Source: Candidatus Izemoplasmatales bacterium (lineage in GTDB: Bacteria; Bacillota_I; Bacilli_A; Izemoplasmatales; Hujiaoplasmataceae). From it: a DNA stretch of 64,000 bases. Location: positions 1,216,001 through 1,280,000 of the forward strand of contig JBMNEZ010000001.1 in assembly GCA_050949045.1 (NCBI GenBank), read 5' to 3'. Shown here one piece after another: positions 1-64,000 of this stretch. Below the pieces are notes generated by a model that had not been told where the DNA came from, ran no database searches, and worked only from the letters and a program-made list of their open reading frames with translations. The translations under genes were made by a program, and so were the position numbers. The first letter of the stretch is position 1; every line of letters begins with the position of its first letter.

Positions 1-346
1 TTGGTTCTCCGCGGGCGCTTTTGTCGCTTTGATAATCGCGATTTTCTTCCCAGAACAATATATTGTACAAATTATAGTGTTCCTGATTGTGTCATTATTG
101 CTTCTTCTCGGTTTAAGGCCATTATTTAAAAAGTATATCCGGAAAAACGAAATCAAGACAAACGCCGACAAGTTGATCGGAAAAGTGGCGATTTGCACTA
201 AGACGATCCCTGACGGCGAGCGCGGCGAAGTCAAAATCGACGGGAAGATCTGGACTGCGATCGCCAATGAAGCCATTGAAGTAAACACCAGAGTGGAGGT
301 TTTGGCCATTGATGGCGTCAAACTCGTGGTCAAGAAAATTCAATGA
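1..346 (+). CDS. NfeD/YbbJ-like membrane protein with C-terminal OB fold (5' end outside window)
   Basis: Frame open from position 2 (WFSAGAFVAL...); hydrophobic N-part, then LIGKVA...GEVKIDGKIWTA...VEVLAIDGVKLVV; upstream of an SPFH gene. Confidence 0.85.
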   Translation, partial: WFSAGAFVALIIAIFFPEQYIVQIIVFLIVSLLLLLGLRPLFKKYIRKNEIKTNADKLIGKVAICTKTIPDGERGEVKIDGKIWTAIANEAIEVNTRVEVLAIDGVKLVVKKIQ

Positions 347-1011
347 ATGCCGGTTTCTTAAGGCGGGCTTTTTCCTCGCTAACTGATATTTTGATTGTAG
401 TTCTCGTGGTTTATCTAACCTTTTTGTTGTTTGGTAAATTGATTCTTCGCAAGCAAGTTGATCATTTTGCGGAATTGCATACCCCGTATCAAGAAATGTT
501 AGATGTTTATAATGAGGATTTAAACGCCATCAGCGAGGAATATACTGCGGCGATGACCCTGGCTGGCGACGACGAAGCATTGAAGGCGGAAGCTCAAAGA
601 GTCCATCAATTGAAAGCGCAAATCCTTGAAATGCAAAACACCACCGATATTGAATCGTTCAATCGCGAATTATCCAGATATTTTCTATCTATTATTTATT
701 ACTTTGCATTAGGTTTTATAATTCTTATGACCATTTATGCGCTTGCATTTAAAGGAAAAACGCTGGGGCGAAAGATCATGCAAGTAAAATTAGAAGGCCC
801 CGTTAATTCTATCAGCGTCTTCTTCCATGATATTGTTTTCAAGTATTTCTTTGTGATCGTTGTTTTCATTGTCAGCCCTTATGGAGGCTTCGTGCTGTTG
901 TTCCTTTCTGTGATTATTGATCTCATTCTGATTTCTCTCACCAGAAGAAAGGCCACTTTGCGCGATATCCTGCTAAAAATCGATGTAGTGAAAACCGGAT
1001 ACGGATATTAA
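343..1011 (+). CDS. RDD family membrane protein
   Basis: AGFLRRAFSSLTD N-motif, GKTLGRKIM, C-terminal TLRDIL; ATGA overlap with NfeD gene. Confidence 0.75.
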   Translation: MNAGFLRRAFSSLTDILIVVLVVYLTFLLFGKLILRKQVDHFAELHTPYQEMLDVYNEDLNAISEEYTAAMTLAGDDEALKAEAQRVHQLKAQILEMQNTTDIESFNRELSRYFLSIIYYFALGFIILMTIYALAFKGKTLGRKIMQVKLEGPVNSISVFFHDIVFKYFFVIVVFIVSPYGGFVLLFLSVIIDLILISLTRRKATLRDILLKIDVVKTGYGY

Positions 1012-1041
1012 CAATAAAGATTATATATAAGGAGGAAAAAC

Positions 1042-2001
1042 ATGTTTCAACTACTATTTCTTGACATTAGTGTTCCCGGTTTGATAGCTTTGATCATTGT
1101 ATTAGTAATTATTCTTGTTTACGTCGGCTCCAGAATCAAAATCGTTCCACAAGCAACCCAGTATGTTATCGAGCGCTGGGGCAGTTATCACACCACTTGG
1201 AATGCGGGGTTGCATTTCTTGTTGCCGTTCTTCGAGAGAATTAAGCGGACCTACACCGTAAACGGGCAAATCACCGACCACATCATCTTAAAAGAACAAG
1301 TCCTTGACTTCCCGCCGCAAGCAGTCATTACCAAAGATAACGTGACCATGCAAATTGATACTGTTGTCTTTCTACAAATTACCGATTCTAAACAATTTAT
1401 CTATGGCGCTGAGAATCCCGGGCTTTTGATTGAACATTTGACGGCGACAACACTTCGTAATATCATCGGCGAACTCGAACTTGACCAAACACTTACCAGC
1501 CGCGACCTGATCAACGAGAGAATGCGCTTCATTCTCGATGAGGCAACTGACCCGTGGGGCATCAAAATTAACCGCGTCGAACTCAAAAACATCATTCCTC
1601 CGAAAGAAATCCGCGAAGCGATGGAAAAGCAAATGCGCGCCGAGCGTGAACGCCGTGAAGCGATTTTGATCGCCGAAGGAAAGAAGGCCGCTAACATTCT
1701 TGAAGCCGAAGGCGAAAAGTCCGCCGCTATCTTGAGAGCGGAAGCCAAGAAAGAAGCCGCCATCCGCGAAGCGGAAGGCCAGGCAGAAGCGATTATCAAA
1801 GTCCAACAAGCGACCGCTAAAGGCATCCAACTAATCCGCGAGGCGAAAGCCGACAAGGCAGTGCTCACAATCGAAGCCTACAAAACTCTCGAAAAGGTAG
1901 CCAATGGGCAGGCCACTAAGATTATCATTCCTTCAGAATTGCAGAGCATCGTCGGAATGGCAAGCGGGCTTATCGAAGCTTTGAAAGAACCAAAGAAATA
2001 A
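1042..2001 (+). CDS. SPFH/stomatin (QmcA-like) protein
   Basis: VITKDNV, TTLRNIIG, WGIKINRVELKNI, AMEKQMRAERERR; AAGGAGG RBS. Confidence 0.93.
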   Translation: MFQLLFLDISVPGLIALIIVLVIILVYVGSRIKIVPQATQYVIERWGSYHTTWNAGLHFLLPFFERIKRTYTVNGQITDHIILKEQVLDFPPQAVITKDNVTMQIDTVVFLQITDSKQFIYGAENPGLLIEHLTATTLRNIIGELELDQTLTSRDLINERMRFILDEATDPWGIKINRVELKNIIPPKEIREAMEKQMRAERERREAILIAEGKKAANILEAEGEKSAAILRAEAKKEAAIREAEGQAEAIIKVQQATAKGIQLIREAKADKAVLTIEAYKTLEKVANGQATKIIIPSELQSIVGMASGLIEALKEPKK

Positions 2002-2010
2002 ACCGTTATA

Positions 2011-2047
2011 AAAAGAGCCGAACTCGCTATTGAGTTCGGTTTTTTTA
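2011..2047. terminator. Intrinsic terminator, probably bidirectional
   Basis: CCGAACTC-gctatt-GAGTTCGG stem with A-tract before and T-tract after, between convergent SPFH gene and asnS. Confidence 0.8.
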
Positions 2048-2150
2048 ATGCACAAGCTTTGATAATGACCCAACAAGAGTGATTGAAACCTATTTGAGCA
2101 GTACAATCCGGGTCAAGTCGATAACTAGGTGTCAGATGATATGATAATGT

Positions 2151-3533
2151 TTAAAACTCGCAGTTTTTCGGAGTTCTTGGAAAAGGGATGACATCGCGGA
2201 TATTATCGATTCCGGTCAGATACATGATCATCCGCTCAAGGCCAAGGCCAAAACCAGAATGGGGAACACCGCCGTAGCGCCTGAGATCAAGATACCACCA
2301 GAGTGGATCTTTGTCTACTTTCATGGTGCGCATCCGTGATTCCAAGACTTCCAGTCTTTCTTCCCTTTGCGATCCGCCGATAAGTTCTCCCGCCCCTGGA
2401 ACAAGTAGATCCATCGCCGCGACAGTATCCCCATCATCATTCAGGCGCATATAGAACGCTTTGATTTCCTTTGGCCAATCGATCACAAAGACTGGTCCAT
2501 CAAAATGGCGAGTTAAGTACTTCTCGTGTTCGGTCGCTAAGTCATCGCTGTAACTTGGTTCATTGGCAAATTTTTCTTTGCTTTCTTTGAGGATTTTGAT
2601 CGCGTCCCGATGCGTGACGCTTGCAAATTTTGATTGCATAACCTTTGTCAGTTTTTCGATTAGCCCTCTTTCGATGAAAGCCTCAAAGAAAGCGATTTCC
2701 TCGCTGCATTTGCTCATGGTTTCCTTAATCAGAAACTTAACCATTTCTTCGGCGATCTCCATGTTTTTCTTTAGATCGCAAAAAGCGATTTCCGGTTCGA
2801 TCATCCAAAATTCGGATGCGTGTCTTTGGGTATTGGAATTCTCCGCCCTGAACGTCGGCCCAAACGTATAAACTTTCCGGAAGGCTAATGCATACGCTTC
2901 TGCCTGCAGTTGTCCCGAAACCGTCAGATTGGTCGCCTTTCCGAAAAAGTCATTTTCATAATCGACAGGTCCCTTGCCAATAAGTTTGTCAAAGTCAAGC
3001 GTTGTGACTTTGAACATCTCGCCTGCACCTTCCGCATCGGAACCGGTGATGATGGGGGTGTGAACATAGATGAACCCCCGGTCTTGAAAGAACGTGTGAA
3101 TGGCGTGGGAAACAACAGAGCGCACTCGAAACACCGCTTGAAAGAGGTTTGTTCTCATTCTGAGGTGGGCATTTTCGCGTAAATATTCCCGCGTATGTCT
3201 TTTCGGCTGGATCGGATAATATTCGGGACAATTGCCAATAAGCGTGATTGTCTGGGCTTTGATCTCAAACGGCTGTTTCATCAACGGAGTCAAAACCAGC
3301 GAGCCTTTTACCGTTATTGATGATCCCACTCGATATTTTTGAATATCTTTGAAGTTTGTAGTCGTGTCTTCCTCGTAAACAACCTGAACACTCGCAAAAC
3401 AGGTTCCATCGTGAAGATCGATGAACCCATGCTCTTTTTGAGCACGGTTGTTTCTGATCCATCCGCTCACGGTTAAGTTTTGAATTTTTGTTTCTTGGTA
3501 ACTTTTGAACAATTCATTGATTGTTGTTTCCAT
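2151..3533 (-). CDS. asnS: Asparagine--tRNA ligase
   Basis: LTVSGQL, FGPTFRAENSNT.RH, GELIGGSQREER, PHSGFGLGLER. Confidence 0.97.
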   Translation of the reverse strand: METTINELFKSYQETKIQNLTVSGWIRNNRAQKEHGFIDLHDGTCFASVQVVYEEDTTTNFKDIQKYRVGSSITVKGSLVLTPLMKQPFEIKAQTITLIGNCPEYYPIQPKRHTREYLRENAHLRMRTNLFQAVFRVRSVVSHAIHTFFQDRGFIYVHTPIITGSDAEGAGEMFKVTTLDFDKLIGKGPVDYENDFFGKATNLTVSGQLQAEAYALAFRKVYTFGPTFRAENSNTQRHASEFWMIEPEIAFCDLKKNMEIAEEMVKFLIKETMSKCSEEIAFFEAFIERGLIEKLTKVMQSKFASVTHRDAIKILKESKEKFANEPSYSDDLATEHEKYLTRHFDGPVFVIDWPKEIKAFYMRLNDDGDTVAAMDLLVPGAGELIGGSQREERLEVLESRMRTMKVDKDPLWWYLDLRRYGGVPHSGFGLGLERMIMYLTGIDNIRDVIPFPRTPKNCEF

Positions 3534-3547
3534 GATCTCCCTCTTTC

Positions 3548-3770
3548 AAAAAATAAAATCGTCCCTAAATAAAGGACGAAACATCTCCGTGGTACCACCT
3601 TAATTCCGGCATTGCCGGCGCTTGAAGCCCTTAACGCGGACCGACGTCCAGTTCTACTATAATTTCTTCTGTCTCTCCCGGTGTTTTTCAAACACGCTTA
3701 TGGTTAAGGCTTCCACCGTCCCTTAATCGCTTTTGCCGTCAACGTGTTTTAATCGTCCGTTCTTCGATTT
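3548..3770 (-). ncRNA. T-box riboswitch, Asn specifier
   Basis: Minus strand: AGCGA and GGTGGAA stem-I motifs, GAAAAAC specifier loop with AAC (3683-3685), T-box AAGGTGGTACCACGG (3587-3601), terminator TCGTCCT..AGGGACGA plus U-tract before asnS. Confidence 0.9.
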
Positions 3771-3776
3771 ATCATC

Positions 3777-3804
3777 ATTATATCACAAATGTCCAGTTTG
3801 TAAA
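3777..3804 (-). promoter_or_regulatory. SigA promoter of asnS leader
   Basis: TTTACA-16 nt-TATAAT with TGTG extended -10. Confidence 0.7.
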
Positions 3805-3854
3805 CTGAGGCTATTCATTTATAATAAATAACCGACCAAATCGGCCGGTTATAT

Positions 3855-4805
3855 TTATTGAAACAGAGATGAGAGTGCTTGATCGTCAATGATGTTGATG
3901 ATGCCTTGACCGATGAGCTCGGCGATCGATAACTGAACCAATTTGGGAAAATGTTTGTCTTCGGAAAGTTCGATCGTATCTGTGCAGACCACTTCTTTGA
4001 TTGGAGCCTCTTGGAGCTTTTTAATTGCGTCTCCTGAGAACAGCGGGTGCGTGCAACAAGCGTAAACCTCCTTGGCTCCAGCTTCTTTCAGGGCTTTTGA
4101 GGCGGCCGCCATTGAACCGGCGGTATCGATCATATCGTCAAAAAGGATGCAGTTCTTTCCTTTGACCTGGCCGATGATATTCATCACTTCGGCGACGTTC
4201 GGCTCGGGACGCGTCTTGTCAATGATCGCTATCGGCGTCGAGAGCGCGTCCGCCAACGTTCTGGCACGGGCCACTCCGCCATGATCCGGGGATACGACCA
4301 CGAGATCCGACAAGTTTTTTTGTTTCATATATCTGGCAATGATCGGCAGCGAACGGAAGTTATCAATAGGGATGTCGAAGAATCCTTGAATCTGAGCAGC
4401 ATGAAGATCCATGCAAATTACCCTAGTTGCGCCGCTGACTTGCAGTAAATCGGCAATCAACTTGGCGGAAATAGGCTGTCTGGCCTTGGCTTTCCGGTCT
4501 TGCCTTGAATACCCGTAATAAGGAATAACAACATTGATTTCTCTGGCAGATGCTCTTTTCAAGGCGTCTATCATAATGAGCAACTCCATGATGTGCTCGT
4601 TGACCGGGCTGTTGGTCGATTGGATGACAAACACCTTGTGCCCTCTGACTGTTTCGGGTATGTTGATGTTGATTTCGCCGTCAGCGAAACGGGTCACTTC
4701 GGATATCGAAAGTGGAATCCCCATGTAATCAGCGATGTCCTTTGCTAATTTTTTGTTTGAGCTGAGCGCGAAGATCTTGACCTTTGATCCATGAAAGACT
4801 GCCAT
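3855..4805 (-). CDS. prs: Ribose-phosphate pyrophosphokinase
   Basis: [44 protein letters not shown]; start moved to ATG at 4805. Confidence 0.97.
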
Positions 4806-4872
4806 CGATATCATCCATCCCAATTATATATGATCTGCTTATATGCCTATTATACATCATGACGTTGGATTT

Positions 4873-4899
4873 AAAAAGCGCCAACTTTGGAAAGTTGGC
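4873..4899 (-). terminator. Intrinsic terminator after spoVG
   Basis: GCCAACTT-4 nt-AAGTTGGC stem followed by T-tract on minus strand. Confidence 0.65.
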
Positions 4900-4920
4900 A
4901 CAGCGTTCGACAAAAAGATA

Positions 4921-5226
4921 TTATTCTTCTTTTTCTTCTTGTTTTTCTTCTTTTACTTCATCTTCTTTGAGTAATGGAAGTTTTTCAAAAGCCTCAAGCA
5001 CCGCTTTTTCAATCATACTCCTGGTTTCGGTATTGATAGGGTGTGCGACATCCTTAAATTCTCCGTTTGGCATCTTTCTGCTGGGCATAGCCACAAACAG
5101 ACCGTTTTTCCCTTCAATAACCCTGAGTTCATGAACAACGAAGCAATCATCAATGGTGATTGCCGCAATCCCAACCAAGCGGTTATCTCCGTTTACCCTT
5201 TTTGCACGAACTTCCGTTATCAACAT
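4921..5226 (-). CDS. spoVG: SpoVG nucleic-acid-binding regulator
   Basis: ITEVR, FVVHELRVIEGKNGLFVAMPSRK, FKDVAHPINTETR. Confidence 0.95.
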   Translation of the reverse strand: MLITEVRAKRVNGDNRLVGIAAITIDDCFVVHELRVIEGKNGLFVAMPSRKMPNGEFKDVAHPINTETRSMIEKAVLEAFEKLPLLKEDEVKEEKQEEKEE

Positions 5227-5293
5227 ATTCCCACCTCTTTAGCAAATTATATCATGTGACAAATTGATTTCCAATAGGGTTAATGAATATTAA

Positions 5294-6145
5294 TTATAAA
5301 AAATCAAAGAGCCCGACAAAATAGTTTTCGCCATTTTCAGCGATAAAATCAGTTATCCGTTTTTCGGTTTGCCTTATCATTTTGATGAATGTGGATCCGG
5401 TACCGCTCATAACCAATCCCATTTCCCCGAGACGCTTATTTAAATAATCATGAAACTCCTTAATTTTGGGATACTGATCAGTGACTATTTCTGTGAAAGC
5501 GTTATGTAACAATTCTGATATTTTATCGATATTCTTTTTAGCGATCGCTTCTTTGATCGGCATAATATCGGTATTGGCAAATTTAGTCTTTACGCCTAAT
5601 TCGAAGATTTTTTCAGTAGAAACAAAAATTTTGGGATTGATTAGCAGAGCTTTCCATGGTTTCAAATCAATGTCCAGTTCAGTGATAATCTCGCCAATCC
5701 CCTCGACAAGTGCAGGATAGTCGTAAAGGCAGTAAGGAATGTCCGCTCCGAATCTTAAGCCGAACTCGCTCATCTCCTCAATCGTCAAATTGAGCCCAAA
5801 CAATTTGTCAATGCCTTTGATGATAGCCGCCGCATCAGCCGAATTCCCCGCTAATCCGGCGCCAAAGGGGATGTTTTTCTCAATTTCGATTCGCACTCCT
5901 TCGGTTGGCACATACCGCCTGATCATTTCACTCGCAACATCATGAACGACGTTGTTTTGGTTGGAAAGAAACAAGTCGTTAGAGACGATAAGCGCCGTGC
6001 CCAGTACTTGTTCTTTCTTGATCTTGATCACGTCGTGAAGCGCGATTTTGGCGTTGATCATCTCAAGATTATGATAACCGTCCTTTCGCCTATCGAGAAC
6101 ATTCAAGAATAGGTTCACTTTCGCATACGCTTTTTCTTCGATCAT
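5294..6145 (-). CDS. ispE: 4-diphosphocytidyl-2-C-methyl-D-erythritol kinase
   Basis: AYAKVNLFL, DGYHNL, KNIPFGAGLAGNSADAAA, GADIPYCL, MSGTGST. Confidence 0.92.
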   Translation of the reverse strand: MIEEKAYAKVNLFLNVLDRRKDGYHNLEMINAKIALHDVIKIKKEQVLGTALIVSNDLFLSNQNNVVHDVASEMIRRYVPTEGVRIEIEKNIPFGAGLAGNSADAAAIIKGIDKLFGLNLTIEEMSEFGLRFGADIPYCLYDYPALVEGIGEIITELDIDLKPWKALLINPKIFVSTEKIFELGVKTKFANTDIMPIKEAIAKKNIDKISELLHNAFTEIVTDQYPKIKEFHDYLNKRLGEMGLVMSGTGSTFIKMIRQTEKRITDFIAENGENYFVGLFDFL

Positions 6146-6269
6146 TTTGAACCCCCATCTTCATGATTGTTGTTTTTGGTAAATAGATAACTTTTTATTC
6201 ATGTTATCCAAATCATTGCTTTCTTTCTTTAATTATAACCGATTTTTCGACTATCTCGCTTGTGGTTCC

Positions 6270-6291
6270 AAAAAAGCGGCTCCCGCTTTTT
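6270..6291. terminator. Intrinsic terminator after yolD-like gene
   Basis: AAAAAGCGG-ctc-CCGCTTTTT symmetric hairpin. Confidence 0.7.
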
Positions 6292-6319
6292 GTTTGTTCG
6301 GGATTCCGCTTTCATTGCC

Positions 6320-6646
6320 TCATATAACGATATCGATGATATCATTGGCGTTCAATTTCTCAAATGTTGACAAAACGATGCGCTTGTTTTGATAATCGAT
6401 GCTTTTGATACAACCGAAAGTATGCCTTATGTAACCGTCTTTATAATAACTGATTTCAACTTCTTTGTCTTTTTGAACTGCAAGCGCAAGTTTTTGATTC
6501 AGTTCATCATAAGCGTCTTCGCTCAAAACCGGCTTTTCTTTTTTCCCTAGCCGATATTTCAGTTCCTCAAGCATTGAGCTGTGACCGACCAAAGCATCGA
6601 ATGCGTTCCATTTGATGATACCGCGATCGATATAGGCGTTAGGCAT
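6320..6646 (-). CDS. YolD-like protein
   Basis: DRGIIKW, KPVLSED, VEISYYKDG; overlaps end of Y-family polymerase gene. Confidence 0.85.
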   Translation of the reverse strand: MPNAYIDRGIIKWNAFDALVGHSSMLEELKYRLGKKEKPVLSEDAYDELNQKLALAVQKDKEVEISYYKDGYIRHTFGCIKSIDYQNKRIVLSTFEKLNANDIIDIVI

Positions 6647-7904
6647 GATGGCCACCGATCATTTCGTTTCTTGCTTTGGCGGTTGAAAAAGGAAGTTCAG
6701 CCGAACTCCGGTTGATGCTGTTTTTGCCAAATCTGATTTTGATTTCATCCATCGCCGCGAATATTTGTTGTTCCTTGACGATCTTCTCGGCATCCTCAAA
6801 CAAATTGAACTGATAATCGTTTTTGTTTGTCAGATTGCCGACGCCGACATGAACGCGCCTTATGGCTTCATTTTCATAGTGTTTGTCAAAAAGTTTGCGG
6901 CAAGCTTGATAAATGATCGATTCGTTTGCGGTTGGCTGTTCGAGCTTTATTTGTCTTGCAAAGCCGCCGCCGGCGTCTTTACTGTAGGAAACGCCAAAGT
7001 GGACGGTCGCGGCGAGTTTATGGCTGATCCTTAGTCTTCTTGTGATATCGTCAACCATCTCGATGATGATCTGGTAGATCTCTGGTTTATAATAGTCGCG
7101 AAACAAAACCTGACTTGTGCCGTAACTTTTGCTTATCGGCTTGATTTTCAATTTGTCCTGAATCATGCTCATATCAATGCCGTGGGTGTGATAGTATAAT
7201 TCCTCGCCTAAGACGCCGAACCGGCGTTTCAGTTTACTCGGATCGCTAGCGGCGATATCGCCGATTTTGTAGAATCCCATTTTGTTCAAGCGGGCTTCCA
7301 TATTTCTGCCGACGCCCCACATTTTGCTTAGAGGTTTGACCGGCCATAGTTTTTCGGGAAGATCTTCATAGTTCCATTTAGCAATATAGTTTTTAGCGTT
7401 TTTGGATTCTAGATCAAGCGCCAATTTCGCCATCAACATATTTGCCCCGATACCACAACTTGAACATACTTTTGTTTCCTTATAGATTTCGTCCATGAGC
7501 ATTTTGGCTATTTCATAGTCGGTTTTTTTATAATATTCAAGATATTCCGTCAAATCAAGAAAAGTTTCGTCGATGGAATAAATATACATATCCTCTTCCG
7601 AGATGAACCGGAGATAGATTTCGATGATTTTGGTGGAATATTCAAGATATTTTTCCATTTGGGGTTTTCGAAAAATGATCTTGATATTTTTGGGCAATTC
7701 ATAGATTCGACAACGGTTGGGGACGCCTAGAGTTTTGAGATATGGCGATACGGCCAGTACGATCGAGCCGCCTCCGCGGGAATGATCGGCGACGACCAGT
7801 GGCGTTTCGAAGGGGTCCAAACCCAAAAGACTGCATTCAACGGATGCATAAAAGCTTTTTAGATCGATACAAATGATTTTGCGATGCAGTCTGTACTCTT
7901 CCAA
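6639..7904 (-). CDS. Y-family DNA polymerase (UvrX/YqjW/UmuC-like)
   Basis: CIDLKSFYASVEC, YSIDETFLD, MWGVG, C-terminal IGGHHA; TTG start at 7904 after AAAGGAGG. Confidence 0.92.
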   Translation of the reverse strand: MEEYRLHRKIICIDLKSFYASVECSLLGLDPFETPLVVADHSRGGGSIVLAVSPYLKTLGVPNRCRIYELPKNIKIIFRKPQMEKYLEYSTKIIEIYLRFISEEDMYIYSIDETFLDLTEYLEYYKKTDYEIAKMLMDEIYKETKVCSSCGIGANMLMAKLALDLESKNAKNYIAKWNYEDLPEKLWPVKPLSKMWGVGRNMEARLNKMGFYKIGDIAASDPSKLKRRFGVLGEELYYHTHGIDMSMIQDKLKIKPISKSYGTSQVLFRDYYKPEIYQIIIEMVDDITRRLRISHKLAATVHFGVSYSKDAGGGFARQIKLEQPTANESIIYQACRKLFDKHYENEAIRRVHVGVGNLTNKNDYQFNLFEDAEKIVKEQQIFAAMDEIKIRFGKNSINRSSAELPFSTAKARNEMIGGHHA

Positions 7905-8090
7905 GGCTGCCCCTCCTTTTTTGTTGATTATTATATCTTTTTTGACAGGCAAAATAAATGCTTGAAACAAGATTTTATAATGAAAACGTCATCGCTCTGA
8001 AAAAACAAAAGACGGATGTTTGGACCGTCGTTTGCTTGCATTGAAAATAACGCTTGCGATGCTTGTTTTTATACTGAAAACTAACAAGAA

Positions 8091-8354
8091 TCATTTGTCA
8101 TATTTAGCAAAGGGGTCGTCTTCGGCTTTGTTTTTTTCTTTTTCTTTTTGAATCCTTTCCATAACCACTTTTTTTGGTTCAACTACAATTGCCATGATTA
8201 AATAGGCGATCAGCCCGCCTCCGGCCACAAAGAGCGCGATGATCCACAAAACTCTAATCAAGGTGACGTCGACATCAAAATAATCGGCAAGACCAGCACA
8301 AACTCCGGCGATTTTCTTGTTGTCTGTATCTCTGTATAGCCTTCTTTTTTCCAT
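8091..8354 (-). CDS. PspC domain protein
   Basis: RLYRD..KKIAGVCAGLADYF..D.TLIRV plus one TM segment. Confidence 0.9.
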   Translation of the reverse strand: MEKRRLYRDTDNKKIAGVCAGLADYFDVDVTLIRVLWIIALFVAGGGLIAYLIMAIVVEPKKVVMERIQKEKEKNKAEDDPFAKYDK

Positions 8355-8399
8355 TTGAGATATCCTTTCTTGTTTAAATATATGGTTTATTGAATTTAA

Positions 8400-9227
8400 T
8401 TATAATCTTTCAACGATTTGTGTAAGCAGTTTTCCAAGAGTGTTTGCAATCTGTGCACCGATAGTCAACACTTCCTCGTGGGAAAGTTTTACTTCGCTGA
8501 TGCCCGTGGCCATATTGGTCACGGAGGCGATGCCTAAGACTTTGATGCCGGCGTGTCTCGCAACGATTACTTCCGGAACCGTCGACATGCCGATAAGATC
8601 TCCTCCCATTGCCCGATATGCTTTGATTTCGGCTTTTGTCTCATAACTCGGTCCAAGATAACTAACATAAACCCCCTGATTCAATTCAATGTTGTTTTCT
8701 TTCGCAACCGCTTTGGCGATATCATTCAATTCTTTGTTGTACGGCTCGCTCATATCAAAGAATCTTGGGCCTATATAATCTTGATTATCGCCTTCCATCG
8801 GATTTTTGCCCATCATATTAATGTGGTCGGTGATCAGCGCCATGGTGCCTGGTTTGATTTTGTCAACCATTGACCCGCAGGCATTGGTGAGAATGAGCAC
8901 CTTGACGCCAAGAAGCGCAAACAACTGGATTGGAAAGCGCATTTCTTCGTTGGTACACCCTTCATAGTAATGGTTGCGCCCTTGCATACAATATATGCTT
9001 TTTCCTTTAACGGTTCCGATCGATAGCACGCCTTTGTGTCCTGAAATGCTTGCGGCTCGAAAATGAGGGATGTCCGCATAGGGGATGTCGATACGATCTT
9101 TGATTAACTTCGCAAAGGCTCCCAATCCAGAACCAAGAATGATCAGAATTTCCGGATTGAAGGTGCTTTTTGCCTTGATAAAGCGAATCGCCTCGTCAAA
9201 TTTGTTTTTCGAATTATTCATTATCAT
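8400..9227 (-). CDS. punA: Purine-nucleoside phosphorylase (trimeric type)
   Basis: ILGSGLG, QGRNHYYEG, LTNACG, GPSYETKAE, GMSTVPE, LSHEEV. Confidence 0.92.
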   Translation of the reverse strand: MIMNNSKNKFDEAIRFIKAKSTFNPEILIILGSGLGAFAKLIKDRIDIPYADIPHFRAASISGHKGVLSIGTVKGKSIYCMQGRNHYYEGCTNEEMRFPIQLFALLGVKVLILTNACGSMVDKIKPGTMALITDHINMMGKNPMEGDNQDYIGPRFFDMSEPYNKELNDIAKAVAKENNIELNQGVYVSYLGPSYETKAEIKAYRAMGGDLIGMSTVPEVIVARHAGIKVLGIASVTNMATGISEVKLSHEEVLTIGAQIANTLGKLLTQIVERL

Positions 9228-10519
9228 TTGCCAAATACTCTATCGTAAATGAGAGCAACATTTTTTTGGTAAAACCCGAGTTCAAATAATTCGTTAATTT
9301 CGTGCTTTGTCAGCTTTGAACTGACAAGCGGGTCTTTGAGTAGCGCTTCTTTGAATTGACTGTTCTCATTTTTGGCTTTTTGAGCTAGGGACTGCACAAG
9401 GTCGTATGCTGTTTCACGGGTCAGCCCCTTGTCAATAAGAGTTGTCAAAACTCTTTGGGAAAAAATGATGCCGTTTGTCAGGTTGATGTTTTCCCTCATC
9501 CTTTCCGGAAACACTTCAAGTTGATTCAAAACGTCTTTGTATCGATTCAGCATATAATCGATCAAAATCGTTGCGTCTGGAAAAACAACTCTTTCAACGG
9601 AAGAGTGTGAAATGTCGCGTTCATGCCACAAAACATCGTTTTCCATGACAGGAATAACGTATCCCCGCATGACTCTTGCCAATCCACAGATGTTTTCGCT
9701 TGAGATCGGGTTTTGTTTGTGAGGCATCGCAGAAGATCCCTTTTGTGTCGCAAAAAACTTTTCCCTGACTTCGCCGACTTCGGTGCGCTGCAGATGCCTG
9801 ATCTCGGTTGCGATCTTTTCAAGAGTCGTGGCTATCAGTGCAAGCGTGAAAATGTATTCTGCATAGCGGTCGCGCTGAAGTGTTTGCGTGGAGATGTTTG
9901 GCGCCGACAAACCCAGTTCCTCGAGAATTATTGTTTCGATTTTTGGATCAACAAAAGCATAGTTTCCGACTGCGCCGCTGATTTTCCCAATTTCAACATT
10001 TTTTGAAGCGTTTAGAAATCTGGTTTTGTTGCGATTCATTTCATCATACCAAAGCGCCCATTTGAGTCCAAAAACGGTGATGTCCGCATGAATGCCGTGA
10101 GTTCTGCCGATGATATACGTTTCTTTGTATTCGATCGCCTTTTGGGCGAGAACCGCCAAAAAGGCATTCAAATCATCAAGAATGATTTGGTTCGCTTTTT
10201 TGAAAAGAAGCCCGTTGGCGGTGTCGACAACATCGGTTGAGGTCAAACCGTAATGGATAAATCGCCCTTCGTTCCCAAGGGATTCGGATACCGCTCTTGT
10301 GAAGGCGATCACATCATGTTTGGTCTGTGCTTCGAGTTCGTTAATCCTTGAGAGGGAAAAACTCGCTTTTTCTTTAATCAGCTTTAATTCGGAATCCGAA
10401 ATTATGTTGTGCTTGGCCAATGCCACACAGTTAGCGATTTCAACATCAAGAAAAGCCTGAAACCTGTTCTGGTCTGTCCAAATCTCTTTCATCTCTTTTC
10501 GTGAATAGCGATCAATCAT
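9224..10519 (-). CDS. purB: Adenylosuccinate lyase
   Basis: MIDRYSR, HYGLTSTD, GRTHG, GSSAMPHKQNP, WHERDISHSSVER. Confidence 0.97.
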   Translation of the reverse strand: MIDRYSRKEMKEIWTDQNRFQAFLDVEIANCVALAKHNIISDSELKLIKEKASFSLSRINELEAQTKHDVIAFTRAVSESLGNEGRFIHYGLTSTDVVDTANGLLFKKANQIILDDLNAFLAVLAQKAIEYKETYIIGRTHGIHADITVFGLKWALWYDEMNRNKTRFLNASKNVEIGKISGAVGNYAFVDPKIETIILEELGLSAPNISTQTLQRDRYAEYIFTLALIATTLEKIATEIRHLQRTEVGEVREKFFATQKGSSAMPHKQNPISSENICGLARVMRGYVIPVMENDVLWHERDISHSSVERVVFPDATILIDYMLNRYKDVLNQLEVFPERMRENINLTNGIIFSQRVLTTLIDKGLTRETAYDLVQSLAQKAKNENSQFKEALLKDPLVSSKLTKHEINELFELGFYQKNVALIYDRVFGK

Positions 10520-11373
10520 AGTTTATTCTCCATACTATTGAGATAACATAACAGCGTGTTCTCAAGCAGACATGCGATCGTCATTGGACCGACGCCTCCA
10601 GGAACGGGGGTTATGTGTCCCGCTACCATCGCCGCCTTTTCAAAGTCAACGTCCCCTTGAAGTTTGCCGTCGATTCGGGAAATGCCGACGTCGATAACAG
10701 TGGCGCCCGGTTTTATGTATGAATCATCGACCATTTTGGGTTTTCCGATGGCAACCACCAAAATATCGGCGGTGCGCGCAATCTCGGAAAGGTTAGCTGT
10801 CTTGCTGTGGCAAATTGTCACTGTACCGTTCGCTGCCAACAAAAGTGATACCATTGGTTTCCCGACGATTTGACTCCGCCCGATAACGACACAATTTTTT
10901 CCTTGAATGGGGATTCCATACTTATCCAATAACCGCATGACTCCGAGCGGTGTGCAAGGAACGAGATGAGGTTTTCCAATTGTCAGTTTTGCAACGTTGT
11001 TTGGTGTAAATCCATCAACGTCTTTGCTCGGAAAAATGCGAGCGATGATTTTGTCCTGATCCAAATGTTTGGGAATTGGAAGTTGCAATAATATCCCGTG
11101 GACATTCTTATCGGCATTCAGTTTGTCTATTAAGTCAATGATCTCCTCGTTTGAAACATTCTCATCCTTGCGGATGACGGTGCTTTTGATGTCCGCTTTT
11201 AGACAGGCTTTTTCTTTGCTTGAGACATATGTTTCGCTGGCGGGATCGTTGCCGATCAAGATAACGACCAAATGAGGGAGAACGCCGTTGATTTTGTAAA
11301 GTTGATCAACTTTGTTTTTAACTTTATTCCTGATTTCTTGCCCCAAGGCTTTTCCATCTAAGATTGCGACCAT
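10516..11373 (-). CDS. folD: Methylenetetrahydrofolate dehydrogenase/cyclohydrolase
   Basis: ILDGK, GILLQLPIP, KDVDGF, PCTPLG, GRSQIVGKP, TPVPGGVGPMT; start trimmed to MVAILDGK. Confidence 0.96.
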   Translation of the reverse strand: MVAILDGKALGQEIRNKVKNKVDQLYKINGVLPHLVVILIGNDPASETYVSSKEKACLKADIKSTVIRKDENVSNEEIIDLIDKLNADKNVHGILLQLPIPKHLDQDKIIARIFPSKDVDGFTPNNVAKLTIGKPHLVPCTPLGVMRLLDKYGIPIQGKNCVVIGRSQIVGKPMVSLLLAANGTVTICHSKTANLSEIARTADILVVAIGKPKMVDDSYIKPGATVIDVGISRIDGKLQGDVDFEKAAMVAGHITPVPGGVGPMTIACLLENTLLCYLNSMENKL

Positions 11374-11374
11374 A

Positions 11375-11896
11375 TCATTCACCCGTCTTGGAGTATATGT
11401 ATTGATCGAGGATCTCGCCATAATAGACGGTGTGGTTCGTTTTTGTAACCGAATAATAGCGATTTTTGATTCCCTGAGGTATTTTGCTTTGATCAAGCGT
11501 TTGTTTATAGATAACCTTGCATTCAAAATGAAGATCGGCTTCGCCGATAATCGGCGTCCTTATCTTTCGCCCTTTGACCGGGGTAAGGCCCAATTCTTTG
11601 AATTTGTCGTGTTCCCGCATCGATTTGAATCCGCAGAACTGAATTTCTTTGTTCATATCACTATACAAGGGGATACTAACGGTGAACTCGCCTGCCTTCT
11701 CAATTAAGTCATGGGTTGCGCGACAATCTCTGACTAAAACCAAAAACAACGGCTTGCCCCAAATAACCATGATTCCGCCCCAACCGATAACCATCGTGTT
11801 GAGTTTGCCTTGATAGCAGGTGTTTAAAAATAATCCCGGTGCTGTTTTTTCAAGAACCGCTCCTGCATAGTCGAAGACACCGATTTCCTTGTACAT
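11375..11896 (-). CDS. Flavin reductase-like FMN-binding protein
   Basis: NTMVIGWG, WGKP, EFTVSIP, CGFKS.R..DKF, ECKVIY, HTVYYGEI. Confidence 0.8.
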   Translation of the reverse strand: MYKEIGVFDYAGAVLEKTAPGLFLNTCYQGKLNTMVIGWGGIMVIWGKPLFLVLVRDCRATHDLIEKAGEFTVSIPLYSDMNKEIQFCGFKSMREHDKFKELGLTPVKGRKIRTPIIGEADLHFECKVIYKQTLDQSKIPQGIKNRYYSVTKTNHTVYYGEILDQYIYSKTGE

Positions 11897-12059
11897 AGTA
11901 TTCTCCTTCTTTCATTATCAATTATATTATAGTCCATATCGCCGAAAAAGAAAATCAAGAAACGGAAAGTGTACCGAGTATAAATATTTATGCTTAATGG
12001 CGATATCGATGCAAATATGTGATAAAATGATATAAATCACAAAAACGAGGTGTTGAATC

Positions 12060-12905
12060 ATGGATATTGGAATTATTGGGCTCGGATTGATGGGCGGCTC
12101 CATAGCATATGCGCTCAAAGAAAAACACCGGATTTTTGCATATGACACCAATAATGACAGCCTTGATTATGCTCTTTCAAGCGGCGTGATCGACCAAATA
12201 TGTTTTTCCTTGCCTGTTTTGTTTAAAAAAGCCAATGTCTTTTTTGTTTGCTTGTATCCCTCCGCCGTCATTCAATTTTATCGGGACTACTGTCATCAAT
12301 TTCCCAAAGGTTCTTTATTGATTGACATCTCCGGAGTAAAAAAATCGTTGATCGAAGAGTTGACATCAATCATTGATGATCGTGTTGATTTCGTCTTTAC
12401 ACACCCGCTGGCGGGAAGCGAGAAAAGCGGAGTGGAGAACGCTTCTGCAAATCTGTTTCGTAACCAAAACCTGATCATCACCCCGACGGAGAAAAACAAA
12501 AAGCACAATCTTGAGTTGGTGGCCAGTCTTGGAGAAGAAGTAGGCTTCGACAAAATAACGTTCCTGTCCGCAGAAGAACATGACGAATTGATTGCTTTTA
12601 CTTCTCAACTCACTCACGTTGTTTCCTTAGCTTTGATGGATTGTGCTCCGAAAAAAAATGATATCGTTTCATACATCGGTGATTCGTTTCGTGAATTGAC
12701 GCGAATCGCGATGATCAATGAGGCTTTATGGGTTGATCTGTTCATTAGAAACGCCAAATTTCTCAATGAAAAAATAGATGATTTTATCAATTCTCTAAAC
12801 AAGTACAAACTTGCCATCGACAGTCGCGATGAAACGGCATTGAAAGAAATGATGCGTTCCGCAAAAACTGCTCGCATAGCTATTGAGCGGGGTTTAAAAG
12901 AATGA
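12060..12905 (+). CDS. tyrA: Prephenate dehydrogenase
   Basis: IGLGLMGGS, DISGVK, HPLAGSEKSG, HDELIAFTSQLTH, SFRELTRIA. Confidence 0.93.
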   Translation: MDIGIIGLGLMGGSIAYALKEKHRIFAYDTNNDSLDYALSSGVIDQICFSLPVLFKKANVFFVCLYPSAVIQFYRDYCHQFPKGSLLIDISGVKKSLIEELTSIIDDRVDFVFTHPLAGSEKSGVENASANLFRNQNLIITPTEKNKKHNLELVASLGEEVGFDKITFLSAEEHDELIAFTSQLTHVVSLALMDCAPKKNDIVSYIGDSFRELTRIAMINEALWVDLFIRNAKFLNEKIDDFINSLNKYKLAIDSRDETALKEMMRSAKTARIAIERGLKE

Positions 12906-14167
12906 AGGCGATTATTCATCCTCGTCCTTTAAGTGGATCAATAACCATTCCCTCGTCCAAAAGCCAAACGCATAGAGCTATCATTGCGGCTTCTTTAGCC
13001 AAAGGCAAAAGTGTGATATCCAACATTAATTACAGCGATGATGTATTGGCAACTATCGGCACAATGAAAAAAATCGGCGCGAAATTTATCAAAAATCCCG
13101 GACAATTGATTATTAGCGGCTCCGGTCGCATCGTAATCAACGATGATAATTTCGTTGAATGCAACGAATCAGGCTCGACGCTTCGATTCGTGACGCCATT
13201 ATTTGCTTTAAGCAAGCAAAAGGTTGTGTTTACCGGCAAAAAATCCCTGTTTCAAAGACCGCTCGGAGTTTATGAGACCATTTTTAAACAGATGAATTTG
13301 CAATATCAAAAAAACGATGATTCGTTGATCGTCTCCGGCGAATTGTTGCCTGGAAAATATGAAATACCCGGCAACATCAGCAGCCAATTCATCTCCGGGA
13401 TGTTGTTTTCATTGCCACTTCTCAAAGAAGATTCAGAGCTTGTCATTCTCAAACCTTATGAATCCAAAGGCTATGTCGATATGACAATTGATGTCCTTGG
13501 TGCCGCTGGTATTATCATCACTCCGACTAAAGATGGATATTTTATCCAAGGCAATCAAACATACAAACCGATTAATTTGAGAATCGAGGGTGATTATTCC
13601 CAGATGGCGATATACGCAGTCATGGGCGTCCTTGGCAATGATATTTTTTGCCGAAACATGACTTATCCCTCGCTACAACCCGACAGCAAGATTGTTGACT
13701 TTATTAAAAGCGTCGGTGGTGAAGTTGAAATCAAAGATAACGGTATCCAATTTTTTAAATCAAAAACAACCGCCGCCATTTTCGATGTTTCACAATCTCC
13801 CGACATCGCTCCGGCACTGGCAATCCTAGCTGCTTTTTCAAAAGGAAAAAGCAGAATCACGAATGCTTATCGCCTGAAATATAAAGAATCCAATCGCCTG
13901 TTATCAATATATTCGACACTTAAAACGATTGGCGTTGAAGTTGATTTGAGCGAAGACGAGCTTATCATCGAAGGCATCGAAAAATACGCCGGCGCTCAAT
14001 TCGATTCATTCAACGATCACCGAATCGTTATGGCAGCCGCCGCATCTTCTGTTAGAAGCACAAAGCAAATCGTTATAAAAAATGCACAAACAGTAAACAA
14101 ATCTTATCCAGATTTTTTCTCCGATCTTGTGACATTGGGTGCCGTAATCGATTATATTGAGGAATAA
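12902..14167 (+). CDS. aroA: EPSP synthase
   Basis: PSSKSQTHR, ESGSTLRF, SSQFISG, KESNR, DHRIVMA, KSYPDF. Confidence 0.95.
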   Translation: MKAIIHPRPLSGSITIPSSKSQTHRAIIAASLAKGKSVISNINYSDDVLATIGTMKKIGAKFIKNPGQLIISGSGRIVINDDNFVECNESGSTLRFVTPLFALSKQKVVFTGKKSLFQRPLGVYETIFKQMNLQYQKNDDSLIVSGELLPGKYEIPGNISSQFISGMLFSLPLLKEDSELVILKPYESKGYVDMTIDVLGAAGIIITPTKDGYFIQGNQTYKPINLRIEGDYSQMAIYAVMGVLGNDIFCRNMTYPSLQPDSKIVDFIKSVGGEVEIKDNGIQFFKSKTTAAIFDVSQSPDIAPALAILAAFSKGKSRITNAYRLKYKESNRLLSIYSTLKTIGVEVDLSEDELIIEGIEKYAGAQFDSFNDHRIVMAAAASSVRSTKQIVIKNAQTVNKSYPDFFSDLVTLGAVIDYIEE

Positions 14168-14171
14168 GAAA

Positions 14172-15152
14172 ATGAAAGAGATTTCAATCAAAGCCAAGAC
14201 TTCCGTCTATCCGGTTATTATCCATCAAGGACTATTGAACAATATTTTGAATTATCTTGACCGCAACCAAAAATATGTGCTCATCCACGACGATTTGATT
14301 CCAGAAGCTTATGTGAGCAAGGTTGCCTGTGCCTGCGATGATCCTTTGGTTATTGCTTTTCCCGCCGGAGAAAAAAGCAAAACAGTCGAAACCCATCAGG
14401 AAATCGTCCGCAAAATGCTTGCGAATCTAATCAAAAAAGACGCCGTTATCATCGCTCTTGGCGGCGGAGTAACCGGCGATCTCGCCGGCTATGTGGCTTC
14501 GACCTATATGCGCGGAATAGCTTATATCCAAATTCCGACAAGTTTGTTGGCACAAATCGACTCTGCCATCGGTGGAAAGGTAGGCGTTGATTTCGCCGAT
14601 ACCAAAAATGTGCTCGGCTCGATTTATCCTCCAAAAATGGTCCTTGTCGATCCGCTGACTCTTTCCACCCTGCCCAAAAGACATTTTGCGAACGGGATGG
14701 CCGAAATGATCAAATATGGGATGATTGCCGATCGCGAGTTATTTGTCGCTCTTAAAGAAAACAATGTTATGGAGGTGCTTGAGTGGGCGATCCATCGTTC
14801 GATCGAAATCAAAAAATCTTTCGTCGAAAAAGACGAACAAGACGAAGGTGAAAGACGATTGCTCAACTTTGGCCATACATTTGGCCACGCGATCGAAACC
14901 TATTATAATTATGAAAAATACCTTCACGGAGAAGCCGTCGCCATCGGTATGGTCCGAATCATCCAAAACGATCAAATTAGAAAAGAACTGGTATCGGTGT
15001 TGAGAAAATATGATCTTCCCACCGAAGATCCGGTGAGTGTTGACGAATTAAAACCTTATATCTTAAAAGATAAAAAACACCGAGCCGGAAAAAATATTTA
15101 TGTTGATATCGAAGCGATCGGAAAAGCTTTTATCAAATCGCTAGACTTATAA
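14172..15152 (+). CDS. aroB: 3-dehydroquinate synthase
   Basis: GEKSK, GGGVTGDLAG, PTSLLAQIDSAIGGK, LNFGHTFGHAIE, HGEAVAIGM. Confidence 0.95.
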   Translation: MKEISIKAKTSVYPVIIHQGLLNNILNYLDRNQKYVLIHDDLIPEAYVSKVACACDDPLVIAFPAGEKSKTVETHQEIVRKMLANLIKKDAVIIALGGGVTGDLAGYVASTYMRGIAYIQIPTSLLAQIDSAIGGKVGVDFADTKNVLGSIYPPKMVLVDPLTLSTLPKRHFANGMAEMIKYGMIADRELFVALKENNVMEVLEWAIHRSIEIKKSFVEKDEQDEGERRLLNFGHTFGHAIETYYNYEKYLHGEAVAIGMVRIIQNDQIRKELVSVLRKYDLPTEDPVSVDELKPYILKDKKHRAGKNIYVDIEAIGKAFIKSLDL

Positions 15153-15169
15153 AAAAGGTGGTATTAATA

Positions 15170-16267
15170 ATGAATACTATTGGCGAGCGCCTTAAAGCAA
15201 CCGTCTTTGGAGAATCCCACGGAGAGATGATCGGCATCGTGATCGATGGTCTCCCTTCCGGGATAACTCTTGACAAAAATCTAATTAATCAAAGGCTTCA
15301 AGAACGACGCCCCAAGCCGGGGCTTGGAACAACAAGAGTAGAACCTGATGAATACGCTATCTTGTCTGGATATTACAATGAAAAAACCACTGGCGCACCA
15401 TTATTCATCTCAGTCAAAAATCTAGATGTGAATTCATCCGATTATGAACGTCTCCAAAACACGCCAAGGCCATCACATGCCGACTATCCCGCTTTTCTAA
15501 AATATTCAGGAAACAATGATCCCCGCGGAGGCGGTGTTTTTTCCGGCCGTTTAACAGTCGTGCTTGTAATCTTAGGGGCAATTTGCGAGCAACTCCTTAA
15601 AAAAGCAAATATTTCCATATTTTCTCATTTGTTATCAATAAAAAATATAAAAGACACCTCTCTTGATCAGTTGTCTGTAAATGATGAATTTATGAAAACC
15701 GCTGAATTTGGTCGTTTTCCCGTTATCAACAAAGATATCGAGTCAAAATTGGCAGTTCTGATCGAAAATGCAAAAAAAAGCAATGACTCGCTTGGCGGTG
15801 TTATTGAATCAACGGTAATCGGCCTTCCGGTTGGCGTCGGCGAGCCGCTCTTTGGCTCGATTGAAAGTCGTTTGTCACAGCTATTATTTGCGGTCCCCGG
15901 AATTAAGGGTGTTGAGTTTGGATCCGGTTTCAAACTCGCCGAGATGACAGGAAGCGAAGCCAACGACCCCTACCGATATGAGAATGGCCGCATCGTCACC
16001 AAATCCAATCATAACGGCGGTGTCCTTGGGGGAATGTCGACCGGGATGCCGGTTATTCTCAGGGTTGCGGTCAAACCAACCCCTTCCATCGGCGTTACAC
16101 AACAAACCGTTAATCTAAAGACGGGAAAAAATACCACAATCGAAATTGGCGGGCGTCATGATCCCGCAATTGTCTTACGTGCCGTTCCAATAGTGAATGC
16201 TGTTCTTGCGTATGGTGTTTTGGATTTGTTGTTCCAGTATCATGAAAAGGATTGGCTGACTCCATAA
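15170..16267 (+). CDS. aroC: Chorismate synthase
   Basis: FGESHG, RPSHAD, SGRLT, NHNGGVLGG, KPTPSI, GRHDP. Confidence 0.96.
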   Translation: MNTIGERLKATVFGESHGEMIGIVIDGLPSGITLDKNLINQRLQERRPKPGLGTTRVEPDEYAILSGYYNEKTTGAPLFISVKNLDVNSSDYERLQNTPRPSHADYPAFLKYSGNNDPRGGGVFSGRLTVVLVILGAICEQLLKKANISIFSHLLSIKNIKDTSLDQLSVNDEFMKTAEFGRFPVINKDIESKLAVLIENAKKSNDSLGGVIESTVIGLPVGVGEPLFGSIESRLSQLLFAVPGIKGVEFGSGFKLAEMTGSEANDPYRYENGRIVTKSNHNGGVLGGMSTGMPVILRVAVKPTPSIGVTQQTVNLKTGKNTTIEIGGRHDPAIVLRAVPIVNAVLAYGVLDLLFQYHEKDWLTP

Positions 16268-17517
16268 TGTACGGTTTGCTTGGAGAATCCCTGTCTCATA
16301 GTTTTTCTCCTTTAATCCATGCCCTCTTTGGAAACAACTCATATCGCTTGTTTGAAACTAGTGATCTCAAAACGTTTTTCGCCGAACGCAAATTCAAAGG
16401 AATCAATGTCACAATTCCCTATAAAAAGGTCGTCGCTCAATATTTGGATGAAATTGGTCCGATTGCTATGAGAACGGGAAGCATCAATACGATCATCAAT
16501 AGAAACGGCAAACTTATCGGCGAGGATACTGATTATTTCGGATTGCGGTATCTTATCGATTATTATTCCGTTCCCGTCAGCGGCAAGACAATTCTAATCC
16601 TTGGCAATGGCGGTGCGGCCCAAACAGTAGAGTGCCTTATGAAAGACCTTGAGGCGTCGTCTGTTAATAAACTCTCTAGAACTCCCAAAGCAAGCAATGA
16701 TTTCTATTTCACAGATTACCAAAAAGTTTGCGATTGCGATATCATCATCAATACAACACCTGTCGGGATGTTTCCCCACAATGATGATCCGTTATTGATC
16801 AATATTCATAACTTCCCAAGACCAAAAACCTACATTGACCTGATTTACAATCCGCTTCGCACCTCTTTGTTTCTCGAAGCCCAAAACAACGGTATTTCAT
16901 CTTACAACGGCTTTCTGATGCTGGTAGCACAAGCGAAAACTGCTCACGATCTTTTTTTCGACAAGAAAACGCCGATATCAGAAATCTCTCGTGTGTATCA
17001 CGCTTTGACGAGGAAAATGACAAATTTGGTGTTCATCGGAATGCCGCTCAGCGGCAAGTCGTTATATGCCCGCATGCTGAACGGCAAATACCATAAACGT
17101 CTCGTTGACACCGATCAAGAAATCGAAGCCGCGGAAAACATGACGATCACTGAGCTTTTCCGGCAAAAAGGGGAGCGCTACTTCCGCGAACGGGAGTTTG
17201 ATTTCATCAAATCAATTTATAAATCCCACGGGCTTATGATCTCGACCGGCGGCGGAATGATTCAAAATCCAGAATTGATGAATCTGCTCAGGCAAAACGG
17301 ATTGCTGATATTCATCGATCGGGAAAAAGAAGACCTTGCCCAGAAACAGCTCAAAAACCGTCCGCTCATTGCTAGCGTAGAAGATCTGTTTCGTCTGTAT
17401 GAAAAGCGTCATCCCTTATATGAGAAATACGCTGACATTGTTGTCAAAATCCCTCCGGGCGATCAATATCATCATGTTGAAATCGAGGCCAAAATCAATG
17501 AATATTTTAGTCGTTAA
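16267..17517 (+). CDS. Fused shikimate dehydrogenase-shikimate kinase (AroE-AroK)
   Basis: N-half: HSFSP, NVTIPYK, LGNGGAA, NTTPVGM, DLIYNP; C-half: GMPLSGKS P-loop, GERYFRE, STGGG, RPL; TAATG coupling to aroC. Confidence 0.92.
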   Translation: MYGLLGESLSHSFSPLIHALFGNNSYRLFETSDLKTFFAERKFKGINVTIPYKKVVAQYLDEIGPIAMRTGSINTIINRNGKLIGEDTDYFGLRYLIDYYSVPVSGKTILILGNGGAAQTVECLMKDLEASSVNKLSRTPKASNDFYFTDYQKVCDCDIIINTTPVGMFPHNDDPLLINIHNFPRPKTYIDLIYNPLRTSLFLEAQNNGISSYNGFLMLVAQAKTAHDLFFDKKTPISEISRVYHALTRKMTNLVFIGMPLSGKSLYARMLNGKYHKRLVDTDQEIEAAENMTITELFRQKGERYFREREFDFIKSIYKSHGLMISTGGGMIQNPELMNLLRQNGLLIFIDREKEDLAQKQLKNRPLIASVEDLFRLYEKRHPLYEKYADIVVKIPPGDQYHHVEIEAKINEYFSR

Positions 17518-17935
17518 CGGTCCAAACCTCAATTTGCTTGGCACAAGAGAAGTCAACGTCTATGGACACGAAACCTATCAGAATCTAGTGGATATGATCA
17601 ATGATCATGCCACTAAAAACAATTATTATGTGGAAATTTATCAATCGAATCACGAAGGCGGAATCATTGATATTATTCATGAGAATTTTCGCCGTTTTGA
17701 TGGTCTTGTTATCAATCCTGGAGCGTATTCGCATTATTCCTATGCAATCTATGATTGTCTGAAGGCAATCGATATTCCCGCAATCGAAGTCCATATTTCA
17801 AATATCGCAACCCGTGAACCCTTCCGGAAAAAACTAGTCACCAAAGCCGCTTGTCGGGCAATGATCAGCGGCCATGGCTTTAATGGCTATCTTGAAGCTA
17901 TTGATATGCTTATCAAAGGAGAGTGGAATCTATGA
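17498..17935 (+). CDS. aroQ: Type II 3-dehydroquinate dehydratase
   Basis: NGPNLNLLGTRE..YG, QSNHEG, INPGAYSHYS, EVHISN. Confidence 0.96.
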   Translation: MNILVVNGPNLNLLGTREVNVYGHETYQNLVDMINDHATKNNYYVEIYQSNHEGGIIDIIHENFRRFDGLVINPGAYSHYSYAIYDCLKAIDIPAIEVHISNIATREPFRKKLVTKAACRAMISGHGFNGYLEAIDMLIKGEWNL

Positions 17936-18948
17936 TCATTAAATTCAAAGAAAACACTTCTCGTAAGGATATCGAGCCCCTAAGGCAATCGTTGATTGAT
18001 CTTGGTTTTGCCATTCATGAAAGCGTTGGTGACACCATTACAATTTTTGGAATCGTCGGTGATACCAGTGCTTTTGATATCAATCGACTTTATGCCTATG
18101 AATTTGTCGATAGCGTCCTCAGAGTCCAAGAACCTTATAAACGCGTCAACCGCAAGTTCCATCCGGCCGATTCTGTCGTTGATGTCGCCGGTGTCAAAAT
18201 CGGAGGAAAGAACATCGTCATTATTGGCGGCCCCTGCGCAGTTGAATCAGAAGCGCAAATAGACACTATTGCCCCGTTGGTTGTTTCTGCCGGAGCGAAG
18301 ATCCTCCGCGCGGGTGCCTTCAAGCCCAGAACCAGCCCGTATTCGTTTCAGGGTTTGGGGGAAGCGGGTTTAACGATCTTGAAGTCGATTAGCGAGAAAT
18401 ACAAGGTGCCTGTTGTAAGCGAAGTCATGAGCCTTGAAGACCTTCCAGCTTTCATTGGCCGTGTCGGTTTTCTTCAAATCGGCGCGAGAAACATGCAAAA
18501 TTATCCGTTGCTTCGGGAAGTTGGAAAAACAAACATCCCCGTTCTTTTGAAACGGGGTTTGGCAAACACGATCGAAGAATGGTTGATGTCTGCCGAATAT
18601 ATTCTCTCAGAAGGGAATCAAAACGTCATATTGTGCGAACGCGGCATTAGGACTTTCGAACCTTCGACCCGGAATACACTTGATATTAGCGCTATTCCGG
18701 TACTAAAGAAATTAACGCATTTACCGGTGCTGGTTGATCCCTCACATGCTTCCGGAAAATGGGAATACGTCGAATCGTTGTCCAAAGCGGCAATCGCTGC
18801 CGGTTGTGACGGCTTGATTATCGAGGTCCATCACGAGCCCGAAAAAGCTTTTTCTGACGGCCAGCAATCTTTAAAACCCGAACGTTTCCGCAAGTTGATC
18901 GAAAATTGCCGCAAGATCGCGCTTGCGGTTGATAGAACGCTTGATTGA
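17932..18948 (+). CDS. aroF: DAHP synthase, type I-beta, with N-terminal regulatory domain
   Basis: GPCAVES, AFKPRTSPYSFQG, QIGARNMQN, LCERGIRTF, DPSHASG. Confidence 0.95.
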   Translation: MIIKFKENTSRKDIEPLRQSLIDLGFAIHESVGDTITIFGIVGDTSAFDINRLYAYEFVDSVLRVQEPYKRVNRKFHPADSVVDVAGVKIGGKNIVIIGGPCAVESEAQIDTIAPLVVSAGAKILRAGAFKPRTSPYSFQGLGEAGLTILKSISEKYKVPVVSEVMSLEDLPAFIGRVGFLQIGARNMQNYPLLREVGKTNIPVLLKRGLANTIEEWLMSAEYILSEGNQNVILCERGIRTFEPSTRNTLDISAIPVLKKLTHLPVLVDPSHASGKWEYVESLSKAAIAAGCDGLIIEVHHEPEKAFSDGQQSLKPERFRKLIENCRKIALAVDRTLD

Positions 18949-19019
18949 AAATAATCAATTTATTTTAGTGTAATGCTTTTTTGTTTATGGTTGTGATATA
19001 ATGCGTTTTAGAAGGGAAG

Positions 19020-19244
19020 GTGATGTCATTGAAAGGATATGTAAAGTTTATTGATGGTCTGCCTTTGATTTTGAAAGTGATTTTGGCTTTACCGGGACTT
19101 GATGGCATTTTCTACGGCATCTATCGAATTGCCAAAGGTCGAGTAATTATCGGGATTTTGTGGATTATCCTCGGCTTCGCCATTTTGTGGATTATCGATA
19201 TCATCACGATCATTCTCAACGGAAAGGTTACGGTTTTAACTTAA
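19020..19244 (+). CDS. Small membrane protein, TM2-like
   Basis: Hydrophobic 74 aa, GILWII...LWIIDIITI; own extended -10 (18992-19002), RBS and terminator. Confidence 0.7.
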   Translation: MMSLKGYVKFIDGLPLILKVILALPGLDGIFYGIYRIAKGRVIIGILWIILGFAILWIIDIITIILNGKVTVLT

Positions 19245-19257
19245 AATCAAAGAGACC

Positions 19258-19290
19258 AAAAAAGGAATCCCGAGAGATTCCTTTTTCTTT
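19258..19290. terminator. Bidirectional intrinsic terminator
   Basis: AAAAAGGAATC-ccgaga-GATTCCTTTTT between convergent genes. Confidence 0.8.
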
Positions 19291-19291
19291 G

Positions 19292-20527
19292 TCAAATATG
19301 TTTTTTCAGAATCGACACCAGTCTTGGTATCTCCTCGCGGTTTAGCGAACTGACCGCGATGCGGACTAGACCCTCCATAGGAATAACAAAAACGTGTTCA
19401 TTCACCAGATCCTGAAAGATGTTCTGGTTAGCAGTTTCGACACTAATAAAGAAACCGCCTAGATACGGCAGGGCCTTCAATCCCTGTTTTTCAGCTTCCT
19501 TGACAAAAATAGCGCTGCGCTGATTAAGCATTTTTCTGGCTTCGACAAGTTCGTTTTGAAATTTTTCCATATAGATTTTGTCAGAGAAAATCTTGCCGAT
19601 GATGTTCATTCCCGGTTGGCTGACGCTTGAGAATCGGCCTCTTACCGAATAGTCGCCGACACGAATAAAATGATCAATAATTTCTTTGGTTTTGCTGAGC
19701 CCGATCTGGGCGCCGATCCGGAACCCGTATAAGGAAAAGGTTTTAGATCCGGAAAAAATAATAACGGCAAGAATCTCGGGATCGAGATTTAATAAAGGCA
19801 AAAACATGTCTCTTGATTTATCAAAGTCTTTTTCTTGATAATCAAAATACGCAATGTCTTGAATGAGGATCACCGGAATATTGGTTTTTGAAATTTCATT
19901 CAAGGCGGCGACAACTTCGTGCCAATTCTCTGTTGTCATGCACAATCCGGTGGGGTTGTTGCAGGGATCGTTGAGCAAAACACAAAGGCGTCCTTGTTCT
20001 TTTGCAAGCTTTCTGGCTTTTTCCTTGAAGTCGGCGATATTGAAGTGGTTGTTCTCATCATACATTTTAAATTTATCAAGATCAATACCGGCCTCGAAAG
20101 CTATGTTTTCATAGGGTGTCCAGTAACGATTGGGCAAAAGCACTTTTTGGCCAAAATCATTAAAATTGTAAAAAGTATTGCTTATAGCTCCGCTGCCGCC
20201 GGTGGTGGGAATCACCGAGTAATGAAATTGTTCGCGAAACTGATCGCTGTGTCTTCCAAATACCCAGTTAAATATTCCTTCGCTATAAGCTTTGGTTCCC
20301 CTGGCGGGCGCATAGTGGTAGATTTCCGCATCGCTAAGACCATGCAACAAATCATCGACCACTTGATATTTGAAGATTTTGCCTTCCTCATGGTAAAGCA
20401 TACCGACGGTGGCGTCAATAACATCGCTGTATTTCATCTTCATTGCTTTTGCTTCCTGCGATATTTGCAAGATATTAGAGTATAACTTTTTGTTTTTCGC
20501 ATGTCTGCCAACGATGTTGCTATGCAT
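19292..20527 (-). CDS. PLP-dependent aminotransferase class I/II
   Basis: TTGGSGAI, NDPCNNPTG, DIAY, SGSKTFSLYGFRIG (PLP lysine); start at MHSNIV. Confidence 0.9.
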   Translation of the reverse strand: MHSNIVGRHAKNKKLYSNILQISQEAKAMKMKYSDVIDATVGMLYHEEGKIFKYQVVDDLLHGLSDAEIYHYAPARGTKAYSEGIFNWVFGRHSDQFREQFHYSVIPTTGGSGAISNTFYNFNDFGQKVLLPNRYWTPYENIAFEAGIDLDKFKMYDENNHFNIADFKEKARKLAKEQGRLCVLLNDPCNNPTGLCMTTENWHEVVAALNEISKTNIPVILIQDIAYFDYQEKDFDKSRDMFLPLLNLDPEILAVIIFSGSKTFSLYGFRIGAQIGLSKTKEIIDHFIRVGDYSVRGRFSSVSQPGMNIIGKIFSDKIYMEKFQNELVEARKMLNQRSAIFVKEAEKQGLKALPYLGGFFISVETANQNIFQDLVNEHVFVIPMEGLVRIAVSSLNREEIPRLVSILKKHI

Positions 20528-20546
20528 TTTTCGCACCTTTTCTCCC

Positions 20547-21833
20547 TTATTTGAAATATTCATGCAAAACGATCGTTTGTTTCCGGTCAGGCCCAAAAGA
20601 AATAATCGCTATTTTTGTGTTGGTAATGGTTTCAATGGCTCGCAAATAGTTTACACAGTTTTGTGGCAAGTCTTCTGTTGTTTTTATATTCGTTAGGTCT
20701 TCCGTCCAACCCGGAAGGGTTTTGTATAATGGTTTGACGCGACAATAACGGTTATAATCAGCGGGAATGTGGGAAATGATCTCACCATCGAGTTCATAAG
20801 CATAGCATATTTTGACCTCAGAGATTCCCGACAGCACATCGAGCAACATTATCGACAGTCCGGTTATTCCGTTGATTTGTATAGCGTGGTTCAAAACGAC
20901 GCCATCGAGCCACCCGATCCTCCTGGGCCTACCGGTAGTGGTTCCATACTCACGTCCCCTTTCCCGAATGCCTCTTGCGACCTCGTTTTCAAATTCAGTC
21001 GGGAAACTTCCGTTGCCGACCCTGGTCGAATAGGCTTTGGTTACACCGACAACTTCAGCGATCGCTTGCGGTTTGATTCCTGCATTTTGCGGAACTGCGG
21101 CTGCGGAAGGGGAACTGCTTGTCACAAACGGATAGGTTCCATGGTCGAGACAAAGCATTGACCCTTGTGCACCCTCAAACAAGATTTTTTTATCTTCGTC
21201 GATAAGTTTGTTTAACAAAACCAACGTATCAGTAATATATTTTTTTAAATATAGTCCGTATTCATGATATTCTTCGGTAACTGCGTCAACGGAAAATTCG
21301 GTTTTTCCAAAAACTTTGAATACCGGATTGTGAAGCGAAAGGCTGACGCGGACTTTTTCCCTTAGTATGTCTTTATCAAGAAGATCGCCGATTCGAATCC
21401 CAAATCGTGAGGCTTTGTCCATATACGCGGGTCCGATGCCTTTTTTGGTGGTTCCGATCGCTTGATTTCCCCTGATCGACTCATAAAGCGCATCGAGCTC
21501 GAGATGATAGGGCATAACAACATGAGCTCTGTCTGACAGACAGAGTGTAAAATCAACAAAACCCTCGTTTGCGACGGTCTTGATTTCATCAATCAGCGCC
21601 TTGGGATTGACAACCATCCCATCAGCCATGATATTGATTGTTTTTTTGTTAAAGACGCCTGAAGGAAGTAAATGCAGAGCGTATTTTTTGTGTCCAAAAA
21701 GAATCGAATGTCCTGCGTTGTTTCCCCCTTGACTGCGAACGACGACTTCGGCTTTCCTAGCTAGGTAATCAGTTATTTTCCCTTTACCTTCATCGCCCCA
21801 TTGCGTTCCCACAACAACCACTGTTTTTGCCAA
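20547..21833 (-). CDS. purA: Adenylosuccinate synthetase
   Basis: QWGDEGKGK, QGGNNAGH, GTTKKGIGP, FEGAQG, EYGTTTGRPRR. Confidence 0.97.
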   Translation of the reverse strand: MAKTVVVVGTQWGDEGKGKITDYLARKAEVVVRSQGGNNAGHSILFGHKKYALHLLPSGVFNKKTINIMADGMVVNPKALIDEIKTVANEGFVDFTLCLSDRAHVVMPYHLELDALYESIRGNQAIGTTKKGIGPAYMDKASRFGIRIGDLLDKDILREKVRVSLSLHNPVFKVFGKTEFSVDAVTEEYHEYGLYLKKYITDTLVLLNKLIDEDKKILFEGAQGSMLCLDHGTYPFVTSSSPSAAAVPQNAGIKPQAIAEVVGVTKAYSTRVGNGSFPTEFENEVARGIRERGREYGTTTGRPRRIGWLDGVVLNHAIQINGITGLSIMLLDVLSGISEVKICYAYELDGEIISHIPADYNRYCRVKPLYKTLPGWTEDLTNIKTTEDLPQNCVNYLRAIETITNTKIAIISFGPDRKQTIVLHEYFK

Positions 21834-21959
21834 ATGAAATCCCTCCTGAAAGTGTTGTCATTATATCACAAGCAATTTATTTATAAGACTTAGAAATTTA
21901 ATGACCTCATACACAATATTTCGCAATAATAATTCAATGCCCTTTTTCGTCATAAAATC

Positions 21960-22135
21960 TATTGATTCCTTTTCGGTCAAACTCGATGATGGATGTCGTT
22001 TCCTTTGTCAATAAGCAATCCTTAGTATTCCGGCTTCTTAACCGACAATTCATAAGTACACATATATCCCGCTGGTTCGGCGCCAACGATAATGACATCA
22101 TATTGGTTCGTCGTAAAAATCTTCTCCAAAAACAT
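21960..22135 (-). pseudogene. 5' remnant of an NAD(P)/FAD-dependent oxidoreductase gene
   Basis: Translates MFLEKIFTTNQYDVIIVGAEPAGYMCTYELSVKKPEY*GLLIDKGNDIHHRV*P; Rossmann start with broken GxGxxG and stops at 22022-22024 and 21977-21979. Confidence 0.75.
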
Positions 22136-22178
22136 ATTAGATAATATCACCAAACAGGCCTAAAAGCAACTGTAACCC

Positions 22179-22209
22179 AAAAAGAAAAACAGAGTCGAAG
22201 ACTCTGTTT
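22179..22209 (-). terminator. Intrinsic terminator after dnaN
   Basis: AAACAGAGTC-3 nt-GACTCTGTTT stem with T-tract on minus strand. Confidence 0.8.
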
Positions 22210-22222
22210 GTGTGGTGCTTTC

Positions 22223-23347
22223 TTATTCGGTTCTTACCGGAAGAATCAGTTGAATCACTCCCTGATCTTCGTCCCCTTCAATTATGAATGGCCTTATCTC
22301 GCCTGTGAATTTGACATATACTTCTGTCGAATTGAAGGTTTTGAGAGCGTCCATGAAATATTTAGAACTAAAAGCGATTTTAAGTGGCATACCAACAACA
22401 TTGTCGACTGGATAAACTTTCTCCGTCACTTTTCCGAGTTCCGGAGAATTAGAGGTGATTTCGACGGTGTTGTCGCTTCTCAAATTGAGTTTGACAATGC
22501 TTGATGATCCTTCTTTGGAAGATAAAAGAGACGCTCTTTCGACAGCTGTATACAGTTTGTCTTTGTTAAATTTGATGATTACTGGAAATTCGTTCGGAAT
22601 CAATCTCGATGTTTCGGGAAAGTTTCCTTCAAGCAGTCTTGATTGAAACAAGATGTTTCCGTATTCGAACAGAATCGATTTATGATTTAAATGCACAAGA
22701 ATCTCGTCGAGATTGAGTTCCAAAACTTTGGACAATTCATCAAGGCTTCTTCCAGGAATAACAACATTCATATTATCCTGGTTTTTGGGGATGGTGATTA
22801 TCTTCTGGCTCAGCCTGAATGAATCGGTAGCGATAGCCTTAAGTTTTTCGCCTTCGACGTGGATGTTAACCCCAGTTAAAATCGGGCGATTTTCAATAGT
22901 TGATGTGGCGAATGTTGTTTGTTTGATGATTGCTTTCATGAGTTTTGAATCTAGTTTAATCGGCTCATCACTGATTGGAAATTCCAATTCAGGATAATTT
23001 TCGACATCAAGAAGATTGAGTGTCACATCGGATTCACCGGCAATGATTCTCAAAATGTTGTTGTCGATGACAGAGAATTCAACTTTGTCGCCTTCTAGTT
23101 TCCGCAGGATCTCGACAAAAAACTTCCCGGGAATCAAAATGTCTCCACCGGATTCGATATGCAAACTTTCGTCTTTGATCGAAATCTTGATTGAAATGTC
23201 AGAATTGCTGGTGATAAGAACGATTTCGTTTTGATAAGCTTCAAGTTTGATGCCTTGAAGATACGGAGCCGGAGTCTTTGTGGATAATGCTTTTTGAGAT
23301 ACGAGTAAATTATTTAACAGCACACTCGTCGAGATAGTGAAATTCAT
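22223..23347 (-). CDS. dnaN: DNA polymerase III beta sliding clamp
   Basis: RPILTG, ATDSFRLS, SRLLEGNFP, QLILPVR; GGAGG RBS; follows dnaA. Confidence 0.96.
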   Translation of the reverse strand: MNFTISTSVLLNNLLVSQKALSTKTPAPYLQGIKLEAYQNEIVLITSNSDISIKISIKDESLHIESGGDILIPGKFFVEILRKLEGDKVEFSVIDNNILRIIAGESDVTLNLLDVENYPELEFPISDEPIKLDSKLMKAIIKQTTFATSTIENRPILTGVNIHVEGEKLKAIATDSFRLSQKIITIPKNQDNMNVVIPGRSLDELSKVLELNLDEILVHLNHKSILFEYGNILFQSRLLEGNFPETSRLIPNEFPVIIKFNKDKLYTAVERASLLSSKEGSSSIVKLNLRSDNTVEITSNSPELGKVTEKVYPVDNVVGMPLKIAFSSKYFMDALKTFNSTEVYVKFTGEIRPFIIEGDEDQGVIQLILPVRTE

Positions 23348-23359
23348 AAGCAACCTCCG

Positions 23360-23550
23360 CAATGTATTATATTATATTAATTATTATTTTTTATATTATT
23401 GTTGTTATTGGTAATGTGGACGGCGGGGAAAAAAGACATAATTCAACAATTTATTATACCATATTTAGGGGGTTAAGTATAGATTATGAGACGTGAATAT
23501 AAGCAATTATTTATCTGTTTTTTCCACATTTAATCAATAATTTATCAACA
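23360..23550. promoter_or_regulatory. oriC unwinding segment between dnaA and dnaN
   Basis: AT-rich 23360-23400; degenerate tandem boxes 23415-23432; TTTTCCACA 23520-23528 and TTATCAACA 23542-23550 in the dnaA 3' end. Confidence 0.65.
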
Positions 23551-24887
23551 TCGCCTTTCTTGGCTTTATCGATCTGCAAATCGTTTGCTATTTGTTCAAT
23601 GCTGTAGATGACCGTCGAATGGTCACGATTATTAAATAGTTGGCCGATTTTCTTATAAGTAAGATCATACATATCTTTGAGAATATACATAGCAATTTGC
23701 CTTGGGAACACATACTGTTTCTGTCTTTTTTTTGACAAAAGATCAGAAGTTGATATTCCATAATAAGAGCTGACTATATCAAGAACGGTTGTATAATTGG
23801 TTTTCTCGATTGACTTATTGCTGATGTTTTTGGAGTTGATCAAATTTTTAAGGGCTTCTTCAGCGTTTTCGATCGTAAATTTATAGTCAAACGCAGTACA
23901 ATAAAACAATACTCTTTTCAAGGCCCCTTCCAACTCACGAACGTTGTTATCGAATATACTGGCTATATAATCAAGGATTTCTTCGGGAATCAACTCAGGA
24001 TCAGAAGTTTCTGCTTGTAGTTTCTTTTTGAGAATTAGAATACGGTGTTCCAGATTTGGACGGTTGATATCGACAGACAAACCCCATTCAAATCTAGAGG
24101 TAAGCCGGGACATGATATCATACAACTCAGAAGCGGGGCGATCTGAAGTAATGACAATTTGTTTGTTGTTTTCCTTGAGTTTTTCAAAAATCTTGAAAAA
24201 CTCGAGTTGCGACTGAGTTTTTCCTGAAAGAAACTGAATGTCATCAACAAGCAAAACATCCACATTTTCATATTTTTTGGAAAAATCGTCAAAAGTCTTT
24301 TTTTGAACTGCTTTCGCATAATCTTCGATAAATTGATCGGTTTTGGCATACAATACTTTTTTGTGAACGTTGTTTTCGAGAACGAAGTTGCCAACGCATT
24401 GCATCAAATGGGTCTTTCCTAGACCGACTTCTCCAAAAATATAAAGAGGGTTGGCGACAACTCCGGGCTGATCAGCGACCTTCATTGCTGAAGTATATGC
24501 CAGCCGGTTGCTTGAACCGACAACAAAATTGTCAAATGTATAGGAATTGTTCAACCCGGTTTTGTATTTGCTCTCAAGCCCAAGCTCAGGTTGGTTGATT
24601 TCGTAACTGCTGGTTTTTGCAAGCTCTTCGGCGGCTTGTTCTTTGGTAATGACTTTGAACATATGTTTCTCAGAGACTTCTTCATTAAGCATCGCGTTTA
24701 GCCGGTTAAGATAAAAAGACTCGATTTTGCTTTTGACAAAAGAGTTGGGAGCGACAAGGTACACATAATTATTGACAACCTTGAAAACATTGGTTATCTC
24801 GTTGAAATGTTCAAAAAAAACATCCTCGTCCAAGGTCAACTGCAATTGATATTTGATTTTATTCCAAAGTCGTTGATATTGTTCCAC
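23511..24887 (-). CDS. dnaA: Chromosomal replication initiator DnaA
   Basis: YTFDNFVVG, NPLYIFGEVGLGKTHL, LLVDDIQF, SRFEWGL, NVRELEGAL, RDHSTV; GTG start at 24887. Confidence 0.97.
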   Translation of the reverse strand: MEQYQRLWNKIKYQLQLTLDEDVFFEHFNEITNVFKVVNNYVYLVAPNSFVKSKIESFYLNRLNAMLNEEVSEKHMFKVITKEQAAEELAKTSSYEINQPELGLESKYKTGLNNSYTFDNFVVGSSNRLAYTSAMKVADQPGVVANPLYIFGEVGLGKTHLMQCVGNFVLENNVHKKVLYAKTDQFIEDYAKAVQKKTFDDFSKKYENVDVLLVDDIQFLSGKTQSQLEFFKIFEKLKENNKQIVITSDRPASELYDIMSRLTSRFEWGLSVDINRPNLEHRILILKKKLQAETSDPELIPEEILDYIASIFDNNVRELEGALKRVLFYCTAFDYKFTIENAEEALKNLINSKNISNKSIEKTNYTTVLDIVSSYYGISTSDLLSKKRQKQYVFPRQIAMYILKDMYDLTYKKIGQLFNNRDHSTVIYSIEQIANDLQIDKAKKGDVDKLLIKCGKNR

Positions 24888-24931
24888 GGCTTCTACCCCA
24901 CTATGTACATATAGAATATAACACAAGCAAA

Positions 24932-25090
24932 TGTGGATTTGACAACTATTTCTCCACAAAAAATGTGGAAAACTAACGGATGATAAAACAGATAGAAAGT
25001 ATAAATGTGGAAAACTACAGACACTTACAAAGCCTAAAAATAACGATTTATATGAGTTTTCCACATTTCCACAAGCCCTCTGTTTCCACA
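24932..25090. promoter_or_regulatory. DnaA-box cluster (oriC, upstream of dnaA)
   Basis: Seven TCCACA-core 9-mers starting at 24932(-), 24950(+), 24964(-), 25006(-), 25057(+), 25065(+), 25082(+); three are TTTTCCACA. Confidence 0.88.
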
Positions 25091-25181
25091 TTTTCATTAA
25101 CAAAAAAGCCAAAGAGACCGATTAAACATTTTTAGATAATAAAACAGATTTTTCGGGATTTTTGATCCAAAACATTAATTG

Positions 25182-25210
25182 TTGACAGAAAGCATAAAAT
25201 CTCTTATAAT
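25182..25210 (+). promoter_or_regulatory. Consensus SigA promoter of rpmH operon
   Basis: TTGACA (25182-25187), 17 nt, TATAAT (25205-25210). Confidence 0.9.
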
Positions 25211-25251
25211 GATGTAGCGCGGTTTTGGGAGTGTGTTTGGAGGTGTTGATG

Positions 25252-25395
25252 ATGAAAATGACATATCAGCCTAGTAAAACCAAAAGATCGAGAACTCATG
25301 GTTTCAGAGCGAGAATGGAAACAGCAAACGGCAGAAAAATACTAGCGAGAAGAAGAGCAAAAAACCGTAAGAGTTTGACCGTTTCTGATCGGTAA
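25252..25395 (+). CDS. rpmH: 50S ribosomal protein L34 (not in ORF track)
   Basis: [56 protein letters not shown]; divergent from dnaA. Confidence 0.97.
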
Positions 25396-25488
25396 AACCA
25401 AATATAGAGAACGCCAAAAATATATTAGAACTTGAAATCACCGGAATAATATATCATGGTGATTTTTGTTTTATTAGGAGTTAAAGCG

Positions 25489-25824
25489 GTGAAAAAAGAG
25501 TATCGAATCAAAAAAAACAACGAAATCGAAACGCTGCTTTCCCAAAAAAAACAGGTTGGAAATAGTTCGTTTTCCGTGTACTACTCATTCAACCAGAAAG
25601 AGCCACATTTCCGATTTGCTATCAGTGTACCCAAGAAATATGGGACTGCAGTGGATAGAAACCGGATCAAAAGAAGAATCCGGGAAGTGATCAAAACGGC
25701 CAATATTAGGGAAGTTGTTGATTTTTTTATTATTGTGAAGATTCCCGCTAAACCCGCTAATTATGAAGATATCTATAAATCACTTACAAATTTATTCGCA
25801 CGTGCGAAAATAATAGAAGGATAA
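25489..25824 (+). CDS. rnpA: Ribonuclease P protein component
   Basis: RIKKNNE, RFAISVPKKYGTAVDRNRIKRRIRE; GTG start after AGGAG. Confidence 0.95.
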   Translation: MKKEYRIKKNNEIETLLSQKKQVGNSSFSVYYSFNQKEPHFRFAISVPKKYGTAVDRNRIKRRIREVIKTANIREVVDFFIIVKIPAKPANYEDIYKSLTNLFARAKIIEG

Positions 25825-25829
25825 GACAT

Positions 25830-26954
25830 ATGAAAAAGACAAAATTAATATTGGTAGTATTGGCATTTGCGCTTTTGTTTGGTGCTGCGGGATGCCGAGG
25901 CAAAAAAGGAGAGGTCTCTTATAAAAACTATTCAAGCATAGTTGTAAAAGAAGGCGATACTGCAGGAACAAATTATTACAATGTACTTATTTTGCTTGGA
26001 ACACCAACGTCATCTACCGGGCTAATTGAAGGGGCCCCTTTTGATTCGACAACCTATACAGGCATCATGCATTGGAATCTAAGCGATGAAGGCGTTAGTG
26101 TTACGGTCACCTTGACTGATAACCAAGTCACCGCGAAAGAACAAACAGGTTTATATGAAAGCGTGTATCGTACTCCTATCGGAGCAAGGACCGGTGTCTG
26201 GGAATGGATCATCAAACAAATCGGAGCCTTCACATTCCATGCCAGCAATCTCTTTGGACTCCTAGGAAACACTTATCTATACTGGCTGGGGTTATTGATT
26301 ATGACGCTTGTGATTCGAACCCTTGGTTGGCCGATCTATGCCAAAAGCAATGATATGACTTATAAAATGAACCTAGCTCAACCGGAACTCACAAAGATTC
26401 AAGAAAAGTATCGAGGCAGGACTGACCAAGCTTCTCAACAGCGAATGCAACTTGAAACGATGGAAGTCTACAAAAAATATAAAATCAATCTATTTGGGTG
26501 TCTGATGCCGTTGATGCAAATGCCGATCTTCATTGCCATGTATCAAGTTGTCCAGAGATTTCCGCTTACCGACACGGCGGTTTTCAGCGATCACGCCGTT
26601 ACGATGAACACCGTTTTCCTTTGGACCAATCTCGGGAATACCGCTTGGTTGCCAAACCTTCCTCTTGCAATCATTGTTGGAGGAACTATGTTTCTCAGTC
26701 AATGGCTCATGGCAAAAAGGCAAAAAAAACAACAAAAACAATATAACCGTTACGTTGATCCGAAAGTACAACAGAGCCAAAAAACAATGAAATTCATGAT
26801 GTACTTTATGATCTTGATGATGGCATACATCGCTATTGGCAATGCCGGTATCGCTTTCTATTGGATCATCGGCAACTGCTATCAATTACTTCAAAGTTAT
26901 ATCAGCCATAAACAAGCCGATAAACGTCAGGCGAAACTCAAAAAGCAATTTTAG
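25830..26954 (+). CDS. yidC: Membrane protein insertase YidC, lipoprotein type
   Basis: Lipobox AAGC, TLVIRTLGWP, QPELTKIQEKY, GCLMPLMQMPIF, FYWIIGN. Confidence 0.93.
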   Translation: MKKTKLILVVLAFALLFGAAGCRGKKGEVSYKNYSSIVVKEGDTAGTNYYNVLILLGTPTSSTGLIEGAPFDSTTYTGIMHWNLSDEGVSVTVTLTDNQVTAKEQTGLYESVYRTPIGARTGVWEWIIKQIGAFTFHASNLFGLLGNTYLYWLGLLIMTLVIRTLGWPIYAKSNDMTYKMNLAQPELTKIQEKYRGRTDQASQQRMQLETMEVYKKYKINLFGCLMPLMQMPIFIAMYQVVQRFPLTDTAVFSDHAVTMNTVFLWTNLGNTAWLPNLPLAIIVGGTMFLSQWLMAKRQKKQQKQYNRYVDPKVQQSQKTMKFMMYFMILMMAYIAIGNAGIAFYWIIGNCYQLLQSYISHKQADKRQAKLKKQF

Positions 26955-26973
26955 TATGTAAGGAGAAAAAATC

Positions 26974-27597
26974 ATGCAAAGATCAATTCAATTTGAAACC
27001 AAAACGATGAGCGAGTCAACGCTTAAATCGGCAGCTAATGAACTAAGAGTCAACAAAAAATTTGTCGAATTGAAAGTCATCGAAGAAAAGAAGAGCCTTC
27101 TTGGGTTGAACAAAACCTTTATTGTCGAAGCCTCTATCAAATTTGATCCACTCAAAGACGGCATTGATTATTTAAAAGCAATACTCACGGAAATGGAAAT
27201 CGAAGCGGTCATCGAAGCCCGAATTGAAGAAGAAAAACAACTAATCTTTCTTATTGATGCTAAAGACAACCCAATTTTGATTGGCAAAAACGGAAAGACA
27301 CTCGAAGCCATGCAGATATTAATCAAGAACTTCATCAATGTCTTTTCGGAAGAACCGTATCGGGTTCTTCTCGATGTCGGTGGGTATAAATCACAACGAA
27401 AAAAACAGCTGGAAATACTTGCCACAAAAACCGCGAAAGAAGTCGCAAAAACAAAAATCCCTGTCCGTCTTGGGAGAATGAACGCATATGAAAGGCGAGT
27501 TGTCCATACAAAACTGTCTGATTGGCGCGACGTGATTACCGAGTCTGAAGGCGAAGAGCCAAACCGTTGCGTTGTAATCAAACCTAAACAAAAGTAG
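26974..27597 (+). CDS. jag: Jag/KhpB RNA-binding protein (KH + R3H)
   Basis: LIGKNGKTLEAMQ, MNAYERRVVH, ESEGEEPNR. Confidence 0.92.
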   Translation: MQRSIQFETKTMSESTLKSAANELRVNKKFVELKVIEEKKSLLGLNKTFIVEASIKFDPLKDGIDYLKAILTEMEIEAVIEARIEEEKQLIFLIDAKDNPILIGKNGKTLEAMQILIKNFINVFSEEPYRVLLDVGGYKSQRKKQLEILATKTAKEVAKTKIPVRLGRMNAYERRVVHTKLSDWRDVITESEGEEPNRCVVIKPKQK

Positions 27598-27600
27598 ATT

Positions 27601-28152
27601 ATGGACAGGCTGATTGTTGGACTTGGCAATCCCGGAAAGAAATATGCCAAATCCAAGCACAACATTGGTTTTATGGTTTTGGATGCCTACGCCAAAATAA
27701 ACAAAACTAAATTTTCCAAAGAAACTAAATTTCAAGGCGAAACCGCCTTTATTGACAATACGATATTTTTGAAGCCAAAAACATTTATGAATCTTTCAGG
27801 CATATCAGTAAGAGCTGTCCAACAATTTTACCAGATTCCAATTGAGAATATTTTAGTTGTTTCAGATGATGTCGATTTGCCTTTTGGAAAAATCAGGTTA
27901 CGAGAAATAGGTGGGGCCGGAGGACATAACGGACTCAAATCGATCATCGAACAACTAGGATCAGACAGTTTCAAGCGACTTCGAATCGGCATTGATAAAA
28001 AATATGACCTCGATTTAAAAAAGCATGTTCTCAGCAAGATGACAAAAGCGGAAATGAAAATCATTGCGGATGTTATGATTACCACCGAAGCAATTATTGA
28101 ATCATTTGTAAAAGAAACACCTTTCTCTGAAATAATGAACCACTTCAATTGA
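27601..28152 (+). CDS. pth: Peptidyl-tRNA hydrolase
   Basis: LIVGLGNPG, HNIGF, KPKTFMNLSG, GGHNGLKS. Confidence 0.96.
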   Translation: MDRLIVGLGNPGKKYAKSKHNIGFMVLDAYAKINKTKFSKETKFQGETAFIDNTIFLKPKTFMNLSGISVRAVQQFYQIPIENILVVSDDVDLPFGKIRLREIGGAGGHNGLKSIIEQLGSDSFKRLRIGIDKKYDLDLKKHVLSKMTKAEMKIIADVMITTEAIIESFVKETPFSEIMNHFN

Positions 28153-28172
28153 AACCGCTCCGGCGGTTTTTT
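28151..28172 (+). terminator. Intrinsic terminator after pth
   Basis: AAACCGC-tccg-GCGGTTT plus T-tract. Confidence 0.75.
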
Positions 28173-28251
28173 GTTTCTGGGAAAGGAACGCTTTTTGGAA
28201 AAAGATGTGTGCTATAATTGTTATTGAATTCAGATAGAAAGGATCTTAAAT

Positions 28252-29022
28252 ATGAAAAAGATTGAAAAAGGAACATACGCTATTGTCACAGGTGCTTCTA
28301 GTGGTATTGGAAGGGCAATTGCTTTGGAACTCGCTGCACAAGGAGCGAACCTGATTCTAGTTGCACGCAGAAGAGATCGGCTTGAACAATTAAAAGCCAT
28401 TATTGTTAACAAATACAAAGTCGACACAATCATTTTTGATGAAGATCTCACAAAAGCTGAGAATTGCAAAAACCTTTATGAAAACACTAAGAAATATAAT
28501 GCAGAAATTATTGTGAATAACGCTGGCTTTGGGATATGCGGATTTTTCAGCGAAGGTGATCTTGATCTTGAACTTGAAATGATAAGATTAAACATCGAAT
28601 CATTGCATATATTGACGAAATTATATTTATCAACCATGTCTAAAGGAGTAATTATGAACGTTGCCAGCGTAGCTGGGTTTATACCGACTCCGCTGATGGC
28701 AACGTATGCGGCGACAAAAGCATATGTCAACAATTTCAGCCGCGCTTTGAATTATGAAATGAAAGTGCAAAAAAGAGATATTCGCGTCCTATCGCTATGT
28801 CCCGGTCCAGTAAAAACAGATTTTTGGACTATTGCCAAAGCGAACCAAAGCAAATACGCTTTGCCAGTTGAAAGATGCGCCAGAGCGGCAGTGAAAGGCA
28901 TTATCAATAATAAATTAGTTATCATTCCGGGGAAAATGATGAAATTTGCTCGACTCTTAATAAAGATATTGCCGGTAAATTGGATTTTGCCAACGCTGTA
29001 CAAGATTCAAAAAAGGAAATAA
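28252..29022 (+). CDS. Short-chain dehydrogenase/reductase
   Basis: TGASSGIG, NNAGFG, YAATK, PGPV. Confidence 0.92.
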   Translation: MKKIEKGTYAIVTGASSGIGRAIALELAAQGANLILVARRRDRLEQLKAIIVNKYKVDTIIFDEDLTKAENCKNLYENTKKYNAEIIVNNAGFGICGFFSEGDLDLELEMIRLNIESLHILTKLYLSTMSKGVIMNVASVAGFIPTPLMATYAATKAYVNNFSRALNYEMKVQKRDIRVLSLCPGPVKTDFWTIAKANQSKYALPVERCARAAVKGIINNKLVIIPGKMMKFARLLIKILPVNWILPTLYKIQKRK

Positions 29023-29083
29023 CATACTCACCAGACCGCTCACAAATGGCTAGAAATAGAGAAATATTGTATTGGAGACAACG

Positions 29084-32000
29084 ATGAGTAAGATAACAGA
29101 GTTCATCAAGGATAGGCCAAGTATAAAAACGTTTTTGGATATCTATGATTCGACAAATAAATTGATAACCATCAATGATGCAAGCGAGGAAATTGGCACG
29201 CTTTTAGCGTTGATTACATATCAAAAAAAGCGGAGACCAACCGTTTTAGTGGCTCCAAACCTATATCGGGCTCAGTTGATATACGATAAACTTTGTACTA
29301 TCATTGAGGACAAAGACGTATTGTTTTTCCCCCAAGATGAGTTTGTGACAAGCGAAATGCTTGTATCCTCATCCGAATTCAGGCTTGAACGAATCAATAC
29401 AATGGTCGAACTCTCAAAAAACAACAGTAGAATTATCGTTACTCATCTTCCAGGGATACTCAAACCAACAGTGGCGCCCAACAAATGGATAAAAGCCAAA
29501 TTTAGCCTTTTTATAGATATGGAAATATCTATTGGCCTACTGTCAAAAAGGCTTATCGAAATCGGATACCGGCGCGAATACACAGTTGAAAAAATGGGAG
29601 ACTACAGTGTTCGCGGAGGAATTGTCGATATCTTTCCTTTTAGAAATAAACAGCCGATTAGGCTGGATTTTTTCGGTGATTTTATTGAATCAATCAGGAT
29701 ATTTAATATTGAAACACAACGCTCAGTTGCTAGAGTAGACTCAATTAACATTCTTCCAATGACGGATTTTCTGTTTGATGAAAATGATTTTTTAAAATTA
29801 CGGACAAAGATTGAAAAAATAATAGAATTTGGCGAAACTTCACGCGAAACAACCGACATCATTTTAAATGATTTGGCTAATTTGAGCGCTCGGCGAGACC
29901 TCAGTCGACTTTGTCGGTATTTGCCGATGATGACTGATAAGCACTATACCGTCCTTGATTACATGGATAATCCAGCTGTATTTTTCATCGATCGCAAACG
30001 CGTTGACATCCAGTATGGATTGATGTTTGAAGACATTGCGTCATGGAAGAATAAGAATCGGGATTATTTAGGAATCGATTTTTCATTCATTTATCTGCTT
30101 GAAGAATTAAATATTGATAAAGAAATAAACATTCATTATTTTGATTATAAATCCCAAACAAAGTGTTCCAACGCCATTTCGATACCAGCTCTTGAACCAT
30201 TTAAATTTGGAAACAATCTCAATTTATTTTTAGCGGAGATGAAACAAAAGAATCCGGAATTGACAGTTTTTATCACGTTGAAAAGTCATAAAGCAAGACA
30301 ACAATTATCAGAATCGCTTGCGGATAATTTAATCAGACATTATCTAGTCGGCCCGAAAGATGACCCTTTGACAGGAACGATCAATCTCATCGAAACTGAG
30401 GATTACTTTGATTTATACTCACCCGGGATGTTAGTAGCCGTAATTACTGATGCCGCTTTTGAAGAGCGAAAGGTGCCACAGAAAAAAGGAAAGTATGTTT
30501 CTGTATTCGACAATAGTAAGCGCTTGGGATCAGTCAGCGACCTCAAGCATGGTGATTATATTGTCCATTATGATTATGGCATCGGCCGTTTTTTGGATAT
30601 TGTCACCATGGAATTGGGAAGCACAAAAAACGACTACATTCACCTTGAATATTATAACGGCGACAAGTTATATATTCCGCTTGAATCATTTTCAGAGATT
30701 CAGAAATATTCTGGTAGTGAAGGCTTTATTCCTCGTCTAAGCAAACTTGGCGGAACGGATTGGGAACGAACAAAACTAAGGGTCAAAAAACGCATACGCG
30801 ATATCGCTGACAAACTGATCGCACTCTATTCGGAGAGAGAACGCGCGGAAGGGTTTTCTTACCTTGAGTACAAAGAATTGGAAGCAGATCTCAGGGCAGA
30901 CTTTCCTTACGAAGAAACCGAAGATCAAGTACGCGCGATCGAAGAGATCTATCAAGATATGGCAACGCCAAAACCAATGGACAGACTGTTGTGCGGAGAT
31001 GTCGGATTTGGAAAAACCGAGGTGGCTCTTCGCGCTGCATTCAGGGCGGTATTAAATAATAAACAAGTTGCTTATCTTGCTCCGACGACCGTTCTTTCAA
31101 AACAACATTATCAGACCTTTTCCGACCGTTTGGGAAAGTTTGGCGTTAGGGTAGAACTCTTGAACCGATTCAGCACAAAAAAACAACAGCGGCTGATTTT
31201 ATCGGGTTTACGTGAACATTCGATCGATATTTTGATTGGAACCCATCGGCTTCTTAGTGAAGATGTTGTTTTTAAGGATTTAGGAATGTTAATCGTTGAC
31301 GAAGAACAGCGGTTCGGCGTCGAACACAAGGAAAAAATCAAAGAAATGAAAGTCAGCATTGATGTCTTGTCTCTTTCCGCAACGCCTATACCAAGGACAA
31401 TGCAGATGGCGATCATGGGTGTTAAGGACATGAGTCTCTTAGAAAGCGCACCGGAAAACCGATATCCGATTCAAACGTATGTCCTTGAACAAAACGATTT
31501 GATTATCAAAGATGCGATCGAAAGAGAACTGGCTCGCAAAGGACAGGTGTTCTATCTTTACAACCTAATCGACAATATTGAAAATATTGCCTTTAAACTT
31601 CAAAGGCTCGTTCCTGATGCTGTTATCAGATTTGCTCACGGCAAAATGCTTAAACATGAACTTGAGGATGTGATTGACAAGTTCGTTAATCAAAACATCG
31701 ACGTATTGGTTTCAACGACCATCATCGAAACCGGCATTGACATTCCCAACGCAAACACCCTGATTATCCATGATGCCGATCGGCTTGGTTTGTCACAACT
31801 CTATCAAATCCGCGGTCGGGTTGGACGCAGCGATCGAATTGCCTATGCCTATCTAATGTACAAACGCCAGCGACAGATGACCGAAGATGCCGAAAAAAGA
31901 TTAAAAGTCATCAAAGAATTTACCGAACTTGGAAGCGGATTCAAGATCGCTATCAGAGATCTGTCGATTCGTGGAGCCGGAGACCTTCTCGGAGCCGAGC

Positions 32001-32554
32001 AGTCGGGATTCATTGATTCAGTCGGAATCGATTTGTATTTAAGGATATTGGAAGAAGAAATCAAAGAAAAACAAGGACAAACAAGCAGTAAAAAAGAAAT
32101 GATGCCAATAAAAGCCACAGTCTCCCGCTACATTGACAAAAATTATATCTCAGACGATTTTGTAAAAATAGAAATGCACAAAAAAATCAGCGCTGTCGAG
32201 AGTATAAGTGAAATTCAAGACCTTTTGGACGAATTTAAGGATCGCTTTGGCAAATATGATCTTGAATTGGAGATATATATCTATGAACGTTTATTTGAAA
32301 AGTTGGCAGCAAGAATGGGAGTAGACAAAATGTTAGAGAAAAAAAACAATATCACATTGATCCTTTCAGAAGAAGCCAGCAACAAGATTGCGGGAGACAA
32401 GCTGTTTCGTTCAGGGATGAAGGTATCGAGATTCATCCGTTTTGCCTATAAAAACAACCGGCTCCAGATTATTCTCGATACCGTTGGACTTGATCGACAC
32501 TGGCTCTATACGATGGTTGGTTTTCTAGAACAGCTCACCGTAGAATTGTTGTAA
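29084..32554 (+). CDS. mfd: Transcription-repair coupling factor
   Basis: RGGIVDIF, H.DYGIGRF, CGDVGFGKTEVA, DEEQRFGV, SATPIPRT, QIRGRVGRS, GDLLGAEQSG. Confidence 0.96.
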   Translation: MSKITEFIKDRPSIKTFLDIYDSTNKLITINDASEEIGTLLALITYQKKRRPTVLVAPNLYRAQLIYDKLCTIIEDKDVLFFPQDEFVTSEMLVSSSEFRLERINTMVELSKNNSRIIVTHLPGILKPTVAPNKWIKAKFSLFIDMEISIGLLSKRLIEIGYRREYTVEKMGDYSVRGGIVDIFPFRNKQPIRLDFFGDFIESIRIFNIETQRSVARVDSINILPMTDFLFDENDFLKLRTKIEKIIEFGETSRETTDIILNDLANLSARRDLSRLCRYLPMMTDKHYTVLDYMDNPAVFFIDRKRVDIQYGLMFEDIASWKNKNRDYLGIDFSFIYLLEELNIDKEINIHYFDYKSQTKCSNAISIPALEPFKFGNNLNLFLAEMKQKNPELTVFITLKSHKARQQLSESLADNLIRHYLVGPKDDPLTGTINLIETEDYFDLYSPGMLVAVITDAAFEERKVPQKKGKYVSVFDNSKRLGSVSDLKHGDYIVHYDYGIGRFLDIVTMELGSTKNDYIHLEYYNGDKLYIPLESFSEIQKYSGSEGFIPRLSKLGGTDWERTKLRVKKRIRDIADKLIALYSERERAEGFSYLEYKELEADLRADFPYEETEDQVRAIEEIYQDMATPKPMDRLLCGDVGFGKTEVALRAAFRAVLNNKQVAYLAPTTVLSKQHYQTFSDRLGKFGVRVELLNRFSTKKQQRLILSGLREHSIDILIGTHRLLSEDVVFKDLGMLIVDEEQRFGVEHKEKIKEMKVSIDVLSLSATPIPRTMQMAIMGVKDMSLLESAPENRYPIQTYVLEQNDLIIKDAIERELARKGQVFYLYNLIDNIENIAFKLQRLVPDAVIRFAHGKMLKHELEDVIDKFVNQNIDVLVSTTIIETGIDIPNANTLIIHDADRLGLSQLYQIRGRVGRSDRIAYAYLMYKRQRQMTEDAEKRLKVIKEFTELGSGFKIAIRDLSIRGAGDLLGAEQSGFIDSVGIDLYLRILEEEIKEKQGQTSSKKEMMPIKATVSRYIDKNYISDDFVKIEMHKKISAVESISEIQDLLDEFKDRFGKYDLELEIYIYERLFEKLAARMGVDKMLEKKNNITLILSEEASNKIAGDKLFRSGMKVSRFIRFAYKNNRLQIILDTVGLDRHWLYTMVGFLEQLTVELL

Positions 32555-32560
32555 TATCAA

Positions 32561-32590
32561 AATAGGCAGAACAGATACTGCCTGTTTTTT
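32561..32590 (+). terminator. Intrinsic terminator after mfd
   Basis: AGGCAG...CTGCCT stem plus T-tract. Confidence 0.75.
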
Positions 32591-32624
32591 ATTTGATTTA
32601 ACCCGATTGAATCTGTAAAAAACG

Positions 32625-32653
32625 TTGAAAATTATATAATTATATTATATAAT
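32625..32653 (+). promoter_or_regulatory. SigA promoter of yaaA-recF-gyrB-gyrA
   Basis: TTGAAA-17 nt-TATAAT. Confidence 0.7.
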
Positions 32654-32704
32654 ACATATTAAAGAACTAATATTTTTTATGATAGATCGGATAGGGGGTA
32701 AACG

Positions 32705-32917
32705 ATGAAAACAATTCAAATCAATACCCCTTTTATTACGCTTGGACAACTATTAAAATTTGCCGGTATAATCAATAACGGCGGTGAGGCTAAAGGGTTT
32801 CTAAGAGCGAACAGAATTACGATCAACGATGAAGTTGATAACCGCAGAGGCAAGAAAATCCATCCCGGCGACAAGGTCACTATCAACGATAAAATCGAAT
32901 TGTTGATAAGCAAATAA
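32705..32917 (+). CDS. yaaA: S4-domain protein YaaA
   Basis: FITLGQLLK, GGEAK, RRGKKI.PGD; precedes recF. Confidence 0.92.
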   Translation: MKTIQINTPFITLGQLLKFAGIINNGGEAKGFLRANRITINDEVDNRRGKKIHPGDKVTINDKIELLISK

Positions 32918-32920
32918 ATT

Positions 32921-34018
32921 ATGATAATCGACAAAATTACCCTAACCAATTTCCGAAACTATCAGAAACAGACATTGGCCCTTGGTTCGGGCATTAATTT
33001 TATTATCGGGGCGAACGGCGAAGGAAAAACAAACTTTCTTGAGGCAATTTATGTGTTGGCAATGGCCAAATCATACAAAGTCGAAGATCAGGATCTAATC
33101 AGGTTCAACGAGGAATTTGCCAAGATTCAAGCATCAATTGTTAATAACAAACTAAAAACAGAATTGACTTTGATCATATCAGAAATTGGAAAGCGTGCCC
33201 TAGCCAACGACAAAGAAGTCAAACGGCTCAGTGAGTATATCGGGCATTTATACATTGTGTCGTTTCTTCCCGAGGACATGAACTTGATCAAAGGGTCTCC
33301 AAAAGACAGGCGCTATTACTTTGATGTTTTCTTAGGGCAAATAGACAAAGAATATCTAAGGGATCTCGCCGATTATAAACGCCTAGTCAGACAAAGAAAT
33401 GAATTGCTCAAAAAAATGTCGGACGCCGAGAATAATGATGAAACACTACTTGATGTTATCACCGAACAACTAGCAAAGAATATCGATATTATTTCAAAGC
33501 GCAGATCGGCGCTAATAGCCGATATCAACCGTCAAATACAAGAAGCATATCATCAATTAACGCAACTGGAAAAGAACTTCAAACTTGAATATCTGCCTTC
33601 GATCACAGAATCTGACACTAGCAAATATCTAAAATCCAGATATAGACAAGATCTTGTCTCCGGAGCCACAAACTATGGCTCTCACAGAGACGATTATGAA
33701 TTCATTCTTGACAGCATGCCGGCAAGGCTACATGCCTCCCAAGGCGAACAAAGGGCAATGATTATCGCCCTCAACATCGCTCTTTCCAACATTGTCAACA
33801 AAACCAAGCATTCAAGGCCGGTTTTCCTGCTCGATGATGTCTTCTCCGAATTGGATCAAAAGCGTCAAAATAGACTGCTTGAATGCTTGTTGGGCACTAA
33901 TGCGCAAACGATCATTACCACAACCGGATTTCAGGACATCGCGGATCGATATCTGAAAACCGGAAAAATCTTTCGTGTAAGAAAGGGTTATATCAAGGAG
34001 GAAAGCTTCAATGGCTGA
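32921..34018 (+). CDS. recF: DNA replication/repair protein RecF
   Basis: [35 protein letters not shown]. Confidence 0.95.
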
Positions 34019-35921
34019 TTTAGAATCAACATACAACTCCAGCAATATCCAGATCCTTGAGGGGCTGGAAGCTGTTAGAAAAAGACCGGCGATGTACATT
34101 GGCACAACCGGACCAAGGGGACTTCATCACCTTGTTTGGGAAATAGTTGACAATTCTGTCGATGAGGCGCTTGCGGGTTATGCGGACAGCATCCATGTCG
34201 AGATACTTCCGGAAAATTATATCCGAGTCCAAGACAACGGCAGGGGCATTCCTGTCGATATCCACCCCAAAACAGGGCGGCCGACAGTCGAAACCGTCTA
34301 CACCGTGCTTCATGCAGGGGGGAAGTTTGACCACAAATCCTACAAAGTATCAGGAGGGCTTCACGGCGTCGGCGCCGCTGTCGTCAACGGCCTTAGTAAA
34401 TTTCTCCGTATCGAAACTCACAAAGACGGCAAGATATACACCATCGAATTTGAAAGAGGAGAAGTCAAGCGAGAATTAAAGTATGAAGGCGACACTCAGT
34501 CAAGCGGAACTGTCGTCACGTTTTTAGCCGATCCGGAAATTTTTACCGAATCGCAGGAGTACGAATTTGAAACATTGAGAAACCGCATCCAACAACTCGC
34601 GTTTTTGAACAAAGGAATTCAATTCATGATTTCCGACGAGCGGAATCCTGAAAATAAAATCCATAAACAATACCGCTACGAGGGCGGTGTCAAAGAATAT
34701 GTCTGCTTTTTGAATTCAGGCAAAGACCTGGTTCACCCCATGGTGGCCTATTTCGAAGGCGAGCAAGAAGGGATCACTGTTGAAATAGCGATGCAGTATA
34801 ACAATGGATACGCGGCTAATATTTACCCATTCACCAACAACATCACCAACGCCGAAGGCGGGACTCATGAAGAAGGGTTCAAGACGACACTCACCCGCAT
34901 TCTTAACAATTACGGCAAAAACTCCAATATCTTCCGTAAAGACGAAACTCTGCTTGGCGAAGATACAAGAGAAGGACTTGTAGCCATCATTTCTGTGAAA
35001 CATCCCGATCCGCAGTTTGAGGGACAGACAAAATCAAAATTGGGATCCTCCGATGCCCGTAGAGCGGTTTCCAATATTATGAGCGAGGGTTTAGAAAGAT
35101 TTCTCTTGGAAAATCCAACAGCGGCAAAAGCAATCCTTGAAAAGACTTTGGTAGCGCAAAGGTCTCGACTCGCAGCCAAGAAGGCAAGAGAGCTCACCAG
35201 AAGGAAATCGCCGCTCGATTCGCTTGGTTTTGCCTCTAAATTGGCAGATTGCCGTTCAAAAGATGCACAAAAATCAGAAATATATATCGTTGAGGGCGAT
35301 TCTGCCGGCGGTTCCGCCAAACAAGGGAGAGACTCAGAATATCAAGCGATTCTGCCATTACGCGGAAAAGTTTTGAATGTCGAGAAAGCAAGACTTGACA
35401 AGGTTCTGCAAAACAAGGAGATATTATCGATGATTCAAGCTTTCGGCACAGGGATCGGCGAGGATTTTCAAGTCGAGAACACCCGATACCATAAAATCAT
35501 CATCATGACCGATGCCGACGTCGACGGAGCCCATATCAGGACATTGCTCTTGACTTTCTTTTTCCGCTATATGAGACCTTTGATTGAAAAAGGGTATATA
35601 TACATTGCCCAACCGCCTCTTTTCAAAATTCAACAAGGGAAACAGATTCAGTACGCTTATGATGAAAAAGAGCTTGAGCGCATCCTTAAAGAGCTGAACG
35701 GCAAGCCAACCCTGCAACGATACAAAGGCCTTGGAGAAATGAATCCGGAACAACTGTGGGAGACGACCATGAATCCGGAGACAAGGACATTGTTACAAGT
35801 GAATCTAGAGGACGCAATCGAAGCGGACCGCATCTTCTCGATGCTGATGGGCGAAGATGTTCTCAGCAGAAAAGAATTTATTCAGGAAAATGCGAAATTT
35901 GTTTGCAACCTTGATTTTTAG
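34011..35921 (+). CDS. gyrB: DNA gyrase subunit B
   Basis: [43 protein letters not shown]. Confidence 0.96.
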
Positions 35922-35930
35922 GAGGACATC

Positions 35931-38558
35931 ATGGACTTGATGAACGAAAACAAGAAAAATAACAAGATCATTGAAATCAAACTTGCAAGCGAAATGAAAA
36001 GTTCGTTCCTTAGTTATGCGATGAGCGTAATTGTATCCCGAGCGCTCCCTGATGTCAGGGACGGACTCAAACCGGTTCACCGCCGCATTCTTTATGGCAT
36101 GGATGAACTTGGGGTATATCCTGACAAACAATATAAAAAATCGGCGCGTATAGTCGGCGATGTCATGGGCAAGTATCATCCCCACGGAGATTCGGCAATC
36201 TATGACTCGATGGTACGCATGGCCCAAGATTTCAGTTACCGGTATCCTCTCGTCAATGGACACGGCAACTTTGGATCCATTGATGGCGATGGTGCTGCCG
36301 CCATGCGTTACACCGAAGCCAAAATGGAAAAAATCACTGTCGAAATGCTGAAGGACATCAGAAAAGACACGGTCGATTTTATTGATAACTATGACGGCTC
36401 AGAAAAAGAACCCTGTGTTTTGCCATCCAAATTTCCAAATATTCTCGTCAACGGCTCTTCGGGAATCGCCGTTGGCATGGCGACCAACATTCCACCCCAC
36501 AATCTTGGAGAAGTCATTGATGGCTATATCGCTTATATCAAAAATCCGGAAATTTCCGATGACGAATTGATGGATTTTATTAAAGGGCCAGACTTTCCAA
36601 CCGGCGGCGTCATTCTTGGCCTTTCCGGTATCAGAGAGGCTTATGCCACTGGGAAAGGGATTATCAGAGTCAAAGCCAAAACCGAAACGATTGAACACGC
36701 TTCAGGGAAAAAGACGATCATTGTCAAGGAAATACCTTATCAAGTCAACAAAACCACTCTAATTGAAAGAATCGCTGAATTGGCGAAAGACAAAAAAATC
36801 GACGGGATTACTGATTTACGCGACGAATCGAATCACAAGGGAATGCGTGTCGTCATAGAACTCAGGCGCGATGTCAATCCAGAAGTTTTGCTAAATAACC
36901 TCTATAAGAACTCTCAGATGCAAATCTCCTTCGGCGTCAATATGATTGCCCTTGTGAATGACAAGCCGGAAATGCTGTCGCTCAAACAAGTTATTGAACA
37001 CTATTTCCAACACCAGACCGAAGTGCTGATCCGCAAGACCAAATTCGATCTTGACAAAGCTGTTCAAAGAGAACACCTTTTGAATGGTTTCATCCTTGCG
37101 CTCGACAATATCGAAAGAGTCATCAAGATCATCCGCGATTCATATGACGATACCGAACAACGCCTGATAGCCGATTTTGGTTTCAGCGAGGTTCAGGCCA
37201 AAGCCATTCTCGCGATGCAATTAAGGCGGCTTTCAGGACTTGAAAGAGACAAACTGCATCAAGAGAAAACCGACTTGGTAAAAGCAATTGATTTCTATAA
37301 TCAAATTCTGTCAAGCACCAAAATGCAACACCAGATTCTTATTGAAGAAGCAAAAGAAATCAAAGAAAAATATGGCGATTCGCGAAGAACCGAAATCGAC
37401 CCCTTTGGTGAATACGATATCGAAAACGAGGATCTCATTCCGGTCGAGGAAGTAATCGTTGTCATTACCACCAACGGCTATGTGAAGCGAATGAAAACTG
37501 ATGAGTATCGTTCTCAAAACCGTGGCGGGAAAGGAAAAACAGGCATGAAAATCAACGAAGATGATGTCATTGGCCAGATCATTTGGACCTCCACCCACGA
37601 CTACCTTTTGTTTTTTACTTCACTAGGCAGAGTTTACAAGATAAAAGGCTACAAAATCCCTGAATATGGGCGTAGCTCCAAAGGAATCCCCATCGTCAAT
37701 CTTTTAAATCTCGCCAAAGAGGAACAACTTGCGGCGGCCATGAGCGTTAATAATTTCAACGAAGGCTATCTTTTCTTTACAACTAAAAACGGGGTCGTCA
37801 AGAGAACCAAAGTTTCTGACTTTCAAAATATCCGTCAAAACGGCATCCGTGCAATTTCAATGAGACCAAACGACGAACTTCACAGCGTTAAACTGACCGA
37901 TGGCAAGCGTGAAATCCTGATCGGCGCCTCGAACGGAAAAGCTATCCGCTTCCTCGAAACCGATGTGCGTTCAATGGGTAGAAACGCCGCCGGCGTCAAA
38001 GGAATCGATCTTAAAGACGATGAGGAAGTCGTCGGCGCCACCACCATCGACACCGAACGAAACGAAGTGCTTGCGATTACCAAATTCGGTTATGGCAAGC
38101 GGACTATTATTGATGAATACCGTCTTCAAAACCGTGGTGGCAAAGGGGTAAAAACGATAAATGTCACCGACAAGAACGGCCCATTGAAAAAATTGATCAG
38201 CGTCGTCGGCGACGAAGATCTCTTTGTCGTCACCGATAAAGGAATGATCATTCGAACTCCGATTGACCAGATTGCCCAAACCAAACGCTCCACTCAAGGA
38301 GTGAAAGTTATCGATCTTGTCGAGGGCCATCAGGTCGCAACGATCGCCATTGTCCCCAAACAGGAATGCGAAGAAGGGGAAATATGTGAAGAAAATGATA
38401 ATGATGAGATTGTTCCTAATGACAAGGGTGATATAATTAAAGAAACCGAATCATTTTCGCTTTCACAATATAAAGACTTACTTCAAGACGACGAGGAAGA
38501 AGAATCTGAAACCGATACGATTGAAGACATCAACGACATTCTCGGTGACAGCTATTAG
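35931..38558 (+). CDS. gyrA: DNA gyrase subunit A
   Basis: [21 protein letters not shown], GyrA-box QNRGGKG, long acidic tail. Confidence 0.96.
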
Positions 38559-38573
38559 AAGGAGTTATGACCA

Positions 38574-39848
38574 ATGCTTGACATCAAATTGATCCGCGAG
38601 CAGACAGATTGGGTGATTGAACTTCTCAACCGCAGGGGAGGCGATCATTCATATTTGAAGGACCTCGTGGAAAAAGATCGTTCCAGACGGGAAAAGATCC
38701 TCGAAAGCGAAATGCTCAAAGCGAAAAAAAACGAAGCCTCCCGGACTATAGGAAAGTACAAGCGCGATGGGCTTGACACAACCGCAATCATTAAAGAAAT
38801 CGATAGTTATTCAGAACGGATTGTCAGTCTTGATGAGTCCATCAGGGTTTTAGATGAGGAAATCAGAAACACGCTTCTCATAACCCCGAATCTTCCCGAT
38901 GAGACGATTCCGATCGGAGCGGACGACTCTTTTAACAAAGAGATCAAACGCCATCTCGAACCGACGAAGTTCTCTTTTCCCGTCAAATCGCATTATGATC
39001 TCGGCGAAGCCCTAGACATTCTTGATTTCAACCGTGCCGGCAAGATTTCCGGATCACGTTTCGTCGTTTATAAAGGCCTTGGAGCCCGCCTTGAAAGAGC
39101 GTTGATCCAATTCATGATGGATCTTCACGCCGATTTTCACGGATATCGGGAAATTATGCCGCCGTATGCTATCAACGAAGCTTCAATGTATGCTTCCGGC
39201 CAATTTCCCAAATTTATCGATGAAGCGTTCAAATTGAATGATGAACGAAATTTATATTTAAATCCAACAGCTGAAGTTCCGACCATCAACCTTCATCGCG
39301 ATGAAGTTTTGAACAAAGACTCATTGCCAATCAAATATGTTGCCTACACCACGGCGTTCCGCAAGGAAGCCGGATCAGCAGGCAAAGACACTCGCGGGAT
39401 TCTAAGACAACACCAATTCAACAAAGTCGAACTAATCAAATTCACCAAACCGGAAGAATCCCAGATCGAACACGATTTAATGCTCAAGGATTCTGAAAGT
39501 GTGCTCCAGATACTCGGGCTTCCCTATCGTGTTGTCGTCTTGTCGACCGGCGATCTCGGGTTTTCGATGCAAAAGACTTATGATATCGAAGTTTGGTTGC
39601 CCTCAGAGAACCGCTACCGCGAAATCGGCTCGATTTCCAATGCCGGCGACTATCAGGCGCGTCGGGCAAACATCAAATTTAGGCGTGAAATTGATCAAAA
39701 ACTGGAATATGTTCACATCTTAAATGGCTCCGGGCTGGCTGTTGGCAGAACCGTGATCGCAATCATGGAAAACTACCAACAAGCCGATGGATCGATCAAG
39801 ATTCCCGAAGCCTTGATCAAATACATGGGAGTAGTCGAAATAAAATAA
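38574..39848 (+). CDS. serS: Serine--tRNA ligase
   Basis: MLDIKLIR, PTAEVP, FRKEAGSAG, RQHQFNKVE, LNGSGLAVGR. Confidence 0.97.
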   Translation: MLDIKLIREQTDWVIELLNRRGGDHSYLKDLVEKDRSRREKILESEMLKAKKNEASRTIGKYKRDGLDTTAIIKEIDSYSERIVSLDESIRVLDEEIRNTLLITPNLPDETIPIGADDSFNKEIKRHLEPTKFSFPVKSHYDLGEALDILDFNRAGKISGSRFVVYKGLGARLERALIQFMMDLHADFHGYREIMPPYAINEASMYASGQFPKFIDEAFKLNDERNLYLNPTAEVPTINLHRDEVLNKDSLPIKYVAYTTAFRKEAGSAGKDTRGILRQHQFNKVELIKFTKPEESQIEHDLMLKDSESVLQILGLPYRVVVLSTGDLGFSMQKTYDIEVWLPSENRYREIGSISNAGDYQARRANIKFRREIDQKLEYVHILNGSGLAVGRTVIAIMENYQQADGSIKIPEALIKYMGVVEIK

Positions 39849-39901
39849 AAAACCTCCAAAACAATTGGAGGCATGAATCAATACAAATCAACGGAAAGGG
39901 C

Positions 39902-40315
39902 TCATTCGAGCTCTTTTTTGATTTTATCCAAAATAGTTAAATAGGTATCTTTTGATATCTCTTGTTTTTGAGCGGGCGCTTCAATGATGAAATTATCGCT
40001 TTCATAGCGAGGGATGAGATGTATGTGGAAATGAAAAACAGATTGAAGCGGCTTCTCGGTGTTGATGATAATATTGAGTCCAATTGGATCAAAAGCCCGT
40101 TTAAGTGCGTTTGCCAATCGTGGCAGTTTTTTGAAAAGCCTCTGGGCGAGATTTTCATCAAGTTCATAAAGATTGCGACAGTGTGTCTTGGGAATCAGGA
40201 GCGCGTGCCCCTTAGTGGCTTGCGAGATATCAAGAATCGCGATCATATCCTCGTCCTCGTAAAATTTATAACTTGGTATTTCACCGTTGATGATTCGGCA
40301 GAAGATGCAGTCCAT
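39902..40315 (-). CDS. HIT family nucleotide hydrolase
   Basis: CIFCRII.GEIP, GHALLIPK, HFHIHLIPR. Confidence 0.93.
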   Translation of the reverse strand: MDCIFCRIINGEIPSYKFYEDEDMIAILDISQATKGHALLIPKTHCRNLYELDENLAQRLFKKLPRLANALKRAFDPIGLNIIINTEKPLQSVFHFHIHLIPRYESDNFIIEAPAQKQEISKDTYLTILDKIKKELE

Positions 40316-40317
40316 AT

Positions 40318-40971
40318 TTAAACCCCCTGGTTATATTTTTCTATGATGCGGGATAAACCCCGAAAATCATCAATCCAAAAATCAGGCATGGCACGATGTA
40401 GTTCTTCGGATTTAAGTGTCCAAGATACGCCACAGGTGAGGATGCCAGCGTTTTTCCCCGCGATAATATCTGAATAAGAATCACCGATCATAACCGCCTG
40501 GTCGACGTTGTTAAAAGCCGACAAAGCTTTTTTGATCGGTTCGGGATCGGGTTTGTGTTTGGCGACTTCATCTAAACTGATGATTGTCGAAATTCTTTGG
40601 TCGATCCCATAGTGTTTGATTGAGGGTAAAGCTGATGATCTGAACTTGGTTGTGACGATGCCAAGATTGAAGCCGCTATCCTTGAAGTAATCCAAAACTT
40701 CAAGAACATGCGGGTATATATCAATGTAGGCAAACTCGTATTCACGGTATGTTTTTAAATAAACATCAATCATCATGGAGATCGTGTTAGCGTCCGCCAC
40801 TAAGCTAGCAAAGGTTTCCCGAAGAGGCGGGCCGATCATTTGGATGATTGCGGATCGAGGGAAGTAACGATCTGGAAGAAATTTGGATAAAGCCGTTTGA
40901 AGTGACATAATAATTAATTCATTGGAGTCGATCAGCGTGCCGTCAAGATCGAAAAGCAGAGTGTTAATCAT
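40318..40971 (-). CDS. HAD-family phosphatase (PpaX-like)
   Basis: LFDLDGTLIDS, IVTTK, KPDPEP, MIGDSYSD; start trimmed to MINTLLF. Confidence 0.88.
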   Translation of the reverse strand: MINTLLFDLDGTLIDSNELIIMSLQTALSKFLPDRYFPRSAIIQMIGPPLRETFASLVADANTISMMIDVYLKTYREYEFAYIDIYPHVLEVLDYFKDSGFNLGIVTTKFRSSALPSIKHYGIDQRISTIISLDEVAKHKPDPEPIKKALSAFNNVDQAVMIGDSYSDIIAGKNAGILTCGVSWTLKSEELHRAMPDFWIDDFRGLSRIIEKYNQGV

Positions 40972-41097
40972 ATTGGCGTACCACCTGTCGATATTATAAC
41001 AAATAACCGCTTGTTTGCCCAGCCGATTTGGATAATGTGTAACAGCCCGTATAGTTTTTAAAACGCCAATATGGTATAATTTTGGCGGTGATTTTTT

Positions 41098-42075
41098 TTG
41101 AAAAAGACATTGTTGATTTTTAACCCCGCAAGCGGACGCCAAAACTTCAAAAAACATCTTTCGATGATTGAGAAACGATTTCGGGAAAACGGACATCATC
41201 TGGATGTTTTTCAGACTGAATATCCGCGCCAAGCCACGGAAATAGCTTTTCAAGCTTGTGAAAAAAGATATGATTATCTGGTTATAGCGGGCGGAGACGG
41301 CACTTTCAACGAATGTCTGAACGGGATTATGAAATCCGATTACCGGCCGGTGATCGGTCACTTGCCAGCAGGAACCGGCTGTGACATCGCCCATACATTA
41401 GGCATCAGCAAAAACATTAACAAAGCTTTGGATGTTTTTTTTGAGAACGAACCGGTATTGATGGACGTGGTCAAAGCAAACGACCGTTATTTTACGTATG
41501 TGTCTGGCAACGGCGCGTATATTGACATCGGGTACATGACTGATTCGAAGATGAAAAAGAAATTTGGTTGGATCGCCTATCTTTTCAAAGCGCTTGAGAA
41601 GTGGTTTACGATTTCCAAGATGCACATGAAAGCAACCTATGACGACGGCGTTTTGGAAGGAGTATTTTCGCTGATTCTAATCATCAACACAAAACGGGTC
41701 GCTGCCATGAATCTAATCTACAAGCCGATTCTTGACGACGGCAAGGTCGATGTGATAATGTATCGTAGTATTTATCCTTTCAACTGGATCGCCTATCTCA
41801 TTTCTTATTTTTTCCCTTTTTTGAGCACATCGTTCGTGAAAAGATTCAGAACTGCCAAATTGAAAATAGAGACCGATACAAAATTCCGTTGGAATTTCGA
41901 CGGTGAATTAGGAGGGCTTGGCGATCAAAACATCCAGGTCTGCCAGAAGGCGATCCAGATTGTGGTCAAACCAAAAATTAAAAAGAAATACTTCAAATAT
42001 CAAACTCAAAATGAAACTGCAGTTTATACTGCCGATCAACCGGACCCGGTCGCTACTTCTAAAGAGGCAAATTGA
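41098..42075 (+). CDS. Diacylglycerol/lipid kinase family protein
   Basis: FNPASG, AGGDGTFNE, LPAGTGCD, DDGKVD, DGE. Confidence 0.9.
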   Translation: MKKTLLIFNPASGRQNFKKHLSMIEKRFRENGHHLDVFQTEYPRQATEIAFQACEKRYDYLVIAGGDGTFNECLNGIMKSDYRPVIGHLPAGTGCDIAHTLGISKNINKALDVFFENEPVLMDVVKANDRYFTYVSGNGAYIDIGYMTDSKMKKKFGWIAYLFKALEKWFTISKMHMKATYDDGVLEGVFSLILIINTKRVAAMNLIYKPILDDGKVDVIMYRSIYPFNWIAYLISYFFPFLSTSFVKRFRTAKLKIETDTKFRWNFDGELGGLGDQNIQVCQKAIQIVVKPKIKKKYFKYQTQNETAVYTADQPDPVATSKEAN

Positions 42076-42089
42076 GGGAGCGATTATAA

Positions 42090-42977
42090 ATGGATAAAAA
42101 CGATCAAAATCCCCAAAACAATCATATCAGGATAAAAAAGCATTTGGGACAAAACTTCATCACTGATGTCAATTTGTTAAAAAAAATTGTTTCCCAAGCC
42201 AATGTTACTAAAAACACATTTGTGATCGAAATCGGCCCGGGAAGAGGCTCACTTACCGAAGTGTTATTGGACAAAGCTAACAAAGTATTGGCATATGAGA
42301 TCGATAGCGAGCTCATTCCCGAGCTTGTGCGGAGGTTTCAGAACAGGAATAATTTAATTCTTGTCAACCAAGACGTTCTCAACGTTGACATCAATGCCGA
42401 TTTGGAGAAATATTTTCCCGCAGATGCGGAAATAGCCATTGTCAGCAATCTCCCCTATTACATCACTACATCGATTTTGATGAAATTTCTGGAAGCCACT
42501 GACAAACTGAGTCGCATTATCGTCATGACCCAGCTGGAGGTTGCCAAAAGGCTGACTTCAAAACCGGGAACGAAAGAATATAACGCGCTGTCGATCGCCA
42601 TTGATTACCGGTCTGACGCCAAGCTGCTGTTCAAAGTACCCCGAGAAGTGTTCAAGCCTATTCCAAGAGTTGACTCCGCCGTTATCGCTTTGGGGATGCC
42701 CAAAGCAACGCCGTATGCCAAACCGATTGACGAAAAACTGTTTTTTACCTTGATCAGGGCGGCATTTGCCCAAAGAAGAAAAACACTCGCAAACAATTTG
42801 CTTTCTGCAGGACTCGTCTGTGATCGCGACGCAATCGAACAACTGTTCGAACAGACAAGGATTCCCATTTCGGCAAGAGCCGAAACTATCAATACAGCCA
42901 CTTTCATTGATCTGGCAAACAGACTTGTGAACATTGAAGAGAACATTACAAAAACACCAGCGGAGGAATTAATATGA
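42090..42977 (+). CDS. rsmA: 16S rRNA adenine dimethyltransferase
   Basis: [41 protein letters not shown]. Confidence 0.96.
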
Positions 42978-44215
42978 ATGAGATCAAGAAAGTTGATCCC
43001 GAAATCGCAGAACTGATTCGGGCGGAAGAAAAAAGACAACAATCACATCTGGAACTGATCGCCTCGGAAAATTTCGTATCTCCAGCAGTTCTCGCAGCTG
43101 TGGGTAGCGTGCTCACAAACAAATACGCCGAAGGCTATCCCGGCAAACGGTACTATGGCGGTTGTGAATATGTTGATGAGGCTGAATCGCTTGCCCGTGA
43201 GCGAGTCAAACAAATCTTCAATGTCAAGTATGCCAATGTCCAGCCGCATTCCGGCTCGACGGCAAACATGGGAGCTTATCGGGCGATCCTTAAACCCGGA
43301 GACGCCGTAATGGGCATGGCTCTCGACCAAGGCGGACATCTAACTCACGGACATCCGCTGAATTTCAGCGGGATTGATTATGCATTTCATTCTTATTATG
43401 TTGATCGAAAAACAGAAATGATCGACTATGACCTTTTGGAAAGCCAGGCTATGGAGGTCAAACCAAGACTTATAGTCGCTGGAGCAAGCGCTTATCCGAG
43501 AGAACTCAATTTTCAAAGATTCAAGGAGATCGCTGACAGAGTTGGAGCGCTTTTGATGGTCGACATGGCGCATATCGCAGGACTTGTAGCCGCAAAGTTA
43601 CATCCGAATCCCTGTGAATACGCCGACATCGTCACTTCGACAACTCACAAGACCTTACGAGGACCTCGAGGAGGCATTATTCTGACCAACAATGAAGACA
43701 TTGCTAAACAAGTCGATAAAGTCATCTTTCCTGGAATCCAAGGGGGGCCTTTGATGCACGTTATCGCCGCCAAAGCCATATTGTTCAAGGAAGTAATGAG
43801 CGATGATTTTGTTTTATATCAAAAACAAGTCATCAAAAATGCCAAAGCATTGGCGGAGAAATTTGTGGACTTAGGCTATCATGTCGTCTCTGGAGGAACA
43901 GACACCCACTTGTTGTTGCTAGACGTTCTTTCTAAGACTAATCTAACCGGCAGAAAAGCTGAAAATCTGCTTGATACGGTCAATATCACTTGTAACAAAA
44001 ACACGATTCCTTATGATACTCAAAATCCCTTTATCGCCAGCGGCATCAGATTGGGAACTCCGGCTATGACAACCAGAGGCTTTGATGAGAAGGATTTTCG
44101 AAAAGTTGCCGAATTGATCAATAAGACACTTTTGAATCCGGATGACAAGTTGATTCTTGATGAAGTGAGAAAAGAAGTCAGAATCTTGACTGATGCACAT
44201 CCGCTTCCATATTAA
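42974..44215 (+). CDS. glyA: Serine hydroxymethyltransferase
   Basis: [40 protein letters not shown]. Confidence 0.97.
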
Positions 44216-44251
44216 GCATCAATAAATAAGACCATGATTTATGACCGACTT

Positions 44252-44282
44252 AAGGGATGATAATATGCTTTCATCCCTTTTT
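44252..44282 (+). terminator. Intrinsic terminator after glyA
   Basis: AAGGGATGA-10 nt-TCATCCCTT plus T-tract. Confidence 0.75.
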
Positions 44283-44459
44283 ATCGGTTTGTTTTTTGAT
44301 ATATATTTAAAACTGACGTTTTAACAAAACAATCATCCAATACTTCATATTCTTTAAAGAGCATTAATGCACAACAGTCAAGGCATGGAAACGGTTTGTC
44401 TTTGCTTGGGAAATGTATTATAATCAATATTACCCGAATCACAAGGAGAACCCAGATAT

Positions 44460-45449
44460 ATGAAATGGAACATTGCTAACATTTCGATCGACAACCAAAT
44501 TGTTGTCGCTCCGATGGCTGGAGTGACGGATTCTACATATCGTAAGATTCTCAAAGAACATGGAGCCGGATTACTATACACCGAGATGGTATCAGACAAA
44601 GGGATTATTCATCGGAATGAGAAAACACTGGCAATGCTTGTCATCGAAAACCACGAAAAACCGATAGTTCTCCAACTTTTTGGAAGCAATCCGGACACCA
44701 TGGCATTTGCTGCGGGTTATGTGTCCCGAAATTCGAATGCGGATATCATTGATATCAATTTCGGGTGTCCGATCGGAAAGGTTACAAAGGGTGGCGCAGG
44801 AGTAAAATTGATGCAAGACCTCGACCTCTCAGAAAAAATAATTAAAGCAGTTGTTTCCTCTTCTTTGAAACCTGTTACAATCAAGATAAGAAGCGGCTGG
44901 GATAATGAAAATATTAATGCCGTACAACTTGCAAAAAGAGCGGAAACAGCCGGAATCAGCGCTATTGCAGTTCATCCGAGGACAAGAACACAATTGTATT
45001 CAGGGCATTCGGATTGGCGAATAATCAGCGAAATAAAGCGTAACGTAAAAATTCCAGTAATCGGTAACGGAGATATCAAAACGCCAGAAGACGCAATAAA
45101 AATGATTCAAGAAACTAACTGCGACGCTGTTATGATCGGGAGAGGCGTTTTGGGAAACCCATGGCTTATTAAACAAACAAAATCTCTTATTGAAAAGGGG
45201 TTTTATGAAGAACACATACCCCTTGAAGAAAGGAAATATGCAATTATTAACCATCTGGACCTGCTTGTAAACAGAAAAGGGGAACGATTGGCTTTAATGG
45301 AAATGCGGAGCCACGGTCCATGGTATATCAAAGGACTGAAGAATTCTGCGGCGATCAGAGCCGAAATCGTTTCTGCGACATCCTTGAAATGTTTCAAGGA
45401 TATAATTGATCATTACTTTAAGTTTCTCTACGATTGCGGATCTGTGTAA
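44460..45449 (+). CDS. dusB: tRNA-dihydrouridine synthase
   Basis: APMAGVTD, TEMVS, DINFGCP, KIRSGWD, VIGNGDI, VMIGRG..GNPW. Confidence 0.93.
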   Translation: MKWNIANISIDNQIVVAPMAGVTDSTYRKILKEHGAGLLYTEMVSDKGIIHRNEKTLAMLVIENHEKPIVLQLFGSNPDTMAFAAGYVSRNSNADIIDINFGCPIGKVTKGGAGVKLMQDLDLSEKIIKAVVSSSLKPVTIKIRSGWDNENINAVQLAKRAETAGISAIAVHPRTRTQLYSGHSDWRIISEIKRNVKIPVIGNGDIKTPEDAIKMIQETNCDAVMIGRGVLGNPWLIKQTKSLIEKGFYEEHIPLEERKYAIINHLDLLVNRKGERLALMEMRSHGPWYIKGLKNSAAIRAEIVSATSLKCFKDIIDHYFKFLYDCGSV

Positions 45450-45518
45450 AAAAAACAGAATATCCCATAAAATAGACATTTACAAGCATTATTTTAAAAA
45501 TTAATTAATATAATAAAT

Positions 45519-45543
45519 ACGCGGAAACAAATAGTTTCCGCGT
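45519..45543. terminator. Hairpin between convergent dusB and hflX
   Basis: ACGCGGAAAC-5 nt-GTTTCCGCGT. Confidence 0.65.
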
Positions 45544-45618
45544 GCCTTGCATTAAATGTCTTCATATCATTGTTTCAACAAGTGATTGCTATTGGCTGAT
45601 TGAATTGATGAACAATAA

Positions 45619-46860
45619 TCACACAATGTACTTTGCGAACCTTTGTAAGAGGTTTTCTGTCAGTTCGACTTTAAGATTGATGCCTTTTTCAGTATAGGAT
45701 GTCTCCATAATGTTCGCGTTACTTTTTAAAAAGCTGTAAATCTGGCCCTCAGCGAACGGTATAAGGAAGTTAGTAATTTTTATTTTAGGATATAATTCTT
45801 TGTCGATCCTATCTAGCAAGATGTCGATGTTTGTGTTTTGAAGGGCACTGATATAAACTGGGGGCCCGTCAGTTTCTAATGGCGGTGAAGGCACAAGGTC
45901 GATTTTGTTAAACACATTGATAATGGGGATATCAGCTACCCCGATTTCCTTCAATACTTCCTCAACAACCGCCATTTGTTTTTGATAATTGAGGTTGGCA
46001 ACGTCGACTACATGGAGGATCAGGTCTGCTTCCTTGACTTCCTCAAGCGTCGACTTGAATGCTTCGATCAGATTATGAGGGAGCTTGGAGATAAAGCCTA
46101 CAGTGTCTGTAATCACGAAGTTTCGATTATGCTCAGGGCTCACTTCCCGCGTCTGTGTTTCGAGCGTGGCGAACAGCATATTCTTTTCAAACACGTATTT
46201 TTCTGATTTGGATTTGGTTTCTGTCAGAATAGAGTTCATCAATGTCGATTTGCCGGAATTGGTATAACCAGCGATGGCCACAGTCTTGATGCTCGCTTGT
46301 CTGCGCTTGTTTCTTTGTGTTCTTCTGTTTGCGACAACGTCTTTCAGTTCACGTTTTGTTCTTGCGATTTGATCGCGGAGCACGCGGCGATCGAGCTCAA
46401 GCTGTTGTTCACCAGGACCTTTTGATCCTGTGCCGCTTTTTTGTCGCGATAGCGACCGATACATTCCGACAATACGCGGCAAAAAATAGGTTGCTTGTGC
46501 AAGCTCGACTTGTAACATAGCTTCCTTTGTACGCGCTCTCTTTGCAAAGATATCAAGGATTAGGATAGTGCGGTCCACAATCTTGATTTCAAGTTCTTTT
46601 TCCAAGTTGCGAATGTGGGAAGGGCTGAGTTCGTCATCGAAAATCAATAAATTCGCGTCAAGAGTCATAATATCCTGTTTCAAGATTTCAACCTTGCCTT
46701 GGCCAATATAAAAATTTGGTGTCGGAAAATCAGCTTTCTGAGTACAAACACCAACAACTTTGATCGATAGCGCCTTGGCAAGACTATCAAGTTCAGCCAT
46801 CGAATTCTGAAAATCTGTGGAATGGCCCAAATCAAGCCCGACGAGAATGGCTCTTTCCAT
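45619..46860 (-). CDS. hflX: Ribosome-splitting GTPase HflX
   Basis: LSPSHIRNLE, GPGEQQLELDRR, GYTNSGKST, DTVGFI, NKID; start at MERAILVG. Confidence 0.95.
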   Translation of the reverse strand: MERAILVGLDLGHSTDFQNSMAELDSLAKALSIKVVGVCTQKADFPTPNFYIGQGKVEILKQDIMTLDANLLIFDDELSPSHIRNLEKELEIKIVDRTILILDIFAKRARTKEAMLQVELAQATYFLPRIVGMYRSLSRQKSGTGSKGPGEQQLELDRRVLRDQIARTKRELKDVVANRRTQRNKRRQASIKTVAIAGYTNSGKSTLMNSILTETKSKSEKYVFEKNMLFATLETQTREVSPEHNRNFVITDTVGFISKLPHNLIEAFKSTLEEVKEADLILHVVDVANLNYQKQMAVVEEVLKEIGVADIPIINVFNKIDLVPSPPLETDGPPVYISALQNTNIDILLDRIDKELYPKIKITNFLIPFAEGQIYSFLKSNANIMETSYTEKGINLKVELTENLLQRFAKYIV

Positions 46861-46987
46861 TTCGGCAAACCCCCTCAAAGTATTATACAACATTTCATTA
46901 CAAACGGATTTCTCACAGATATTTTTATTTTTCTGCATTGTATATATGTTATAATTAATTGATTATCCTGGATGATAGAGGTATTGC

Positions 46988-49900
46988 ATGAAATATAATC
47001 CTCGAAAACAAAAGAAAAAAATCCAGCTTTTAAAAGAAAAGTGGCAAAGGATTACTGAACGCTTAAAAACTCTTATCGATGACCAATTTACGTCAAAAAA
47101 GAAAACGTTCAGGTTTTTGGCGCTTTTTGTCTTTACGCTTTTCTTTGGTATTGAAATTCTGATCATCTTGATCAACAACAGTTTCTACACCAATTTTTCT
47201 GATGACCTATTGCAGTACTACACGATCATCGTTGACTTCATCCAACAAATCAAAACAGGAACGCTGTCGGTTTTCAATCTAAACAATTATCTTGGCGCGT
47301 CTTATTTTTCAGATGTCTATTATATTCCGCTTGACATTTTTACTTTTATCACTTTACTGTTGAGTTATGTAATGCCGATAAACATCGCCTACTCAGTCAC
47401 TGAATTCATTAAAATATTCGCCGGCGTCATGACATTTGCTTACTATCTTTCGCTTCAGGGAATGAAGAACCGAACGATATTTTGGATGGGGATTTTTTAT
47501 TTAATCAGTGGCGGTATGGTCAGTTTTATGGCATTTCCTGCTTTTTTGTCCCTAGTGTTCTACCTCCCGTTTTCCTTACTGGTAATCCATTGGTCTTTTA
47601 AAGGCAAGAAATGGATTATTCCGCTCTATACACTGGCACTTGTCTTGTACAATTTCTATCTTGCCTACGCAGCCCTTATTTTTACGGGAATCATGTTTAT
47701 TGTCGAGTACTTCAAGCGCAAGGATTTCAATTTTTGGCGGTTGTTATTGGACGGAGTCATTTTTCTCGGATTGATGATTTTAGGGCTGATTATGTCTCTC
47801 GGAATTCTCTACCCTTCTATCTTATTTATTTTGGAAGACACTTATCGATCAATTGGAACTTTCGACCCTTGGGTTGTCAATGTCTTCGGTTTGGAGTTGG
47901 AGTTGTTCAAACCGGAGATCTATATACGTTTTTTGGCAAAAATGTTTTCCGAACAAAGACCAATCGCTTTTTATGGCTTTATGCAGGATTATACCAAAGA
48001 ACATGTCTCCCTCTACATAACCATGACCGGATTGACGCTGATGTCCTACGTATACTTCATGAAAGACCGAATCAGCAACATCTACAAGGTATTGATTCCC
48101 ATTGGACTAATTTTGATGCTGTTTCCCATTTTTTCCTATGTATTTTCCGGAACGACCGATCAGCCCTATACCCGTTGGATCAATTTCTATCCCCTAGTCA
48201 TGGTCATGATTCTCGCGCATGTCTTTGATAACTATGGGTTTGAAGAAGTCAAAATGAAATGGCTGACGATACCGATTGTCTTGTTTCTGGCACTCGATGT
48301 TTATTTGATTTATTATTACATCACGAAACTGAAAGCGCTCGGCGATTTCCAATATGAAGATGCACTGACGGCCGACACCTGGATGATGGGAGTCTCCGCG
48401 GTGGTGCTCTTGTTAATGTTGGTGTTTGGCTGGCTGAAAAAGCAAAAGTGGTTCCGTATTCTCTTCTGGGTAGAATTCGTCTTGGGAATTGCTTTTATTT
48501 ATTCAGGGCCGTTTTCGATCAGGAATAAGATCGACACTTTTCAAAATGCCTATGATATCGATGATTTTCTCAGCGAGTCGATCGCCGACGATGAATTTTA
48601 TCGTGTCTATGTTGATTTGACGCGCTTCACGGTTGAACATACCAATTTTAACCGGATGACTTCTTTTCCAACCAATACTCGGATTTTCCATTCTTGGACA
48701 GATTCTGAAACCGATATGCTCGCTCACTTGCTTTTTGGTTCCCAAGAACACCAGACCAAAGAAGTCATTGATGCTCAAGCTATCTATCTCAATCAATTTC
48801 TTGGGTATAAATATTTATTGGCAAACAGCGAATTCACCTATTATTTTGATAGCAATCATTATGAATTGATGCGTGCGAACGACAAATATATGCTTTTTAG
48901 GATTGTCAGGGGGGAACCGTTCCAAGTATATGAATCGTATGTCACCAACCGAGAGTTTATCAATCATCGCAATCGCAATACCAAGGTCGAAGCGCAAAAG
49001 ACGTTATTGCGAACTGGCGTTATCGATGAAGGAAGATATGAGGATCTGCTTCAAGATTTGAATCTCGAGAAAATAGATCTTAATGGATCGAGTTTCACGA
49101 AAGCCCTGTCCGCAAAACGGACGGTCACAAACAAGGAAACAGTCACTATCGCCGGCATTGAAAACACTGCGGAAAGGGAGTTTTTCCGTTTTGACAACGC
49201 AGATTTGAAAATATCTTTTTCAAGTGGAGGTCTTTACATCAAAACTAACGCTAACGTCGACGACCTCGGAGAAGTATTTATGGAATATGCCGACGGAACG
49301 AAAAAGGCTTGTATCGTCACACCCACAGAAAAACATGATGTCAAAGGAGAATTTTGGTCGCAACCGGTCGCGATCTATTTCGAATCAGCCAACCTTTCCG
49401 ATAATTTCAATCTTACCTTGCGACTCGAGATGGCAAGGAATCAAGCTGCCTACCTTGTGTATGATGTCTCATCCATCGACTTCACCCGGGAGACGGGCAT
49501 GCTTTACTTTGACATGTCTCAGGAACTAGAGAAAGTATCATTCGTTGATGAGGATGGAAATGAATATGAAGGATTCAAAAACTATTACTATTTCAACACC
49601 AAACCAGTTACTATGTATATTTTTAAAACATATAATATGTATACTAAAGTCAACGATTTGTTCAATTTTGATTTAAAATACATTTATGATGACTTGAGTG
49701 ATTATGAATTGTTAACAAATCAGTCACTGGCAAAAGACAAGTCGTTGAAAATAAGCGGTGGCAAATTATCGCTTTCATATGAAAGAACCAGTGAAAGTGC
49801 CTACGACCAACTTGTGGTGGTTCCGATCGCCTATTCGGAAGAATGGCAATTCATTTCCGGCGAAGAGTATGAAACCATCAGTGCCAGCGGAGGCTTTCTT

Positions 49901-50086
49901 GGCATTATCATTCCCAACGGCGTTGAAGACGTTAAAATTGAAATGAAGTTCGTTCCCAAAGGACTCAAACATGGATTGTTGGGGTCGGGAGTCGGAATTC
50001 TCGTTTATCTTGGAATCTTTGTCTTGCCTTTGGTTATCAAAAAAACCAAAAGCAGAAAACAAAGCGTTAAGGAGATAGAATCATGA
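46988..50086 (+). CDS. YfhO-family polytopic GT-C glycosyltransferase
   Basis: SDD acidic motif after TM1, about a dozen TMs, large external domain, C-terminal PIAYSEEW...GFLGI...MKFVPKGLKHG plus TM. Confidence 0.82.
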   Translation: MKYNPRKQKKKIQLLKEKWQRITERLKTLIDDQFTSKKKTFRFLALFVFTLFFGIEILIILINNSFYTNFSDDLLQYYTIIVDFIQQIKTGTLSVFNLNNYLGASYFSDVYYIPLDIFTFITLLLSYVMPINIAYSVTEFIKIFAGVMTFAYYLSLQGMKNRTIFWMGIFYLISGGMVSFMAFPAFLSLVFYLPFSLLVIHWSFKGKKWIIPLYTLALVLYNFYLAYAALIFTGIMFIVEYFKRKDFNFWRLLLDGVIFLGLMILGLIMSLGILYPSILFILEDTYRSIGTFDPWVVNVFGLELELFKPEIYIRFLAKMFSEQRPIAFYGFMQDYTKEHVSLYITMTGLTLMSYVYFMKDRISNIYKVLIPIGLILMLFPIFSYVFSGTTDQPYTRWINFYPLVMVMILAHVFDNYGFEEVKMKWLTIPIVLFLALDVYLIYYYITKLKALGDFQYEDALTADTWMMGVSAVVLLLMLVFGWLKKQKWFRILFWVEFVLGIAFIYSGPFSIRNKIDTFQNAYDIDDFLSESIADDEFYRVYVDLTRFTVEHTNFNRMTSFPTNTRIFHSWTDSETDMLAHLLFGSQEHQTKEVIDAQAIYLNQFLGYKYLLANSEFTYYFDSNHYELMRANDKYMLFRIVRGEPFQVYESYVTNREFINHRNRNTKVEAQKTLLRTGVIDEGRYEDLLQDLNLEKIDLNGSSFTKALSAKRTVTNKETVTIAGIENTAEREFFRFDNADLKISFSSGGLYIKTNANVDDLGEVFMEYADGTKKACIVTPTEKHDVKGEFWSQPVAIYFESANLSDNFNLTLRLEMARNQAAYLVYDVSSIDFTRETGMLYFDMSQELEKVSFVDEDGNEYEGFKNYYYFNTKPVTMYIFKTYNMYTKVNDLFNFDLKYIYDDLSDYELLTNQSLAKDKSLKISGGKLSLSYERTSESAYDQLVVVPIAYSEEWQFISGEEYETISASGGFLGIIIPNGVEDVKIEMKFVPKGLKHGLLGSGVGILVYLGIFVLPLVIKKTKSRKQSVKEIES

Positions 50087-50997
50087 AAAATATCACGATT
50101 ATCATACCATCATACAATGAAGAACTAAATGTAAAACCATTTTATGACGAGGTCAGGAAATACTTAGATATCCCCGGCTACCTTTTTCGCTTGCTTTACG
50201 TCAACGACGGTTCCAAGGATAACACTCTTGACGAAATCAAAAAGTTGAGGAAGGCCGATAAGACGGTAAATTATCTCAGTTTTTCCCGTAACTTTGGCAA
50301 AGAAGCGGCGATGCATGCCGGTCTTGAGCATTCCAAAGAAAGCGATGCTGTAATCATTATCGACTGTGATCTCCAGCAGCCGCCGTCGTTGATTCCGGAA
50401 ATGATCAAGTATTATGAAGAAGGATATAAAATTGTTTATACCAAAGGCAGAACCAGAAAAGGAGAGCCAAAGCTCAGAACCTTTTTCGCCAACTGGTTTT
50501 ACAAAATCTATAATCGCCACACGGAAATGCCGCTCGACAACGGCGCCAAGGATTTCCAATTGTTAGATCGACAGGTCGTCGAAGCGTTTCTAGCAATCAA
50601 GGACAACTATCGGTTTGTAAAAGGCATCTTTTCCTGGGTCGGTTATCCCCGCAAGTGTATCGAATTCGATTTCATACCGAGAATGCGCGGAAAGAGCACC
50701 TGGAGTTTCAAATCTCTATTGCGATACGCATTCAACGGATTAAACCAATTTTCAACGATTCTTTTGATCGTACCAATGTTATTGGTTATGTTTTCGGTTT
50801 TGTTGCTGGTTGGAGATGTACTCCTTTATGTATTTGACATCTTTGCCCTGAGCGAGTTTCTGCTTGGCTTGCTGATGGTGCTAACAATCTTTGCTTTGGG
50901 AATCATCGCATATGTCCAAATATACTTACTTTATCAAATGCGACGCCAGACTTTTGACCGGCCGATCTATCTGATTCAAGAAAGTTCGGAGGAATAG
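50083..50997 (+). CDS. GT2 polyprenol-phosphate glycosyltransferase (GtrB/CsbB-like)
   Basis: IIPSYNEE, VNDGSKD, FSRNFGKEAA, DCDLQQPP, two C-terminal TMs, RPIYLI. Confidence 0.92.
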   Translation: MKNITIIIPSYNEELNVKPFYDEVRKYLDIPGYLFRLLYVNDGSKDNTLDEIKKLRKADKTVNYLSFSRNFGKEAAMHAGLEHSKESDAVIIIDCDLQQPPSLIPEMIKYYEEGYKIVYTKGRTRKGEPKLRTFFANWFYKIYNRHTEMPLDNGAKDFQLLDRQVVEAFLAIKDNYRFVKGIFSWVGYPRKCIEFDFIPRMRGKSTWSFKSLLRYAFNGLNQFSTILLIVPMLLVMFSVLLLVGDVLLYVFDIFALSEFLLGLLMVLTIFALGIIAYVQIYLLYQMRRQTFDRPIYLIQESSEE

Positions 50998-51001
50998 GAC
51001 T

Positions 51002-51496
51002 TTGTTCAAAAAAATCATCAATTTTGTCGTCAAGAATTTCCTAACCCGAAAATTTATTACTTTCGGCACTATTGGCATTATCAATACCGCAATCCATCTC
51101 CTGGTTTACTGGCTGGTTCATAATGCCTTTGCAGATCTGATTGACTCGGATACCTGGCTGGCTTTTGTCGCCAACACCTTTGCTTTCATCAGCGCCTCTG
51201 TATTTTCCTATTTCGCTAATGCCATTTTTACCTTCAAAGTTCATAATCGCAACGCTCTGCAGTTTTTTACGGTGATCATGGTTTTTCTTGCAAGATTGTT
51301 CATCAGCAACATCCTGACGGCAGGATTTGATTTTATAATCATCAATTGGTTTCACGCTGATTATTCATTACAACCGCTAACCAAAATCATCGCTCCGTTT
51401 TTGGGGTCTGTGCTGTTGATTCCGATCGCTTATTTTGCTTTAGATTATGTCTTTCGCAAGACCGGAAATAAAAAAGAAACCAATCCTAGTGCTTAG
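51002..51496 (+). CDS. GtrA-family flippase-like protein
   Basis: KFITFGTIGIINT, ANTFAF, FSYFANAIFTF; four TMs; follows GtrB-like gene. Confidence 0.85.
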   Translation: MFKKIINFVVKNFLTRKFITFGTIGIINTAIHLLVYWLVHNAFADLIDSDTWLAFVANTFAFISASVFSYFANAIFTFKVHNRNALQFFTVIMVFLARLFISNILTAGFDFIIINWFHADYSLQPLTKIIAPFLGSVLLIPIAYFALDYVFRKTGNKKETNPSA

Positions 51497-51565
51497 CCTT
51501 TTATTTATTGATAAATTGAGATAGAATATTAATAGGCGCACTGTTTGTTTTTGAGGAGGGAGACC

Positions 51566-52312
51566 GTGGCTTATTTTACATTAATCGCAGTCGTCACTTA
51601 TTTATATGCGATATTTCTATTGACGCTCAGAACGAAAGTCAGCCATAAGGCAATCCGCCCCAGCAAGGGGTTGCTGATTGTTTTTTCGATAGTGCTGATT
51701 ATTGCCTTGGCTCTCGATCCCGGAATCAAGTGGGAACTTGCGTCCAAAATATTTGCGCTCCTACCTCTTCCTTATATTCTGGTAATGATGTATTTGAATG
51801 AAATCAAGGCACTGAACAAAAAAATCGGCTTTTTCAAAAACAAGAAACACCGACTCACAAAAACCGACAATGATCTGGCAGACAAGCTTCTCGAAACTGT
51901 CGATTTTTTGCAAACCCGCAAAATTGGAGCCTTGATTACCATTGAAAGAGAAATCAATCTTTCTGCTTTCATCAGCAAAGCGATGATGATCAACGCTCCG
52001 GTCACGAGCGAACTTCTCGCCTCCATCTTCATTCCAACAACGCCTCTTCATGACGGGGCCGTCATTATTCGCGACAACGCAATCCTCTGCGCCAAAGCAT
52101 ACTTTCCCTCAACCGAAAGAACCGATCTTCCCCTCCATCTCGGAACCAGACATCGAGCGGCCATTGGCATCAGTGAACAAAGCGATTCGCTGACAATCGT
52201 CGTTTCGGAGGAAACCGGCTACGCCAGTGTCGCCATCAATCGCCAATTGGACTACAACGTCAGCAAAGAAACACTGAATCTCTACTTCGAAAAATACCTC
52301 AAAATCAAGTAA
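51566..52312 (+). CDS. cdaA: Membrane diadenylate cyclase (CdaA/DacA type)
   Basis: N-terminal TMs; GALITIER, PLHDGAVII, GTRHRAAIG, VSEETG; GTG start after GAGGAGG. Confidence 0.92.
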   Translation: MAYFTLIAVVTYLYAIFLLTLRTKVSHKAIRPSKGLLIVFSIVLIIALALDPGIKWELASKIFALLPLPYILVMMYLNEIKALNKKIGFFKNKKHRLTKTDNDLADKLLETVDFLQTRKIGALITIEREINLSAFISKAMMINAPVTSELLASIFIPTTPLHDGAVIIRDNAILCAKAYFPSTERTDLPLHLGTRHRAAIGISEQSDSLTIVVSEETGYASVAINRQLDYNVSKETLNLYFEKYLKIK

Positions 52313-52331
52313 GCGCCTCGGCGCTTTTTTC
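52311..52331 (+). terminator. Intrinsic terminator after cdaA
   Basis: AAGCGC-ctcg-GCGCTT plus T-tract. Confidence 0.75.
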
Positions 52332-52400
52332 TTGTTTCGATAATAGTATTTTTCGCCCCCCTATGATATAATTTATAAAGATAATAAGGTCATTCGGGAG

Positions 52401-54758
52401 GTGAACCATTTGGAGAAATACGATGTGTTGATCATCGGCAGCGATATCGCCTCTTTGACCGCGGCGCTTTTTCTCGCCAGGAAAATGCGTAGCGTTTCCG
52501 TTTTGATTGATGAAAAAGCCGATGTCATCCCCTCCGCAAGTCTCACTTTGACTGATCCTGAAAACAACAAATACCAGTTTAAATATGATCGTGACGGATT
52601 TCTTCCGGGACTTGATAGCTACGGTCTTGTTCATCAATATACGGAATTGATCGGATTGAAAGACGAGATCAAGGGCGATCTTGTTGAATCCGATTTCATT
52701 ATTCATGAAGACGGATCCGTTAGAAGACGAGATTATGCGTTTGACAGATACAGAGTCTATCTCGTCCGCTATTATCCTAAACAAAGAGATGCCATTCATA
52801 AGTTTTTCCGTGATCTTGAAAATCATTACGACAACTATGTCAGCCAGCAATTGAACATGATCAACAACCGCGACTACACACTGACATCTTTGATGATTGA
52901 GTGGGGCGACTATTCTCTCAAGGATCTTTTGGAAAAATATTTTTCTGATCCAATGATCATCAATGAGTTTTTACTCAACCATCAGATTAATGGAATTGAT
53001 CCGGCACAAGTCAACAGCTATCATTTCTTTTCCCAGATGTTTCTTGAACTCAAAGAAGGACTATGCCGATTACAGACCTCACAGGCGGAAATCAGAGATC
53101 TTTTGATCGAAAAACTTAACATCATTTCCCCAAAATCGGTCCAGAAACGTAGAATTAAAGAATATATCTATGATGATCTTGGAAAAATTACTGAAGTCAT
53201 CGATTATGCAAACAAAAAGATCGTTGCGAAACATTTTGTTGTGAACAGTAAACCCGACCTGTTTTTTAAAACCTATTTTCCTAGTTTTACGGATAACATC
53301 GAGACGATCGAAGCATATTATCCGAATATTCACTCCAAACTGCGGAAAAACACGCTCTATCTTGCCTTGAACAAAAAACCAAGCGCACTTGGAATAACCG
53401 AACTGACTTATCATTTTCCAATAACCATCGAGAAAAAAGCCGGTATTCTGTCACTCTTCAACTACAGCCTCTATGATCCAAAGGCTTGTCCTTCAAAAAA
53501 CGGAATGCTTTGTCTTGATTATGTTTATAACGAAGATACCGCCGTGAAACAAGATGTATTACTAGCAACATTGTATCAATATTTTCCCAAACTTAAAAAA
53601 ACAATAATCGCCATCAAAGAAGGAGTTCCCACACAATTGTTGGCCAATATCAGCCGCGAGGATCTGCGTAAGGGGCTTTCCATTAACAAGCAGATCGAAA
53701 TTGAGGCAGGGGAACACTTGCGGTTTTTTGAGAATTTGCATCTGACCGGCTCTTGGCAGAGACCGGAAGCGGGACTTTATGGCAGTTTCCATAGTGGCAT
53801 CTTTCTTGCCGATCAAATCGAGGAGATACTCTATTTCGGTGATGATGACGACACGTTCTATTACTTGACAAACGATGAGATCATGATGATGATTCGACAT
53901 AATTACGGCAAAAAAACACTTGGGAAAACGGAAATTCACATCAACTTTCATATTGGCAAGACCGATTATTTTGTTAGAACCAAAGCCAAGAATATTACCA
54001 TTCATCATGGTGAATATGCGAATCCCGATCTCTCGATCTACACGACTAACGACAAACTGTCAAATCTGTTATTGAAAAAAGTCACCTTTGATGAGGTGTT
54101 CCAAGGGGGCGGATTCCGCTATACCGGTAGTACCGATTTGTTATATGAAGCGGTATCGGCTTTCGAGTTGGATGACTATCAAGAAGCGAAACCGCGTTTC
54201 CAGCCGCGGACCAAGATCAGAAACCTCGGGTCCTTGTTCTTGTTTGCATATCTTCTTGTATTCAGCGCCGTCGCGCTTGCCCATAATTTCGTCGATATGA
54301 TCTGGCTGGCGCCATTTGCGCTTGGAATTGTTGTTGTACTCGGATTCATCCGACTAAAAACATACCGCAAACTGAACTGGTTTGAATATGCATGGGGCAT
54401 TCTTTACCTATTGATGACAATCTTGGCCATTTTCTGGCCGGCATTTAACACTTGGAGAAACGACGATGTGCTTCTTGGTTTAATGGGAGGCAGTTTCTTC
54501 GTCACTTGGCTCATCAACAAGCCGATTGTCTATGAATTTAGGAAGTATGATTTTCGGCAAGATTATTCTGATTCTAAACTATTCAAAGTCATAAATAACG
54601 GTCTCAATTTTGTCTGGGCACTATTCTTTCTTGTCATTCTGGTCGGAACTCATTTCACCGGAAACGACTATGTAAGCGCCTGGTACAATCTGGTTTTCAT
54701 GGGGATTTTCTTGACTTATGTCTATCCCCTTATCTACGTGAAAACCAACATCAAATAG
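52401..54758 (+). CDS. Fusion of phytoene-desaturase-like FAD fold (degenerate), SCP2 lipid-binding domain and multi-TM domain
   Basis: YDVLIIGSDIASLTAA; ENLHLTGSWQRPEAGLYGSFHSG; SCP2-like INFHIG..YFVR..HGEYANPDLSI..GGFRYTGS.DLL; about six C-terminal TMs. Confidence 0.72.
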   Translation: MNHLEKYDVLIIGSDIASLTAALFLARKMRSVSVLIDEKADVIPSASLTLTDPENNKYQFKYDRDGFLPGLDSYGLVHQYTELIGLKDEIKGDLVESDFIIHEDGSVRRRDYAFDRYRVYLVRYYPKQRDAIHKFFRDLENHYDNYVSQQLNMINNRDYTLTSLMIEWGDYSLKDLLEKYFSDPMIINEFLLNHQINGIDPAQVNSYHFFSQMFLELKEGLCRLQTSQAEIRDLLIEKLNIISPKSVQKRRIKEYIYDDLGKITEVIDYANKKIVAKHFVVNSKPDLFFKTYFPSFTDNIETIEAYYPNIHSKLRKNTLYLALNKKPSALGITELTYHFPITIEKKAGILSLFNYSLYDPKACPSKNGMLCLDYVYNEDTAVKQDVLLATLYQYFPKLKKTIIAIKEGVPTQLLANISREDLRKGLSINKQIEIEAGEHLRFFENLHLTGSWQRPEAGLYGSFHSGIFLADQIEEILYFGDDDDTFYYLTNDEIMMMIRHNYGKKTLGKTEIHINFHIGKTDYFVRTKAKNITIHHGEYANPDLSIYTTNDKLSNLLLKKVTFDEVFQGGGFRYTGSTDLLYEAVSAFELDDYQEAKPRFQPRTKIRNLGSLFLFAYLLVFSAVALAHNFVDMIWLAPFALGIVVVLGFIRLKTYRKLNWFEYAWGILYLLMTILAIFWPAFNTWRNDDVLLGLMGGSFFVTWLINKPIVYEFRKYDFRQDYSDSKLFKVINNGLNFVWALFFLVILVGTHFTGNDYVSAWYNLVFMGIFLTYVYPLIYVKTNIK

Positions 54759-54783
54759 ATTTCAACGAAAGGAGAGACGTCGA

Positions 54784-55956
54784 TTGGAAGATTTATTCAT
54801 CTACGTTTGTCTGGGTATGATGACTTTGCTTTTTGTACTAAGCGGTGCCATCTATCGAAAAGTCCATATTTGGAAAGCGATTCTCTTAGTGGTGTTCGCG
54901 CTTGTCTATTTAGTCATCAAGTTTTTTCCTGACTGGCTTTCGTTTGTTTCCCTTGTCAAATTCAAAGAATATTACGGATATGCCCTATATCTTGGTAGCG
55001 TTGTTTTCGCAATTACTCTTAAACGCAAGATCAGAATCACACAGAATCTGACCGACTACGACTTTTTTGAATTAGAAAAGGAACTCGAAGAAACAAAATC
55101 GACTTCCGACTTGCTTAGGCAAAGGTATATTTCCACCATCAGATTGGTCAGGGAAGCATTGTTTTTCTATAATGAAGATCTCAATGGCCTGTTCGTTACC
55201 GACCAGTTTCTCGATATCACCAAAACAACCAAGCATGAGTATACACTTGAAGAATACACCGATATGATTCATGATGATGATCAGACCTCCTATCTCGGAA
55301 TCATCAAGAAAGCCAGCAAGAAAAACCCTAGTTATGAGATGAAATACCGGATCAAGGCGGGGACCGGATTCATCTGGATTGAAGAAAAGGGCCGCGTCTT
55401 TGAGTTTGACAAGAAACTTCATATCATCGCCGCGGTCAAACCCATCGACATCAAACTGTTTCCGGACACCTCGATCCATGAAATCGATTCGCTGCCCAAC
55501 GAACAGAATCTCCTCGCATATCTGATACAAATAATGAAAGAGCCGGAGCCTTTTTACCTGATCATGATCCAACTGACCAATATTCCCGACATCAACCAAC
55601 GGTTTGGCAGGGATGTGGGTAACCTGATGATCGCTGAGTATATCAAAAAAATGCGGTTCCATTTCGCAAAAGACATCAACAGTATTTTTCGAATCACCGG
55701 AATCCAATTCGCTCTGATCATCAAGGAACAGCGGAAGTACGATGTCCTCTACCGCGCTCTTCAAAGCGGAGGCGATCTCGTGAATTTGATGCTCAATATT
55801 GGCGGCATTCAACAGATCGTCTATCCCAATCTCGGCATCGTTCGCCATGAGCCTTGGTCCGAGTATTCGGTTTCGGAACTCAATAGTCTGGCAAATAAGA
55901 CATTGAGCGAGGCGATCCGGAATCAAAAACGCAATTACTCCATATACGGAGAATGA
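54784..55956 (+). CDS. Membrane PAS + degenerate GGDEF-domain protein
   Basis: Three N-terminal TMs; PAS (IHDDD..YEMKYRI..IWIEEKG); DSLPN, INQRFGRDVGNLMI, FRITGIQF in place of RxGGDEF. Confidence 0.8.
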   Translation: MEDLFIYVCLGMMTLLFVLSGAIYRKVHIWKAILLVVFALVYLVIKFFPDWLSFVSLVKFKEYYGYALYLGSVVFAITLKRKIRITQNLTDYDFFELEKELEETKSTSDLLRQRYISTIRLVREALFFYNEDLNGLFVTDQFLDITKTTKHEYTLEEYTDMIHDDDQTSYLGIIKKASKKNPSYEMKYRIKAGTGFIWIEEKGRVFEFDKKLHIIAAVKPIDIKLFPDTSIHEIDSLPNEQNLLAYLIQIMKEPEPFYLIMIQLTNIPDINQRFGRDVGNLMIAEYIKKMRFHFAKDINSIFRITGIQFALIIKEQRKYDVLYRALQSGGDLVNLMLNIGGIQQIVYPNLGIVRHEPWSEYSVSELNSLANKTLSEAIRNQKRNYSIYGE

Positions 55957-55983
55957 TCTATTGATATTTATGATCGGAGACAT

Positions 55984-56637
55984 ATGATGTATCAAGCACT
56001 GATTGTCGCTGCCGGTTCAGGGTCGAGAAGCGGCCTCAGCTATAATAAGAATCTGTACCTTCTCAAAAACAAGCCAATGATTCTCTATAGTGTTGAAAGG
56101 TTTCTTGAGGACAAAGACTGTGAAGGTGTCATCATCGTCTGTTCTGAAAGCGATAAAGACAGTTTTTCACTGATTTTGGAAGACAAAGCCCGGCTTGTCA
56201 TCGGAGGAACGACCCGTCAAATCAGCGTATCTAATGGGTTGAACCACATACATTCCAAATACGTTCTAATTCATGACGGCGCCAGGCCCAATTTAAAAAA
56301 AAGTGCAATCGCCGCTATCAAAGCCCAACTTAGTCTGGTTGATGCCGCAACGCTCTGTGTTGTTGCTAAAGACGCTTTAGCGTCTGTAGGCAAAGGAATG
56401 ATCACCCATATCATCGATAGGGAGAGTACGGTACAGATTCAGACCCCACAAGGATTTCTTACCTCCAAGATCATCAAAGCGCATCAACTAGCGAAAGCGC
56501 ATAAACACAAATATCCCGATGACGCTTCGTTAATCTGGTCGGAACTAAAGGAGAAAGTCGCCGTCGTTCCCGGCGATTCAAATAACATCAAAGCCACAAC
56601 GGCTGATGACTTTGTAGTATTGGAGGCTTTACTATGA
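55984..56637 (+). CDS. ispD: 2-C-methyl-D-erythritol 4-phosphate cytidylyltransferase
   Basis: AAGSGSR, GGTTRQISV.NGL, LIHDGARP, QTPQGF, NIKATT. Confidence 0.93.
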   Translation: MMYQALIVAAGSGSRSGLSYNKNLYLLKNKPMILYSVERFLEDKDCEGVIIVCSESDKDSFSLILEDKARLVIGGTTRQISVSNGLNHIHSKYVLIHDGARPNLKKSAIAAIKAQLSLVDAATLCVVAKDALASVGKGMITHIIDRESTVQIQTPQGFLTSKIIKAHQLAKAHKHKYPDDASLIWSELKEKVAVVPGDSNNIKATTADDFVVLEALL

Positions 56638-57125
56638 TCAGAATCGGTTTTTCCAAAGATATTCATCCGCTGGTTTCGGGAAGGCCGTTCATTCTCGGCG
56701 GCGTCGAGATTGAACACGACAAAGGCCCTATCGGTCATTCCGACGCCGATTGTCTGCTTCATGCCATTTCCGAATCGATCCTCGGAGCGCTTGCACTTGG
56801 TGATCTCGGGAAATACTTTCCCAACGAGAATCCAGAGTACGAGGGCTATGATTCAGCGTTGATCCTCAAAGAAGTTTTCACATATGTCAAGAACAAAGGC
56901 TATGAGATCCACAATCTTGATTGCATGGTTTCGCTCGAAAAACCAAAGCTAAGGCCTTATATTGACAAAATGCGGCAGCGGATCGCCGACATTTTGGAAA
57001 CCGACATCGACAAAATTTCGATCAAGACGACCACCTTTGAGGGACTCGGGATCGTCGGCGAAGAAAAAGCGATCATCTGCGAGGCGGTTGTCCTGCTTGA
57101 AAACGATATGCTTTTGATGCTCTAA
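56634..57125 (+). CDS. ispF: MEcPP synthase
   Basis: RIGFSKDIH, GHSDAD, LGDLGKYFP, KTTTFEGLG. Confidence 0.95.
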   Translation: MIRIGFSKDIHPLVSGRPFILGGVEIEHDKGPIGHSDADCLLHAISESILGALALGDLGKYFPNENPEYEGYDSALILKEVFTYVKNKGYEIHNLDCMVSLEKPKLRPYIDKMRQRIADILETDIDKISIKTTTFEGLGIVGEEKAIICEAVVLLENDMLLML

Positions 57126-57143
57126 GGCCAGATGGCCTTTTTT
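57124..57143 (+). terminator. Intrinsic terminator after ispF
   Basis: AAGGCC-agat-GGCCTT plus T-tract. Confidence 0.75.
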
Positions 57144-57228
57144 CTTATACCAGAAAATCCAACAAGGGTTTTTACTTTATCTTTTCAGAGATTGTGATAC
57201 AATAAATAATGCAAGGAGTTGAGCCCCG

Positions 57229-57519
57229 ATGATTGAAATGATCGAAACCATCCACGGCGAGTTCGAACTAATCAAAAATTATCGTGATGCCTTCGTTTTG
57301 GACGACTTTAACAAGCGCTATACCGATATCTTTGACATTTACCCATATCTTGTCGGCGACTATTCGGCCGGCCTTTTGCGACTCAAGGGTTTTGCGATGA
57401 CAGGGCCGAACAGCTTCAAGTTCATTCCGGACTATTTATTGGAGTCTTGCCCGATGAACTGTGCTTTCTACATTCTTAAAAATCCCCATTTCAATTCCAA
57501 GAAAAATCGGGAAGAGTAA
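57229..57519 (+). CDS. YutD-like (DUF1027) protein
   Basis: ELIKNYRDAF, YLVGD...LRLKGF, DYLLESCPMNCAFYILK. Confidence 0.85.
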   Translation: MIEMIETIHGEFELIKNYRDAFVLDDFNKRYTDIFDIYPYLVGDYSAGLLRLKGFAMTGPNSFKFIPDYLLESCPMNCAFYILKNPHFNSKKNREE

Positions 57520-57530
57520 AGAAGGATAAT

Positions 57531-57767
57531 ATGACGCAGGAAGAAATCATCATTGAAATTAAAGAAATAATCAACTTGATTAGACCATATATCCGCCGTC
57601 ACGGCGGCGACATCGAATTTGTCAATTTCGAAGATGGAATCGTCTATGTCAAGATGTCGGGAGCCTGTATTGGCTGCCTTGGCTTTGAGAGCACGCTTAA
57701 GGAAATAGTCGAGGACACCATCCTTGAACGAATTCCCGGCGTGATCGGCGTTGAGCATATCTGGTAG
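57531..57767 (+). CDS. NifU C-terminal domain Fe-S scaffold/carrier
   Basis: IRPYIRRHGGDIE, GACIGC, TLK. Confidence 0.9.
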   Translation: MTQEEIIIEIKEIINLIRPYIRRHGGDIEFVNFEDGIVYVKMSGACIGCLGFESTLKEIVEDTILERIPGVIGVEHIW

Positions 57768-57775
57768 GAGGATAT

Positions 57776-58264
57776 ATGAACGAGAAAAACATGAAAGAAC
57801 TATGTATCAAAATGATCGAAGAACGGGGTTGCAAGATTGACGACATCATCAAAATCGTCTATGATCTGCAAAAAAAGTATATACCCAATCTCCAATATGA
57901 CGTCTGCGGGGACGCAGTTGACAGGGTGCTCGGCAAACGGGATGTCCAGTACACAATACTTACAGGAATCGAACTCGATTATCTTGCCGAAAACGAAAAA
58001 CTCCGCGAGCCGCTCCAGTCGCTTGTCAACGACGACAATCCCCTTTTCGGCATCGATGAGATTCTTGTCCTTTCCATCTGCAATCTCTATGGGTCGATCG
58101 GGTTGACGAATTTCGGCTACGTCGACAAAGTCAAGCCCGGCATCATCGGCAAGCTTGACAAAGAAGGCAAGGAAACCAGCAAATGCCACACCTTTCTCGA
58201 TGATATCATCGGAGCCATCGCCGCCGCCGCGGCAAGTTCGGTAGCCCACAATTCCCATGATTGA
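57776..58264 (+). CDS. Phosphatidylglycerophosphatase A family (YutG-like)
   Basis: TGIELD, FGIDEIL, YGSIGLTNFGYVDK.KPGII, FLDDIIGAIAAAAA. Confidence 0.9.
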   Translation: MNEKNMKELCIKMIEERGCKIDDIIKIVYDLQKKYIPNLQYDVCGDAVDRVLGKRDVQYTILTGIELDYLAENEKLREPLQSLVNDDNPLFGIDEILVLSICNLYGSIGLTNFGYVDKVKPGIIGKLDKEGKETSKCHTFLDDIIGAIAAAAASSVAHNSHD

Positions 58265-58314
58265 TATTTCGTTTCCGGTTCGGATAACTCTCAGTTTTTT
58301 CAGGAGGTGGAACC

Positions 58315-58650
58315 ATGAAAGTCGGCGATATTGTCAAAGGACGTATCACCAACATCAAGCCCTATGGGGCGTTTGTCAGAATTGATGATGAAACCAACGG
58401 GCTGATCCATATTTCGGAGATAAGTGATCAATATGTGAGCAACATCGAAGATATCTTTAAGGTCGGCGAGATCGTCGAATTACAGGTCATCAAAATTACC
58501 GACGACAACAAAATCAGTCTGAGTCATCGCAGTGTTGCCCGAAAAAAAAGACAGAGATATCAGGAAGTCACACTCACCGAGGGGTTTAAACCTTTTGAAA
58601 AAAAGTTGTCGGAATGGATTGACAATTATCCCAAGAAAAAAGACGAATGA
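58315..58650 (+). CDS. S1 RNA-binding protein (YugI/GSP13-like)
   Basis: GRITNIKPYGAFV, GLIHISEIS, KISLS, GF.P..KKL.EWI. Confidence 0.9.
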   Translation: MKVGDIVKGRITNIKPYGAFVRIDDETNGLIHISEISDQYVSNIEDIFKVGEIVELQVIKITDDNKISLSHRSVARKKRQRYQEVTLTEGFKPFEKKLSEWIDNYPKKKDE

Positions 58651-58737
58651 CCTTTCGTCTATTTTATATATGATTAAATATATAAGTAGTTTTATTTCGG
58701 TTCATGATATAATCATTGGCGAACAAGGAGGAATCAG

Positions 58738-60090
58738 ATGGAAAAACATCTTAATTTAGACAGTTTTCATGCCATCGATTTTGTGGATAAACAAGAAATC
58801 GAGAACATCCAAACAGACATCACCAAGGCGAGGAAAATGCTGGAGAACAGAAACGGTCCCGGCGGCGAATTCACAGGTTGGCTAAACCTCCCCGATAAAT
58901 TCGACAAGGATGAACTCGATCAAATAATAGAGGCCGCAAAAAAAATCAGGAAACAATCGAAAATCCTGGTTGTGATCGGCATCGGCGGTTCATATCTCGG
59001 AGCCAAGGCCGCTATCGAGATGCTCTCGTCCTATTTCACCAAGAAAAGACGCCTTGAAGTCATTTTTGCCGGGCACAATATGTCCGCACAGTATTTATCC
59101 GAACTGACCGACTACCTTCAGGGCAAGGATTTTTCAATCAATGTCATCTCCAAATCCGGAATGACGACGGAGCCGGCGATCGCTTTCAGGGTATTGAAAA
59201 AACTAATTGAAAAGAAATACGGTCATGAAGCCAAAAACCGCATCTACGTCACGACAGACCCTAAAAAGGGAGAGCTCAGAAATATAGCAATCAAGGAAGG
59301 CTATGAAACATTTGTCATTCCGAGCGATATCGGCGGCCGTTACAGCGTCTTGACGGCGGCGGGGCTGTTGCCGATTGCGGCTGCCGGTTTCAATATCAAA
59401 CAGATTATTCGAGGGGCTAAAGCCTCACGCAGAGCTTATAAGAAAATGGGGATTTGGGAAAACGATGCCCATCTTTATGCCGCACTCAGAAACCTGCTTT
59501 ACAGAAAAGGCTATCAAATCGAAATGCTCATCAATTATGAACCGAAACTGCTAAGTTTCTCCGAATGGTGGAAACAACTGTTTGCCGAATCGGAAGGAAA
59601 GGATCATAAAGGCCTTTTCACCGCCTCTGCCAGTTTCTCAACCGATCTTCATTCCCTCGGACAATACATCCAAGACGGAAAGAGGATCTTGTTTGAGACA
59701 GTCATTCAGATCGAAAAATCAAAGTCGGATATCATAATCGAGCCCAACGCGGAGAACCTCGAAGAACTTAATTATCTCAAAGGGCTAAGCCTTGATTTTA
59801 TTAATAAAAAAGCATTTCAGGGAACACTGATCGCCCATGAAATAGGAAAAGTGCCCAATCTGGTGATCACGATTCCCGAGATAAATGAATATTTAGTTGG
59901 TTATCTATTCTATTATTTTCAACTTGCCTGTGCTGTAAGCGGCTATGTCCTTGAGGTCAATCCCTTCGACCAACCCGGAGTCGATGCTTACAAAAACAAC
60001 ATGTATGCTTTACTGGGGAAACCCGGATATGAAAAATTAAGAAGTGAATTAGAAAACAAACTAGCAAAAAAGAACAATCACCAAGGTTGA
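58738..60090 (+). CDS. pgi: Glucose-6-phosphate isomerase
   Basis: GIGGSYLG, SKSGMTTEP, GGRYSV, QLFAESEGK, DLHSLGQ, PFDQPGV. Confidence 0.96.
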   Translation: MEKHLNLDSFHAIDFVDKQEIENIQTDITKARKMLENRNGPGGEFTGWLNLPDKFDKDELDQIIEAAKKIRKQSKILVVIGIGGSYLGAKAAIEMLSSYFTKKRRLEVIFAGHNMSAQYLSELTDYLQGKDFSINVISKSGMTTEPAIAFRVLKKLIEKKYGHEAKNRIYVTTDPKKGELRNIAIKEGYETFVIPSDIGGRYSVLTAAGLLPIAAAGFNIKQIIRGAKASRRAYKKMGIWENDAHLYAALRNLLYRKGYQIEMLINYEPKLLSFSEWWKQLFAESEGKDHKGLFTASASFSTDLHSLGQYIQDGKRILFETVIQIEKSKSDIIIEPNAENLEELNYLKGLSLDFINKKAFQGTLIAHEIGKVPNLVITIPEINEYLVGYLFYYFQLACAVSGYVLEVNPFDQPGVDAYKNNMYALLGKPGYEKLRSELENKLAKKNNHQG

Positions 60091-60244
60091 CAAAACCAGA
60101 ATACGATTAATATAAAAAGACGCCTCCATTAACAAAACAGGAGACGTCTTCTTTATGTTTCAGGGAGAAATTAACGATAGAGATCAATTGCTTATCAATG
60201 CAATATCAGTGTCTGATGATTGAAATCCATTTCAAAAAACGGTT

Positions 60245-61123
60245 TTATTTTGCTTTAAACGATTTGAGTAGAGCACGCTTGTTAAAGGCAATGAATTCTC
60301 GAGAGAACAAATGACTGACGGAAAACTCAGTTACATTTTCCAAAACCTCGCCATCGGCTTGAAAGAAACGCGATTTGGAACTTTTGACCTGGATTTCTTT
60401 TCCTTTAAGCACAGTTACCCATTTGCGAAGACCGGTATGAAGACCTGGATAAATCGACAGAAACAAAACCTGCAATAATAATTTATTAAGATTGTGAATC
60501 ACGCAGATTGTGAAATCCGTCGCTTCAATGTCGGCTTCTGGGGCTACTTTCATGCCGCCACCAAAATATTTGCCATTTTGAACAGCAGTGAAGAAACAGT
60601 CACGATAATGCGCACTAACGCCATCAACGATAACGTCCATTTCGGCAGGTTCGAAATTTGCCGTTGCTTTGAAGACATTTTTAAAATAGGCCAATTTATT
60701 TTTTTTCTTGTCGTTATTCACGTAATGGCATACAGAAGCATCAAAACCGACACCGCAACCATTGATGAATTTGATATCACCGGAATCAGTTTTGGCTACG
60801 CCAATGGTCACGTTTGCCCTGCCTAGGCGTTTTAGACTTCTCAAAAAATCATTTCCCGACCCGCTTTTAGCGAGATAAATGTTTTGCTTGATCTTGCTTA
60901 CGTCGACATTATTTATCAAGTAGTTGATTGATCCATCCCCGCCCAAATAGAGAATATCAGTCAGTTTCGGGTTGTTGTCGAGATATTTGTTGAGGTTATC
61001 AAATTTCAAGGACGACCGTAAAACGAACGGAAGATGGTGACGCTTAAAGAACTTGACGATTTTGTTGGTCATTTTCTTTGATTTTTTGTTGTTTGACAAA
61101 GGATTATGTACGATTAAAAACAT
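60245..61123 (-). CDS. Second diacylglycerol/lipid kinase family protein
   Basis: HNPLS, GGDGS, GSGNDF, G.GFDA, NGKYFGGGM, ADGE. Confidence 0.87.
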   Translation of the reverse strand: MFLIVHNPLSNNKKSKKMTNKIVKFFKRHHLPFVLRSSLKFDNLNKYLDNNPKLTDILYLGGDGSINYLINNVDVSKIKQNIYLAKSGSGNDFLRSLKRLGRANVTIGVAKTDSGDIKFINGCGVGFDASVCHYVNNDKKKNKLAYFKNVFKATANFEPAEMDVIVDGVSAHYRDCFFTAVQNGKYFGGGMKVAPEADIEATDFTICVIHNLNKLLLQVLFLSIYPGLHTGLRKWVTVLKGKEIQVKSSKSRFFQADGEVLENVTEFSVSHLFSREFIAFNKRALLKSFKAK

Positions 61124-61318
61124 AAGTAAACAAATACTATGACAAGCGTAACAATTAATTTGTCATACTCCTTTAAAATATTATAGCATAGGTTTAGCTA
61201 ATGAGTCACCTATTTTCAAAGATTTGGCGGTTTTTGATCATGGTAAATACAGGATATCTTCTTCTTGACCAGGGATTTGCTTTTTGTGTTATAATTTTGT
61301 ATGGATTGGATGATAAAG

Positions 61319-61780
61319 ATGGAGACAACAGTGATAATCAGTTCGCTGGAACAGATGGATCTATTAGCCAGAGAAATCGCTATTCACCTTGAAAGGGGCG
61401 ATGTAATCGGCCTTGAAGGCGATCTTGGCAGCGGCAAGACAACATTCGCCAAGTTTCTGGCCAAGCATTTGGGGGTTAGAGACAATGTCAATTCGCCGAC
61501 TTTCACGCTTCTTAAGGTATATCAAGGCAGAATGCCTTTTTATCATATTGATGTCTATCGCCTTGAGGACATTGGCTACGATTATGAACTTGAAGAGTTC
61601 ATCTACAATGAGGGGATCAGCGTTATTGAGTGGTATCCTTTCATCAAAAAAATAATGCCAGAGATGTTTTTGTATCTGAAACTCGAATTTTTAGATGAGA
61701 CAACGCGGAGAGTCACGGTTGGAGGAAATGGTAAATATGCGAAAATCGTGGAAACAATTGGCAATCGACACGGCAACTAA
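61319..61780 (+). CDS. tsaE: t6A biosynthesis ATPase
   Basis: GDLGSGKTT, SPTFTL, HIDVYRL, VIEW; exact start uncertain (61301-61331). Confidence 0.93.
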   Translation: METTVIISSLEQMDLLAREIAIHLERGDVIGLEGDLGSGKTTFAKFLAKHLGVRDNVNSPTFTLLKVYQGRMPFYHIDVYRLEDIGYDYELEEFIYNEGISVIEWYPFIKKIMPEMFLYLKLEFLDETTRRVTVGGNGKYAKIVETIGNRHGN

Positions 61781-62345
61781 ATACGTATACTTGAGCTTAG
61801 TGATCGATTCCAAGGAAGTCGACTGCATTTATGAAGAAGGATTTAACAATCATTCGGTCACGGTTATTCCCCATTTGGCGGAAATGCTGAAACGTGAGAA
61901 AATTGAGTTGACCGATATCGATGAACTGATCGTGGGGGTTGGACCAGGAAGTTATACCGGTGTCAGGATAGCTGTAACTATTGCCAAAATGATCGGTTAT
62001 CTGAACAAGATCACCATAAAGAAAGTTTCCTCCTTGGCGCTGATGGCCTCAAGCGTTTCGTCGGGATTTGTTCTGGCAGGCATCGATGCTCGGAGAGGCA
62101 ACGCCTTCCTTGGCTTATTTGAAGTCACAGACCAAAGTGTGATTCGTAAAAAAACAGACTGTCTCGAAAACCTTGAGGAATATCTGAAAAATCTCGATCT
62201 GAAACCGAAATTAGTTTTTGAAGGACGGCCCAATATTGAAAAGATCATTGTCAGCGATTTACTTGAGACTGTGGCTGATCCGGCAACCTTAGTTCCCAAT
62301 TACCTTCAAGTAACTGAGGCGGAAAGAAACAAATGTCAGAACTAA
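61737..62345 (+). CDS. tsaB: t6A biosynthesis protein TsaB
   Basis: LAIDTAT, HS, GPGSYTGVRI, IDARRG, PNYL...AE. Confidence 0.93.
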   Translation: MRKSWKQLAIDTATKYVYLSLVIDSKEVDCIYEEGFNNHSVTVIPHLAEMLKREKIELTDIDELIVGVGPGSYTGVRIAVTIAKMIGYLNKITIKKVSSLALMASSVSSGFVLAGIDARRGNAFLGLFEVTDQSVIRKKTDCLENLEEYLKNLDLKPKLVFEGRPNIEKIIVSDLLETVADPATLVPNYLQVTEAERNKCQN

Positions 62346-62788
62346 ATGTCATTTTTCGGCCGATGCTTCCAAAAGACGCCGCCGCCGTCGAAAAACTTGA
62401 TCTTGAGATTCTTAAAACCTCAGTTGGCAAGGAAGCTCTAATCAACGAACTCAATCATAATCCATTGGCTCATTACTTTGTTCTCGAAGAACAAACCGGC
62501 CCCGACTTAATTGGGCACATTGGGCTCTGGATTGATGATAAAAACGCACAGATTCTCAACTTTTATGTCAAACCGGATTTTCAAGGAAAAGGCTTCGGTG
62601 AAACGATCATTCAAAACACGATCGCGTACTTGCGTTTTCAGGGATGTGAGAATGTGACACTTGAAGTAAGACCATCAAATGCAAAAGCGCTCGCTCTCTA
62701 TGGAAAACACGGTTTTGAAAGGGTTGCCACAAGGGCAAACTATTATGATAACGGCGAAGACGCCATCCTGATGTTGATGAAACTGTAG
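62333..62788 (+). CDS. rimI: GNAT acetyltransferase RimI
   Basis: FQGKGFG, TLEVRPSN..A..LY, R.NYY.NGEDA. Confidence 0.9.
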   Translation: MSELNVIFRPMLPKDAAAVEKLDLEILKTSVGKEALINELNHNPLAHYFVLEEQTGPDLIGHIGLWIDDKNAQILNFYVKPDFQGKGFGETIIQNTIAYLRFQGCENVTLEVRPSNAKALALYGKHGFERVATRANYYDNGEDAILMLMKL

Positions 62789-62802
62789 AAACGGGGAATA
62801 AC

Positions 62803-63795
62803 ATGATTGTCATGGGTGTCGAGACCAGTTGTGACGAAACCAGCGTCAGTCTTGTCGAAGACGGAAAAAGGGTTTTGGCAAACGAAGTCTTGAGTCAAAT
62901 CGATATCCACAAAGAATACGGTGGCGTTGTTCCGGAGATTGCTTCTAGGGAACATGTCAAAGGGATTGTATTCGTTTTCGACCAAGCGATGAAGAAGGCC
63001 GGTATAAGTTATCGGGATATTGATCTTATTTCGGTGACTTCGGGACCAGGCTTGATCGGGTCGCTCCTGATCGGTATCAACGCCGCCAAAGTCATCAGCC
63101 TCAATTACAAAATTCCCATTATCGGAATCCAGCATATCACCGGGCATATCTATGCCAGTAATATTGAGCATGACATGGAATTTCCGCTGCTTGCGCTTGT
63201 CGTTTCCGGAGGACACACCGAACTCGTGTTGATGAAAGAGCACTTTGAGTTCATCAAGCTCGGCGAAACCCAAGACGATGCAGTTGGTGAGGCCTATGAC
63301 AAAATTGCCAGAATTCTTGGTCTTTCCTATCCCGGAGGACCCGAAATTGACAAACTGGCCGAGCAGGGGAAAGACACCTTCCTATTTCCGCGGCCGATGA
63401 TCGATTCCGGCGATTTAAATTTCAGTTTTTCAGGTTTGAAATCGCATGTTATCAATGCTTATCACAACAAATGCCAAAAAAATGAAGTTATTAATATTGC
63501 TGATTTCTGCCATAGTTTTCAAGAAGCAATCAACGATGTGTTGGTGAAGAAGACAAACGATGCCAGAAAACTTCATCAAGTCAAACAAATTATCGTGACC
63601 GGCGGTGTCGCCGCCAACAAAGGCCTCCGCGACAAGATGAGAAAGACAATCACCGATATTCCAGTTTATTTCCCAAGTTGTAAATACTGCACTGACAACG
63701 CGGCGATGATCGCTGTGGCTGGATATTTCAAATTTATCAAAAACAACAAAACCGATGATTACCTGTTGAACGGGTTTTCACGACTAGAGTATTAG
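62803..63795 (+). CDS. tsaD: t6A synthase TsaD
   Basis: [47 protein letters not shown]. Confidence 0.96.
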
Positions 63796-63809
63796 TAGGA
63801 GAGATCGAT

Positions 63810-64000
63810 ATGGAAAATGAGTCAAATTTCATCAAAACAATCATTGAGGAAGATCTCAAAAGCGGTTATGTGAAAAATGTCGTCACAAGGTTTCCTCCGG
63901 AGCCAAACGCTTATCTTCATATCGGGCATGCCCGGGCGATCATCACCAACTTTGAACTTGCCAGAATATTCAACGGCACAACTAACCTGCGATTTGATGA
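63810..64000 (+). CDS. glnS: Glutamine--tRNA ligase, 5' part (runs off window)
   Basis: [16 protein letters not shown]...[16 protein letters not shown]...NLRFDD. Confidence 0.9.

Follow-up and report, generated by a model that had tools for sequence, protein, structure and literature searches.

The window, a stretch of 64,000 nucleotides from a Candidatus Izemoplasmatales bacterium (a member of a wall-less group), holds cdaA and, behind it, four closely spaced genes, all on the forward strand. The cdaA gene (51545..52312) encodes a diadenylate cyclase (PF02457, E 1e-37; TIGR00159, E 6e-53) and ends in an intrinsic terminator with a 6-bp stem and a T run (52311..52331). It is followed by an extended -10 promoter element, TATGATATAAT, at 52362..52372, which has no clear -35 and is missing from the list of the consensus promoter scanner. 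Gene A (52401..54758) encodes a pseudo-enzyme with CrtI-like, SCP2-like and membrane parts. Gene B (54784..55956) encodes three membrane helices, a helical linker, a PAS_3 domain and a degenerate GGDEF domain (RITGIQF). Next come ispD (55984..56637; MEP cytidylyltransferase, PF01128, E 3e-50, TIGR00453 above cut-off) and ispF (56634..57125; MEcPP synthase, PF02542, E 5e-59, TIGR00151 above cut-off), whose products pass both the Pfam and the NCBIfam cut-offs. An intrinsic terminator, with a hairpin and a T run, lies behind ispF (57124..57144).

The start of gene A is more likely the TTG at 52410 than the GTG at 52401, because this GTG falls within a Shine-Dalgarno-like GGAGGTG and the alignments of most relatives begin at residue 4. 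The gaps between the four genes are 25, 27 and -4 nt. An earlier sequence-only reading of this DNA had described the same four genes and gaps, with terminators after cdaA and ispF and an extended -10 before A, and the open reading frame coordinates and our motif searches confirm it.

We regard the A-B-ispD-ispF operon as real, and co-transcription of the four genes is predicted. In four shallow RNA contig sets (4 of 6 listed runs, depth 2-8), one contig joins B to ispD (55920-56236) and another joins ispD to ispF (56057-56720), although a two-gene contig is not proof of a single transcript. The A-B junction and the region 51023-52727 fall outside the contig coverage, and gaps at this depth are uninformative. 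Weak hairpins were found within gene A at 54469 and 54506. A promoter-like 10/12 match at 55961-55988 overlaps the ispD start; such matches are near chance, with 26 found against 18.3 +/- 4.7 in shuffles.

Across related loci, the TGnTAnAAT pattern lies 5' of A in 37 of 44 cases and 5' of yutD, in the next unit, in 30 of 45. It is found 5' of B in 2 of 46 loci. An internal promoter before ispD, which in the absence of read-through would have spoken against the earlier reading, was checked and rejected, as the pattern occurs there in 1 of 40 loci.

Gene A and its lost flavin motifs

Protein A consists of a CrtI-like domain (residues ~1-480), an acidic linker with an SCP2-like part (~480-600) and a multi-helix membrane domain (~600-785). 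The SCP2-like match (PF14864, residues 507-590, E 1.2e-5) scores 25.9 bits, below the cut-off of 27. Against SCP2 structures, A gives E values of 0.002-0.1, and its motif-intact relatives pass PF02036. Matches to a Rossmann fold and to TIGR02730 are both weak. A aligns over its full length to PF01593-positive relatives, which places it by homology with the CrtI/amine-oxidase proteins. As for a membrane domain of the YciB/IspA type, the Atlas leads to PF04279 at 0.78-0.81 only, and the PF04279 profile had no match in the host genome even at E 10.

The motif-intact relatives are proteins of ~795 aa from gut Firmicutes, annotated as "FAD-dependent oxidoreductase", with source names that include Niameybacter, Clostridium, [Clostridium] colinum and Culicoidibacterales. 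They have the same build of CrtI-like, SCP2 and membrane domains as A, but keep all motifs, and share 24-26% identity with the A orthologues of family f2. None of four such loci lies beside B, cdaA or ispDF, within flanks of up to 1.5 kb. The top Atlas cluster for the build of A, at 0.98, may be A's own cluster. One intact relative, P0258, matches PDB 4DGK (E 9e-18) and 4REP (E 9e-15), and a search with it gave no full-length match in families f15, f20, f28 and f5. PF00996 matches the intact relatives weakly. A can be compared with the CrtI phytoene desaturase (4DGK), since it aligns along its length to the P0258 family. PMC3382138 names the flavin-binding glycines of CrtI as invariant. Aligned through P0258, A lacks the equivalents of G10 and G38, and it has the SCP2 and membrane domains in addition.

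Flavin motifs are missing in all 47 A orthologues. The FAD-binding GxGxGG, the GG doublet, the C-terminal PGGG and the GGxGxL, RY and GAVYG motifs are each retained in 0/47, against 13-14 of 14 intact relatives. Some relatives also carry CrtI-like paralogues of 535-627 aa at other loci, with the N-terminal GxGxxG and GG motifs intact. The acidic FAD residue is retained solely in core-f2 rows (10/10), which also carry GGGLGS; because both are kept, some of these proteins may bind a dinucleotide.

A is under purifying selection. Three pairs in which dS is not saturated give a dN/dS of 0.12-0.18 for A, similar to the neighbouring genes; with saturation in 8 of the 12 pairs, few pairs stand behind these ratios. 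On this same small number of usable pairs, a decaying pseudogene was ruled out for f1 and core f2. A role of A in a carotenoid pathway was likewise rejected for the host, as phytoene/squalene synthase (PF00494) is absent from its genome.

A could in principle still be catalytic, either by way of an atypical cofactor site or in non-redox chemistry on a lipid. The strong purifying selection and the core-f2 loop fit this, as does the replacement of PGGG by PEAG or PESG in 33 of 38 f1 and core-f2 orthologues, with the Glu, possibly functional, in 38/38. However, the first loop of f1 orthologues has a set of non-glycine residues that differs from genome to genome, four of the motifs (GG doublet, GGxGxL, RY and GAVYG) are gone throughout, and the best-conserved part of A is the SCP2 part (83-95% identical in 8 of 12 pairs), not the CrtI-like domain. 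We consider an active enzyme highly improbable. Non-catalytic binders of prenyl groups or lipids exist on a flavoenzyme-like fold (Rab GDI/REP) and on the SCP2 fold (UbiJ, UbiT). They belong to other organisms and have other partners, and serve here as a loose analogy.

Gene B and its degenerate GGDEF domain

By profile search B has a PAS_3 and a GGDEF domain (PF00990, E 5e-9), with no Pfam match to 5TMR_Lyt. Its model contains three membrane helices, and Foldseek matches it to GGDEF and PAS-GGDEF structures. In a 52-row alignment the signature position (303-309) reads RITGIQF, RISGIRF or variants, without GG(D/E)EF, and positions 262-266 are of the IQLTN type, without the metal-binding D-x-D. 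The I-site RxxD lies five residues before the GGDEF signature; in B this position (296-299) reads KDVN, KDIN, REKN and similar, and RxxD is absent. Asn271, Arg303 and Gly306 are invariant. The host encodes intact diguanylate cyclases besides B, and control cyclases from its genome carry RYGGEEF and RFGGEEF. The eroded catalytic signatures that the sequence-only reading had seen in both membrane proteins were thus borne out.

Three functions for B were rejected. An active diguanylate cyclase has the GGDEF fold, but in B both GG(D/E)EF and D-x-D are missing. An I-site receptor for c-di-GMP would need the missing RxxD. As for one half of a split GdpP, B ends after GGDEF without DHH/DHHA1, and the genome has a separate GdpP-like gene (813 aa, fused to L9, C1:1043339-1045780). 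The c-di-AMP phosphodiesterase GdpP/YybT has the order membrane-PAS-degenerate GGDEF, and B is like it in domain order and c-di-AMP gene context. However, B profiles hit the GGDEF part of the host's GdpP-like protein at chance level and canonical GGDEF domains at E 1e-6 to 1e-19.

A second likeness is to GdpS of Staphylococcus aureus, which is also a lineage-conserved, membrane-anchored GGDEF protein. According to PMC11962490, GdpS recruits the lipid enzyme DgkB through its GGDEF domain, and catalytic residues are not needed for this role. GdpS has 5TMR_Lyt and keeps GGEEF, whereas B, with three helices and a PAS domain, lacks GG(D/E)EF. The window encodes a kinase of the DgkB/YegS type (60245-61123), and most families that carry B have one too. 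Its co-occurrence with B is high yet uninformative, because 257 of 400 genomes have such a kinase; genomes G071 and G122 have B and no kinase match.

Distribution and neighbours of A, B and ispDF

Of the order's 93 genomes, 91 carry B, at one locus each, and it persists in reduced genomes down to 0.7-0.8 Mb. Neighbouring families carry homologues with two PAS domains, one more than the B of this order (f15, 30/31; f20, 8/8; f28, 11/11; f5, 5/6). The outgroup counts leave out L166 (GGDEF-EAL) and L169, which are other GGDEF proteins, and genomes G227 and G413 were left unscored in the homologue survey and in the P0258 search. The surveyed genomes are kin, not independent samples. A was found in 70 of the 93 genomes, plus G097, where it lies at a contig end. 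It is directly 5' of B in 66 of the 69 genomes with both (separate contigs in the remaining three), with gaps mostly under 30 nt, and was nowhere seen apart from B. In 82 of 84 genomes, at most 3 kb separate B from ispF. The survey proposed with the sequence-only reading therefore finds the genes linked in relatives. In the B tree, from a quick tree search, 4 changes of the A label are required, and starred branches force 3 of these.

The constant adjacency would fit a lipid-sensing membrane pair, in which A would bind lipid in the cavities of its SCP2 and CrtI parts and signal through the PAS-GGDEF of B, as an optional input to an older B with ispDF as bystanders. Both proteins are membrane-anchored pseudo-enzymes under purifying selection, and A might replace the PAS domain missing from this order's B. 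Against this, 21 of 91 genomes (G097 left out) keep B without A, the short form included, and two outgroup loci that have no A (L167 and L168) carry short B as well. Losses of A lie in g20, g22, g25, g28 and f3. The slot between cdaA and B accepts unrelated genes and is either empty or filled by A, mgsA or a small peptide; the small peptide of the outgroup loci was not found in the host genome (best E 0.19). We hold such a pair to be rather unlikely.

The most constant 5' neighbour of B across families is cdaA, found there in 27 of 28 outgroup loci. Most A-carrying loci have hairpins on the cdaA side like that of the window, and A-less f2 loci have none. In these loci cdaA abuts B with terminator and promoter both absent (13/13), and TGnTAnAAT occurs between the two genes in 0/13. 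This fits B as a CdaA regulator that adjusts c-di-AMP in place of CdaR, with A as passenger or accessory; the YbbR/CdaR domain (PF07949) is found in 0 of 5 genomes tested. However, family f3 keeps B in 10/10 genomes with a DAC domain in 0 of 4 tested, and in the window a terminator divides cdaA from A and B. On balance this role for B is decidedly unlikely.

The sequence-only reading had proposed a module of A and B that senses a lipid or isoprenoid, with a link to MEP precursor supply by way of IspD and IspF. The conserved promoter-to-terminator unit, the closeness of B to ispF and the origin of A in a CrtI-like family speak for it. A is also most eroded in genus g23, whose genomes lack MEP genes: it evolves fastest there (two pairs show 32% and 56% identity for A, where cdaA has 67% and 87%). 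A is also divergent or lost in genera related to g23 that retain ispDF. Against the coupling, g23 keeps cdaA-A-B in place with ispDF missing from the locus. IspF and IspG are absent in 4/4 of its genomes, Dxr has no convincing match, and HMG-CoA reductase is present in 4/4. The gene content indicates that g23 swapped MEP for mevalonate genes and retained A and B. Five outgroup genomes keep cdaA-B-cyclo-ligase with IspF in 0/5 and HMG-CoA reductase in 3/5. In the host genome dxr and ispG are far from the locus, and phytoene/squalene synthase is lacking. In 13 of the 20 loci of one set, ispD is separated from B by the folate enzyme 5-formyl-THF cyclo-ligase, and eight f2 loci have a B-ispD gap of 258-360 nt. 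We find coupling to MEP supply very improbable. An isoprenoid may still be the ligand of A, g23 included, because g23 makes isoprenoids by another route.

An operon with layers of different age

Our preferred reading, to which we give a probability of about 0.58, is that one transcription unit joins three layers of different age and is not one device. B would be an old non-catalytic adaptor like GdpS, A a younger lipid-binding pseudo-enzyme and ispDF inherited neighbours. The operon looks like an inherited grouping, not a dedicated isoprenoid sensor, because relatives keep and lose each part separately, and the distribution indicates that B is far older than A. The constant A-B adjacency and the nearness of B to ispF also fit functional coupling.

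In this layered history, an old block of B, 5-formyl-THF cyclo-ligase, ispD and ispF stood behind cdaA, an order common to neighbouring families. The membrane helices of B would hold its PAS-GGDEF head at the inner face. By analogy with GdpS and DgkB, the GGDEF fold, with no c-di-GMP synthesis, could be a docking surface for a partner from core metabolism, and a guanine nucleotide may still be bound by Asn271 with Arg303 and Gly306. The ancestor of A was an FAD oxidoreductase built from the same three domains, with its motifs intact. A was probably inserted between cdaA and B early in the order, together with the terminator and promoter. Having lost its flavin chemistry, it would have been kept as a membrane-anchored protein that binds or presents lipid, centred on the SCP2-like part. 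Its promoter would now drive B and ispDF. Neither A nor B appears to depend on the MEP enzymes, nor B on A.

Of the non-catalytic membrane module first proposed, the parts that stand are two conserved, membrane-anchored, non-catalytic-looking proteins and the well-conserved SCP2-like part of A. The idea of a dedicated module that ties A and B to MEP supply is not supported, given g23, the 21 genomes with B alone, the older B and the folate enzyme. The mechanism suggested for A and B is built on analogy, and the evidence ties neither protein to isoprenoid supply.

A literature search by title and abstract start gave nothing on the A-B-ispDF locus. No publication was found for Izemoplasma with GGDEF, with subscription journals and bioRxiv supplements outside the search. 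Diguanylate, phytoene and isoprenoid are unmentioned in the text of PMC8397711, which reports transcriptomes of the cultured strain zrk13; GGDEF, diadenylate and isoprenoid are unmentioned in PMC10868615.

B remains single copy in several genome-reduced families despite the loss of each neighbour. Such retention points to a core function for a GGDEF protein that has lost catalysis, and few proteins of this class have been worked out. As for A, it offers a clear bacterial example of a pseudo-enzyme: its intact parent family is known, and its decay can be followed through graded stages. Lastly, and as an unlikely extension, A and B may belong to an undescribed core membrane hub in wall-less Bacilli, where the dead PAS-GGDEF protein docks CdaA or a lipid kinase and reads GTP, with A as a lipid-loaded input in Izemoplasmatales. 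If so, c-di-AMP or lipid recycling would be set by membrane lipid state in cells that have neither CdaR nor a wall.

Gene order and transcription of the locus

Downstream of cdaA (51545..52312) lie, all on the forward strand, the genes for protein A (CrtI-like, SCP2-like and membrane domains; 52401..54758), protein B (membrane-PAS-GGDEF; 54784..55956), ispD (55984..56637) and ispF (56634..57125). The four ORFs, their gaps of 25, 27 and -4 nt, two terminators and an extended -10 are all placed as in the sequence-only reading. The start codon of A is probably TTG 52410 and not GTG 52401, since the latter belongs to the ribosome-binding site and relatives align from residue 4. In domain profile searches, IspD and IspF exceed curated cut-offs, B matches PAS_3 and GGDEF, and A has an SCP2-like match below threshold and a weak Rossmann match.

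In terms of promoters, a TGnTAnAAT site was found 5' of A in 37 of 44 loci and of yutD in 30/45. It precedes B in 2/46, and an internal site of this kind before ispD occurs in just 1/40. This distribution points to a transcription unit spanning A to ispF in most A-carrying genomes. Co-transcription is predicted: among RNA contigs from four shallow runs, one bridges B-ispD and one ispD-ispF, weak evidence that does not imply a single transcript. The promoter site is absent from the A-less loci of family f2, where cdaA and B abut (13/13). The core f2 B-ispD gap is 258-360 nt, AT-rich and non-coding (L057, L059-L065); several carry TGTGGA(A/T)AA words resembling DnaA boxes, maybe by chance, as this word is also seen within the starts of coding regions. 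In family f1, yfhO-like, GT2 and gtrA genes (46988-51496 in the window, directly upstream of cdaA) form a three-part surface glycosylation set.

Distribution and age

Among 93 genomes of the order with completeness of at least 85%, B is present in 91, A in 70 (71 with genome G097) and IspF in 84. B is adjoined by A in 66/69, and ispF lies within 3 kb of B in 82/84. The 399-genome class sample has B-like proteins in 112 genomes (among them f15 30/31, f20 8/8, f28 11/11, f5 5/6), and most of these proteins carry an additional PAS domain. Among the 30 outgroup loci retrieved, 28 hold B orthologues, with cdaA upstream in 27, 5-formyl-THF cyclo-ligase directly after in 23 and ispF at the locus in 23. 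From this gene order, the cdaA-B-cyclo-ligase-ispD-ispF block is older than A.

A conserved ORF of 55-65 aa directly follows cdaA, before B, in 18 of 19 outgroup loci without a larger intervening gene (L147-L159, L161, L163, L174-L176). It has an amphipathic start, a Pro-Phe motif and a single hydrophobic C-terminal helix, and is a candidate small partner of CdaA; it was not found in the window's genome. In families f5 and f12, a methylglyoxal-synthase-like gene is directly 5' of B (L160, with PF02142; L162, L164, L165, L170-L173). One locus (L161:6450-8078, G402) encodes a 542-aa fusion of cyclo-ligase, IspD and IspF directly 3' of B.

Lineages in which the parts separate

The suggestion that A and B sense a lipid or isoprenoid and are tied to MEP precursor supply is unlikely. 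All four genomes of genus g23 have the order cdaA-A-B-pspC-yutD (G091 split over two contigs); in them, IspF and IspG were not found, Dxr was not convincing, and HMG-CoA reductase is present (4/4). This 1.0 Mb lineage (L070, L127-L130) has HMG-CoA reductase instead of MEP genes, an apparent replacement of the pathway within Izemoplasmatales. Five outgroup genomes likewise keep cdaA-B with no IspF, three of them with HMG-CoA reductase. A is absent and B and ispDF are retained in g20, g22, g25, g28 and f3; f3 also has no DAC domain in 4/4 genomes tested, with B still kept and maf 5' of it (L071-L080). B has therefore outlived A, ispDF, cyclo-ligase and cdaA, each in some lineage. In genus g5 (L050, L052), ispF is kept and ispD is absent at the locus; protein search did not find ispD in G024 and G013, both 87% complete.

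Presence and absence of A on the B tree (a quick tree, 92 rows) needs four changes. A single gain followed by three or more losses seems the likely history, as A in f1 and in f2 is a single orthologue in the same place.

Best fitting these data are two independent non-catalytic proteins within an inherited operon. Against independence, A was never found apart from B, and A is most eroded in MEP-less g23, but MEP-keeping related genera also show erosion and loss.

Two pseudo-enzymes and their possible roles

The eroded catalytic signatures were borne out in both proteins. When 1.84 billion representatives were searched with a profile for relatives of A, full-length proteins with its build and intact motifs came up. 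Source annotations call such proteins FAD-dependent oxidoreductases, from Bacilli, Clostridium, Niameybacter and Culicoidibacterales, and one of them has a match to CrtI 4DGK with E 9e-18. In the joint alignment, GxGxGG, the GG doublet, GGxGxL, RY, GAVYG and PGGG are present in 13-14 of 14 intact relatives and 0/47 A orthologues, which have PE[AS]G in place of PGGG. PMC3382138 gives CrtI G8, G10, E31, G38, G53 and V244 as invariant among FAD-binding relatives. Aligned through the intact relative P0258, the window's A has no equivalent of G10 or of G38. The erosion is graded, with GGGLGS plus the acidic residue in 10/10 core f2 and 0/28 f1.

A is not junk, given its dN/dS of 0.12, 0.18 and 0.17 (three pairs with unsaturated dS) and an SCP2 region that is its best-conserved part in 8/12 pairs; from this we infer that A binds lipid. 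Its membrane domain resembles YciB/IspA only at the level of a lead. The motif-intact oxidoreductases (P0258, P0260, P0388-P0462; L188, L191) are widespread in gut Firmicutes and apparently uncharacterised, and P0357, an FMN reductase, bears the same SCP2-membrane tail.

The model of B (mean pLDDT 80.6, pTM 0.46) has three helices at the N-terminus, then a helical linker, PAS and GGDEF. In the alignment rows examined, the signature position carries RITGIQF or one of its variants, the aspartates for metal binding have been lost, and RxxD is absent. Asn271, which we take to correspond to the Asn that binds guanine in active cyclases, is kept in 52/52 rows. The window's genome encodes two cyclases that look intact, and four more GGDEF proteins are found in EAL-containing genes. 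The genome also has a separate gene for a GdpP-like phosphodiesterase (G000 C1:1043339-1045780, 813 aa), whose C-terminal end presumably resembles ribosomal protein L9; B is no closer to this protein than expected by chance. Both f3 genomes checked have a similar 817-820 aa DHH protein.

Among worked-out cases, the nearest to B is GdpS of S. aureus. According to PMC11962490, the GGDEF domain of GdpS brings DAG kinase to the membrane without its catalytic residues. B falls outside the GdpS family and may act like it by analogy only. B would dock a partner, with CdaA, the DAG-kinase-family protein at 60245-61123 and A as candidates, and A would hold or present membrane lipid. The kinase gene (DgkB/YegS-type, reverse strand) is convergent, after pgi. 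In many order genomes such a gene lies only a few kb away from B; one occurs in 49/50 other order genomes examined, but also in 257/400 overall.

No paper on A or B was found in the literature searched. A and B are real, conserved pseudo-enzymes, apparently undescribed so far.
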